DNA from: Isurus oxyrinchus
Lineage: Eukaryota
Reading direction: 5' to 3'
DNA length: 64,000 bases
Assembly: GCA_026770705.1 (NCBI GenBank)
Contig: JANJGN010000210.1
Coordinates: 620,001 to 684,000 of the forward strand
Under the pieces are notes generated by a model that worked only from the letters and a program-made list of their open reading frames with translations, was not told the origin of the DNA and did not search any database. Shown here one piece after another: positions 1 through 64,000 of the stretch. Made by a program: the position numbers and the translations under genes. Positions within the stretch are counted from its first letter, which is position 1. The number at the start of each line of letters is the position of its first letter.

Positions 1-94
1 CCAGCTCCACAGCCATAGAACCTCTCACAGGTAACAGAGCATAGCATTAAAAGCTTTAAATTTTAGATGAATGGTCAAAAATACTCACCTTTTT

Positions 95-312
95 TATTCA
101 TTCATGGGATGTGGACTTCGCTGGCTGGGCCAATATTTATTGCCCATCCCTAATTGCCTTTGAGAAGATGGTGGTGAACTGCCTTCTTGAACTGCTGCAG
201 TCCATGTGGTGTGGGTACACCCACAGTGCTGTTTGGAATGGAATTCCAGGATTTTGAACTAACAACAGTGAAGGAACGGCAATATATTTCCAAGTCAGGA
301 TGGTGAGTGACT
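95..312 (-). mobile_element. SINE/LINE-tail repeat inserted into a small exon-like segment
   Basis: Same sequence recurs at 25345-25615 (+) and 26845-27100 (-), and its 3' end matches the tRNA-headed SINE at 27545; it interrupts a segment that is contiguous at 17785-17945. Confidence 0.7.
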
Positions 313-539
313 CGCTTCTGAAGCGATTTCACTGTTTTCAATTTTAAAATCTCCTGTTGGAACCTGCAGCTGCAAAGATATCAGAAGCACTGGAGTCACA
401 GAGAAAAATCTCCCAGTTGAGGAAATACCTGGGGAGCGGAGTGATGTCACCACGCAATTGTCGATGTGTGATGACATCACAAACACGAACACAGAACATC
501 TGGGTCTGTGCAAACCAGTGATCACCACACATTATGAAG

Positions 540-835
540 GATGTGAGGGCCCATGAAAGGCTGCAGGGGAAATTTACCAGAATGGTTCCAGGGATGAGGG
601 ATTTTAATTGCAATGTTAGGTTGGAGAAACTGGGGTTGTTCTCCTTGGAGCAAAGGAGATTGAAGGGAGATTTGATAGAGGTAGACAAATTCATAATAGA
701 TTTAAATAAGGTAGATAACGAAAAGCTGTACCCATTAGCAGACCACAAAATGATTTGGGGAAACAAATTTAAGATCTACAGGGGGATTGTGAGGAAGAAA
801 ATTTACACAGTGAATTTTAATGACCTGGAACTCAA
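540..835 (+). mobile_element. CR1-type LINE 3' fragment
   Basis: ORF FTRMVPGMRDFN..RLEKLGLFSLEQRRLKGDLIEV is the typical CR1 ORF2 C-terminus. Confidence 0.8.
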
Positions 836-1034
836 TGCCTACACTCGAAGGCCAATAATATCCAGGTCCTGATGAATCGATTGATTTTATCAGTCCTGAT
901 GTGGTGCTTGGCTTTAAATTTCCGTTGGCAAATTCTCCCCTTCTAACCCACTATAAAAGGAGTTTCCAAAACCCACCCCTGTCAGTCCAGGATGGAAATT
1001 CACAATATTCTCTCCTCCTGCTGACAGAGATGAC

Positions 1035-1095
1035 CGCGCATGCGTCCTGCTGCACATTGACCCCGCTCAAGATGGCGGCCGTTAACCCGGGTCTG
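1035..1095. promoter_or_regulatory. Duplicated CpG promoter module (NRF1-like GCGCATGCG plus YY1 CAAGATGGCGGC)
   Basis: Motifs seen directly; the module recurs near 9310-9390, 18615-18800, 23640-23720 (inverted) and 36400-36450. Confidence 0.55.
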
Positions 1096-2689
1096 TGACC
1101 ACAGGAAGCTCAGTGGCTCCAGGAAACCCCAGACCGGGCTGAGAGCTTCTTATTCAGGGTTTGACACTTTCACCTTGGTATTCACGGAGCCTTTCCATCC
1201 ACTCACTCCTCTCATCGCTCCCTCTGACACGCAGGTACCTTATTGGCCGCAGAGAGGACATACAGGTACGTTCCCTTCGCTATCACTCCTAATGCGCATG
1301 CTCCGAACACTGTGCTATCCTGCACTTGCGCAATGGGCTCCTGTGGTCTGGATGGGGGACATTCTCCGCCGCGAAGGATGCTGGGGAAATGCCCCGCCAT
1401 TGTAGATTAGACATGGTTTTCGTGATTTCTTTACTGTTACCGGGTGCAGACTGGGACTAAAGGAACACAAATAAAATTAGAAAACAGGTTTTAGAGGAAC
1501 CTAAATGCACAGGCCATTATCCACTTCCAGAGAAGGGGAATTGGCATTGGTCAGGAAAGAGTCACCAAAACAGTAGCAATAATTGTAGAATCAATCCCCT
1601 GTTGAGCTCACATGTGAGCTCACTAGTATCTCAGCAGGTGCGATGAACAAGTGATTCTTTTCCTATCAAATGGAACATTTAAAAAGACTCTCTACAGTAA
1701 AAATGTGCTGATATTGCATGAAACCCTTTGAATCTTTAACTGCAGGGTGAACAGTTGGAAAAACAACAAAATGCCCTCACTCTCATGAAATATGTCAACA
1801 CCCTCTCTCTGATGTGACTGTGCTGCTTTGTCAGTAAAGGGGATGACCAAGTGCATCTCTTCTACATTCAGCTGCTGAGCAGTCAATCTGTGGTGTGACT
1901 GTATCATGAGTTTTCAGCTCTGACAGGGAGTTCACTCCCCTCCCATAGTCAATGACTTGCATCTTTATAGCAGATTAACAGTATAAAAATGTTCCAAAAC
2001 CCTTCACAGGAGTGTTAACTGTCCACACATTAAAATGGATGATTGCTGACATTTGTATGCTCGAGTGTCCAATTTAGTCCCAAAACACAGCTGTAATTTC
2101 CATACAATTAAAACAGGAATGCACAGATATTACTGACACAAATCAGTGGCTCTGAAAAATGGTCTCTTATATTGTATAACACACTGATGGTTGTGAAACC
2201 GCAGATCCTCTGGTTCTGTTTGATCCAAGCCTTCGTTGACCTGTTAGCAATATAACATACACTGGAATTATTTGTGTATTTCATGATTGTTACATCACAC
2301 ACATTTATTTCAGTCAAATGCCTTATGGCTGATTGTTTCCCAGGCAGATTAATTACACTAATCTTAAGTAACTAGTGTTTTCTGTCTTCTAATTTTGTTT
2401 ATTTTGTTTTAGCATTCAGTCGATCTCATTTTTATTTCCATGGGCACTTGTTGCTTGTATTTTCCCTATAAATTTCTTCTTTATACTGTTTCTAAATCAA
2501 TTTCCCACCTGCTTCATGCCTCACCATCCTGACCATTCAGACAATGTTCCCAAAGTTGGTAAGAATATAAGATGTATCAAGCAGTATGGTGTATGCATTT
2601 AATCCATTATGTGTCTGCCATTTTCACCAGTTTCTCCCTGTCCTCCTGAAGTTTGTTATTATCCTCCTCACTGTTTCTTATATTTCTGA

Positions 2690-3180
2690 GTTTTGAAACA
2701 CATGCAAATTTTGAAATTCAGCCCTGTGTACCCAAGTCTACTTCATTGATATATAATAAACAGAGCAGCAGTGCCAACACTGAACACTCGGGTCACACTG
2801 CTGAAAACTTCCCTCCATCCTGAAAAACAGACATTTCTGCTTTCTGTCCCTGAACCAATTTAATATACAGGCAGCCACTAACCTTTTAATCTGATGGGTT
2901 TCAACTTTGCTGACAAGTCTATTGTGTGGTACTATACTAGCCACCGTTTTATCCACCAAGGCATCAACTCCAGTACTTTATACACTCTTGCTTGATGAAG
3001 TTAGTCAAATACAATTTGCTTTTAACAAATTGATGATGGTTTCCATTTATTAATCCATACTTTTCCAAGTGGCAATTGTATTTCGCCCGGATTATTAGCT
3101 TCATCATTGCCCCACCACTGATGTTAAGCTGATTGGCTGCAATTGCTGTGTTTTTGAACAGGGGAGAATTACCAGATTGT
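2690..3180 (-). mobile_element. Degenerate CR1 RT fragment
   Basis: Translations VPHNRLVSKV..NWFRDRKQ and HLEKYGLINGNHHQFVKSKLYLTN resemble CR1 RT. Confidence 0.65.
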
Positions 3181-4544
3181 GGCCAGATCCTCCACAAATT
3201 CCATCTGAAGGACACTGTCTCTCACAGTGCAGCAGTCCCTCAATGTCACACTGGAGTGTCAGCCTAGATAATGTGCTCAGGTATATTAATAGTTCCTGTT
3301 GCTATCGATGTGGATCATTAAGATAATGTCATCCAGTCCTGGTATGATGATATCATGAAGACCATTAAATAAGAGTGGAGCCTTAGTGGTGAAAAAAGTT
3401 TTGTTCGAGATGGCAGCAAGTCCATCGCTTATAAATCTGTAAATGAAACTAATGGAAAAGAAAGCTAGGGAACACATGAACATCAGGAGTAATGTTGTAA
3501 ATTGTGAAGTTGTGCAATATGTATGGCTCCTTTTAGATATTGTGCAATATATGTCCTATGACATTGCAGCTGCAATGATCAAAGTCAGGGAATATTGGAC
3601 TACAGAGTCAAAACAACATTATACTCTTTCTCCTTGTAACCTGCCTTAGAATTCTCTTCATCAACTGGACCATCAATATAGAAGAATTTGCATCTTCTGT
3701 AATTACAAGAGGAAAATTAGAGGCGGTAATTATCCCAGGATTATGCCCTGTATTGTACGCTATCTCTAAATGAGGCTGATAACCCAGGGTGGCAATAGAT
3801 TGCTCAATGTTAATGTTTTGTTGTTGCCTCTGTGCCAAATGTTGTTCAGTATAGATTTAAGGTTCAGAGAAAGAGGTGGAATTGCATGGGCAAAACTGCT
3901 TGTAGTCTTTGGAGGGTAATGTTTCGTTGAATTTCTCAAACATTGTGGCCCTTACAGGCCCCATTACTTTATCCCCAATGTTAGTCAGGTTGGTTAACAT
4001 CCACCCAATTGGACAGGAAGTTTCCCCGTGTGTATCTGTTTGTGTGGGTGTTGGTGTGTCCATGGAGAGAGAGAGAGAGATTCTTCATTCAGAGATTCTT
4101 CATCCACGGTGTAACCACAGGCTGACCATGTGCGTGTAAAGCCTGACATCTACAAAACCAGAACCCACTTCTCCTGGAACAACATGAAGAGTCTGCAGCT
4201 TTCCAGATCCCTTCCTCTCCCCTCACTATGACCCTCAGATAGTTCACAAATTCCTTGTGTGCATTATCCTACAACACCACTGGAGCCTCATCAAGTTAGC
4301 AATGGGATTGCTGCCAGCACAGGAATCAGCTCTGAAATACTGTGACTCTTCCTGCAGTAATACACTGAGCCAGATCTTCTCACCTGACACCAATCCATAT
4401 TCCCATCCGAGTTCTAGAGTTTTATGTGATTGTAATAGAAAATGTAATGCAATAGAAAATACATATCATTTAACCCCTCCAAATGTGATTGAGCACTCAT
4501 CACCCCCACCCCCACCCGAACTACAAGAGGTTGTCTTTGAGATT

Positions 4545-5045
4545 GAAAGCAAGATACTGCAATGCTGGAAATCTGAAACAAAAACAGAAAATTCTTGAAA
4601 AACTCAGCAGGCCTAGCAGCATCGGCGGAGAAGAAAAGAGTTGACGTTTTGACTCCTCATGACCCTTCAACAGAACAGCGGTTCTGTTGAAGGGTCATGA
4701 GGACTCGAAACATCAACTCTTTTCTTCTCCACCGATGCTGCCAGACCTGCTGAGTTTTTCCAGGTAATTCTGTTTTTGAAACAGAGTTAATGTTTAGAGT
4801 CCATATGGCCCTTCTTCAGAGATGGAGAGAAGTAGAAATGTGATGAAATTTATTCTGTTTAAGGGGGGGGTTGGAGCAGGTGAAGCTGGATAGAAGGCCA
4901 GCAATAGGTGGGGGCAAAGGAGAGATTGACAAAGATGTCATAATCAAAAGGACAAAGGGAGTGTTAATGGTAGTGGTAAGGGATAAAAATAGGTGCTGAT
5001 AGTAGCATTAAGGTAAGAAAGCAGAATGTGATAATGGCAGAATAA
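4545..5045. mobile_element. Nested Penelope-like (pLTR) terminal fragments, including a head-to-head inverted pair
   Basis: Matches the 3' end of the Penelope element at 16200-16320; arms of about 100 bp around a 4-nt loop at 4677-4680. Confidence 0.75.
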
Positions 5046-5309
5046 GGGTAAGCCCACAACGACACCTGATAACCACGAATAGTAATAACTTCTATCAGGG
5101 AGATAGAACAGGGAGATGTGACATTGATAGTGAGATGAGTCATGAGATAAGTGCATTTAAGTCCAGAAAGAGGTTGTTTAAATCAGTGCTTCCCAGATCT
5201 TTTCCCAGTGTGACCCCATTTTAATGCCTCAGACTTTGTGTGACCCCAGAGTGAAAATTTGAGGGTACACAACCTGTTGAGTGGAGTTGGAAGGATCGTT
5301 GATGTACTT

Positions 5310-5920
5310 GGGCTCTGATTATTAATATAATAGCCTCCTGGTTATTCATCTTATAGGATCCTGATTATGGACACAATTGGAAAATGACTTTAATGTAATA
5401 GGATCCTGATTATTGATGCCATAGGACTTTAATTATTAATTGAAATAATTCTGATTATTAATGCATTAGCATCCTGATAATTGCAATAATTTCCTGATAA
5501 TTGAACCAATAGGCAAATGCATTAATGCAAATGGAACCGTGTAATTAAATGTAATTAGATCCTTATTATTAATGTAATAGAATCCTGATTATTAATCTCA
5601 TAGGATGATTATTTATACAATAAGGTATTGATTATTGATGAAATAGGCACCAGACTATTAATGTAATGGAATCTTGATTATTAATGTAATAGGATCCTCT
5701 TTATTGATGCAATAGGATTCTGATTATTAATGTAACAGTATCCTGATTATTAATACACTATGATGCTGATTATGAATATATTTTCCTGATTATTAATGTA
5801 TTATGATCCTATTAATACATTATGATTCTGATTATTAATATATTATGATTTTGATTAATATATTATCCTATTAATATATTACAATCCTGATTATTAATAC
5901 ATTGTGATTCTGATTATTGA
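5310..5920. repeat. Degenerate AT-rich minisatellite, unit about 23 bp (GGATCCTGATTATTAATGTAATA)
   Basis: Unit visibly repeated many times with divergence. Confidence 0.8.
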
Positions 5921-6069
5921 AGAAATCAGCTTTTCAGAAAAAATGAACACTAACCTTTTCACGAGCTTTTTCTGCAGCAGCAATTCGGCCTCAAAGCAGT
6001 CCATTAGGTCACGTCCGCCAATAAAAACAGGAGCCGGCTTTTCAAACTTTTGTCACATTCTAAGCATTA

Positions 6070-6300
6070 AACCCCCTCTCTCTCCAGTATGAACTTGCTG
6101 GTGTGTCTAAGAGCTGAATGACCAAGCGAATCCCGTCCTACACAAGGAGCAGGTGAACTCCCTGGTATGTTTGTGTTGATGAATTTCCAACTCAAATGAG
6201 TATTTTCATCCCTTTCCACTGTCCCCACATTAACATGGTTTCTCCCCAGTGTGACTGGGCTATTGTCTTGACAGGCCAGATGATTGGCTGAATCCTTGTC
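6070..6300 (-). pseudogene. Decayed C2H2 zinc-finger remnant
   Basis: DNA resembles finger and linker units of neighbouring ZNF genes (ccagtatgaacttgctggtg, gagcaggtgaa, catggtttctcc); no ORF. Confidence 0.6.
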
Positions 6301-6639
6301 CAGTGATATGATGAAGGAGTGGAGGAGTGGGATTAACTGGATTGCTCTTTGAAAGAGCCAATGCAGATTCGATGTGCCAAGTGGTCTCCTTCTGTACTGT
6401 ACTCTGATGAGATCCTATGATTCTATAACAGGATGATGATTCATAATAAACACCTTACAAATGAATCATAGAGCTCAGAAGGTTTCACATTCAGCTCATT
6501 TTTTCTGTACTATCACTCTGAAAATGTTGCCATTCTGTCCCACTCCCCTGATCTTTCTCCTGAGCCCTGAAAAATCTTTCCTTATGAAATAAAAAGCCCA
6601 AATCACTTTTGAAGTTACTATTAGATCTGCTTCCATTAG

Positions 6640-7080
6640 TCATTCAGACAATGTCTTCTAGATCATCAGAACTCACTGAGTAAAATAACCTCTCCTCATC
6701 TCCATCCAGGATTTTTTGCCATTTTAAATCTGTGTCCTACAGTTACCAACCATCTTGCCAATGGAAACAATTTCTCCCTATTTGATAAAAATTCTTCAAA
6801 AATGCTCACACCTCTATTAAAATTACTCCTTAACCTTCTCTGCTCCAAAGAGAACCATCCCAGATTCTCCAGTCTCTCCAGATAACAGAAATCCCTCATC
6901 CCTGATAGTATTCTGGTCAATGTTCCGCGTACTCTCTCCAAGGCCTTGACATCTTTCCTGAAGTGTGGTGCTCAGAACTGAACACAATATTTGAGCTGAG
7001 GATTAAAAAGTGATTAATAAAGATTCAGTGTGAGTTCCTTGCTTTTGTACTTCATGTCTCCATTAATAAATGGAGGACCC
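6640..7080 (-). mobile_element. CR1-type LINE 3' fragment
   Basis: ORF ERVRGTLTRILSGMRDFCYLERLENLGWFSLEQRRLR. Confidence 0.75.
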
Positions 7081-7557
7081 CATTGTTGAGGGAAGTTAGG
7101 TGGTCAGCAGTTTAGTGAGAATAGGGTCATGGGAGCAGAAGGCAGGTCTCATGGACAAGATGAACTTTGCGGAAGTTAGAAGATAGGAGAGAAATTGGAG
7201 AAAGATGCAAGTTCAGGGCTCGGAGAAGGAAGAATTTTAGATACAGTTTTTCCCAGTGGGCTAGTGGAAGGGAGGGTAGCTGATCAGATTGTCTCAATCT
7301 TTGTGACAAAGAAGCTCCATGAGCTCCTCACACTTGTTGTTGGGAGGTGAGGATGGAGGAGGCGGGAGACAACTTCAAAAGGAACTAACGTGTTAGAGAT
7401 ATTAAGAAGATTCAACACAATGTGTCAAATACAAATCTAATTTATTTGACTTTTATCCAGAAAACTAACCATGATAACTAGGCAGGAGTTTATTAACGTC
7501 AGTAAAAATAGACAGTAATGAACATGGTTCATGGACGTGATTAAAAGCAAAATCCAG

Positions 7558-8610
7558 TCACTGTAATTGGTTGTGAACTCGCTGGTGACTCATCAGGGTG
7601 GATGACCGACTGAATCTCTTCCCACACACAAAGCAGATAAATGGTCTCTCCGTACTGTGAACTCGCTGGTGTTTCTGCATGTGGGATGACTGAGTGAATC
7701 CCTTTCCACACACGGAACAGATGAATGGTCTCGCTCCAATGTGAACTTGCTGGTGTATAGTGAGCTGAGATGATTGCCTGAATCCAGTGCCACATTGAGA
7801 GCATCTGAATGGTCTCACATCAGTGTGAACACGTTGATGGCGCATCAGTTCCTCAGAACTTTTATAGCACTTTCCGCAATCTGGGCATTTAAAAGGTCTC
7901 TCATCAGTGTGAACTCACTGATGCCACAGCAGGTTGGATGACTGAGTGAATCCCATCCCACACTCGGAGCACAGGAACGGTCTCTCCCCAGTGTGAATTC
8001 GCTGGTGTACAGTAAGTTCACATGTTTGCCTGAACCCAGCCCCACAATGAGAGCACCTGAACAGTCTCTCGTCAGTGTGAAAACGTTGATGGGACATCGG
8101 TTTCTCAAAACTTTTATAGCACTTCTCACAGTCTGTGCATTTGAAAGATTTCTTATCGGTGTGAATTTGCTGGTGCCTCATCAGGTTTGATGAATAAGTG
8201 AATCCCTTCCCACACACAGAGCAGGTGAACGGTCTCTCCCCAGTGTGACCTCGCTGATGTATAAGCAGGGTGGATGACTGAGCGAATCCCTTCCCACACT
8301 TGGGGCAGATGAATGGCCTCTCCCCAGTGTGAACTCTTCGGTGTGTCAACAGGTCAGATGAATTAATGAATCCCTTCCCACACTCGGAGCAGGTGAATGG
8401 CCTCTTCCCAGTGTGAACTCGCTGGTGTTTTAGCAGGTAGTTTGACTTTGTGAATCCCTTCCCACACTCAGAGCAGGTGAACGGCCTCTCCTCAGTGTGA
8501 ATTCGCTGGTGAATTTCCAGCTCAGATGGGTAATTGAATCCATTCTCATAGTCCCCATATTTCCATACTTTTTCCCCAGAGTGAATGGTGCTTTTTGGTT
8601 CCATGTTCAA
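7558..8610 (-). pseudogene. Tandem C2H2 zinc-finger gene with an in-frame premature stop
   Basis: ORFs 7915-8610 and 7558-7845 are in the same frame, separated by a TGA at 7915-7917 where the finger consensus has CGA (HQR); TGERPF linkers. Confidence 0.85.
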
Positions 8611-8629
8611 AGGCTGATGATTAAGAAGA

Positions 8630-9270
8630 CAAATTGAATGTTTTGGCTTCTTGCAAGGGAAATGGAATATAATAGTTGGGATGTTTTGCTACAGTTGGAC
8701 AGGTTGTTAGTAAGACCACATCAAGAGCACTGTGTACAGTTTTGGTATCCATTTTCAAGAAATGGGTATAAATGTGTTCGAAGCAGTTCAGAGAAGGTTC
8801 ACTCAGCTGATAATTGGGATTGGGGTTATTTTACGAGGAAAAATTGAACAGGCTGGTCCAGATACATTGGAGTTAAGAAGAATGAGAGGTGATCTTATTG
8901 AAACATATAAGGTCCTGAAGGGCCTTGACAGGATGGATGCTGAAATGATATTTCCCTTTGTGGGGGAGACTAGGAATAGGGGACACAGCTTAAAACTAAG
9001 AGGCCTCCTATTTAAGGCAGAGATGAGATTTTTTTTTTCTCTCAGAGGGTCGTGAATCTTTGGAATTTGTTTCCCCAGAGAGCGGTAGAGACTGGGTCTA
9101 TCAATATTTTTAAGGCAAAAGTTATAGAGACTCTTGACTAACAAGGGGGTGCAAGATTTCAGGGGAAGGCAAAATGTGAACTGGAGGTTACAGTCAGAAA
9201 TCAGCCATGATCTTATTGAATGGTGGAGCAGGCTCGAAGGGCCGAATGGCCTATTCCTGCTCCTTATTCC
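8630..9270 (+). mobile_element. CR1 LINE 3' end
   Basis: LVRPHQEHCVQFW, EAVQRRFTQLI, RRMRGDLIETYKVLKGLDR motifs. Confidence 0.85.
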
Positions 9271-9289
9271 CGCTCACCGAACAATCCCC

Positions 9290-9700
9290 GCCCACTCCCT
9301 CTTCCCTCACCAAAATGGCCGCCCATGTGCCTCGCTCCCTGAACAAGCCCCGCCTTCCTCCCTCAAGATGGCGGCCTGTTGCCTGAATAACTCGGGCCCG
9401 TCACCGGTGAGGAAGCTCCGCCTCCCTGATCCGCCCTGATTCGCAATATGGCGGCCAGTAAGCCCGCTACCCGGCCTTGTCATCGCGGGTAAATGCGGGG
9501 CCAATGGCCTCTTATTCAGGGCCTAGAGCCTACCCCAGAAGTTAATCCAGTTCCAAGTCCAGCCGCGGTTTCCGTTCCTACCCTCTGCGCACAATCTCCT
9601 CCTGCCTCCCGAATCATCCGCTCCTCCTCACTCTGTCACCATGACTGACACTGAGCATGCTCAGAGCGCACACCCACACTGCATCTGCGCACTGGACTAC
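9290..9700. promoter_or_regulatory. CpG-rich promoter-like region upstream of the 7.6-8.6 kb ZNF
   Basis: CAAAATGGCCGCC, CAAGATGGCGGC and ATATGGCGGC (YY1-like), CCCCGCCC GC boxes, high CpG. Confidence 0.55.
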
Positions 9701-12239
9701 TATCGTCGTTGATAGACTTTCTGCAGCACGGCGTATTGTGGGTAAACAAAGCCCCATTGACAGCTTGAACTGCTGACTGAAAATCAATGTCTCGGTATCC
9801 CAAGCGAGATCGGGGCCAAAGGCGTAATACAGCATAAGCGCCTATAATATGTAGAAAATCGAAAGCCTGGACCTTCCACACCTGATACGAAGACTGTGCA
9901 GTGCACCCCACCTCGCTCATCAATATCGGATTGGAAAAGGGTCAAAAAAGGTGATCAACAAGGACCAGTTCTCGTAGCACTGCTATTTGGACCTGAGAAC
10001 AAGTAATTCAATGTCAAAATTTGCAGCTGATATCAAACTAGGGACGTATATTTGAAACTGAGGAAAAATGTAACATACACATTACAAAACTTCCAGCCTA
10101 GGGAGTGAAGTGGCAAGTGAACATTAACATAGATAAAAGCAAAAAAATCTGCGGATGCTGGAAATCCAAAACAAAACTACCTGGAAAAACTGAGTTTATC
10201 CAGATGTTTTTGTTTTTGATTAACATAGATAAGTTGTGATGATGCACTTTGATGTGAAAAATACAAACATCACCTGCAACTGAGAAAATAAGAAAGTTAC
10301 TGGTGCAGAAGAGCAAAGCAATCTTTGGAAAGAAGTGAACAATTAATTAAAACCATCACTGCAAGTCAGTACATCAATTAAAAATGCTCACAAATGAGTG
10401 GCATTTATTTCTAGAGGTACAGAATTCAGAAATAGTGAAATTATGTTCAATTCATGTACGGTCCTGTGCACAGTTCTGGTTTCTGTTCTATAGAAAGGAC
10501 AATGAAGCACAGGTGAAAATGCAAAAAGATTTGCAAGGGTAAATCTCATAACTGAGATTTTGCAGTTTTTTGAAAGAATGAACAGGTTTGGGCTTTTATC
10601 TTTCGAAAAGAGAAGACTTTGAGGTGTTAGAGATCTTTTAAATTATTAACTTGTGGGAGAATAAAATACTAGCGCCATATGTGCAAGATGGCAACTAACA
10701 AATCCAACAGGCAAATAAAGGGAAACGTCTTTACTCAGAGAATGGTTAGAATGTGAAATTCGCTACCCCAGGAGGTGGTCGAGGTGAAATAGATTCAATG
10801 TTTTCAAAAGGAAAGATGGTTACATGAGAGAAGAGAGAATAGAAAGATAAGCTGAAAGACTGAGATGAGGAAGATGCAATGGAAGGAGATTCATGTGGAA
10901 GATAACCACCCAGACTAGTTGAAACAAATGGTCTGTTCCTGAACCCAATGTTCCCTGTCCTCTCTGCCCGGCTTCTGATCAGCATGTTGCACATCCACCA
11001 CTTGCACTGCATGTGCTCAGAGTACAATCCGGTGCTGAGGAATCACACTGGGCTCCTGTAGTCATTGATGAGGCACATTCTCTCACATGGAAAATTATGG
11101 GTTGTAACAGTGTAATTGAAAACCCAATTGGTGAACAGTAATTTTCGTCAACACATTGAGATGGGACCGAATGGCTTGTAATCCAATGAGGTAGAATTGG
11201 ATCGATTCTCTGGTCTGTACAGTGTGGCCCAGGAGGTGGATTAATAGTCAGGCCCATGAAACCTCCCCCCACCATAAACTTTGTTACCCTCATTACCAGC
11301 TCCATCCCCCTCCCTGACCACAGTCTGAGACTGAACCAGGCCAATTGCAACCTTAGTTTCCTATTTTACCCTGAGGTGAGGGCGACATATCCTCCTCCAA
11401 CAATAATATCACCTCCGTCCACCCCTGTAACATCAGTTGTTTCCATCCTGCCTCAGCACATTTGCTGCTGAAATCCTCATCCATGACTTTGTTACATCCA
11501 GAATCGACAATTCCAATCTTCTCCTGATTGGTCCCCCATCTTCCACCCTCCTTCAAAACTCTTCTGTGTTGTCAACAGTTTAGTGGGAATAGGGTCAATT
11601 AAGCAGAAGGTAGATCCCATGGACAAGAGGAGCTCTTGAGGGGATAAGAGGAGACAGGAGAGAAACTAAAGAAAGATGTGAGTTTAGGGCTACAGCTGGG
11701 CCGATCTTGAGGCGCAGTTTTTCCTGGTGCGCTAGTGGGAGGGAGGGAAGAGGAAGTGGCAGCTGATCAGATTGTCTCAATCTTAGAGACAAAGAAGCAC
11801 CATGAGCTCCTCACACTTGTTGGTGAGGAGGAAGAGACAGGGAAGAGGGAGAGACCTTAAAAAGGCACTAATTTGTGAGAGGTATCAAAATGGCTCATCA
11901 TGCGGTCTTTTAAAGCTGATTTATTTGACTTTTATCCAGCGTATTAACACATATAACTGGGATAGAGTTTATTAACATCGGCAGAAACAGATCCCAAAGC
12001 TATTTTTGTTTTGAGACAAGTGATGGAGAAATACCGGGAAGGTCAATACAACATGGAGATTGTTTTAAATAAAAGCAAAATACTATGAATGCTGGGAAAC
12101 TGAAATAAAACCAGAAAATGCTGAAAAAACTCAGCAGGTCTAGCAGCATCAGTGAAAATAGAAAAACCAAGTTAACGTTTCGAGTCCAGACAGATTTCCT
12201 TCCCTGAAGGATATTAGTGAACCAAAGACCCAATCTGTG

Positions 12240-12720
12240 GACTGTCGGTTTGAGCCTAAGGAAGACATTCAGAGTGAAGGTGTAAAGATGATGGGTGAAG
12301 ACTTGGACAACACGAATAGCTTCAAATACCCAGGGTAACTTGGACAATATCAGGAAGAGAGGACAACGACTGGATACTAATGAGACACAGAGGTTGAGAT
12401 GGACGTGTGGAGTGACAAGAAAGGACAGGATTAGAAACCAGTACATCAGGGAGTCAGTGAAAATTGTGGAAACATCAAAGAAAGTAGCTGAGAAGAGATT
12501 GAAATGGTCTGGTCGTTTGTCTTAGAGAGAGAGAGAAAATATGGTGAGGTGAGTGATGGACGTGGGACTGTCAGGAAGAAGAAGACGAAGGTCTAAGACC
12601 AGATGGAAAGATGTGGTGGCCAGAGACAGAAATGCAGTGGGATTGGAAGAGGAATGTTTGAGTGATAGGAGGAGATAGAGAAGGTGATCAAGCAGCATTG
12701 TGGTGACCCCAAGTAAAATG
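12240..12720 (+). mobile_element. RTE-clade LINE 3' fragment downstream of the intact ZNF
   Basis: RLRWTCGVTRKDRIRNQYIRESVKI..KRLKWSG followed by an RPK-RW-D-V-like tail is characteristic of the RTE C-terminus. Confidence 0.75.
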
Positions 12721-12804
12721 GGAGGAAGAGGAAGAAGAAAAAAAAATCCCAATGAACATGGTTCATTCCTGGATGTGGTTGACAGCAAAATCAAATCACG
12801 GTAG

Positions 12805-13764
12805 TTACTCATGAACTCGCTGGTGTCTCAGCAGGTTGGACAAGTCAGTGAATCCATTCCCACACTCGGAGCAGGTGAATGGCCTCTCCCCAGTGTGAAT
12901 CCGCTGGTGCCTCAGCAGGCTGGCTGACTGAGTGAATCCCTTCCCACACTCAGGGCAGCTGAATGGCCTCTCTCCAGTGTGCACGCGCTGGTGATTTAGA
13001 AGGGTGGATAAATCAGAGAATCCCTTCCCGCACTCAGAGCAGGTGAATGGTCTCTCCCCAGTGTGAATTCGTTCATGTACAGTGAGGTTTGTTGATCGCC
13101 TGAACCCAGTTCCACAGTGAGAGCACTTGAACGGTCTCTCCTCAGTGTGAACACGTTGGTGGGAGATCAATTGCCCAGAAGTTTTATAGCACTTTCCACA
13201 ATCTGGGCATTTAAAAGGCCTTTCATCAGTGTGAACTCGCTGGTGTATAAGCAAGTTGGATGACCGAGTGAATCCCTTCGCACATACAGAGCAGGTGAAT
13301 GGTGTCTCCCCAGTGTGAACTCGCTGGTGTGTCATCAGGTGGAATGACCGAGTGAATCCCTTCCCACACACAGGACAGGTGAATGGTCTCTCCCCAGTGT
13401 GATCACGCTGGTGTGTCAACAGGTGGGATGACTGAGTGAATCCCTTCCCACACTCGGAGCAGGTGAATGGTCTCTCCCCAGTGTGAACTCGCTGGTGTGT
13501 CATCAGGTGGAATGACCGAGTGAATCCCTTCCCACACACGGAACAGGTGAATGGTCTCTCCCCAGTGTGATCACGCTGGTGATTCAGCAGGGCGGATGAA
13601 TGAGTGAATTCCTTCCCACAGTCCTCACATTTCCATGGTTTCTCCCTGTTGTGACTGTGCTTGTGTCTCGACAGGCCAGATGATTGGCTGAAGCCTCGTC
13701 CACACACAGAACACACGTACAGTTTCTCTCCATTATGGATGGTGCTTTTCCCTTCCATATTCAA
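12805..13764 (-). CDS. Intact tandem C2H2 zinc-finger protein, 11 fingers, no KRAB/SCAN
   Basis: Uninterrupted 319-codon ORF with 11 CxxC-x12-HxxxH units and TGERPF linkers; likely ATG at MEGKS; splice acceptor ttcacag ending at 13868. Confidence 0.9.
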
Positions 13765-14089
13765 AATCCGATAATATTCTCGTTAATATAAATTGGGCAA
13801 CTCTGTCAGATCCTGATGTGATGTTTGGTTTCAGTTTCCCGGCTGCAAATCCTCCCCTTCTAATACTCTGTGAAATTTAAAACAGAAAAAAAAGAGTGAC
13901 AGAGAACCCACAAAAACACAAAGACAGACTGTGAAATTGTGTTGAATGAATTTATGGGACTTGCAATCGGAAAAAAGACCATTAAAGCTGAAGGGCTGTC
14001 ATAAAAACCCAACTGGTTCATTAATGTCCTTCAGGGAAGGGAAACTGTCAACCAGTCTGGACCTAAAGGGAACTTTGGACACTATAGGA

Positions 14090-14250
14090 GGAAAAAGAGA
14101 GACAGCAAGAGCGTGAGAGAAAGTGCGAGCGAGAGAGAGCGCGAGCGAGTGCAAGAGCACGAGCACGAGAGAGAGAAATAGAGATATAGAAAGAGAGATA
14201 GAGAGAGGGAGAGGGAGAAAGAGAAAGAGAGAGAGAGAGAGAGAGAGGGG
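14090..14250. repeat. GA-rich microsatellite
   Basis: (GA)n-like tract seen directly. Confidence 0.85.
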
Positions 14251-14500
14251 CAGTGGATGAGAGTCCTTTTATAAATCTAGTTTGGCCAAGAGGTGACAGA
14301 ACCTCCCAAACCGTCAAGCTCAACAACCTGGAAGGACCAGGTGTATGTTAACACCATTGCCTGCAAGTTCTCCTTCAACTCAGACACCATCCTGACTTGT
14401 CTAACATCCAGTCCTGGGTGAACAGAAATTTCCTTCAACTAAATACTGGGAACATGATTGCCATTGTCTTCAGTCCCTGCTGCAAATTCCACTCCATAAC

Positions 14501-16320
14501 GTCAGGATGGTCTGAGGGCCCTTAGCTTCTTCCTCGAACAGAGGCCCGAACAATCCCCATCCACCACTACTCTCCTCCGTCTGGCTGAACTTGTTCTCAC
14601 GTTGAACAATTTCTCCTTCAACTCCTCTCACTTTCTCCAAATAAAAGGTGTGGCTATGGGTACCCGCATGGGCCCCAGCTATGCCTGTCTCTTTATGGGA
14701 TATGTGGAACATTCCTTGTTGCAGTCCTACCCCGGCCCCCTTCCACAACATTTTCTCCGGTACATCGATGATTACTTTGGTGCCGCTTCATGCTCTCGTC
14801 GGGACTTGGAAAAATTTATTAATTTTGCTTCCAATCTCCACCCCTCCATCATTTTCACGTGGTCCATCTCTGACACTTCCCTTCCCTTCCTTGACCTCTC
14901 TGTCTCAATCTCTGGTGATAGACTGTCCACTAATATCCATTACAAACCCACCGACTCCCACAGCTACCTCGACTACAGCTCCTCACACCCCGCTTCCTGT
15001 AAGGACTCCATCCCATTCTCCCAGTTCCTTCGCCTTCGTCGCATCTGTTCCGATGATGCTACCTTCAAAAACGGTTCCTCTGACATGTCCTCCTTCTTCC
15101 TTAACCGAGGTTTTCCACCCACGATCGTTGACAGGGCCCTCAACCGTGTCCGGCCCATCTCCCGCGCATCCGCCCTCACGCCTTCTCCTCCCTCCCAGAA
15201 ACATGATAGGGTCCCCCTTGTCCTCACTTATCACCCCACCAGCCTCCGCATTCAAAGGATCATCCTCCGCCATTTCCGCCAACTCCAGCATGATGCCACC
15301 ACCAAACACATCTTCCCTTCACCCCCCTTATCGGCATTCCGTAGGGATCGCTCCCTCCGGGACACCCTGGTCCACTCCTCCATCACCCCCTACTCCTCAA
15401 CCCCCTCCTATGGCACCACCCCATGCCCACGCAAAAGATGTAACACCTGCCCCTTCACTTCCTCTCTCCTCACCGTCCAAGGGCCCAAACACTCCTTTCA
15501 AGTGAAGCAGCATTTCACTTGCATTTCCCCCAACTTAGTCTACTGCATTCGTTGCTCCCAATGTGGTCTCCTCTACATTGGAGAGACCAAACGTAAACTG
15601 GGCGACCGCTTTGCAGAACACCTGCGGTCTGTCCGCAAGAATGACCCAAACCTCCCTGTCGCTTGCCATTTTAACACTCCACCCTGCTCTCTTGCCCACA
15701 TGTCTGTCCTTGGCTTACTGCATTGTTCCAGTGAAGCCCAACGCAAACTGGAGGAACAACACCTCATCTTCCGACTAGGCACCTTACAGCCTTCCGGTCT
15801 GAATATTGAATTCAATAACTTTAGGTCGTGAGCTCCCTCCCCCATCCCCACCCCCTTTCTGTTCCCCCCTTTTTTTCCCCCCTTTTTTTTTCCCTATAAA
15901 TTTTACAGATTTTTCTTTTCCCACTTATTTTTAAATATTTTAAAATCTTTTATGCTCCCCCCACCCCCACTAGAGCTGTACCTTGAGTGCCCTACCATCC
16001 ATTCTTAATTAGCACATTCGTTTAGATAATATCACCAACTTTAACTTTAACACCTATGTGTTCTTTTGTCCCATTGTCACTGACATCTTTTGATGATCTG
16101 CTTCTATCACTGCTTGTTTGTCTACACAAGCACCTCTGTCTCTCTCTCTCTCTCCGCCCCCCCACACACACACCTTAAACCAGCTTATATTTCAACTCTT
16201 TCCTGGACTCGAAATGAAGTTCTGTCGAAGGGTCATGAAGACTCGAAACGTCAACTCTTTTCTTCTCCGCCGATGCTGCCAGACCTGCTGAGTTTTTCCA
16301 GGTAATTCTGTTTTTGTTTT
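14501..16320 (+). mobile_element. Young 5'-truncated Penelope-like element (RT C-terminus plus GIY-YIG endonuclease) inserted in an L2 fragment
   Basis: 409-aa open ORF with GVAMGTRMGPSYA, RYIDD and VYCIRC..LLYIGETKRKLGDRFAEH; flanked by direct repeat TTCCACTCCATAAC at 14487-14500 and 16319-16332. Confidence 0.92.
16216..16257 (+). ncRNA. Minimal type I hammerhead-ribozyme-like motif in the Penelope pLTR
   Basis: AAGTT-CTGTCGA-[GGGTC..GACTC stem]-GAAAC-GTC-AACT layout; core deviates from CUGANGA at one base; Penelope elements are known to carry minimal hammerheads. Confidence 0.55.
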
Positions 16321-17850
16321 CCACTCCATAACCACTGACTCCATCCCGCTCCCCAGAAACTGTCTGAAGCTGAACCAGACTGTTCACAAGATCGCTGTCA
16401 TCTTTTACCCCAAACTGAGCTTCTGACCACCTTTATCATCAAGACCGCCTATTTTCACCTCAGTAACATTGCTCGGCTCGTTCCTAGTCTCAGCTCATCT
16501 GTTTCTGAAACTCTCCTCCATTCCTTTGTTACCTCTAGACTTACCCATCCATATCTCTGTAATCTCCTTCAGTCACACAACCCTTTGAGATATCTGCGCT
16601 CATCTAATTGCAGCATCATGAGCATTCCACATTTTAATCACACCTGCAATGGTGGCCGTTGCTTCAGTTGCCCAGGCCCAAGCTCTGGAATTTCCTCCTT
16701 AAATCTCTCCACTTTACCTCATTGACTAAGCTTTTGGTCGCCTGCTCTCTCATCACCTTATGTGACTCGGTGTCTAATGTTGCTTTGTAACATTTCAGTG
16801 AATGTCTTGGAAAGTTTTATTATGTTAAAGACACAATATAAATGCAAATCATTGTCATTGATTTGGACATATATCTCCATTCCATCATCACCACTGAGTG
16901 AATAACCTGTAACTCCTTACCGAAAAGCATTGTGGGAGCACCTTCACCATACAGACTGCAGCGGTTCAAGAAGGTCAAACATCATCTTCTCCACAGGTAA
17001 CTGGGGATTGCCAATATCTGTTGCTGGTCTTGTTAGTGTCACCCAAATTCCACAAACTTTTAAAATATGTATATGTAAAATAGATTGAAGCATCTAAAGA
17101 AATGCTTGTTTAAATGTCCGGTTAGCAACCAGATCTCCCCTGGAAATTTTCCTCCCTTGACAGTTTCACAACTAAAATCATTGGTCCCAACTCGCTTCCA
17201 AAGTCCTTGAGGTTAAACCCAGCAGCTTCTCCTCCATCTCCACTCCAGCTCAAACTGATGCAACAAAACAAAGGGAATTGGATAATATCCTGGAGAGAAT
17301 AAAAAACTACTGGGCTATGAGGAAAGGGCATGGGAGTGAGACTAACTGATCTGCTCTTGCAGAGAGCCAGCACGGGTATGATGGGCTAAATGGCCTCCGT
17401 CAGTATTGTAACCATTCAATGATTCTGTGAAAAAGGACCTATTCCGGGGATCAACCTTTGCACCAACACCCAGCCCATTACCAATCAGTTCTTAATTGGT
17501 CTATCTGTATTTCTAGACTCAGTTCTGAGGGAAATACTTGGAATAAAACAAAAACAAGATACTGCAGCTGCTGGAAAACTAAAATAAAAAGACCAAATGC
17601 TGAAAGTACTCAGCAGGTCAGACAGTAACTGTAGAAAGAACAGTAAAATACCAAACATGGTTAAATTACAACCATTATTACAGGCAAAGGAAGTTAGACC
17701 ATGGCAGAAAGGTGATCAGGGAGGGCAGAGGTGAAACAGAGCAATAGATGGACATGGATTCAGATCCACAGTAAAGGGGCCACACCAGCTCCAGAGCCAT
17801 GGAGCCAGAGCACAGCACTAAAAGGTAGATGAATGTTCAATAGTACTCAC

Positions 17851-17895
17851 CCCCGAAACAATTTCACTGTTTTCAAATTTAAAATCTGCTGGAGC
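17851..17895 (-). other. Candidate 45-nt upstream micro-exon of the ZNF transcript
   Basis: Flanked by ctgcag acceptor and gtgagt donor; paralogous copy at about 85-365 interrupted by a SINE. Confidence 0.45.
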
Positions 17896-18599
17896 CTGCA
17901 GTTGAAAAGATATTAGAAGCACTGAGTCAGGGAAAAATATCACAGTTTTCAAATCTTTAGCTCCCTGTGAAAGGAGATTACAAGAGTTATAAGTATCAGT
18001 AGTAGTTAGAAATTCAGAATATATAAACTATTCTCTTGAACTGAGCTTGCTGTGTGTAAATCCTCCCCTTCTAACCCCTTGTAAAAAGTTTCCAAAATCC
18101 ATCAATACAGGATAGAAATTCACAACATTCCCTCCTTTTTCCAGTCCCAGGAATACTCAAGGCTTATTATTTGCACGGAAGGCAATTCAGTAAAGGTTCA
18201 CTAGTCTGATTCTTGGGATGAGGGAGTTTGTCGTTTGAAGCAAGGTTGTACTCATTGGAGTTTATAAGAATGGGAGAGGATTTTATTGAAACATATAAGA
18301 TTCTGAGGGCTCTAGACAGATAGATGCTGAAAGGTGTTTCCCCTCATAGGGAGAATCTAGAACTAAGGGGCAGTGTTTTAAACTAAGAAGGCTCCCATTT
18401 AACATTGAGATGAGGAGAAATTTCTTCCCTCAGAAGGTCATTCGTCTGTGGAATTCTCTTCCGCAATGGAGGCTCAGTCTACAAGGGACTCAAGGATTAT
18501 GGGGGCAGGAGGAACAATCAGATCAGCCATGAGTCTATTTCATCAGCGGCGCAGGCTCGATGGGCCGAATGGCCTATTCCAGGTCCTAATTCTGATAGC

Positions 18600-19100
18600 T
18601 TCCGTTCTTCGAATAGCCGCGCATGCGTCCTAAAGCACCTTGCTCCTGGAAAGATGGCAGCCTTTAACCCAGACCTGTCAATCTGCTGCTCACCGGGAAC
18701 CTGGAGCCCCGCCCACACCCTATTGCGTCACCAAGATTGCCGCGCACGCGCTCTGCTCAGCGCTGAACAAAGATGATGGTCATTAATCTGGGCCTATTCC
18801 AGAGAAAAAGTCCCGGAAGTACAAACGCTGGACCTGCAGGGTCTAACTCGGAGCTTGTGGCCTACAGCGGCTGTTTATAAAATCTGCCCTCTCTCCACCC
18901 ACCCCACCCAGGACTGCCGGCTCCGTTCCTCACACCAGCTCTCACCCGCAGAAAAAAGCATCCATTGCACTCACAGGGCTCTGATCAGTGACACTGCGCA
19001 TGCCCGAGACGGTTTCCAGCATTGCACCTGCGCACTGGGCTCCTGTACCGTTAATAGGGCACATTCGCAGCCGCCGTGCATGGTGGGTAACGGTAGCGCC
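18600..19100. promoter_or_regulatory. CpG promoter module, probably for the intact ZNF at 12.8-13.8 kb
   Basis: GCGCATGCG, AAGATGGC, CCGGAAGT (ETS) and TGCGCATGC motifs. Confidence 0.55.
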
Positions 19101-20269
19101 ATTGATTCTCCAAACGGAATGGAAAATAATTTTGTTAAAAATTGGGGTACGTTAACTTAAGAAATCACATACATGCTTGTGAACGGGTGCATGCTATGTT
19201 CTATTTCTCAAAGTGTTTCAAACCGTTGCTCTGGAACTACACAGAACTTATAAAGCTTTTCTTAATGATTCCTTTCTCATTTATCTCCAGATACTGAATA
19301 TTCACTGCTTTATAGAATGATACAGCACAGATGGAAACCATTTGGCCCATCATGCCTGTGCTGACTCTTTGCAAGATTTTAAAATTGATTTCACAGCCCT
19401 GCTGGTCAAGTCAGAACAGTCTGCTGTCGTAATGCAAGAGATGAATGGAGAAGATATTCCAGCTGGACAGATCTTAGACATACTCACCCTTGTGCAAAGA
19501 TGGATTGCCCAGTGTACTAAGCAGATATGAAGAGTCCACTGGTTAATTAAGCATAGAGTTACCTGGTAGAGTTTAATTCAATAATTCTACATACCCCACA
19601 TACCACAGTGACATTTTTAATACAGGGTCAATTAAGGGAGTATCGCTGATGTAATAGAGTAGATGAATTAATATCCTGCAACCTCACAATTAAGAATTGG
19701 CTGGAATGTTGCAGTATGAAAGAATCTCACATACATGTCAGGTGAAATAGGCCATGTAGAATGAACCAGTAAAAGCCACATCATTGTTCGACTCCACTGT
19801 TCATCTGGATGGATCTTTGTTTTATAAACAAAGTCTGTCCCAGACTTGTTCTGTGTCTTTGATTCCTCATGACAGCTGTAATATCCTTATTAAATAACCA
19901 CCACAATATTCAGCCTAGAAAGCATCATCACAGCCCTTCGAACCGTTACTGAGAGAAGCACCACTATTCTGAAAGCTCTTCTAGTTGTAATTCCTTCATG
20001 CAGAATCTTTCATCCTGGCAAAAAACATATGGCTTCTCGACAACAGAAAGGAAACCACTCAGTCACCACTACAAACTCTGAATGATTTGGGATGTTGCTG
20101 GTAAGTGTCCAGGACAAATTGCTGTTTGTAAGGTGAAGGTACGTCAGCAGCAGGAGTTAGTGAAGAGGGTGATGGTAATAACCAGGCAGACTGGCTCATC
20201 AAGAAAGCAGCCCCAGAGGGGATTCCCAAATCACAATCATTAGCACCTGCACCGCAGTCCACAGACTCC

Positions 20270-23200
20270 AGGGGGATGGAAACCTGAGTGGGAAACATAG
20301 AAGAGGGAAACAAAGATAGACTTGAAAGACAGGAAAGTAAAAAGCAAAAGTGGAAGGCAGAGTAAACGAGAGCTAGCAGCAAATAGGGCAATAGTACAAA
20401 AGAAAATGCAAATAAAGACAAGTCTAAAAGCACTGTCCCTGAATGCATGGAGCATTCGCAATAAGGTAGATGAATTAATAGTGCAAATAGATGTAAACAG
20501 CTATGATATGATTGTGATTACAAAGGCATGGCTGCAGGGTGACAAAGGCTGGGAACCGAATATCCAAGAGTGTTCAATGTTTAGGAAGGGCAGGCACAAA
20601 GGAAAAGAAAGTGGAGTGGTATTGTTAGTTAAGGATGAAATCAGTGCAATAGTGAGATAGGATATCGGCTGAGAAAATCTAGATGTAGAATCAGTTTGGG
20701 TGGAGCTAAGAAGCAACAAGGGGTGGAAAACATTAGTGGCGGTTGTGTACTGGCCTCCAAACAGTAGTGGTCAGGCAGGTGACAGTATTAAAAAGAAAAT
20801 TAGAGATGCAAACAACAAAGGTGCTACAATAATCATGGGTGATTTTAATCTAATATAGACTGGGCAAACCAAATTAGCAATAACATTGTGGCGGATTAAT
20901 TCATGGAGTCTGCATGAGATTTTTTTTTAGACCAGTATGTCGAAGAACCAACTAGGGAACAGGCTATCTTGGATTTGGTTTTGTGCAATGAGAAAGGGTT
21001 AACTAATAATCTTGTGGTGCGGGGTCCTTTAGGAAACAGTGACCATAACTTGAGAGAATTCTTCCTTAGGTTGGAAAATAAAGTAGTCCAATTCGAAACT
21101 CGGGTCCTAAATCTAAACAAAGAGAACTCAAAGGTATAAGGCATTAGTTAGCTAAGATAAATTGGGGAATTTCATTAAATGGAATGATGGTGCATGGGCA
21201 ATGGCTAATATATAAGAAATGAATTTACGCATTGCGACAGTTATATATTCCTTTCTGGTGCAAAAACACAACAGGAAAAGTAGCCCAACCATGGCTAACA
21301 AAACAAATGAAGTGTAATATTAGATCCAAAGAGGAGTCATATAAAGTTGCTTGAAAAAATAGCAAGCCTGAGGATTGGGAGCAGTTTGGAGTTCAGCAAA
21401 GGAGGACCAAGAGATTGATTAAGAGGGGAAAATAGAGTACAAACATAAACTTGTAAGGAACATAAACGAGGGCTGTAAAAGCTTCTACAAGCATGTAAGA
21501 AGAAAAAGATTAGTGAAGACAAATGTAGGTCACTTACAGTCCAAAATAGGAGAATTTATAATAGAGAACAAGAAAATGGCAGTGCAATTAAACAACTACA
21601 TTAGTTCTGTCTTCATGGAGGAAGACACAAATAACTTCCAAGAAATACTAGGTCTAATGAGAAGGAGGAATTGAAGGAAATTAGTTTTACTTAAAAAAAA
21701 ACAGTGCTGGAGAAATTAATGGGACTGAAAGCTGATAAATTCCCAGGGCCTGATAATCTATATCCCAGGGTACTAAAGGAGGTGACCATGGAAATAGTGG
21801 ATGCGTTGGTTGTCATCTTCCAAAATTCTGTAGATTCTGGAATAGTCCTGGCAGATTGGAAGGTGGCAAATGATTTAAAAAAAAGGAAGGAGGGAAGAAA
21901 TGAAATTACAGACCGGTTAGCCTAACATCTGTGTAGGGAAAATGCTAGAATCTATTATAAAGGCTGTGACAACAGGATATTTAGAAAATATCAACAGGAT
22001 TACACAAAGTCAGCATGGATTTATGAAAGGGTACTCATGTCTGACAAACCTCCTGGAGTATTTTCAGGACATGACTAGCAGAATAGATAAGGGAGAACCA
22101 GTGGATGTGATGTATTTGGATTTTCAGAAAGGTTAAAGTCCCACCTAAGAGGTTAGTGTGCAAAATTAAAGCACATGGGACTGGGGGTAATATATTGGTA
22201 TGGATTGAGAACTGGTTAGCGGCAGGAAACAGAGTAGGAATAAATGGGTCTTTTTTGGAATAGCAGGTGGTGACTAGTGGGGTACCGCAGGGATCAGTGA
22301 TTGGGCTCTAGCTATTCACTGTATATATCAATGATTTGCAGGAGGGAAACAAATGTAATATTTCCAAGTTTGCTGACCACACAAAACTAGGTGGAAATGA
22401 GTGATGAGGAGGATGTCAAGAGGCTTCAAGGTGATTTAGACAAGTCAACTGAGTGGGCAAATACATTGCAGATGCAGTATAACATGGATAAGTGTGAAGT
22501 TATTCAATTTGGTAGGAAAAGCAGAATGGCAGAGTATTATTTAAATGGTGATACATTGGGAAATGTTGATGTACAAAGGGATCTTGGTGTCCTTGTACAC
22601 CAATCACTGAAAGCAAGCATGCAGGTGCAGCGAGTTGTTAAGGCAAATTGTATGCTGGCCTTCATTGCAAGAGGACTTGAGACAGGAACAAGGATATCTT
22701 ACTGCAGCTATACAGGGCCTTGGTAAGATCACACCTGGAGTATTGTGTGAAGTTTTGTCTCCTTACCTAACAAAGGATATACTTGCCAGAGAGAGGGTGC
22801 TGCAAAGGTTGACCAGACTGATTCCTGGGAGGGCAGAATTGTCGTATGAGGACAGGTTGGGCCAACAAAGCCTGTATTTACTGGAGTTCAGAAGAATGAG
22901 AGGGGATCTCATTGAATCATATAAAATTCTGACAGGGCTGGACAGACTGGATAAAGGGATGACGTTTCCTCTGCCTGGTGGAGGGGGGCGGGGGCTGGAA
23001 CAAGGGGTCACAATCTCCGGATATGGAGTAGGCCATTTAGAATTGAGATGAGGAGAAACATTTTCACTCAAAGGGTGGTCAACCTGTGGAATTCTCTATC
23101 ACAAGGGGCTGTGTTGGCAAAGTCACTGAATATATTTAAGAAGGAAACAGACAGACTTCTAGGCTCTAAAGACTTCAAGGGGCATGGGGAGAGAGCGGGG

Positions 23201-23297
23201 GTATGGCTTTGAGATAGAGGATCAGCCATGATCATACTGAATGGTGGAGCAGGCTCGAAGAGCTTCATGCCCTACTCTTTCTATTTCCTATGTTTCT
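20270..23297 (+). mobile_element. Near full-length CR1 ORF2 (APE endonuclease plus RT), decayed
   Basis: LNAWSIRNK, IMGDFN, QHGFMKG, DVMYLDFQK, FADHTKL, RRMRGDLIE; ends in a TTTCTAT-type tail; many stops and frameshifts. Confidence 0.92.
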
Positions 23298-23439
23298 CAG
23301 CTGACAGCTCACAATGCCTGGCTGATTGATGGCAGATAAAAGCAAAAAACTGCGGATGCTGGAAATCCAAAAGAAAAACAAAAATAAAAATACCTGGAAA
23401 AACAAATACCTGCTGAGTTTTTCCAGGTATTTTCATGAT

Positions 23440-23720
23440 TGACGGCAGATCCGGACCAATAGAAAAGGAGAGGGCGGGGCTGTAGGGGCGTCGAGGCGGC
23501 TGGTCCTCCAGCCAATCGGAGTGAACGCGGGGCAGAGCTGGGCTGAGTGTCGCATGCACAGTGTGATTAATGGCGATGGGGAAAAGCTTCTTTCTCGGAT
23601 TCGCCTTCGGTAAAGGCACAGAGCAGGGTCGCCACTTTCTCCCAGTTCCAGACCCGGATTAATGGCCGCCATTTTTATTGGGGGCCATTTGCAGCAGGGC
23701 GCATGCATGGCATCCATCTT
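23440..23720 (+). promoter_or_regulatory. Promoter module with two CCAAT boxes, a GC box and YY1/NRF1-like motifs
   Basis: 23440-23540 is homologous to 36750-36860; GCCGCCATTTT and GCGCATGCA present. Confidence 0.5.
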
Positions 23721-25099
23721 TGTAGGGGGCAATGTTATTTAAAATTTTACAATTACAAAATGTGAACAATTGTCCATCAAGTTGCTTCACACTTTGAGTT
23801 ACAATGTCTTATTGATGAGGCAGAACAACGATATATGTCCAAGTCAGTGACAATCATTTGTATTTATATTGTGCCTTAAACAGTATAAAACATTCCAATG
23901 CATTTCACAGAAATGTTACAAAGTAACATTTGCCACAGCCACATAAGGAGATATTAGGGCAGGTGACCAAAAGCTTTGTCAAAGAGGTAGGCTTAAAGAA
24001 TATCTTAAAGGAGGAAAATGACGTGGAGAGGCAGAGAAGTTTAAGAAGGAAATTCCAGAGCTTTTGGCCTAGGCAATTGAAGGAACAGTCACTGATGGCG
24101 ATTAAAATCAGGAATTCTCAAGAGGCTGGAATTAAATGAGTGCAGAGATCTTGGAGACTGTGTGCTGGTCGTGGAGATTGTGGAGATAGGAATGATCACA
24201 ACCATGGAAGAAAACAAGAATGAGAATTTTATCCTTTTGTCTATGACATCTTTGGCAATCTCTTCTTTGCCTCCACCTATCACTGGCCCTCTATCCAGCT
24301 CTACCTGCCCCACCCCCCTCAAGCAGGTTATATTTCACCTCATTTCTATTTCTCCTTTGTTCTGATGAAGAGTCATACGAACTCAAAACATTAACTGTAT
24401 TCCTCTCCGCAGAGGCTGTCAGACCTGCTGAGTTTTTCCAGCTATTTTTGTTTTTGTTTGAGAATTTTAAAAGTTGGTGCTTCTTAACTGGGAGCATTTG
24501 TAGGTCAGCGAGCACAGTGGCAGTGGGTGAACAAGGTAGTGCAAGTAAACACAAGCAACAGAGCTTTGAATGACCTCAAGATTACGGGGGTGGAGGGGGC
24601 TGGTTTAATGTTGAATGTTGAAGGCCGACTGGGCGTGTGTTAGAATAGTTTAGCCTTGCATTAACAAAGGAATCGATAATGGTTTCTGCAGGAGATAAAC
24701 TGAAACTAAGCTGGAGTCAGACCATATTACTGAGGTATCTTGGTGGTGATGTGGATATGTGGTTGGAAGCTCATCTGGGAATCATCTATGACACCGTGGT
24801 TGTGAACAATCTCGTTCAGCTTCAGAGGAAATTTCTGCGCATCCCGTACTTGATGTCAGACAAGTCAGGACGGTGCGTGACTTGGGTGGGAACTTGGAGG
24901 TGCTGGTGTTCACATACCCTGGTCTGTCCAGGTGGTGGAATCTGAGGGTTTGGGTGATTCTGTCAACGTCGAATTATAGATATAAAATTTTTCTCCTTCA
25001 CCACCTGCCTCTCCCACCTCTCTCTCACACACACCCTCTCTCCACCCATAGAACCAGAGTTTTGTTTAGGCCCAGACCAGATTCCCACCCTGAAGGACT

Positions 25100-25335
25100 T
25101 TAGTGAACCAGTTGGGTTTTTACGACAATCCAGCAGTTTTCATGGTCACTTTTTCCTGGTGCTGGCCCCACAAATTACCAGATTTATTCAGCTCAATTTC
25201 ACAACCTACCTTTGTGTCTTCTGGGTTCTGTCTCACTCTCTTTTTCTCTTTTATATCAATTTCACAGGATATTGGAAGGAAAGGAGTTGCAGTCAGGAAG
25301 CGGAAACCAAACATCACATTGAGATCTGAACCCAC
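25100..25335 (+). pseudogene. Truncated ZNF-gene remnant (intron end, acceptor and pre-finger segment), cut by a SINE
   Basis: Inverted homolog of 31171-31425; acceptor ttcacag ending at 25267, followed by ILEGKELQSGSGNQTSH. Confidence 0.6.
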
Positions 25336-25639
25336 GACTGTTACCATCTAGAAGGACAAGGCAAGCAGATAGATGGGAACATCGTCTCCTGGAAGTTCCC
25401 CTCCAAGCCACTTACCATCCTGACTTGGAAATATATTACCGTTCCTTCACTGTCGCTGGGTTGAAATCCTGGAACTCCCTCCCAAACAGCACTGTGGGTG
25501 TACCTACACCAGAGGGCTGCTTTAAAAAGGCAGTTCACCCTCTCCTTCTCAAGGGAAATTAGAGATGAGCAATAAATGCTGGCCTCGACTGCAATGCCCA
25601 CATCCAATGATTGAATTAGAAAAAAACAAGTGTGAGGAG

Positions 25640-26340
25640 CTGATGGGGTTTCTTTATAACTATGATTAAGACAATCCTATCAACTGCCTCTGCTGCTTTC
25701 CTCCCTTCCACTAACACACCGGGCTCAACTGCCTCTCAAGCTGCTCCTTCTCCTAGCCCTGAACTCACATATTTCTTATGTTTATCTGCCATCTCTCCTC
25801 ATGCCCTCTCAGAGCTCATCTTGTCCATGAGAACCACCTCCTGCTCCATTGACCCTATTCTCACTAATCTGCTGATCCTCCAACTTCCCCATTTTCACTG
25901 ACATTTTTAATGGTTCTCTCTCTCCAGATCCTGTTCCTCTGTCCTTCAAATTTGCCATCATCACCCCCTCTTCAATAAGACCAATCCTTGACCACAACAT
26001 ATTTACAAACTCCCACCCCATCTCCAACCTCCCTTTTGCATCCAATGTCCTTGTCACTTCCCAAATCCATGCCTATCTTTCCAGGAATTCCATTGTTGAA
26101 TTCCCCCAATATGATTGCTGCCCTGTCACAGTGTTGAATGAGCTCTTAGGATCACAACTTATATTCCATGTCACCAAGACGAACTCTCCCTCCTTGTTCT
26201 TCTCGGCCTCTCTGCAGTCATTGACACCATGAACCAAACCATCCTCCCCCAATGCCCCTCCACTGGTGCCCAGCAAGATGGGACATCATGCTCCTGATTC
26301 CTTTCTTATCAAATTGTAGCCAGAGGATCACCTGCAGTAG
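25640..26340 (+). mobile_element. Decayed L2-type LINE RT fragment
   Basis: LILSMRTTSCSIDPILTNLL and downstream LSAVIDT-like L2 RT motifs. Confidence 0.6.
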
Positions 26341-26449
26341 CTGTGATTATTTGAATAACACTGTTATAGGCTCACTCACTCAATAGGTGATCAGGTATCA
26401 CAACACTTTGATATAAAAATGTTCCATTATCACCCTCACTGGTCTGCAC

Positions 26450-29172
26450 AGGAGGGCTGCTTTGGGGTGCATCAGAGTGCTTCAGTTTGATGAGAGAGGG
26501 ACTTTTAAGGGTTAATTTCTATCTAAAGTATAATCTTTCTTTAATTTAGCAACTAACTAAATGTTGTTCTTTGGGTTGGGAGAAGTTGAGTTTTAGTCTA
26601 GCTTTAAAACAGGGGTTATACAGGCTCTGCTTGCAGCTGCAGCTAGTTAATTAGTTAACTGGCTTAATCAGGTTTTCAGAAGCTAGATTCAGGCAGCATA
26701 AAAGAATCCATTGATAGTTATGCTTTTATCTTCACTCGAGTGTTGCTTTGGGTTGCAATGGAATGCTTAAATTGGCATTTGGTAAGAGAGGGACTTTTAA
26801 GGATTAATTTCTCCCTAAAGTCTAACCATTCTTTAACATTTTTATTCATTTATGGGATGTGGGAATCGCTGGCTAGGCCAGCATTTATTGCCCATCCCTA
26901 ATTGCCCTTGACAAGGTGGTGGTGAACTGTCTTCTTGAACCACTGTTGTCCACATGGCGTAGGTACACCCACAGTGCTGTTGGGGAGAAATTCCAGGATT
27001 TTTATCCAGCTACAGTGAAGGAATGGCAACATATTTCCAAGTTAGGATGGTGAGTGGGTTGGAGGGAGGTGTTCCCCTCTGTCTGCTGCCCTTGTCCTTC
27101 CAAATGTTGCTAAAAGTTACTCTTTGGGTTGGGAGAAAGTGAGTTTTAGCCCAGAGCCAGATTATACAGGCTCTGCTTGCAGCTGCAGCTAGTCCATTAG
27201 TTAACTGGCTTATACAGTTAAGTCATGGCAGGCGGCTCGGCCAAGTGGAATGCTCCTCCTATGCGATGTGGGAAGTCAGGGAAACTTCAAGTCTCCAGGT
27301 GACCAAGTATGCAGGAAATGTCTCCAGCTGCAACTACTCAAAGTCCACGTTTCAGAGCTGGAGCTGTGGTCGGAGTCACTGTGGAGCAAAATCAAAGAAG
27401 AAATCTTCGTGGATAACACATACAGCAAGGTGGTCATACCACAGGTAAAGAGTACGCAGGCAGAAAGTGATTGGGTGACTACCAAACAGAGTAAAAGCAT
27501 TAGGCAGGTAGTGCAGGGGTTCCCTGGGTCAAAGCAAAGAGGAAACAGTAGCGTAGTGGTATTGTTGCTGGACGAATAATCCAGACACCCAGGGTAGTGC
27601 TCTGGGAACCTGGGTTTGAATCCCAGCATGGAATTTGAATTTGATAAACAATCTAGAATTTAAAAAGTCTAAAGACCATGAAACCATTATCGATTGTTGT
27701 GAAAACCCATTTGGTTCACTAATGTCCTTTTAAGGAAGGAAAATCTGTCATCCTTACCTGGTCTGGCCTACATGTGACTCCAGACCCACAGCAATGTGGT
27801 TGACTCTTAAATGCCCTCTGAACAAGGGCAATTAGGGATGGGCAATAAATGCTGACCCAGCCAGTGACGCCCACATCTCATGAATGAATTTTAAAAAGTC
27901 TGTGGCATCACGAGTGGCTCAGCTGCACAAGGTGGGGAGAGTGCAAGTGAAATATTGACAGGGGATTCAATCATAAGGGGAACAGATAGACATTTCTGCG
28001 GCCACAGACATGACACCAGGATGGTATGTTGTCTCCCTGGTGCCAGCATCAAGGATGTCACTGTGTGGCTGCAGGACATTCTGGAGGGATGGGTGAACAG
28101 CAAGAGGTCACTGCCCATATAGGTACCAATGATGTAGGGAAAAAGAGGGATGAGATCCTGAAAGCAGAATATAGGGAGCTGGGAATTAAGTGAAAAAGTA
28201 AGACCCCCAGGATTCCCCTGGAATCAGGATTACTCCAAGTGCCGTGTGCTGGAAAGATCAGGAATAGGAGGATATACCAGATTAATTCATGGCTGGAGAG
28301 ATGGTGAAGGAGGGAGGGATTTAGATTGCTGAGACATTGGGACTGATTCTGGGGAAGGTGGGACCTGTACAAGGTGGATGGGTTGCACCCCAGGAGGACT
28401 GCAACCAATATCCTCACTGGGATATTTGCTAGTACTGTGGGAGAGGGTTTAAACTAGGCTGGCAGGGGATAGGAAACTGAGCAGGGAGACACAAGAGAGG
28501 GAAACAAAGATTGGAATGAGAGACAGAAAAGTAGAAAGCAAAAGTGGAAGGCAGAGGAAACAAGAGCTAGCGGTAAATAGAGCCACAGTACAAAAAAAAT
28601 GTGTAAAAATGTTAAAAAGTCTAAAGCACAGAACATTCGCAATAAGGTAGATGGATTTACAGTGCAAGTAGATGTAAACAGATACAATATGACTGTGATT
28701 ACAGAGACATGGCTGCAGGGTGACCAAGGCTGGGAACTGAATGTCCAAGCATACTCGATGTTTAGGACAGACAGGAAAAATGGAAAAGGAGGTGGTGTGG
28801 CATTGTTAGTTAAGGACAAGTTTGGTGCGATAGTGAGAGAGGAAATTGGCTCAGAAAATCTAGAAGTAGAATCAGTCTGGGTGGAGCTAAGAAGCAACAA
28901 TGGGAAGTAAACATTATTGGGTGTTGTCTGTAGGCTTCCAAACAGCAGTGATCAGGTGGGGGTCAGTATTAAACGGGAAATTAGAGATGCATGTAACAAG
29001 GTTGCTACGGTATTCAGGGGTGACTTTAAGCTGCATATAGACTGGGCAAACCAAATTAGCAATATTACTGTGGTGGATGAATTCCTGGAGTGTACAAGAC
29101 TTTTTTTAGATTAGAATGTCGAGGAACTGACTCGGGAACAGGCTATTCTATATTTGGTATTGTGCAATGAAG
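26450..29172 (+). mobile_element. CR1 5' portion (repeated 5'UTR monomers, ORF1 zinc finger plus esterase, start of ORF2), interrupted by SINEs
   Basis: ATG at 27225, VCRKCLQLQLL, GDSIIRGTDR, CLPGASIKDV, HIGTNDVG, DGLHP, then ITETWL endonuclease motif. Confidence 0.85.
27545..27895 (+). mobile_element. tRNA-derived SINE
   Basis: A box TAGCGTAGTGG and B box GGTTTGAATCCC, ending in a TGAATGAA tail. Confidence 0.8.
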
Positions 29173-30198
29173 GAGAGTCATACACGCACTCAAAATGTTA
29201 ACTCTGTTTCTCTCTCCACAAGCACTGTCAGACCTGCTGAGTGTTTCCAGCATTTCCTGTTTTTATTTCAGACACCCAGCATCTGCAGTATTTTGGTTTT
29301 ATGCTAGCATCATAAGGAAATCTTTTCAGTAACAAGTGGTAAGAATTTGGAATTCACTATTGGATGGATACAGATTCAAAAGTGACCTTCAAAAGGGAAT
29401 CGGATAAATTCTTGAAGGAGAAATGATGCTGGGATGGGGTAAAGAATGGGGGAGTGGGACTAACTGGATAGCTTGCTGAATGTGTCAGCACAGATTCAAT
29501 GGGCCAAATGGCCTCCTTCTCTGCTGTGGTTTGATGACAATCTGTCATTTATAATAATGGAACGATTCATAATAAACATACGATAGTATCTCATAGAGCA
29601 CGGATGGTGGCCATTCAGCCCACTGTGCCTGTCCTGTCTCTGAAAATGTTACCAATCTGTTGCACTTGCCTGCCCTTTTCCGATCGCCCTCCAAATCTTT
29701 ACTTATGAAGTTGAAATTCAATTCACTTTTGAAAGTTACTACTGAATCTGCTTCTACCAGTCATTCAGACAATGACTTCAGTCTTTCCAAGGTTTAATTT
29801 GAAGAAATTTCTGCACATCCACCACCAGATATCAGACAAACAGTCTGATAATTTACCAAGAGTGGAGAAGTCGAGAGAGGTGTTGGTGAGGCAGAGCTAG
29901 GAGCTGTCAGTGTAAATGTGATAACTGATAGTGTTTTCAGATTATCATTGTGTAGAGCAGGTTAATGAGAAATAAGTGGAGACCAAGGCTGGATCCTTTG
30001 GGGACACCAGAGGTAACTCTGGGATTGGAAAGGGAAGATATTGCAAGTGAGTCTCTGGCTATGATTAGACAGAGAAGAATAGAACCAGGATAGTGCAGCC
30101 CCATCCAGCTGGACGACAGGGGAGAGGCGAAGGTGCAGAATGAACATGAACATGATTCAGTCCTAGATGTGATGAACAGCAAAATCCCATCACTGTCG

Positions 30199-31163
30199 TT
30201 ACTTGTGAATTCGCTGGTGTCTCAGCAGGTGGGGTGAATGAGTGAATCTCTTCCCACACTGGGCGCAAGTGAATGGTCTCTCCTCAGTGTGAACTCGCTG
30301 GTGTATCAGTAGGTTGTTTGAGGTAGTGAATCTCTTCCCAAACTGAGGGCAGGTGAATGGCCTCTCTCCAGTGTGAATTCGTTGGTGTGTCAGCAGGTTG
30401 GATGAGGTAATGAATCTCTTCCCACACTGAGGGCAGGAAAACGGCCTCTTCCCACTGTGAATTTGCTGGTGTCTCAGCAGGCTAGATAACTGAGTGAATC
30501 CCTTCCCACACTGGGGCAGCTAAATGGCCTCTCCCCAGTGTGAACTTGCTGGTGTGTCAGCAGGTGGGATGACCGAGTGAATCCCTTCCCACACTCAGAG
30601 CAGATAAACGGTCTCTCCCCCATGTGAACTCGCAGATGTCTCAGCAGGTGGGGTGAATAAATGAATCCCTTCCCACAAGTGGAGCAGGTGAATGGCCTCT
30701 CCCCAGTGTGAATTCGCTGGTGTACAATGAGTTGAGATGATCGCCTGAACCCATTCCCGCATTGAGAGCATTTAAATGGTCTCTTGTCAGTGTGAACACA
30801 CTGATAGTACATCAGCTCCCAGGAACTTTTAAAGCACTTCCCACAGTCTGGGCATTTAAAAGGTCTCACGTCACTGTGAACTCGCTGGTGTCTCAGCAAG
30901 TTGCATGAGAGGGTAAATCCCTTCCCACATGTGGAGCAGGTGAACGGCCTCTCCCCAGTGTGACTGCGCCGATGCTCTTCCAGCTCTGACGGGAATCTGA
31001 ATCCCTTCCCACAGTCCCCACATTTCCATGGTTTCTCCTCGATGTGGCTGCACTTGTGTCTTGACAGGTCAGATGATCGGTTGAAGCCTTGTCCACACAC
31101 AGGACACATGTACGATTTCTCTCCACTGTGAACGGTACTTTTTCCTTCCATGTTCAAAATCAA
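30199..31163 (-). pseudogene. Tandem C2H2 zinc-finger gene with a frameshift near 30515
   Basis: 229-aa ORF drifts out of the finger frame at FSCPSVG; further fingers continue to a TAA at 30199-30201. Confidence 0.85.
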
Positions 31164-33049
31164 ATGATATTCAGGTTATGATAAATCGAGTGAATGTCAG
31201 ATTCTGCTGTGATGTTTTGTTTCCGTTTCCCGACTGCAAATCCTCCCCTTGTAATCCCCTGTGAAACTGATTTAAAACAGAAAAAAGGGAGAGAGAGAGA
31301 ACCCACAAAAACACAAAGGCAGGTTGTGAAATCGAGCTGAATGAATCTGGTAATGTGTGGGGCTGGCACCAGGAAAAAGTGACCATGAAAACTGCCGGAT
31401 TGTCATAAAAACCCAACTGGTTCACTAATGCCCTTCAGGGAATGGAACCTGCCACCTGCTCTGGGTTACACAGGACTCTGGCCTCCATGGGAGGAAAGAG
31501 AGAGGTGGGAGGTGCAGGGGGTGAAGATGTGTTTAATACATCTTCAGTTCAACCAGAACTTTGGCTGAATATCCCAAACCCTCAACATCCACTACCTAGA
31601 AGGACGAAGGTAACAGATGTCAGTGAACACCATCACCTCCAACTCACACACTGTCCTAACTTGTCTGACATCCAGTACTGGATGAGCAGAAATTTCCTCC
31701 ATTTAAATGTTGGGAAGATGAAAGCCATTGTCTCCACTCCCTAACCACCGACTCCATCCCTCTTGCAGCTCTCTGAGGCTGAACCAGACTGTTCACAATC
31801 TTGTTGTCATATTTCAGCCCAAGCTGAGCTTCTGACTACAAATCACTAAAACCATCCATTTCCACCTCAGTAACATTGCCCAGCTGTGCCCCTGCCTCAG
31901 AGCACAGCCCGGTCCCCATGCTGGCGCTCTGGCTTCCTGTTCTCATTGATAGGGGACTTTCTGACCCACAGGGCATTCTGGATAAACCAGCTGTCAATGA
32001 TACCAATCAGTGAACGGGCATTTTTTCCCCCAGTTGGTAAAACAGAAGGTCCATGCATGGGGGCGGATATTGGACAGGAAGCACAATGAGGGGTTCAGAC
32101 ACTTTATTAAATACTCACAGCAGAAGCACATTAATCTGATCGGAGATCACTTCCTCATGAGCAGCCAGCGGTGTGCAGCCTCCTGAGATTCCGGGCCCTT
32201 TCCAGTCAGTATTTCTAGGAGCTGGGACACAGAAAAGAGTCTCAGTAAATTCAGGGATTTATTTGTTCACTGCTTTACAATGGGTCTGGGCTCATATTTG
32301 AAGTTTGTGCAGCCTGTGACTCCCTGGAATTATTAACCCTCCCCCTCCAGAGCCTTTGGGCTCTCTATTGCTTTTCAATGTCCTCCTGGCCTTGTTGTAT
32401 CTGATCCAATAAAAACCTTCCTTACATCACACAGGGAACAGCTTTAGACATGTTCTGACTTTTCACCTCAATCTTATTCTGCTGAATGATCTCATTGACC
32501 ATTCCCTTTCTCTCGATCAGTGCGTCCACCATCTCTTTTCTGGATTTCACTCCTTCTTGTTCCAGGATTTCATCTCTCTGCCTTTTATTTCTTTTACTGA
32601 AGATTCCTGTCCATTGCTGCCTCACAGCCTCGTCCTGTTCCCACATATTCTCCATGTCTAAGTGCTTCTCAGCTGCTGTGCCAGCCGTGGCCTCTATTCC
32701 AGCCCAGTCACCGATCTCTTTCTTCCCTCCACCCTTTTTACTGGTGTCACTATCACAGGGACAATCACAGTGTTTTCCGAAAACTGCCTTAACATCGGGG
32801 TCTTGGCAACTGGGTGGTCACAGTCCACCCATCTCTCTCCCTGCATTCAGACTAATAAGATTCCTGGATAATTCCCTTATCATCTGAAGATCGCGGTTCT
32901 TGTAGATGGGATGACATAGCCTTGGGGATGGGTGTGTGGTGTTCAGGGCACATATTACAGGAACTATTTTAAATATTGTATCACTACATCAGCTTTGTGA
33001 GTATAAGTGATAATTAAACCATTTGTGGGACCGATTTCTTATGGCAGGG

Positions 33050-34060
33050 CAGATTGAGGGGTAGTCAGTGAAGCATATGGGGGTCTTGGCCTTCATAAAT
33101 AGAGGCACTGAGTACAAAAACAGGGAAGTGCACCAACAGAGAGTTGTCAGGATCTGGAACTCTCTCTTTGAAAAGATGTTGGAACCTGATTCTATATCTA
33201 GCCTCCGCCCACTTGTCCTAGATTCCCCAACCAGTGGAAATGGTTCCTCTCTATCCATCCTGTCAGTTCCAATTAATATCCCAAAAACTTTGATCAAATC
33301 AGCTCTTATTCTTATAAATTCCAGGGATTACAACCCTCACAGTGAGGTGAAGACTTTTATCAGGAGGAATAGGGAGAGGGAAAATATTATTCATGGCACA
33401 GCTCTAAAGAGTGTGCAGGGACAGAGGGACCTGGGGCTTCATGTGCTTTGATCTCTGAAGGTGACAGAATGTATTAAGAGAGTGGTTAGCAAAGCCGATT
33501 GGATCTTGAGCTTCATAACTAGTGATATTGAGAACAAAAACAGGGAAGTTATGCTGACTTCTTTATAAAGCTCTAGTTAGGCCACAGTTCGAGAATTGCA
33601 TCCAGTTCTGGTCACCTCACTTTAGGAAGGATGTGAAGGTCGTTGAGAAGGTGCAGAGGAGATTTACCAGAATGGCTCCTGCAAAGGAGGTTGAGGGGAG
33701 ATTGGTAGAGGTGTACAAGATTATGACTGGTTTAGATATGGGGACAAAGAAAAGCTATTCCCATCAGCTGATCAGACAAGGACTCAAGGACAGAGGTTTA
33801 AGATTTTGGGTAAAAGGTGTGGGAGATGTGAGGAAGAATATTTTTACACAGTGAGTGGTAATGACCTGGAGGCTACTGCCTATGAAGGGGGTGGAAATGG
33901 ACATGGTGAGCGATTTCAAAAGGAAATTGGACAGAAGCATGAGGGAAATAAACTTGCAAGGATACGGGGATAGAGCAGGGAATGGGACTGATTGGATTGC
34001 TCCACATAGCTGGCATGGACTCAATGGGCCTAATGGCCTCCTCTGTGCCACAATAACTCT
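33050..34060 (+). mobile_element. Rearranged CR1 3' fragments
   Basis: LAFINRGTEYKNREV, VQGQRDLG, EKVQRRFTRM motifs. Confidence 0.75.
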
Positions 34061-34762
34061 GTGACTCTTTTGTGCAATCTCATTCTGTAACTTAACCCTT
34101 GGAGCTCAGATCACTCAGGTAAATATGTGCTACACTCCCTCCTAGGCCTTTCTATCCTTCCTGATGTTTGTTGCCCAGAACTGAACACAGTTCTTCAGGT
34201 GTGCTCTAACCAGGATTTGTGTGTCTCGGCATTTTTCCAGTCACACCTGAAATCGTCTCAGAATCACACAGTGCAGAAGAGGCCCTTCAGCCCATCGAGT
34301 CTGCACCAACACGTGAGAAACACCTGACCTACCTACCTAATCCCATTTACCAGCATTTGGCCCATAGCCTTGAATGTTGGTCAAGATGTCCCTAATGGGT
34401 CCTACTCTTTCCCTGGTTATCCTCTTCCCATTGGCATTGAAAAAAAATTTAGATCCCTGCAGTTAAATCTTTCAGACACTGAATTGTAGATTTTTCACCA
34501 AATATCAATTTACGATTGTAGTAAAAGTTCATAATTTTATTGTCAAGGGGTTCCCGCTGAAAGTTTTTGAAATTAAGGGGAAGGATCACAGATGGTGCTT
34601 TTAAAAAGGGACACTGCAGCCCTGAAAATCAGTGATATCTCCAGAATATTAAACTCGAGCCAGTTATACGGTTGTGAACATCAGCAGAAACAAAATATTG
34701 CCAGACTATCAATACTAAACAAGCTTACAAGCAGCAAGAACAGCAGGATCCAAACCCTGCAG

Positions 34763-36049
34763 TCACTTATGAACTTGCTGATGTCTCAGGAGGCATCGTG
34801 ACTGAGTGAATCCCTTCCCACACACTGAGAGTTGAATAACCTCTTCTCAATGTGAGTGCGTTGGTGGGTCAGCAGGTTGAAAGATTTTGCAAATCCCTTC
34901 CCACACAGCGAGCAAGTGAATGGCTTCTCCCCAGTGTGAACTCGCTGGTGTGCGGTGAGGTTGGATGACCGACTGAATCCTTTCCCACATACGGAGCATG
35001 TGAATGGTCTCACCGCAGTGTGAGTGCATTGGTGAGCAGTGAGGTTGGATGACTGCCTGAGACTCTTCCCACAGGAAGTGCAGCTAAATGGCTTCTCCCC
35101 AGTGTGAATTCGCTGGTGTCTCAGCAGGTTGGGTAAAACTGTGAATCCCTTCCCACACATGGAGCAGGCAAATTGTCTCTCCCCAGTGTGAACTTGCTGG
35201 TGTAAAATGAGGGAGGATGCCTGCCGGAAACTCTTTCCACAGGAAGTGCAACTGAATGGCTTCTCTTCAATGTGAATTCGCTGGTGTGACAGCAGGTGGG
35301 ATAACCCAGTGAATCCTTTCCCACACACAGATCAAGTGAACAGCCTCTCTCCAGTGTGAACTCGCTGCTGTGTCAGGTGGAATGACTGAGTAAATCCCTT
35401 CCCACACTCGGAGCAGGTGAATGGCCTCTCCCCAGTGTGAGTGCATTGGTGTACAGTGAGTGCAGAAGAATGCCTGAACCTCTTTCCACAGGAAGTGCAG
35501 TTGAATAGCTTCTCCTCAGTGTGAATGCGCTGGTGTGACCAAAGGCCAGATGACTGAGTAAATCCCTCCCCGCACATAGAACAGGTGAATGGCCTCTCCC
35601 CTGTGTAACTGCGTTTATTGTTTTCCAGCAGATATGAGTAACTGAATCCTTTCCCAGAGTCCTCACATTTCCATGGTTTCTCCATAGTGTGGGTGTCTTT
35701 GTGTCTCTCCAGGTTCAATGATCAGTTGAAACCTTGTCCAGACACAGACCATGTGTATGGTTTCTCCTCACTGTGACCGATGTGATGCTTTTTCAGGCTG
35801 TTCAGCTGGTTAAAGCTCTTTCCACAGTCAGTTCACTGAAACACTCTCACTCGGGTGTGTGTGTGTGTGTGTCTCGGTGTTTTTCCAGTGACACTGAAGT
35901 TAAGTATCTTTCCCCACAAACAGAACAGACAAACATTTCTCCTTCCACATTCAAAATCCGAGGATATTCAGGTTCTGGTGAACCGGGTGACTCTGTCAGA
36001 AGATGTTCGGTTTGAGTTTCACATCTGCAAATCCTTCCCTTCTAATACC
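34763..36049 (-). pseudogene. Tandem C2H2 zinc-finger pseudogene
   Basis: ORFs 35332-35718 and 34786-35328 with many fingers, broken by stops and frameshifts; acceptor ttccag ending at 36050. Confidence 0.85.
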
Positions 36050-36389
36050 CTGGAAAACGAGTTTATAAAAGTCATCACTGTCAGTCCGGGATGGAAAGTC
36101 AGAACAAACAATTCTAGTTTTAGCGGAATATTGTTTTTTCTCTTGTTCCCCCAAAGCTGTAAATTCACATACAACACACTCTCCCTCCTCCCTGGACTGA
36201 AATCCAAACCCATCTCCTCCATTTCTTTCCTCCACTCACAATTTTCTCCCTCCGTCTCCTCTGCCTGGGTTCAATTCTCCAGCTCCTGTCTGCAGACTGA
36301 CAATAAAATCAATGAATTAATCATTTTCCAAAATCCAGCCCTGTCAGTCCAGGATAGAATTGCACAATATCCTCTCCTCCTGCTGACAA

Positions 36390-36900
36390 AGGCAGGGATG
36401 ACCGCGCATGCGCCCTGCTGCACAAGATGGCAGTCGTTCATCCGGGCCTCTCACCGAGGAACGCGGATCGGTGCAACTGCCGCCCACAGACACCAGCGAG
36501 GAACCGGTAGCTTGTTATTCTGGCTTCACAACTGCTCAAGGTGTTTCCGAAGCCTGCATGTCCACCCACCGGCTGCATTTCTCCCTCAATTCCGCATTTT
36601 ATCTTACCGGCTGCGGACCGGACAAACCAGCAGCTTTCCTTCGCCCTCACTCACAATGCGCGTGTTCCAAACTCGAGGCGGAATTGCACCTGCACACTGA
36701 TGTCCAGCTCCAGCAGCCACAATGCGCATGCTCATATCACAATGCCTGGGTGATTGACGGCAGGTCTGAACCAATAGGAAGAGGTAACAGTTCTGCAGGA
36801 CCAAAGGGGGAGCGGCTGGCCCTGCAGCCAATTGGAGTGAAGGAGGGGCGGGGCTGAACCAGGGTCTCCCTCATTGGCTGAAACTCTGCATCATTTTGGA
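36390..36900. promoter_or_regulatory. CpG promoter module (NRF1, YY1, CCAAT boxes, GC box)
   Basis: GCGCATGCGC, CAAGATGGC, CCAAT and GGGGCGGGG seen directly; homologous to 960-1095 and 23440-23540. Confidence 0.55.
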
Positions 36901-37269
36901 AGATGATTTGCCTCAAACGCAAGGAGAAAACTGGACCTTTCTGTTTGTGGCTTTAAACAGATGAAACCCTGTGGGTGTGGAGCAAATATTTCAACATTTG
37001 TTACTGAAATGTGGAAACATGGTGAAACAAGGCACAAAATTAAAGGAATAACTCCGCAGACAGGGAATTCACCATTAGAACAAGGGGAGTCCTTGGTTTC
37101 AATAAATGAACCGGCATGAGGGTTAGGACAGGTCAGGGATAAGTTTAATATTCAGAACAACACAGAATGTAAACAAAAACTGATCTCAAAGACAATTTGT
37201 TGTAATGTGTGTGGAGGGGATGTGCTGAACCTGGTTTAAAGAGGTTAAACATGTTTTCCATATTGCACA

Positions 37270-37600
37270 ATCACAAACCTTCAAAGATGAGACATGAAAG
37301 CCCTCAACATTAATCATGACAAGTGGGAAGCTAATTGATGATTGATGCATTTGGAAACACCAGCTGTGGGCAGGAGTTCACCACCACAGCAACATGTTAT
37401 TTCAGAAACTCCAACACAGACAAACAAGGTGTCAGCAGAGATCGTCTCGCAACACGAGTAAGGAAAACTTTCATCCGAGGCACTTTCGCCTTTACAGAAT
37501 TGGCTTGTTCAGCCATCATATGAAGTGCAGCAGATCATCTCATCTGATCTCACCAAAGTTCTGAGGTTGCATTACCATCATCTCTCACAGATGGACAGAT
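37270..37600 (+). mobile_element. Old RTE-type LINE 3' fragment
   Basis: DMKALNINHDKWE ... IGLFSH-like C-terminal motifs. Confidence 0.45.
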
Positions 37601-39789
37601 GCTAAACATATCTGACAATCACATTAAAATCTGAAAGTCGGATGGGGATAAGCATTGGTGTTAGGTGGGAAGGTCTGGATCAATGTCTTACTCCAGGAAG
37701 ACTTAAAATCAGAATGACAGCATTTCAGAAATTATTCCTGTGATATCAGTGATCCCAGTCCTATCTGTTAGTAAGACTGATGGAAGTATTTAGTGGAGAC
37801 AGTAGCATGCTGGAGGATGATGTACACAAATGTTTTCTGAACTGAGGATAATAGTGAGGGGAAAGGAAGGGATCTTGAAAAAAAAAAACAGACTCTTCAT
37901 GTTGTTACAAAGGACATGGGACCTTGCACTTGCTTTGACACAACACATACACAAACCCACATGGATTCACTTCCGATTGATCAGGTGAACCAGGTTATGC
38001 CTCACATCACCAACCCAACTACTGACTAAGACTGGCGATAAAGTATCAGTGTCTCTAAGGACCAAAAGGTTATAGAAATTCAAGTAAACATCACCCTCCA
38101 GGGACTCAAAGCAGTTTTGACTATTTAATTCCAGCACTTTCTCTGAACATTAATCTATACTGGACAACATCTTGAACAGACATAATGACAAAAAGCTAAA
38201 CCACCGATATTAGGTGGTCTATGGCCACTCTGGCGATCAGCCCTGGTGGGAGATTTTAGACAATACAGAACATCTTTGCATAATTGCAGCCTCTACTTTC
38301 CTATTGGTATTCTGGATAATTCCCCTTATATTGATGGTCTCGGTGAAGGTCAGGCCACAGAGCAGAATGGATGAAAAGATGGCTCCAAACTCCCTCTAAA
38401 TCTAACCCTCTGATTTCGGTTTTGTAGCCATCTTTCCATCCATCTGCTGCCTGGCCCTTCACTCCACACAGCATGATCTTGGTCACCTTGTGCACACTGT
38501 TATGGATAACAAGCGGGTTACAAAACAGAAAACAGAGGGAAGAGGTTAAGAGTAGCGACTCAGACTGGTAAAAGGTGGGAATTGATGTTCCACAGGGAGC
38601 AATGCTTGAACCACTGTTATTCATTTTTTTATAAACGATTTGGACTCAGAAATCAGAAATCCAATATTGAAATTTGGGAGCAGGATTACAGTAAATCACT
38701 GATAAGAATTCCCAGTTAATAAAACTTTGTTGTACAGTTCATTAAATCTTTAATTCAGAGTGTACAATGACACGAGGAAGTGATGAACTGATTTATTTAT
38801 GAATTAATTGTTTATCAAATTGGGAAGCACAGTTGAGGAAGCAAAGCTGAGGAAGACGGCAACAAAATCCTGGGATCTAACACACATACATCAATATAGC
38901 AGGGAATTCTTGGAAACATGGTGTAGGTCCTTCTTTATCTGGAGATCAAATGTCTGTTGTTTAATTGTCCCAGGAGTTTAAAGGATCCTGTGAATTCCTC
39001 CTTGTGTTATTTTAATACAGACTTTACACTATTTACTTTTAGCTACGTTTTACTATGTTAAAGGTGCTATTTCAATACAAGTTGTTGTTGATATTGGCTA
39101 AAAGTAGTGGACTCAGGACTGTCACCAATAAACCTTAAAAACTTCACAGAATAATCACCACAGTCATTTTTAAACCGGAGACTTATTCCTGCATTTCAGT
39201 TTCAGTCAGAAACAGAGCACAGTTTTTACACCAATCTCTGATTTAACAGCACGTTTCCAGACTGCCTGACCCATGTTGTACAACCACAGTTGCAAAGGAG
39301 CCTTCTACTCGGTGCCTGGGAGCTTTGAAACCCAATGATTCCAAACAGAAATCAGAGTGTTAGATTTACAGGGAGTTTGTATTTCTCCATCCATTCTTCT
39401 ATGTGGCCTTGGACTCCACAGCCTGACCTTGGTCATCTTTAGGCTGTATGTATTGCACAGAAGTGGTTGTGACACATTTCTCACACCCCTCAGGATTAAT
39501 CCACATGTGGGTTTTGCTGTCAGTGAAGAAATATAAGAAAGACCAAAGTGTCATTTGTCGCTTTCAGTATGACCTTAAAGGATTGCATCCAGGCTGAAGT
39601 TCTGTTCCTGCCATATGATCCTCCCCCAGATTGTCCTTTCTGAGCTCCAGCCAGCTGATGTTAAACACTCAGGTACGAAAGACAAAATTATACAACAATG
39701 TTTGAAAAGCAAAGTTTGACATGCTATGTGACATGTATCCAGAATATTAAACAGCAGCCCATTGATATGGTTTATCAACTTATATATGA

Positions 39790-41700
39790 ACATACGAATT
39801 AGGAGCAGGAGTAGGCCACTCGGCCCCTTGGGTTTGTTCCACCATTCAATAAGATCATGGCTGATCTGATTGTAATCTCAAGTACACATTCCTGCCGACC
39901 CCGATAACCTTTCACCCCTTGCTTATCAAGAATCTATCTACCTCTGCCTTAAATATATTCAACGATTCTGTCTCAACTGCCTTTTGAGGAAGAGAATTCC
40001 AAAGTCTCACAACCCTACGAGAGAAAAAATAATTTCTCATCTCTAACTTAAATGGGCGACCCCTTAAAGATTGGTCCCTAGTTAAAGATTCTCTCAGAAG
40101 AGAAAACATCCTTTCCACATCCACCTTGACAAGACCCCTCATGATTTTATGTGTATCAATCAAGTTGCCTCTTACCCTTCTAAACTCCAGCAGATACAAG
40201 CCTAGCCTGTCCAACCTTTCCTCATAAGACAACCCACCCATTCCTGGTAATGATCAACTGAACCTTCGCTGAACTGCTTCCAATGCATTTACATATTTCC
40301 TTAAATAATGAGACCAATGTTACACATTGTACTCCAGATGTGGACTCACCAAGTGCCCTGCATAACTGAAGCATAACCTCCCTACTTTTATAATCAATTT
40401 CCCTTGCAATGAACGATAACATTCTTTCAGCTTTGCTAATTACTTGTGGTACCTGCACACTACCCTTTTGCAATTCATGCACTAGGACACCCAGATCCCT
40501 CTGAATGTCAGAGCTCTGCAATCTCATTCAAATATGCTTTTTTATTCGTCCTGCCAACATGGACAACATCACATTTTCCCACATTATACTCCATTTGACA
40601 GATCTTTGCCCACTCACCTAACCTATTTGTATCCTTTTGTAGCCTCCTTGTGTCCTCTTCACAATTCATTTTCCTACCTGTGTGTCATAAGCAAATTTAG
40701 CAACCATACCATTGGTTCCTTCATCCAAGTCATTTATATGAACTATAAAGAGTTGAGATCCCAGCACTGATCCTTGTGGCACACTAATCATCACATTCTG
40801 CCAATCAGAAAAATACTCATTTATGCCCACTCTCTGTTTCCTGTTAGCTAGCTAATCTTCGAATCATGTCAATATGTTACCCCCTACACTATGAGATTTT
40901 ATTTTCCACAATAACCTTTAATGTGATATCTTATCAAAAGCCCTCTGGAAATATAGGTACAGTGCATCCACCAGTTCCCCTTTATCCACAGCACCTATTA
41001 CTTCTTCAAATAACCCCAATAAATTGGTTAAGCATGATTTCCCTCTCACAAAACCTTGTTGACTCTTCCTGATTACCTTGAATTTATCTAAGTGCCCTGT
41101 TATAACACTTGTAACATTTTTCCTATGATAGATATTAAGCTAACTGGCCTATACTTTCCTGCTCTCTGTCTCCCGCCCTTTTCTATTTTTCTATCTGATG
41201 AGACCTTCCCCGAATCTAGCAAATTTTGGAAAAGTAAAACCAATGCATCAACTATCTCACTAGCCACTTCTTTTAAGACCAGAGGATGAAATCCATCAGG
41301 ACAGGGGGACTTATCAGCCCGCAGCTCCAACAATTTGCTCAGTACCACTTCCATAGTGATTGTAATTTTCTTGAGCTCCTCCCCACTTCCAAATCTTGAT
41401 TTACAGCCATTCTTGGCATATTACTTGTATCCTCTATAGTGAAGACAATGTAAAATACCTCTACAATTCATCTGCCATTATTAACTCCCCAGACTCACTT
41501 TCTATAGGAGCAACCCTCACTTTGTTAACTCTTTTCATTTTAAAATATCAATATTTACTCTTACTATCTGTCTTTATATTTCTAACTAACTTTCTCTCAT
41601 TCTCGACCTTTTCCTTCTTTGTTAATCTTTCAGTTATTGATCTCTTTTTTTAAATTCTGTCCAGTCTTCTGAGCTGCCACCCATCTTTCCACAATTATAT
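39790..41700 (-). mobile_element. CR1 LINE ORF2 3' half, decayed
   Basis: KSPCPDGFHPLVLKE, YRPVSLISIIGK, QRDLGVLV, GLSYEERLDRLGL. Confidence 0.9.
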
Positions 41701-41791
41701 TTCAGCAGAAACAAACTCCAGCTGTCAAAATGAAAGAATTCAATCCTGAACAGGATTAACAGCAACAGTAACCAGATTTCAATTCCCAAAG

Positions 41792-42333
41792 TCACTTATG
41801 AACTCGCTGGTGTGTAATCAGATCCTTTTCACTTTTAAAGGTCTTCTCACAGTCAGAACATTTAAAAGGTCTCTGATCAGTATGAACAAGTTGATGTGTC
41901 AGAATGTGGGATGACCGAATGAATCCTTTTCCACACATGGAACATGTGAATGGCCTCTCGCCAGTGTGAACTCGCTGATGTGTCAACAGGTCAGATGAAT
42001 TGGTATATCCCTTCTTGCACATGGAGCAGGTGAATGGCCTCTCCCCAGTGTGAATTCGCTGGTGTGTCAGTAGTTTGGATGGCCGATTAAATCCCTTCCC
42101 AAAGATAAAGCAGGTGCATGGACTTTCCCCAGTGTGAATTCTCTGATGCGTCAGAAGCCTGGATAATCGGTTAAATCCCTCTCCACACAAGCAACAGATG
42201 AATGGACTCTCCCTTGTGTGAATGCGCTGGTGTGTCAGCAGGTAGGATGACTGAGTGAATCCCTTCCCACACACAGAGCAGGTGAACGGCCTCTCTAAAC
42301 TGTGAGTTTGCTGGTGCCTCAGAAAGTTTGATG
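41792..42333 (-). pseudogene. 5'-truncated C2H2 zinc-finger gene
   Basis: About 6 fingers; the 5' end stops abruptly in mid-finger at an AT-rich junction. Confidence 0.8.
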
Positions 42334-42444
42334 AATGATGAATAATATTATTATTATTATTATTATATTATAATAATATTATGAATATTAATACAGCATT
42401 GCAGTATCTTGCTTTCAATCTCAAAGACAACCTCTTGTAGTTCG

Positions 42445-44140
42445 TTTCCTCCCGACCAGATCGATGGCCCATGTGACCACCATCGTGACCATTGCCTGTA
42501 GGAGCTGAGGTGCGGTATCGCACACTCCTGCAGAAACAACAGGTCAGCTTTGACCTTGGCAAGGTAATCCAAGGTCGCAACACATCGCGTAGTAGATTTA
42601 ATGCTACGCACATTTATGGATACAATCTTTACACCCATTTTAAAGCAGTTAGTCGCTTACCAAACCTGTTGTATTTGAGAGTTCCAGACCATTGGTCTGC
42701 TCCTTCATGCCCGTGGTGTGCTCAGATTGCTTCACTTGGGATGGGCTGAGGAAAGCGTCCTGAACCTCTCCATTGGAGATGTTCTGCTCGGGTGGCATCT
42801 GGAGGTCCATGCATTAAGCGGGGTTTGAAATGTCCTCTGTTGGAGAAGCTTCTCCAATCCTCTCCGCCTCTGGGGCGTTGCTGCTCCCAGCTTCCCGGAG
42901 CTGGGGTGCATTGAGCGCCTCACTGTTCCCAGATTCCTGGGGTTGTGGTGCACTGGCCTCTTCGGGTTGTGGGCAAAGTTGGGGTGCGCTGGTCTCTTCA
43001 TTGTCTCCAATGTTCTGGAGCTCGGGTGTCTCATCCTCCAACTCCCTAGCGTTTTGCCGCTTCTTCTGTTGGCGCTGCCCTGGCCCTTCTTCGTCCGAAG
43101 AGCTGCTGCTCTTGTCATCCGTGTCGGATAGGAGACGCCTCTTGACTCTTGTCTGGGAAGTGGCTTGGTTTCTTTTTAGCCCCTTCTTCCTTTTGGCTCT
43201 CTTCACCAGCTGCCACTCCCCCTGCTGCTTTCCCACTGCTGCCTCCTCCTCCTCCATTGATTCGCTCTCCTGAGGAGTGGGAGGTTCAGGGGGCAGTGCT
43301 GTTGGTTGGCCGTCTGTTGCCCCAATCTTTTCCTCCACCTTGTCTCTCTCTGTGTCCTCCTTTGTCCCGTTGTCCTCCCTGGGGGCCTTGGTGGTTGGAA
43401 TGACGTGAGGAATTTCATCTGCTTCCCCCTCGTTGGCTTTAGCTGCCTGTGCATAAGTAAGGCAACGTTTGGGGCAGGTCTTGTAGAGGTGACTTGCCTC
43501 GCCACACAGGTTGCAGCACTTAGCCAGTTTACAATCTTTTGTCTGGTGCCCTTCCTTTTTGCAGTTCTTGTAGAGGGCGGCACTGCAGTTGGCCGCCACA
43601 TGACCAGACTTGCCGCATGAGCTAGAAAGTTTGGGTTGCCCAGCGTAGACAAGGTACCCATGGCTTCTCCCGATAGCAAATCTGGAAGTGGGGTGGAAAC
43701 TGGCTCCCTTACCGTCGGTCTTGAGCATTACATTAACCTGGCGTTTACATGTCCAGATCCCCAAATTATCTTTAACCTCAGTGCAGCTCCCAACCTTATC
43801 GAAGTACCTGATAAGGAAGGTGAGCACGTCAGCGACAGGGACGTAGGGGTTGTACAGATGCACCATTGCAACCCGTTCTCGTTGCAACGGTAGAGCAAAG
43901 AGCGGCTCCGCTGTCAGGATCTTCATTTCTGGCAGGTCTTCCTTTTCCTCAAACACCTTCAGGAGTTTGACACAAGCTGCCACTTGCTTGAAGGTCACAT
44001 CAAAGAAACCAGCGCTGGGGAAATCCTGTAGGCAGTAGATCTCCACAGCCTCAAAACCACACAGCTTGAATAGGATCCTCTTGGTGAAGAAGGTCCTATC
44101 CATTCCTATTCCTTGCTCGCTGCCCTTCACCATGACTCAG
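42445..44140 (-). mobile_element. Tx1-clade non-LTR retrotransposon: ORF1 (zinc knuckles) and the first 65 codons of ORF2 endonuclease, 3'-truncated
   Basis: 439-aa ORF with CNLCGEASHLYKTC and two degenerate CCHC knuckles; ORF2 starts MGVKIVSINVRSIKS..ADLLFLQE. Confidence 0.85.
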
Positions 44141-47100
44141 ATGGTGTTAGGTACCCCATGGTAAGGGGTTTGACTGGTTATAGCCATAGCTCATTCCCTG
44201 GCAGAAACGCAATGAAGGTCTCTCCCTTGCCAGGTAAGTATCCAAAAATTGCAAGAAAAAAGAGCACACAACGCCAGGGTATAAGGTATAAGGTCCATCA
44301 CGAATTGCCTTTCAGAGGGTGGTGGCGAGCCGCCACCTACCAATTGAGTGGTTTTCTGGGTCATTTCAGAAGGCCGTTAATGTTCAACCACATTGTTGTG
44401 GATCTGGAATCATATCAGAGCCGGAGTAGATGTCCTTCCCTGAAGGACGTTAGTGAACTGGGTAAAGTTTATTGCGATGATCTTGTAGTTGCCTGATCAC
44501 TATTTCTAGCACTTCAACTTTATTCCAGAGTTATTTATTATCTCCATTTAAATTAATTAGTAGAATTAGAATTGCAACTCATGTCATTGGCTCAGGCCTC
44601 TGGATCATTAATCCAGTGACGTAAGCATGAGTTTCTGCTCGCGGAACATAACCTGGTTCCCGTGAAAGGTCTATGTTAAATTGTACATTCCTTTTCTCAG
44701 CCACAAAAATTTTTTGCAAACACGACTGATCTCGGTTATCTACCGGGGATTTTGTCATGTATGAAATAACACAACAGCATTTCCTTCCTCGCTCAACCAG
44801 CTCTGGCGAGAGAAAAATGTTTCAGAACACAGAGTAGCAAAATCATTAGAACAAAGTAGCGGCGACTCAGTAAGATACGATACAAAAAGTAAATATTCAC
44901 CTGGTTTTCTCATGAAAGCGATAAAGAACAGAAACATAACTACTTATGTTAACTTACTCGGTAAGTATAATCATTGACTTTGTAATTAAAAATATTTGAC
45001 ACCAGTGATTATTTTGATCAGATCTCCGCATTCATTTTTAGACTTCATTTAGTTCATAACTTCATGGCTTTCGTTGTAACAGCAAACCCATAAAGAGACA
45101 AATTAAAGGGCAATTTTAGCGCAGAATGGGAAATAGTGATTGATTGGCTTAATGTAAAGGAGCCCAAACTCAAAGGGAAGATCACTATATTGACTCTAAA
45201 CTATTAATTCAGTAGCCTTGGGCGAGTATTTCAAAGACATACAAACATACGAATCAGGAGCAGAGACAGGCCATTCGGCCCCTCTAGCCTGCTTCGTTAT
45301 TCAATAAGATCTTGGCTGATCTGAGCATGGCCACAGCTCCACACTCCCACCTGCACTCGATACCCTTGGACTTCCATGGGGCAGGAACCGTTTTTAGGCT
45401 GGATCGAATGAGCTGACAGTTTTACACTTGGTCCGATTTCCAAGCCTCCGATGTCAATGGGACAGAGGACTGCATCGAGTGTAAAACTGGCAGCCAGCTT
45501 GCTTCACAGCTCAAGATCAATTTCACACCTCAACCATTTCAGGTAGGTGAATCTTAACTTCAGGCAGAAATGTGAAATGGCTGTTAATGAATCTGCAGCT
45601 CATTCCACATCCGTCCAGAATTGTAATTCACCTGAAAACAATGGAACCATAATTCAAGGCACATATAACAACGGCAATTGCCATTTTTAGACTAACACAA
45701 AATCAAAATCTACCTAAAGTTGGTATCATTAGATATGTATTCTTCAGTTACTCACTTGTAGAAGGATATCCGTGAACTATCGATTTCGAAAAGGTTACCA
45801 GAATATTACTTTTTAGAAATCAATCTAGCAACCTGTGCAGCCTTCGCATGGGATGGTGGAAAGGAATAGACGCAGAGTTTTGGGTTTTTCAGAGACTTAA
45901 TTATTAATGCTTGAGTTTAAAACAAAGGAATATTAAAACGGTGGAAAGTTTGTATATCCCTGATCAAATGAGTTTAAAGAAATGCCTGAAGATGACTATA
46001 TCACAATTTTTAATTGTCATTGACAGAACCAGCTTCATACAACAGTGATAAAAACAAAAAAAATTGCGGATGCTGGAAATCCAAAACAAAAACAAAAATA
46101 CCTAGAAAAACTCAGCAGGTCTGGCAGCATTGACGGAGAAAAATAAAGCTGACCCTTCAACAGAACTGAGTAAAATTAGGAGATGGGTGAAATATAAGCT
46201 GGTTTAAGGTGGGGGTGGGGGGGTGGGGTTGTGGGGAGAGATGTGGGTGGGGGGGGGGGGGGGGGGCCGGGCGGTGGTTGTAGGGACAAGCAAGCAGTGA
46301 ACAAGGCAAAAGAGAGATACGAAAATCCTGTCGGAGAGAAGAGCAGTACTTGTTCAAGGTAGGCATTTCTTGAAGAGAAGTGGCAGTCAATTAAACACAG
46401 AGATAAAAACAAAAAACTGCGGATGCTAGAAATCCATAAAACAGTGCTTTGTCCAATTGATGGTTTAGCCCAAAGACTTACCCGGAACTCCAATAGCAGC
46501 AAGAATTGGATAGTAAATGGCATAAACTACACCAGATATTCGGCCGTGCATTTTCTGAGAAGAGATGTTCTCTGCCCGTGATAGTTGATGACAGAGATTC
46601 TCTGTGTTATTTATACTGTTGGAATTCTACAGAGAGACAATTAGCTTCCATAATTATTTACAGTTACCCGAACAAATAGATTCAGCAATTATTTTTCATG
46701 TTATTTTTGGGAGGTAATAGAATGTTGGGAGACACTTGGGAGACGATTATCGAGTCTTGATGCCTCATGCAACCCAATGTAGTTTATAATGTAACTTGTT
46801 AGTGCTTGCGCAGATCTAAAATATGCTTAGTTATGTGGAATGTTCATTTATGGGAGACACTGAAAGAAACATTGTTAGCTATTAGGCCGAAGCCAGCATA
46901 GCTCAGTGACGTGAGACCACGTAAGAATCAGAATGACAGTGACAGTCAAATTGCAAGTTATACCACACAATGGAAGTTATATCCACACAATGCAAGTTAT
47001 GCCAGCAGCAGCCAAGGAATATCCACACAACACAAAGCTTAATCTCACAACATCAACACGCATTTACACACGTTTAACATGTATTATAACATTTTAAAAC

Positions 47101-48720
47101 ATTTTAAATGTTACCAAGCGCCTTACACGGGCACAATAAAATAAAATTGTGATTAAGTCACATAACGAAATAGTAGGATATTTTTGTATCAGTCCTAGGC
47201 TCCTTGATTCTGACGTTAGGCTCTTTTTCTGTGAATGTTTTAATGGATCCACATTATTTTACACTTCCTCTTTGATTATTACACTAGGTTCTGTCTCTGT
47301 TAGTATTCATCCTAATTATTGTTGTATTCCCAAGTCCATATATTGTGCTTTAAGAGGATACAGCGATAAACAAGATCCAGAATGTGTTTACTACAACAAC
47401 ATTGCATTGAATTGATGGCAAGTACTCCTCGAAAACTATTGTATCTGCATTACGTGTTGACTGTACGAAATCGTTGTTAGTAATTAAAAATAAGCAATTG
47501 ATGTTCAGCCACCTGACTGAATCAATGCATTAAAAAATGTCACTTTCTTCCGATCCATATTTTAACCACTAATCATCCCTCCTAAATACTAAACTTAGCC
47601 AAACAGCTAGAAACCCTTTAAGAACTGTGGTTTTATCCCTCTTCCAAGGACCGGGTCAAAAGTTACACGATTTACAAGCCGGGCGTTTTAATGCTGGGCG
47701 GAGCCTAAAAATACGCCGTCACCTCCTGACCCCGGATCAAGGGAGAAAGAGCCAATCACCGTGCTGTTATCCTGCTGACAATATTTTGCCCTGAGCCATT
47801 GAAAACCGGATGCCAGGTTTCTGTGACAGACAGTCGGCCCTGTATGTGTGTGTGTGTGATACAGCAGACTGTGCATATCTGACGTGTTTGTAGGTAAAAA
47901 GGCTCGATTTATACGAAACATTATATAAACATTCGGTCTTAATGGACAAAATTGATCGTTTGTCCAGCCGCGAAGGACGATTCTCGCAGAGTGCCGCCCG
48001 CACAACCTGTGCCACAGAAAGGGGCCTTCCCAGGCGCATTGAATTGTTGGAGCCGCTTCTTTCCACGGCCCATTCACCAAGGAAGGGAATCGAAACCAAC
48101 CTCCTGTTCTTTTTCTCTGCCCTTCCACCTATAGAAACTGTTTATTTTGATCTACTCAGCCCAGGGCCACATGATTTTGAGCACCTCTATCAGATCTACC
48201 CTGAACCTTCCATTCTCCATGGACAACAAACCCAGTTTCCCCAATCTATACAATTAACTGAAGTCCTGCATCCCTGGGACGATTCTGGTAAACTTCTCTG
48301 CGCCCTTTCTAAACCATTCACATCCCTCCTAAAGTGCGATGCCCGAAGTGGACATAATGCTCCAGTTGAGGGGTAATCAGTGCTTTCCAGGGGAACAGTA
48401 GTATTCCTTTGCATTTGGACTCTATGCCACTGTTATGATGCCGATAATCCCGGATGTTTTAGCATTAGTTCTCAGGCTGCTAGGCCACCTTCAACCATTT
48501 ATGCCAAAATAGTGCACATCGCTTGTTCAAGAATGGATAATTGAAAGAATTTTTTTGGCAGGGGTATGGCGGCGGCTCGAAGTATAAAAATATTAAAGGC
48601 TCTGCGGAGCCAGAAAGAATGTGCGAACTTGATGTCTTTAACGATTTTATTCTGTGCTACAAAATTATAAAGTCAATTGAAAATACATTCGTGGAGTGAT
48701 TCCCTCCCCCCACTACCCTT

Positions 48721-48752
48721 CTGTGTGTGTATGTGTGTGTGTTTATGTATGT

Positions 48753-48786
<34 letters not shown>
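48721..48786. repeat. (TG)n microsatellite adjacent to the RSS array
   Basis: Seen directly. Confidence 0.9.
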
Positions 48787-48788
<2 letters not shown>

Positions 48789-48873
48789 CCTTTCAATTTA
48801 AACCTGAAAGTTGACAATTATTTGAACTCTTTCCGTGCCTTCCATTACTGTGTCTATAATCCCGCCATGTTCA

Positions 48874-49271
48874 GGTTTTTGTACAGCTTTCTCTGTGCTC
48901 TGTATCACTGTGTGTCTATAATCCCACCATGTTCAGGTTTTTGTACAGCTCTCTCCGTGCTCTGTATCACTGTGTGTCTGTTATCCCACCATGTTCAGGA
49001 TTTTGTGCAGCTCTCTCCGTGCTCTGTATCACTGTGTGTCTGTTATCCCACCATGTTCAGGATTTTGTGCAGCTCTCTCCGTGCTCTGTATCACTGTGTG
49101 TCTGTAATCCCACCATGTTCAGGTTTTTGTACAGCTCTCTCAGTGCTCTCTATCACCGTGTGTCTGTAATCCCACCATGTTAAGTTTTTGTACAGCGCCC
49201 TCCAGTTTCTGTATCACTGTGCACCATGCTGAGGTTTTTGTACAGCTCTCTCCGTGCTCTATATCACTGTG
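48874..49271 (-). repeat. Tandem array of seven 23-spacer recombination signal sequences (mostly 62-bp period)
   Basis: Heptamers start at 48906, 48968, 49030, 49092, 49154, 49215, 49265; nonamers start at 48874, 48936, 48998, 49060, 49122, 49183, 49233; every spacer is exactly 23 bp. Confidence 0.95.
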
Positions 49272-49571
49272 CTGTGCGCCGACTCAGTTCACAGTAATAA
49301 ACTGCGGAGTCGCTCAGTTGTAATTTGGAGATCTTCAACCGGCTGATTTTCTCGGTAGAATCGGTAGAAGCAGAAATTCTCCTCCAGGCAGCATTTTCTT
49401 TATTCTCCTCTCCAGAAATGTGTCCCTGAAGCAGATATTCCGGAGCCTGTCCTGGGGACTGACGGTACCAGTGTACTGTGCAGAACCCTGAATATCCCCA
49501 GTTTAAAGCAACGGTGTCACCGATGGCAGAGATTTCTAGAGGCAAAATCCGGGAAATTATGGAACTGGAAT
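49272..49571 (-). CDS. Leaderless supporting TCR-delta V segment of NAR-TCR; first canonical Cys replaced by Trp
   Basis: Phase-1 acceptor tttttttatcctccag; (D)SSSIISRILPLEISAIGDTVALNWGYSGFCTVHWYRQSPGQAPEYLL..LQLSDSAVYYCELS; CDR1 Cys; consensus CACAGTG-23-ACAAAAACC follows. Confidence 0.88.
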
Positions 49572-52465
49572 CTGGAGGATAAAAAAATGAACACAGCCAA
49601 TATTTGTCCAGGAGAATTTGTCAATCGCGTGAATAGCTCTGCTTTTTGCAGTAATTTTATTTGCTGGAAGCCTATTTGAACCTTGTTCACTGTTATGAAA
49701 ATATGACCAAATGGGGAATTAGGTGATGTTTTATTTTACATCGCGAGTTCTTCCGATCAGGACTGCACTGTCTGAATTGGTGTTGGGGATAGATTCAATA
49801 GTAACTTTCAAACGGGTAATGGGTCTGTGCTGGAAATGTAAATAAAAATATAGAGCAAGGAGAAAATTCATGGACAGTGGGAACAATTGTATTACACTTT
49901 TAAAGGGTCAGCGCCTACACAATGGGCCAAATGTCATCCTTCCGTGCTGGATAATTCTATGAATTATATTACATTCCGGTTTCTACTTTCCTTGGTGAGA
50001 CACATAGCTGGGGGAGCATTTTATGATCAGTGAGTCAATCAATTTCCAAAAAAAACATGTTTGTTGCAGAGAAACACAGCTGTGTGGCATCACTGCGCAC
50101 AGCAAGATCCAACACAAACTGACGGGATTCATCAGCACCGATCGGGCCAAACCGAGAGTGAGCATCTCTCGTGATGAAAGGTCAATCATTTACTGCGGTT
50201 TAAAACGGCTTGGGAATTTCTATCTGCCATTTGCTCTATTTCTATATGTTCTATCAATAGGGTCCACTTTTCTCCAGTTCAGCTTAATTTCGAACACATG
50301 CAATTAATTTCATTTTATTTCTTTAAGTTCACATTCCCTTTATTTCATGTTAATTTTGTGCTGCTTGTGCTTTTTGCAATCGTGGGAACTTGTCCCAAAT
50401 TTTCACAGTTGTCGGTTGGGCTCAGTCTGTTCAGTTTCCGCAGCGATTTTAACTGTTACTCACTGGGAACTGCCTCTTCTAGCTCTCTGACAATTTCAAT
50501 TCCTTCCGCCCATTGGTTGATTCTCTCCTGGGTTCACTGGGCGGAGTTCTCTCTCAATTTTACATTACAGAGGAAGAAGAATGCAAAAGAGGAATGGGCC
50601 ATTCAGCCTTTGTATATAATCAATTCCAGCTTGACCTCACCAGTAACCTAACTGACCATTTCCATCCAGCTCCCTGTGTTGGTCTGTTCCGTTCTCCCTC
50701 CTGAAATTTCAAGTGTTCCAATAAATATATCAATACTATCTGCCCCGACCTCTCCCTGTGGCAGCAAGTTCCACATTCTAACCTGCCTTTGTTTAAATTC
50801 ATTTGTCTTAAATGTTTTATTTGTTCTGTTAGTTACTGTCATATGTTGACAGCTATTGCTTTGCACTCAGCCACAAATGAACAATTTCTCCACCATAAAA
50901 CAGTTCATGATTCAAAAGATTTCTATGGATTCTCCTCTTGGTTCTGTTTTCCAGAAAAAAGAGACCCAGCCTGTTCAATCTTCGCAAAGAGATGTGGATT
51001 GTTGCTGATTTCTTTTCTCAGGAGTGTAAAAAATCAAAGCAGAGAATCCAATCAATAGAAACAGGAGCCCCCATATCACCTTTCAAACCTGCTCAGCCAT
51101 TCAGGAATATCCTGGCAGATTTATAACCTCATCGTCACATTCCCGCACTCTCCCCATATCCCTGATCTTTTAGTGTCCGCAAACCTATCAAATATTGTCT
51201 TCAAAGCAAACAGATACTGAACATCCACAGCCCTCTGAGTTACAGAATACCACAGATTCACAACAATGGTTCTACTGAAGATGCTTTTTTCCTTCTCAGT
51301 TCTAATGGATGACTCTTTACTCTGAAGCTGTGACCCCGAGTTCTATACTCCTCAGTCTGGGGAGACACCGACCCAGAATCTCCCCTGTCAAAACTCTTCA
51401 GTATATTGTATGTTTTCATGAGATCACCTCTCATTCTTCTAACTCTAGGAAATATAGACAGAGACGACTAAATCTCTTCCCATTGGACAATCCCTTCATC
51501 TCAGGAATCAGTCTGATGAAACACTGTTACACTCCTTCCAATGCAGATTGATCTCTCTTCTGTAAGGAGAACAAAACTTTACACAGCATTCCGGACTGGA
51601 GTCCATTTCAGTCCTTCCCTCCATAAACCTCGTCCAACAGCTTGGGGTCGGATTGTACTTTAAAAGGCACCCAGAAATCATTCAATCCTTCCCTCCCGTT
51701 CGATTCCTTATTTCTTGCTGGTTCTCAATGAACATTCCCACAGTTTCCTTCTGTCCCTATTCTCCTTTATAAGATTAATGCATTACCCTGACTCGCTCAC
51801 TGCACTGTGCTGTTTCAATTCCCAGTAATCAGGGATACAGATAAATTATAGCAATCCCATCTCTCAAACATCTACATTCAATATAGAAAAGTGTCTGCAG
51901 ATCCAAACTTTCACATTTCAGTCTGAGGGCGGAAAAGCAGGAAAGTGATTCGTTTTATGAATTTCAGTCATTGATTGTCCAAAAATAAAATTCCACCTGG
52001 ACCTACATCAGGGTTTTATTTCTGAAGTCCGTGGTGTCACTCTCCCGTTTTTCTCCCGGGTCAGGTACTGAACGAGCCGCTGCAGGTATCCGAACTGGCC
52101 GAATTTGTGTTGAGTTTATTCACCCGGTGCCTCATGCACATTGCGTGGCTTGGACTGCAATCTGCTACCCAGGAGAGAGCTCTGTGACCCCGCCCCCGAG
52201 CTCTAAGGGACAGACAGAGTTCCCTCGGTCACAGTTAACACCAGGTGTGGAGTCCGGATTGTCAACAATCTGCGCTCATTAAAAGCGATTCAGCGTCTGA
52301 GGGTCCATGATGTTGATATTGTCCCCGATGTGCCCGTTAAACCAATAATGGCCCAGAATCCATCAACTCCCACATCCCACCCAAACTCCACTGATATCAA
52401 TAATAAACTGTCTGTGAACATTACCCGGGACAGTCTGTAACCCGGCGGGGTTTGGAGTCACTTAC

Positions 52466-52557
52466 CGGCTGTGACAGTCACCAACGTCCCGGATCCATCC
52501 ACATATTTAATACATCACCACAGTGACACCGCTCTCAGTCTCCCCGGTACAACAACC
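52466..52557 (-). other. NAR-TCR J segment (52466-52518) with 23-RSS (52519-52557)
   Basis: Translates CIKYVDGSGTLVTVTA followed by phase-1 donor G|GTAAGT; CACAGTG-23-ACAACAACC; IgNAR-type DGxG in place of FGxG. Confidence 0.9.
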
Positions 52558-52871
52558 GCCGACATCTCACCCTGCTGGGAAATCATTATCAGACAGTAGA
52601 AACTTCCCAATTATTCAGCGGATTTAAATAATTAAACAATATTCAACGTTCCAAAGTCTCTGTTGGGTCAAACTGTTCTTTGTGAGGCCTGAGCTCTGAG
52701 TATATGGTGCCCAGAACGAGATGTTCTCTTCATGTAAACCGACAAAAATAACAAAGAAAGATAACTGAATGGTGGAAATTAAAATCAAATGTAACCAGAT
52801 TCCATTGATAATAACATTAACCCGACAATTCACTATCCGAGCCCGGAGAATTTATTTTTAAATCATACAGA

Positions 52872-52944
52872 GGTATTTGCTCAGGTCTCTCCTACTGTGA
52901 CTCCCTCACCCATCCATACAGTGTTACAAGTCAGTATAAAATCC
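52872..52944 (-). other. NAR-TCR D segment (core 52900-52916, TGGATGGGTGAGGGAGT) with 12/12 RSSs
   Basis: J-facing CACAGTA-12-GCAAATACC and V-facing TACAGTG-12-ATAAAATCC; lies between V and J and satisfies the 12/23 rule. Confidence 0.85.
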
Positions 52945-53284
52945 CCCGGGTACTTGGGGAGATTTGGGGACATTAGTTAAACAGCGGGGACTGCGGTTCC
53001 CGGTTCCAGCTGTTAGACCAGGATCACATCTGGTGTTCGAGGTTTGTAACTGGGATCAGTCGTTCCCAATCCTCACTCACTGACACCAATCCCGGGAAAA
53101 ACATCACCATCCGCACACACTCGGCATTTATAAAACTCAAGATGTTAACAGCAATAATCCAATCTCATTATAAACTAGACTGTGGGGCAGACGGTCCTGT
53201 GGGGGAACTGAAGCGGAACTGTGGGGGTTTAATTGCAGACTTCACTCCACTTTTCCATTTGTTTCTGTGACAATCTGCAGTGAG

Positions 53285-53322
53285 AGTTTTTGTATCGCGG
53301 GAAGCCGAGGCCCATCACTGTG
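53285..53322 (-). other. RSS of NAR-TCR V (22-bp spacer)
   Basis: CACAGTG-22-ACAAAAACT directly after the V exon. Confidence 0.9.
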
Positions 53323-53596
53323 TATCAATAGTATTGAGCTTTACAGTAATAGGTGGCGGTGTCTTCAACTCTCACATCCCGAATTTCCAGAGAAAATGTC
53401 TTTTCTACTTTATTCACCGACGCAACAAATCTCCCCGCGCGGGGATCGGCTCCCACAATGTCCCGGGTTTGTCTGAAGAAATGCCCATTTTTAAAATAAT
53501 AATAATTATCATTGAAAACACAGGTGATGGTGAGAGACTGACACTCCTTCCTGGTCACCGCTGCCGGGGTCTGTGCCACTGACTGACTGAAAGAGC
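53323..53596 (-). CDS. NAR-TCR variable segment (IgNAR-like V lacking CDR2)
   Basis: SFSQSVAQTPAAVTRKECQSLTITCVF..GRFVASVNKVEKTFSLEIRDVRVEDTATYYCKA; only 58 aa between canonical Cys; extra FR1 Cys; acceptor ttaatttccag. Confidence 0.9.
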
Positions 53597-53718
53597 CTGG
53601 AAATTAAACAGAGAGAGTTTAATGGAGCATCAAAGCCGAACCACAGAACTGGTTTAAAACCCCGGACAGTGTCTGTATTTGAGATGGATACGGACAGCTT
53701 TGTTTGATCTGCACTCAC

Positions 53719-53761
53719 GGGGTAAACAGACACACAGAGTGAAAAGAAGGAGGATTCCCAT
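53719..53761 (-). CDS. Leader (signal peptide) exon of NAR-TCR V
   Basis: ATG-MGILLLFTLCVCLP then C|GTGAGT phase-1 donor, in frame with the V exon across a 122-bp intron. Confidence 0.88.
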
Positions 53762-54636
53762 CTGCCTGGAGCTGAGGGTTTATATGACGGGGAGCTGGAG
53801 ACTGCAGCCTTGGAGTGCACTGGGAGACCGGATCTCAGATCTGGACTGAAATACTTTAGGGGGATCGAGTTAATTTGCACAGGGCAGTTTCGCTGAGATT
53901 ATTGATGGGCCGCATGGTTCCCGGATAGCTGGCTAAGTGTTGTGGAAATAAGAGACAGTTTTATAAAAGGAAACTGCAACTTTCTGACCTTTCGTTTGGA
54001 TAGTGATCCGGATGTGAAAGCCCCTCCCACAATACTCTGGTGTACAGGGGTGGAGAAGGGGAGCTTTTCTTTCTGCCAGTTCTGCTGCCGCCTTCCTTTC
54101 CCCACAGTAATGAACTGGGAGGTGGGTGCATGTCTTTGTATTGGGTGGTGTTTGTTAAAGGTGGAATGTGGGCCCAGGACACCGAGAGAAACCCCACGAC
54201 CCACTCTTACTCCAACATTCCGGAGATTCTCCCTGTCATTTAGCCAAATGCATCCTGCACCAGCCCTGCGATGGGTTACATGTAAAATGGCGTTTAATTT
54301 CAGCCATGTTTGACTTCCAGATTGGGAAAATTCAGAATTTCTGTTAGCAGTAACTGAGATGGAAACGGCACTCGGGAGGACAACAGACCTTGGGGGGGCT
54401 GTGCTCTTGGGGCTCTCTTTAAAGATGACATCACAACATTCTGTTCTGAAAACTGTTTATGGTGTATGATTATCTCTCAACCAGCAACAGCAATACTCAA
54501 TCAAATAAACCCCGTGACAAGGCCGAGGTCAGAGGCTTCACGAAGCTGACACCGGAGTTCGGGAAAAAGCTGCTCAACGTTGCGGGCAGGTACGGAAATG
54601 CCATTAAAAGGCGAAACGGAAATTAAGAACTGCAGC

Positions 54637-54960
54637 ACGTCACACAAACATGGCCGACAGTACGTCACAAACAGGATCAACAGTAAGTCACACAAACATG
54701 GCCGACAGTACTTCACAGAAACCTGAACGACAGTTTCGTCACGCAAACATGGCCGACAATACGTCACACAAACATGGCCGACCGTACGTCACAAAAACAT
54801 GATCGACAGTTTCGTCACGCAAAGATGATCTACCGTATGTCACACAAACCTGGCAGACAGCTTTGTCACACCAACATGGCCGACAGTACCTAACACAAAT
54901 ATGGCCGACAGTACGTCACACCAACATGGCCGATAGTACGTCACACAAACATGGCCGATG
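54637..54960. repeat. 25-bp minisatellite GTCACACAAACATGGCCGACAGTAC, about 13 copies
   Basis: Seen directly, 0.9-1.2 kb upstream of the NAR-TCR leader. Confidence 0.9.
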
Positions 54961-55059
54961 ACTTGAGATGCAATGTGTAAAGTTACATTTTTTTCTGCAC
55001 GTCCGGCCAACTCCTGTCAGCTTTCTTAACGTGATAAAAATGCTGCTTTGAGAATAATA

Positions 55060-55980
55060 GTTAGTGTAAATCACTGTTAAGGATAACATATAAATGTGTC
55101 GTGCAAATAAACTTAGTTAATATAAACAGGGATTTGGTCAAGAATAGTAGTAACAAAGGCACGGCCTGGTGAAACATAAATAGAGGCAGGTTCTATTTCA
55201 GTATTAACTGAAGCAAGGCCTGGAGTAAGGCAACTAGAAATTGGGTCTTGTGTAATGTAAACAGGAGTTGGGTTTCGAGCGGGAATAACAAAGATAAGGC
55301 CTACCGAAATATAAGCAGGATCAAGGGTAATGAGATAATAGTTCAGACAGGTCTCCAGCTAACATGAACAAAGACATGGTCTAATGTAATCTACAGAGGG
55401 GCAAAGGCTATTTAAGTATAATGTGAGTACTGTCGTAGTGCAATATCAGCAGGGACGTGGCCTAGTGCAATGTAAATTCAATCATGTCCTAGTGCAGTAG
55501 AGCACAGACAATGGCCAGTGTAATATAAACCGAGACAGAATCTAATTCAATAGTAAATCAGGCAGGGCCTAGCGTCATACAAGCAGAGACATGTCAAATG
55601 CCGCAATAAACGAGATTGTATCTCATGTACCTTAAACAGAGACACAGGTTATTGCAATATAAAGATGTCACATTGTCTGGTGTAACACTGAGACAGGATG
55701 TTGCTGAACACTAACGGAGATTATCTATTGCAATAATAACTGAGATGCGACCTAGGGAAACATAGAAGGATATGCAACAACCTCTTGCAAATAACTGGAA
55801 AAAGGGACGAATGCAACATAAAGTGAGGTGTGGTCTAGTGTAATTCGACTCAGGCAGTGTCTGGTGTAATATAAACGCAAGCATTAAGATGTTGTAGTCA
55901 GTAATAACAAAAATTGCGCCTGGTGGAACATAAATGAAGGCAATCTAATGCAGTAATAGATAAGACATGATTTAGTGTGA
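55060..55980. repeat. Highly degenerate 27-bp-period tandem repeat (consensus about GTGTAATATAAACAGAGACATGGTCTA)
   Basis: Consecutive 27-mers align, e.g. gtgaaacataaatagaggcaggttcta, tttcagtattaactgaagcaaggcctg, gagtaaggcaactagaaattgggtctt, gtgtaatgtaaacaggagttgggtttc. Confidence 0.7.
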
Positions 55981-55989
55981 CTGTCCAGT

Positions 55990-56915
55990 GCACTAATAAA
56001 TGAGCATTGCTTAATTCTCGAATACTGGTTTAGAACCAGGCACTGAACTCATTCCACTTATCTTCTCACCTACTTTGTGTCATCTGCAAATTTGACGATT
56101 GTATATTCACTTCCCTCATCTAAGTCATTAATATATGTTGTAAATAATTGAGGCTCCAACACTGATCACTGTGGCGCCCCACTAGTTACAGATTGCCATG
56201 CTGAAAATGCCCCCCTTAACCCATCTCTCTGTCTTCTATTAGTTAGCCAATCCTTTATCCATGCTGATATACTACCCACAACACCGGGGGTCTTATCTTA
56301 TTAAGTAGCCATGTGTGAAGTACCTTGCCAAACGCATTTTGGAAATCAAAATACATTACATCTACTGGCTATCCCCTTTCAATCTTACTTGTTACCTCAC
56401 CAAAAAATTATAATTAATTTGTAAGACATGATTTCTCCTTCTTGAAGCCATGCTGACTCTGCTTCATTAGACTATGTATTTCTAAAGGCTCTGCTATTGT
56501 ATCATTTATAATAGACTCCAATATTTTCCCAAGGACAAATGCTAAGCTAACTGGCCTGTTTTTCTGCAAACCCCAATTCCTCTGTCAGGGCAGAAATGCA
56601 AACACCGTCCCACTCCACTGCTGATCCAACCAATGTCAAACGAGAAACAGCACCAATCACCTTTCCAAAGCACTGGAAAGACAAAAAAGGCCAGAGGAAT
56701 AGAAACATACAAAACTATGTGGGGAGGTGGCCTTGCGCACCGTTGCCTCATGTAAATCTGTCTTCTACCTCTTAGCTTAAATCTCTGTCCCCTGGTTATT
56801 GACTCCTCTACTAATGGAAAAATTGCCTTCCAATCCACCCTAGCTGTGCCACTCATAATCATATACACATCTATCAGGTCCCCTTTCAACCTTCGTTGCT
56901 CCAAGGAAAACAACC
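55990..56915 (-). mobile_element. CR1 RT fragments
   Basis: QHGFKKEKSCLT, DVMYFDFQNAFGKV, LFSLEQRRLKGDLI. Confidence 0.75.
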
Positions 56916-57379
56916 TGTGATGACACTTTTGGCCCTCTATCACTACCCGCCTGTTTGGGGGCCTATAGTAAACACCAAAACTCGTGTTTGCTCTTTTAGC
57001 GTTTCTTGCTTCTACCTACATGGCTTCGTTTGATGACCCTTCTAAAATATCATCACTCCCCAAGATTCCTTGATCAATATTGCAACCCCCCAATCCAACT
57101 CTTCTAGCCCTCTCTCCACTTCGTCCGAATACCCTATAACCAGGAAGCTGCCAATCCTAGCCATCCTTTAGCCAAGCCTTGGTCATAGCTATAATATCAT
57201 GCCCTTCGTGCCTATCTGTGTCCTCAGCTCGTCAGTCTTATTCCTCACGCCCCTTACAATAATTATATTCAATTTGTGTTCCATTTGTAAATGTTTAAAA
57301 TGGAACATTTAAAATAGAACATTTTAACAAGAACACCCAGAAACTGATTCCTGCTCAACGATGAGTATAAGGGGCATCA

Positions 57380-59940
57380 AATGTTAGTGGGGGTTGTATA
57401 TAGACCCGAAACTGTGGTGGTGATGTTGGGACTGGAATTAAACAGGAAATTAGAGACGTATCCAATAAAGAAACATCTGTAATTATGGGTGACTTTAATC
57501 TGCATATAGATTGGGCAAATCAAATACCGTAGAAGAAGAATTCTTGGAGTGTATACAGGATGGATTTCTGGACCAATGCATTGAGAAACGAACTAGAGAA
57601 CAGACTATTCTTGACTGGGTATTGTGTAATGAGAAAGGAATAATTGGCAATCTAGATGTGCCAGGCCCCTTGGCGATGAGCGGCCATAATATGATAGAAT
57701 TCTTCATCAATATGGAGAGTGGCGTAGTTGATTCTGAGACTGGGGCCCTGAACCTTAATACAGGAAACTACGATGGTGTGAGGCGTGCGTTGGCTATGAT
57801 GGATTGGGAAACGTTACTTAAAGGGATGACGGTGGTTAAGCAATGGCAAACATTCAAAGAGCACATGGGTGAACTGAAACAATTGTTATTCCTGCCTTGT
57901 GCAAAAGTGAAACAACAAACGTGGCCAAACCATGGCTTATGAGAGAAATTAGAGATAGTATTAGATGCAAGGAAGAGGCATACAAATTGGTCACGAAAAA
58001 AATAAAGCAGACCTGTGCATTGGAAGCAGATTAGAATCCAACAAAGGAGGACCAAGGTATTTATTAAGAAGGAGAAAATAGAGTACCAGAATAAGCTTGC
58101 AGGGAACGTAAAACCTGACTGTAAAAGTTTCTATACGTATGTGAAGAGAAAAAGGTTGGTGAAGACAAATGTAGGTCCCTTACAGTCAGAAACAGGAGAA
58201 TTTAAAATGGGGAGCAAAGAAATGGCTGACCAAGTAAGTACATACTTTGGTTCAGTCTTCACAAAGAGGACACAAATAACATACTAGAAATGTCGGGAAA
58301 CACAGGGTTTAGAGAGAGGGAGGAACTGAAAGAAATCTGTATTAGTAGGGAAATGGTATTGGGGAAATTGATGGGATTGAAGGCCGATAAATCCCCAGGG
58401 CCTGATAATCTACATCCCAGAGCACTTAAGGAAATGACCCCAGAAATAGTGTATGCATTGGTGGTCATCATCCTAGATCCTATACACTCTGGTACAGTTC
58501 CTGCAGATTGGAGAGTAGCTAATGTAACCCCACTATTTAAAAAGAGAGGTACAGAGAAAACAGGGAATAAAAGGCCAGTCAGCCTGATGTCGCTAGTGGG
58601 GAAAATTCTAGAGCCCATTATAAAAGATTTAATAGCTGAGCACTTGGAAAACATTGGCAGAATCGGACAGTCAGCACGCATTTACGTCAAATCTATTGGA
58701 ATTCTTCGAGGATGTCACTAGTGGAGTAGATGCGTTTTAGTTGGACTTTCAGAAGACTATCGACAAAGTCCCACAGAAGAGATTAGCATGTAAAGTTAAA
58801 GCGTATGAGATTGGGGATAGTGTGTTGAGATGGATAGAAAACTGGTTGGCAGACATGAAACAAAGAGGAGGAATACACGGGACATTTTCCGAATGGCAGG
58901 CAGTGACAAGTCGGGTACCTTAGGGATCGGTGCTGCGTCCCCAGCTATTAACAATAGATATTAATGATTTAAATTAGGGAACTAAATGTAATACCTCTAA
59001 ATTTGCAGATGGCACAAAGCTGGGTGAGAGGGTGAGTTGTGAGGAGGATGCAGAGAATCTTCAGTGTGATTTGGACAGGCTGAGTGAGTGGGAAAATGCA
59101 TGGCAGGTGAAGCATAATGTGGATAAATTAGGTTATCCATTTGGATGCAAAAACAGGAAGGCAGATTATTATCTGAATGGCTATAAATTGAGAGAGGAGA
59201 ATGTACAACGAGACCTGGGTGTCGTTGTACACCAATCGCAGAAGGTAAGCATGCAGATGCAGCAGGCACAAAAGAAGGCAAATGGTACGTTGACCTTCAT
59301 AGCAGAGGATTCCAGTACAGGAGCAGGATATCTTGCTGCAATTGTACAGGGCCTTGGTGAGACCACAACTAGAATATTATGGCCAGGTTTAGGCTCCTTA
59401 TCTGAGGAAGGATGTTCTTGCTATAGAGGGGGTGCAGCGAACATTTATCAGACTGATTCCTGGGCTGGCGGGACAGACATATGAGGAGTGATTGAATCGG
59501 TTACGATTATATTCGCTGGGGTTCAGAAGAATGAGAGCAGAATCTCATAGAAGACTATAAAATTCTAATAGGGCCATTCAGTGTAGATGCAGGAAGGATG
59601 GTCCCGATGGCGGGGGAGTCCAGAACCAGAGGTCACAGTCTGTGGATACGGGGTAGACCATTTAGAATAGATGAGAAGAAATGTCTTCACCCAGAGAGTG
59701 GTGAGCGTGTGGAATTCGCTACCACCGAAAGTATTTGATGCAAAAATATCGCATGATTTCAAGAAGTAGTTAGTTATAGCTCTTGGAGCGAAAGGGGATC
59801 AAAGGGTATGGGCAGAAAGCGGGAGCAGGCTATTGAGTTGGATGATCAGTCACAATCATGATGAATGGCTGAGCAGGCTCGAAGGGCCTATGGCCTACGC
59901 CTGCTCCTACTTTCTATGTTTCTATGTTTTTATGTTTTCT
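57380..59940 (+). mobile_element. CR1 LINE ORF2, decayed, with TTTCTATG tail
   Basis: IMGDFN, KSPGPDNLHPR, WRVANVTPLFKK, DFQKTIDKVP, QRDLGVVV. Confidence 0.92.
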
Positions 59941-60730
59941 AAACACGAAATATTTATTTTTTGCGAGCAAACACATTTGGGAATATGTCCAATAGATTTT
60001 TGTGTGTATGTATGTGTGTGTGTGTCTGTGAGAGAGAGAGAGAGAGAGCGAGAGAGAGGGGGGGGGGGGGGGGGTGCGGGGAAGGGGTGGGGAGAGAGAG
60101 ATAGACAGTGACCAGCAAGAATACACAGAACCCGCACACATTCTCGAGTCCAGGTATCAGGGGCACAACAGAAGAGTTCAGGGAGACTGCTTGCAGGACC
60201 GCAGGCAGTGCTGATTGTCACAAACTGTGGCAATGATCATAGGCAGCTCATTGAAACTGGGCTTTTGGATAGATGCAGGAAGTGATGTGGGCCGATATGC
60301 TGGCTAAGACCACTCAAAATTCTCCCCCCTCCTCTCCACCGCCCCCTCCCCCCACCTTGATCCCGAAAGCTTCGACTGACAGGAGGCTCCAAATAAAGCG
60401 CAGGGTCCCAGAGCGGAAATAATGTGGCCAATATATCATCTGGAGTGTTGGCTTTTGGCTGTCACCCAACATTGTTATTTGATTGTTTCATTCATTTTTA
60501 ATTTTCTCTCTGTTTGCCCATTCCAACATTGATTCGACTCTCTTCTATTCATCGATCTATAATTCTAATTGCTTCTCTGACAAGTTTTTTATCCCAATCA
60601 GTGTCAGCATGTACATTTATATCTGAAGCTATGTCAATCATCATGTAAAATCTAACAATTTGTTTTTCCTGCTCCTTTGTCTCCGGAACGAAGAGTCCTT
60701 AAATGGCAAAAACGTGTTCTATCTATTTTA

Positions 60731-61238
60731 NNNNNNNNNNNNNNNNNNNNNNNNNNNNNNNNNNNNNNNNNNNNNNNNNNNNNNNNNNNNNNNNNNNNNN
60801 NNNNNNNNNNNNNNNNNNNNNNNNNNNNNNNNNNNNNNNNNNNNNNNNNNNNNNNNNNNNNNNNNNNNNNNNNNNNNNNNNNNNNNNNNNNNNNNNNNNN
60901 NNNNNNNNNNNNNNNNNNNNNNNNNNNNNNNNNNNNNNNNNNNNNNNNNNNNNNNNNNNNNNNNNNNNNNNNNNNNNNNNNNNNNNNNNNNNNNNNNNNN
61001 NNNNNNNNNNNNNNNNNNNNNNNNNNNNNNNNNNNNNNNNNNNNNNNNNNNNNNNNNNNNNNNNNNNNNNNNNNNNNNNNNNNNNNNNNNNNNNNNNNNN
61101 NNNNNNNNNNNNNNNNNNNNNNNNNNNNNNNNNNNNNNNNNNNNNNNNNNNNNNNNNNNNNNNNNNNNNNNNNNNNNNNNNNNNNNNNNNNNNNNNNNNN
61201 NNNNNNNNNNNNNNNNNNNNNNNNNNNNNNNNNNNNNN
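60731..61238. other. Assembly gap (N run)
   Basis: Ns; ORFs spanning it are artefacts. Confidence 1.
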
Positions 61239-61366
61239 GCTCTGTTTCACTGTATCTGGAATCCCCACTTTGTTCAAGTTTTTATAGAGCTCTCTCCGCG
61301 CTTTGTATCTCTGTGTGTCTGTAATCCCACCATGTTCAGGTTTTTGAACAGCCCTCTCCGTGATCT
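61239..61366 (-). repeat. Second, degenerate tandem RSS array running into the gap
   Basis: Same 62-bp unit: nonamer-like at 61277 and 61339, heptamer-like at 61248 and 61309. Confidence 0.85.
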
Positions 61367-61454
61367 AACCCTGAACATTCACAGCTTCAAGTAACGGTGT
61401 CACCGGCAGCAGATGTTTGTAGAGGCGGGCACTAAGACACCAGGGAACTGGAAT
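61367..61454 (-). pseudogene. 5' remnant of a second supporting TCR-delta V
   Basis: DSSSLVS*CPPLQTSAAGDTVT*SCECSG aligns to 49484-49571; the rest of the V and its heptamer are deleted. Confidence 0.85.
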
Positions 61455-62848
61455 CTGGAGAATTAAAAAAGAACATTATTTGTTTGTTTAGCCATTGTTT
61501 ACCTGGGAGAATTTGTCAATGACATGAAAGGTTCGTTTTTCTAAACTTGAAGCAAGCCTGTTCCAACCGTATTCGCCGTCATTGAAATGTGATTAAGTGC
61601 AGAGATGATAATTTTTCCAATCTGCACTGCGTGGTCAGAATGGGTGGTGCGAACGCACTCAGTGGGAACTTTCAAATGGCTGATGTATCTGTACTGCAAC
61701 AAGAAAAATGTACAGCCTCATGAGGAAATACATGCGTTTTGGTAAAAATTAGATTGCACTTTGAAAGTGATAGCATCTCCACGATGGGCCGAATGTCATT
61801 CTACCTTTTCGCATTGTTCTCTGTTGTATATTGCATTTCTGCTTCTATTTTCCTTGGTGAGTGACACCCGGATGGAACAGTTTCCAAAAAATGATTGTAC
61901 GGAATAATCAGCATCAGCATCACTGTGCACAGCATGATCGAAATGAAAGTGTTTGTGATTAATCAGCATTGATTGAAACTTCTCTCTTCCCCGTTCTAAT
62001 GGCCGACCCCTTATGCTGAAACTTTGGCTCCCAGTTATAGACTTTCCAACCTGAGGAAACTCCCACCTAGAACCTTCCCTCTCAAGCTCCTTAAGGATAT
62101 CATGTGTTCTCATGAGATCGCCCTCATTGCTGTAATTTCCAGGAAACACAGGCCCAGTCTACTCAATCCCTTCCCATAGGACATTCCCTTTACTTCAGGA
62201 ATCAGTCTGATGAACATTTGTTCCAAAGGATGTACAACCTTCCCTAAGTAAGATACCAGACTTTACACAGCATTCCAAACTGAAGTCCTTCTCTCCATAA
62301 ACATCGCCCACCACCCTTTGCTCGGATTATACTTTGAACAGCCCAGAGATCATCAAATCCTTCTCTCCCATTCGATGAATTATTTCTTGCTGGTTCTAAA
62401 TGAACATTCTCTCAGTTTATATTTTTTTCCTTATGTCCCTGTTCTCCTTTATAAGATTAATGCATCATCCTCACTCTCTCACTGCACTTTGCGCTTTTAA
62501 TTCACAGTAATCAGGGATACAGATAAATTACAGCAATCCCATCTCTCAAACATCGACATTCAATATAGAGAAGTGTCTGCAGTTCCAAACTTTCACATTT
62601 CGATCTGAGGATGGAAAAGGAGGAAATGATTGGGTATATGAAGACAATTGAAAGAAATGGCGGGTAAATGACCCGACTGTCCGATCATACCCTGTTCCTA
62701 AATTGAAGCCTGCAACGGAAAAGGTCCCTTAGAAATCGTTTTTTTTTTTTAGCTTCGATGTGATTGAAACGATGTTGATCACAATAATAAGCTGACTGTG
62801 AGCAATATCCAGCACAGTCTGCAACATGCGGGCTTCAGAGTCACTTAT

Positions 62849-62926
62849 CGCCTGTGACAGTCACCACCATCCTGGATCCATCTACATAATTAGCACACCA
62901 CTCTCGATCTCCCAGGTACAAGAACC
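62849..62926 (-). pseudogene. Second NAR-TCR J, donor mutated (GT to AT) and heptamer deleted
   Basis: YVDGSRMVVTVTG aligns to 52466-52557; spacer and nonamer ACAAGAACC retained. Confidence 0.85.
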
Positions 62927-63233
62927 ATCGACAACTCAACCTGCCAGGAAATCATCATCGGGCAGTAGACACCTCACAATTATACAGCAGGTTTAAATGA
63001 ATAATCAATATTCAATGTTTCAAAGTCTCTATCTGTTCAAACTGTTCTTTCTGAGACCCTGAGCTCTGAGTAAATGGTCCCAGGAATGAGATATTCGCTT
63101 CATATAAACCGGGAAAAATATCAAAGAAAGATTACTGAATGGTGAAAATTAAAATGAAATGTAACCAGATTGCAACGATATTAACATCAACCCGACAATT
63201 CACTATCCGGGCCCGGAGAATTAATATTTACAA

Positions 63234-63292
63234 AGTATTTGCCCTACTCTCTCCCACTGTGACTGCCCGTGTAACAAGTTAGTATAAAATAC
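63234..63292 (-). pseudogene. Second NAR-TCR D with a deletion across the V-facing heptamer
   Basis: Aligns to 52872-52944 with 14 bp missing. Confidence 0.8.
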
Positions 63293-63447
63293 CCACGGGT
63301 ACTAGGTGAGATGTGGGGACATTAAACAGCGGGGACTGCAGTTCCCGGTTCCAGCTGTTAGAACAGGATCACATCTGGTGTTAGGGGTTTGTAACTGGGA
63401 TCAGTTATTCCTAATCCCCATTCAGAAATGAGAAAATAAATTACTGA

Positions 63448-64000
63448 GTTAGAGACGTATGCAATAAGGGTACAACTGTAATCATGGGTGACTTTAATCT
63501 ACATATTGATTGGGCAACCAAACTAGCAATAATACTGTGGAGGACGATTCCTGGAGTCTGTACGTGATGGTTGTTTAGGCCAATACGTTGAGGAGCCAAC
63601 TGGAGAGCAGGTTATCCGAGACTGGGTATTGTGCAATGAGAAAGGATTAATTAACAACCTTGTTGTGCAGGGTCCCTGGGGGAAGAGCTACAATAACATG
63701 ATAGAATTGTTCATTAAGGTGGAGAGTGAAGGACTTGAATCCGAAACTAGTGTCCTGGATCTAAATAAAGGGAACTGCAAGGTTATGAGGGGAGAGTTGG
63801 CAATGATGGATTAGGGAACCTTACGAAAAGAGCTGACAATGGATCGGCAATGGTTAATATTTAAGGAACGTATACAACAATTATTCATTCCCGTCTGGCG
63901 CAAACATAGTATGGGAAAGATGGTTCAACCATGGATTACAAAAGAAATTTGGGATAGTATTAGATCCAACGAGTAGACATAAAAAATTTCCAGAAAAAGC
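63448..64000 (+). mobile_element. CR1 endonuclease region interrupting the second cassette between D and the expected V
   Basis: IMGDFN and DWVLCNEKGLINNL; homology to 52560-53070 stops at about 63420. Confidence 0.85.

Follow-up and report, generated by a model that had tools for sequence, protein, structure and literature searches.

Can RAG, acting in germ cells, cut antigen-receptor gene segments and reseal them in place, so that the scar is inherited? This question was raised by the window (the whole stretch of DNA analyzed, 64,000 nucleotides), the minus strand of which carries two related cassettes: cassette 1 (48.85-53.8 kb) and a decayed paralogue (61.2-63.4 kb) that is about 76-79% identical to it. 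In the latter (the dead cassette), the initial annotation had noticed deletions across the cut sites of V, D, and J, and regarded them as possible germline RAG scars. Until now, the evidence for RAG activity in the germline has consisted of joined shark Ig genes and a single hybrid inversion.

Organization of the two cassettes

The NAR-TCR cassette of cartilaginous fish was reportedly described by Criscitiello in 2006. By its anatomy, the dead cassette is a member of this family, the marks of which are, in the available text of PMC1845163, a NAR V with a cysteine in the a-b loop and no tryptophan of WYRK, and a leaderless supporting V with a cysteine in CDR1. The NAR V of cassette 1 contained a leader and the a-b loop cysteine, and had no tryptophan in the WYRK position (translation; Pfam V-set match). 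The NAR V of the clade to which the dead cassette belongs (the scarred clade; see below) aligned at about 81%. In cassette 1 and the dead cassette, their own D and J were present between the NAR V and the supporting V; the leaderless supporting delta V had the CDR1 cysteine in cassette 1 and its relatives, and CDR1 was deleted in the dead copy. The NAR V and RSS of the dead cassette were located ~2.2 kb past the end of the window (G000:C210 near 686.2 kb), behind an inserted repeat. The features are as follows.

53284..53800, minus: cassette 1 leader, NAR-TCR V exon (Pfam V-set), and RSS
52872..52944, minus: cassette 1 12-RSS, 17-nt D (52900-52916), and 12-RSS
52466..52557, minus: cassette 1 23-RSS and J
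49272..49572, minus: cassette 1 supporting V (Pfam V-set; CDR1 Cys present)
48850..49271, minus: cassette 1 tandem array of seven heptamer-23-nonamer units, 62 bp each
63420..64000, strand not assigned: interspersed repeat between NAR V and D in the scarred clade, which we take to be LINE-like
63269..63292, minus: D 5' 12-RSS of the dead cassette (nonamer 63284-63292, 12-bp spacer, and 3 remaining heptamer bases; 4 at the cut site gone)
63262..63268, minus: D coding remnant, 7 nt (lesion junction 63269/63268, no microhomology)
63234..63261, minus: D 3' 12-RSS of the dead cassette, intact
62895..62926, minus: J 23-RSS of the dead cassette (nonamer and full 23-bp spacer, heptamer gone; junction 62895/62894)
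62847..62894, minus: J coding remnant (~7 nt missing at the 5' end; splice donor GT to AT)
61367..61454, minus: 5' remnant of the leaderless supporting TCR-delta V (FR1 to start of CDR1)
61339..61366, minus: supporting V RSS remnant, last 19 bp of the 23-spacer and nonamer (junction 61367/61366, 223-229 bp deletion)
61239..61338, minus: additional 62-bp units of the tandem 23-RSS array that follows the supporting V of the dead cassette (next heptamer 61315)

Tandem 62-bp 23-RSS arrays were also found behind the supporting V of many relatives (1-9 units detected per cassette). Cassette 1 is probably impaired as well: its supporting V (49272-49572) encodes tryptophan at the position where relatives encode the first canonical cysteine, and its NAR V (53323-53800) has a stop in the 3' flank and small deletions near the leader. 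The minus strand of the window also contained five C2H2 zinc-finger arrays (7.5-8.7, 12.8-13.8, 30.2-31.2, 34.8-35.7, and 41.8-42.4 kb) with 5-11 fingers in the longest frames. Elsewhere in the genome, IgH V-D-D-J clusters were interspersed with NAR-TCR cassettes on one contig (G000:C26 24-40 Mb), in agreement with the linkage reported in PMC12227049.

Deletions at the RSS borders of the dead cassette

Pairwise alignment with cassette 1 reproduced the losses that the initial annotation had described: 14 bp at J (the heptamer and 7 coding bases), 14 bp at D (4 heptamer and 10 coding bases), and exactly 223 bp at the supporting V (49483-49261, from CDR1 to 4 bp inside the spacer). The sequences said to survive were indeed present: the 23-bp spacer and nonamer of J, the nonamer and 12-bp spacer of D, and 19 bp of the spacer and the nonamer of V. 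All three junctions spanned the heptamer/coding border, with both ends in their original orientation. The description of the V, D, and J cut sites as deleted was correct for three of the five RSS borders, but not for the NAR-V 23-RSS, located outside the window and present in 15/15 copies of the scarred clade, or for the D 3' RSS, both of which were intact.

In comparison with its relatives, cassette 1 is an atypical reference for these lesions, and two details of the first description depended on it. The ACA/TGT microhomology at the J junction (3 bp) was confirmed against cassette 1, but was found in only 5 of 112 J segments family-wide, all of the cassette 1 type; when 68 of the 112 were used as the reference, the microhomology was 1 bp. 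Similarly, the cryptic CACAGTA was located 3 bp from the V break in cassette 1, but among 56 intact supporting Vs, it was at 3 bp in 10, at 9 bp in 37, and absent in 9; no nonamer accompanied it at either spacing. The V deletion was 229 bp against the majority-type supporting V, and ended in the tandem array of 62-bp RSS units, such that this end need not be in the first RSS.

The coding bases lost numbered about 10 at D, 6-7 at J, and >200 at V, the value for D hinging on the ancestral D length (11-20 nt in the family; 17 nt in 33/69). Joins in the NAR-TCR family lose 0-14 nt; coding-end trimming at D (~10) and J (~7) was within this range, and that at V was far beyond it. No P or N bases, which not every open-and-shut joint needs to contain, were evident at the D or V junction. 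One unexplained G was present at J: it was the first base past the junction, was seen before the same motif in no intact J type, and could be a non-templated base. A two-step interpretation of the J alignment, though less parsimonious, would leave the border uncrossed.

Inheritance and single origin of the lesions

The J pattern matched 138 times in the genome from which the window comes; the 100 listed matches were analyzed together with 65 additional stretches, and the 38 unlisted ones were only partly recovered. The same J junction was detected in 15 loci among the 100 J matches listed, the same V junction in 15/15 of these copies, and the D junction in all 8 that keep D, the other 7 having lost the whole D region. 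The scarred copies formed one clade with 100/100 support (13 distinct rows; stem 0.14), and also one clade on the V-exon tree; its members were about 11% diverged, and five were located on one contig. In contigs of a second species, the bases missing from the dead cassette were likewise absent at each junction: X7 record 21 spanned that of J (6 gaps), X8 record 30 that of D (2 gaps), and X7 record 22 that of V (49 gaps, all explained by other listed indels). Somatic lymphocyte events and assembly errors, the possibility of which we regard as negligible, are excluded because identical junctions were shared by diverged copies, including the five on one contig, and by a second species; the germline status that the initial annotation had assumed was thereby confirmed. 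Each lesion is one old inherited event on the stem of the clade.

The scarred clade also shared the repeat insertion between V and D, two further large deletions, which touched no RSS, and about ten small indels. The splice donor of J was changed from GT to AT in 14/15 copies. The cassette may have been killed by the lesions or by these other disabling changes of the same clade.

Frequency of deletions at RSS borders

About 15 shared indels were placed on the clade stem in 2,955 aligned columns (5 clade rows compared with 23-29 others). When the 11 small stem deletions were placed at random, the probability that at least two would hit a border was 0.004-0.006. In the D-J block, 40 distinct deletions of at least 2 bp were re-placed in 61 rows; joined and D-less copies were left out, and L062, L070, L090, and L109 were dropped because they had no anchor. 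The probability of two border deletions was then 0.0065 for any one branch and 0.028 for any one copy. In contrast, no family-wide excess of small border-spanning deletions was observed: two were seen against 1.33 expected if borders were neutral (P 0.39), and two against 0.96 in the D-J block alone (P 0.25). The value of 1.33 is an upper bound, as borders in live copies are protected by selection. The indel enrichment at heptamer borders anticipated in the initial annotation was found within this single lineage (P 0.004-0.028), but not across the family (P 0.25-0.39). The test is post hoc, and the D and J lesions may have arisen separately. The borders lost at D and J comprised one 12 and one 23 signal, but 6 of the 10 possible pairs are 12/23.

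No second independent border lesion was found among the other split NAR-TCR cassettes, and no heptamer-destroying deletion among the 50 IgH clusters read by eye of 95 matches to a short JH motif, a sample picked by a well-kept J, which leans toward healthy clusters. Ordinary losses of the same size occurred in RSSs away from the cut site (14 bp in L078 and 8 bp in L076).

Several further candidates were discarded. The NAR-V border does not carry a fourth scar: the heptamer was present in 15/15 copies, and the 10-nt flank specific to the clade is within the family range of 7-17 nt. The losses in L120 (2 bp from the D heptamer, and 1 bp where J begins) and in L142-L145 (5 bp bordering the supporting V), as well as J types without the first 1 or 3 bases, all involve short repeats and were not counted. 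Microhomology did not discriminate between RAG and decay; 0-1 bp was common among 82 background deletions.

Germline joins and inversions in the same families

At least 150 NAR-V loci were catalogued (49 further V matches were only partly recovered): 85 split, 44 V-D joined, and at least 21 VDJ joined, the last value being a floor because the catalogue missed L177, L179, L180, and one in L222. Thus, 65/150 loci (>40%) were germline-joined. Some of the copies on unplaced contigs may represent the second haplotype; C26 alone had 38 split, 18 V-D, and 13 VDJ loci. No D-J-only join was seen among the 150. The joined cassettes were located as follows.

G000 C26 23-40 Mb; C140, C151, C152, C210, C242, C301, C2529, C3745: V-D or VDJ joined cassettes
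L064, L072, L118, L150, L191, L199; L153, L157, L176, L187: joined examples

Fifteen of the 21 VDJ joined copies had an open frame through J and a cysteine in CDR3. The V-D label required 10 changes on the V-exon tree, at least 6 of these being forced by supported branches, a count that gene conversion may inflate; the VDJ label required 1-2. Junction sequences suggest at least six V-D join types. Some joins kept the whole V end and the whole D with 2-11 extra bases, and others were trimmed by up to 14 nt. By their likeness to the shark germline Ig joins with RAG-type processing and the horned-shark germline hybrid-joint inversion, as given in the available parts of PMC2193156 and PMC2193153, respectively, the NAR-TCR germline joins may be regarded as RAG products. 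Germline RAG activity on this family is well supported by the 65 joined loci.

Among the IgH clusters, 12/50 were joined or inverted. In L239 (G000:C26 near 36.125 Mb; one copy), the D2-J interval was inverted with both heptamers exact; each junction had gained 2-3 bases, namely palindromic CC following a GG coding end and 2-3 bases on the J side. This pattern is what would be expected of a hybrid-joint pair swapping 12 and 23 signals. L239 demonstrates that non-standard RAG outcomes can stand in this assembly, and can leave signal ends untouched.

Other structures in these families were recorded. In L150-L152, hardly any D was left and the NAR V end all but abutted the D 3' 12-RSS, making them candidates for a heavily trimmed V-D join or a V-to-signal hybrid joint. 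In several IgH clusters (L227, L228, L233, L237, L241, L239, L244, and L269), the V end next to an intact heptamer differed in both length and sequence from the common type; such clusters often also carried a germline join, and their V ends are candidates for heptamer-sparing cut-and-reseal. The whole D1 block was absent from L257, and its V and D2 signals were kept. NAR-V 3' flanks were of 34 types (7-17 nt). Outside the scarred clade, indels were ~7-fold denser in the D coding sequence and first 12 J bases than in non-coding columns (18 events/29 columns and 51/603, respectively; P 1.5e-9; 53 split cassette rows), an excess that can be due to alignment noise, slippage, diversifying selection, or heptamer-sparing cut-and-reseal.

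Origin of the lesions

Lewis and Hesse are said to have described the open-and-shut joints of V(D)J recombination in 1991. The D and J lesions look like such joints, of which they are candidate members. In the proposed mechanism, RAG in a germ cell would bring the D 5' 12-RSS and the J 23-RSS together as a pair and cut both. The two RSSs share their orientation, and a standard join would consequently invert the segment. End joining would instead close each break on itself once the ends had been trimmed, with the loss of 4 bases from the signal end and about 10 from the coding end at D, and of 7-8 and 6-7, respectively, at J, and the scarred cassette would then have been multiplied by segmental duplication.

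The preservation of signal ends that is expected of an open-and-shut joint was not observed: 4, 7-8, and 11 nt were lost at D, J, and V, respectively, compared with 0 and 0 in L239. Such loss can occur in open-and-shut joints, but is the rarer outcome. In the available text of the sources, the joining of RAG signal ends normally costs no bases (PMC2193825), trimming can occur at TCR-delta signal joints (PMC2192893), and RAG breaks, once released, may be repaired by open-and-shut or error-prone end joining (PMC6620893). As far as the text available goes, somatic open-and-shut joints are low-frequency products (PMC2213516), and those with signal-end loss are a somatic outcome that would block later rearrangement (PMC2193590).

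The main competitor is ordinary decay, in which end joining or slippage made three deletions in a long-dead pseudogene, two of them hitting cut sites by chance. The family-wide border count matched expectation, the long stem (0.14) carried many indels, and the lesions were like the background in size and microhomology; the signal-end loss was unlike L239, and no repeat case was present in the 50 IgH clusters. On the other hand, both border deletions fell on one branch (P 0.0065-0.028 allowing any branch or copy), and germline joins are frequent in the NAR-TCR family. Selection favoring ordinary deletions that silence the signals of a harmful or wasteful dead cassette would explain two border deletions on one branch without RAG; this appears very improbable because 30/83 scored split V exons were frame-broken (scarred clade included) and no border deletion was found outside the clade, and because the clade's NAR-V and D 3' signals survive. 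Odds were estimated by setting the family-level chance (0.007-0.03) against a rough value of 0.03-0.08 for a double scar after at least seven germline RAG events, the latter being a judgement rather than a result, with a discount for the lack of clear added bases. Collectively, ordinary decay is a serious contender to which we give somewhat less than an even chance, while a RAG origin of the D and J lesions, whatever made the V deletion, is slightly favored.

This does not extend to the supporting V, for which a RAG scar is unlikely. Within the RAG reading, all three lesions may have been made by RAG, with that of V caused by long resection or by a second cut at the cryptic CDR1 heptamer. All lesions were on the same stem and in the second species, and the V deletion had no microhomology and ended 11 bp from the heptamer start. 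However, an end within 11 bp of a heptamer start has a chance of about 0.18 in a 62-bp array; this, the length of the deletion, and the two other large deletions of the clade off RSSs make the V deletion weak evidence. Moreover, the >200 coding bases lost far exceed the loss in family joins, and the cryptic heptamer is mostly 9 bp away; it also has no nonamer, for which reason a double cut at a cryptic RSS was rejected. We consider a common RAG origin of the three lesions quite improbable; the supporting V deletion is probably ordinary pseudogene decay.

Implications

If the RAG origin of the D and J lesions is true, a fixed open-and-shut scar would be the missing germline outcome, and RAG can kill as well as build receptor genes in evolution. 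No germline open-and-shut scar or germline-joined NAR-TCR was found in the literature searched, outside the scope of which were most subscription papers and the original NAR-TCR and open-and-shut papers. The NAR-TCR family offers a dated, multi-copy record for measuring the frequency and mode of germ-cell RAG activity. A broader proposal, which we regard as doubtful, is that germ-cell RAG has repeatedly edited the shark NAR-TCR locus by standard joins, hybrid inversions, and cut-and-reseal, with heptamer-trimming reseals having killed the scarred clade and heptamer-sparing ones having fed the ~7-fold flank indel excess. On this view, RAG would act as a heritable mutator of the genes it targets, a TCR locus among them.

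Comparison with known systems

In the open-and-shut joint as presented in the available parts of PMC2213516 and PMC2193590, a coding end returns, with its orientation unchanged, to the signal end from which it was cut, and heptamer-border bases are lost, as at the candidate joints of the dead cassette; these known joints are from somatic cells and substrates, whereas the lesions of the dead cassette are inherited, exist in many copies, lack 4-8 signal bases, and show no clear P/N bases. The germline-joined shark Ig genes and the horned-shark inversion (available text of PMC2193156 and PMC2193153) similarly represent RSS-directed changes fixed in the antigen-receptor germline of sharks, but are joins and inversions in Ig loci, whereas the dead cassette belongs to a TCR-delta-type locus and would have been resealed without recombination. 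The arrangement of leader, NAR-type V, D, J, and then a leaderless supporting delta V with a CDR1 cysteine is that of the known NAR-TCR cassette; the copy in the window differs in being dead, and its family in being large (at least 150 V loci, 65/150 pre-joined) and in having tandem RSS arrays (1-9 units detected) on many supporting Vs. Marsupial TCR-mu is likewise a three-domain TCR chain with a germline pre-joined V exon; in the accessible portion of PMC7615758, it is the membrane-proximal V that is joined, probably by retrotransposition, whereas in the NAR-TCR family described here, the N-terminal NAR V was joined in place, with the leader intron kept, by several independent events, and the dead cassette of the window is itself unjoined.
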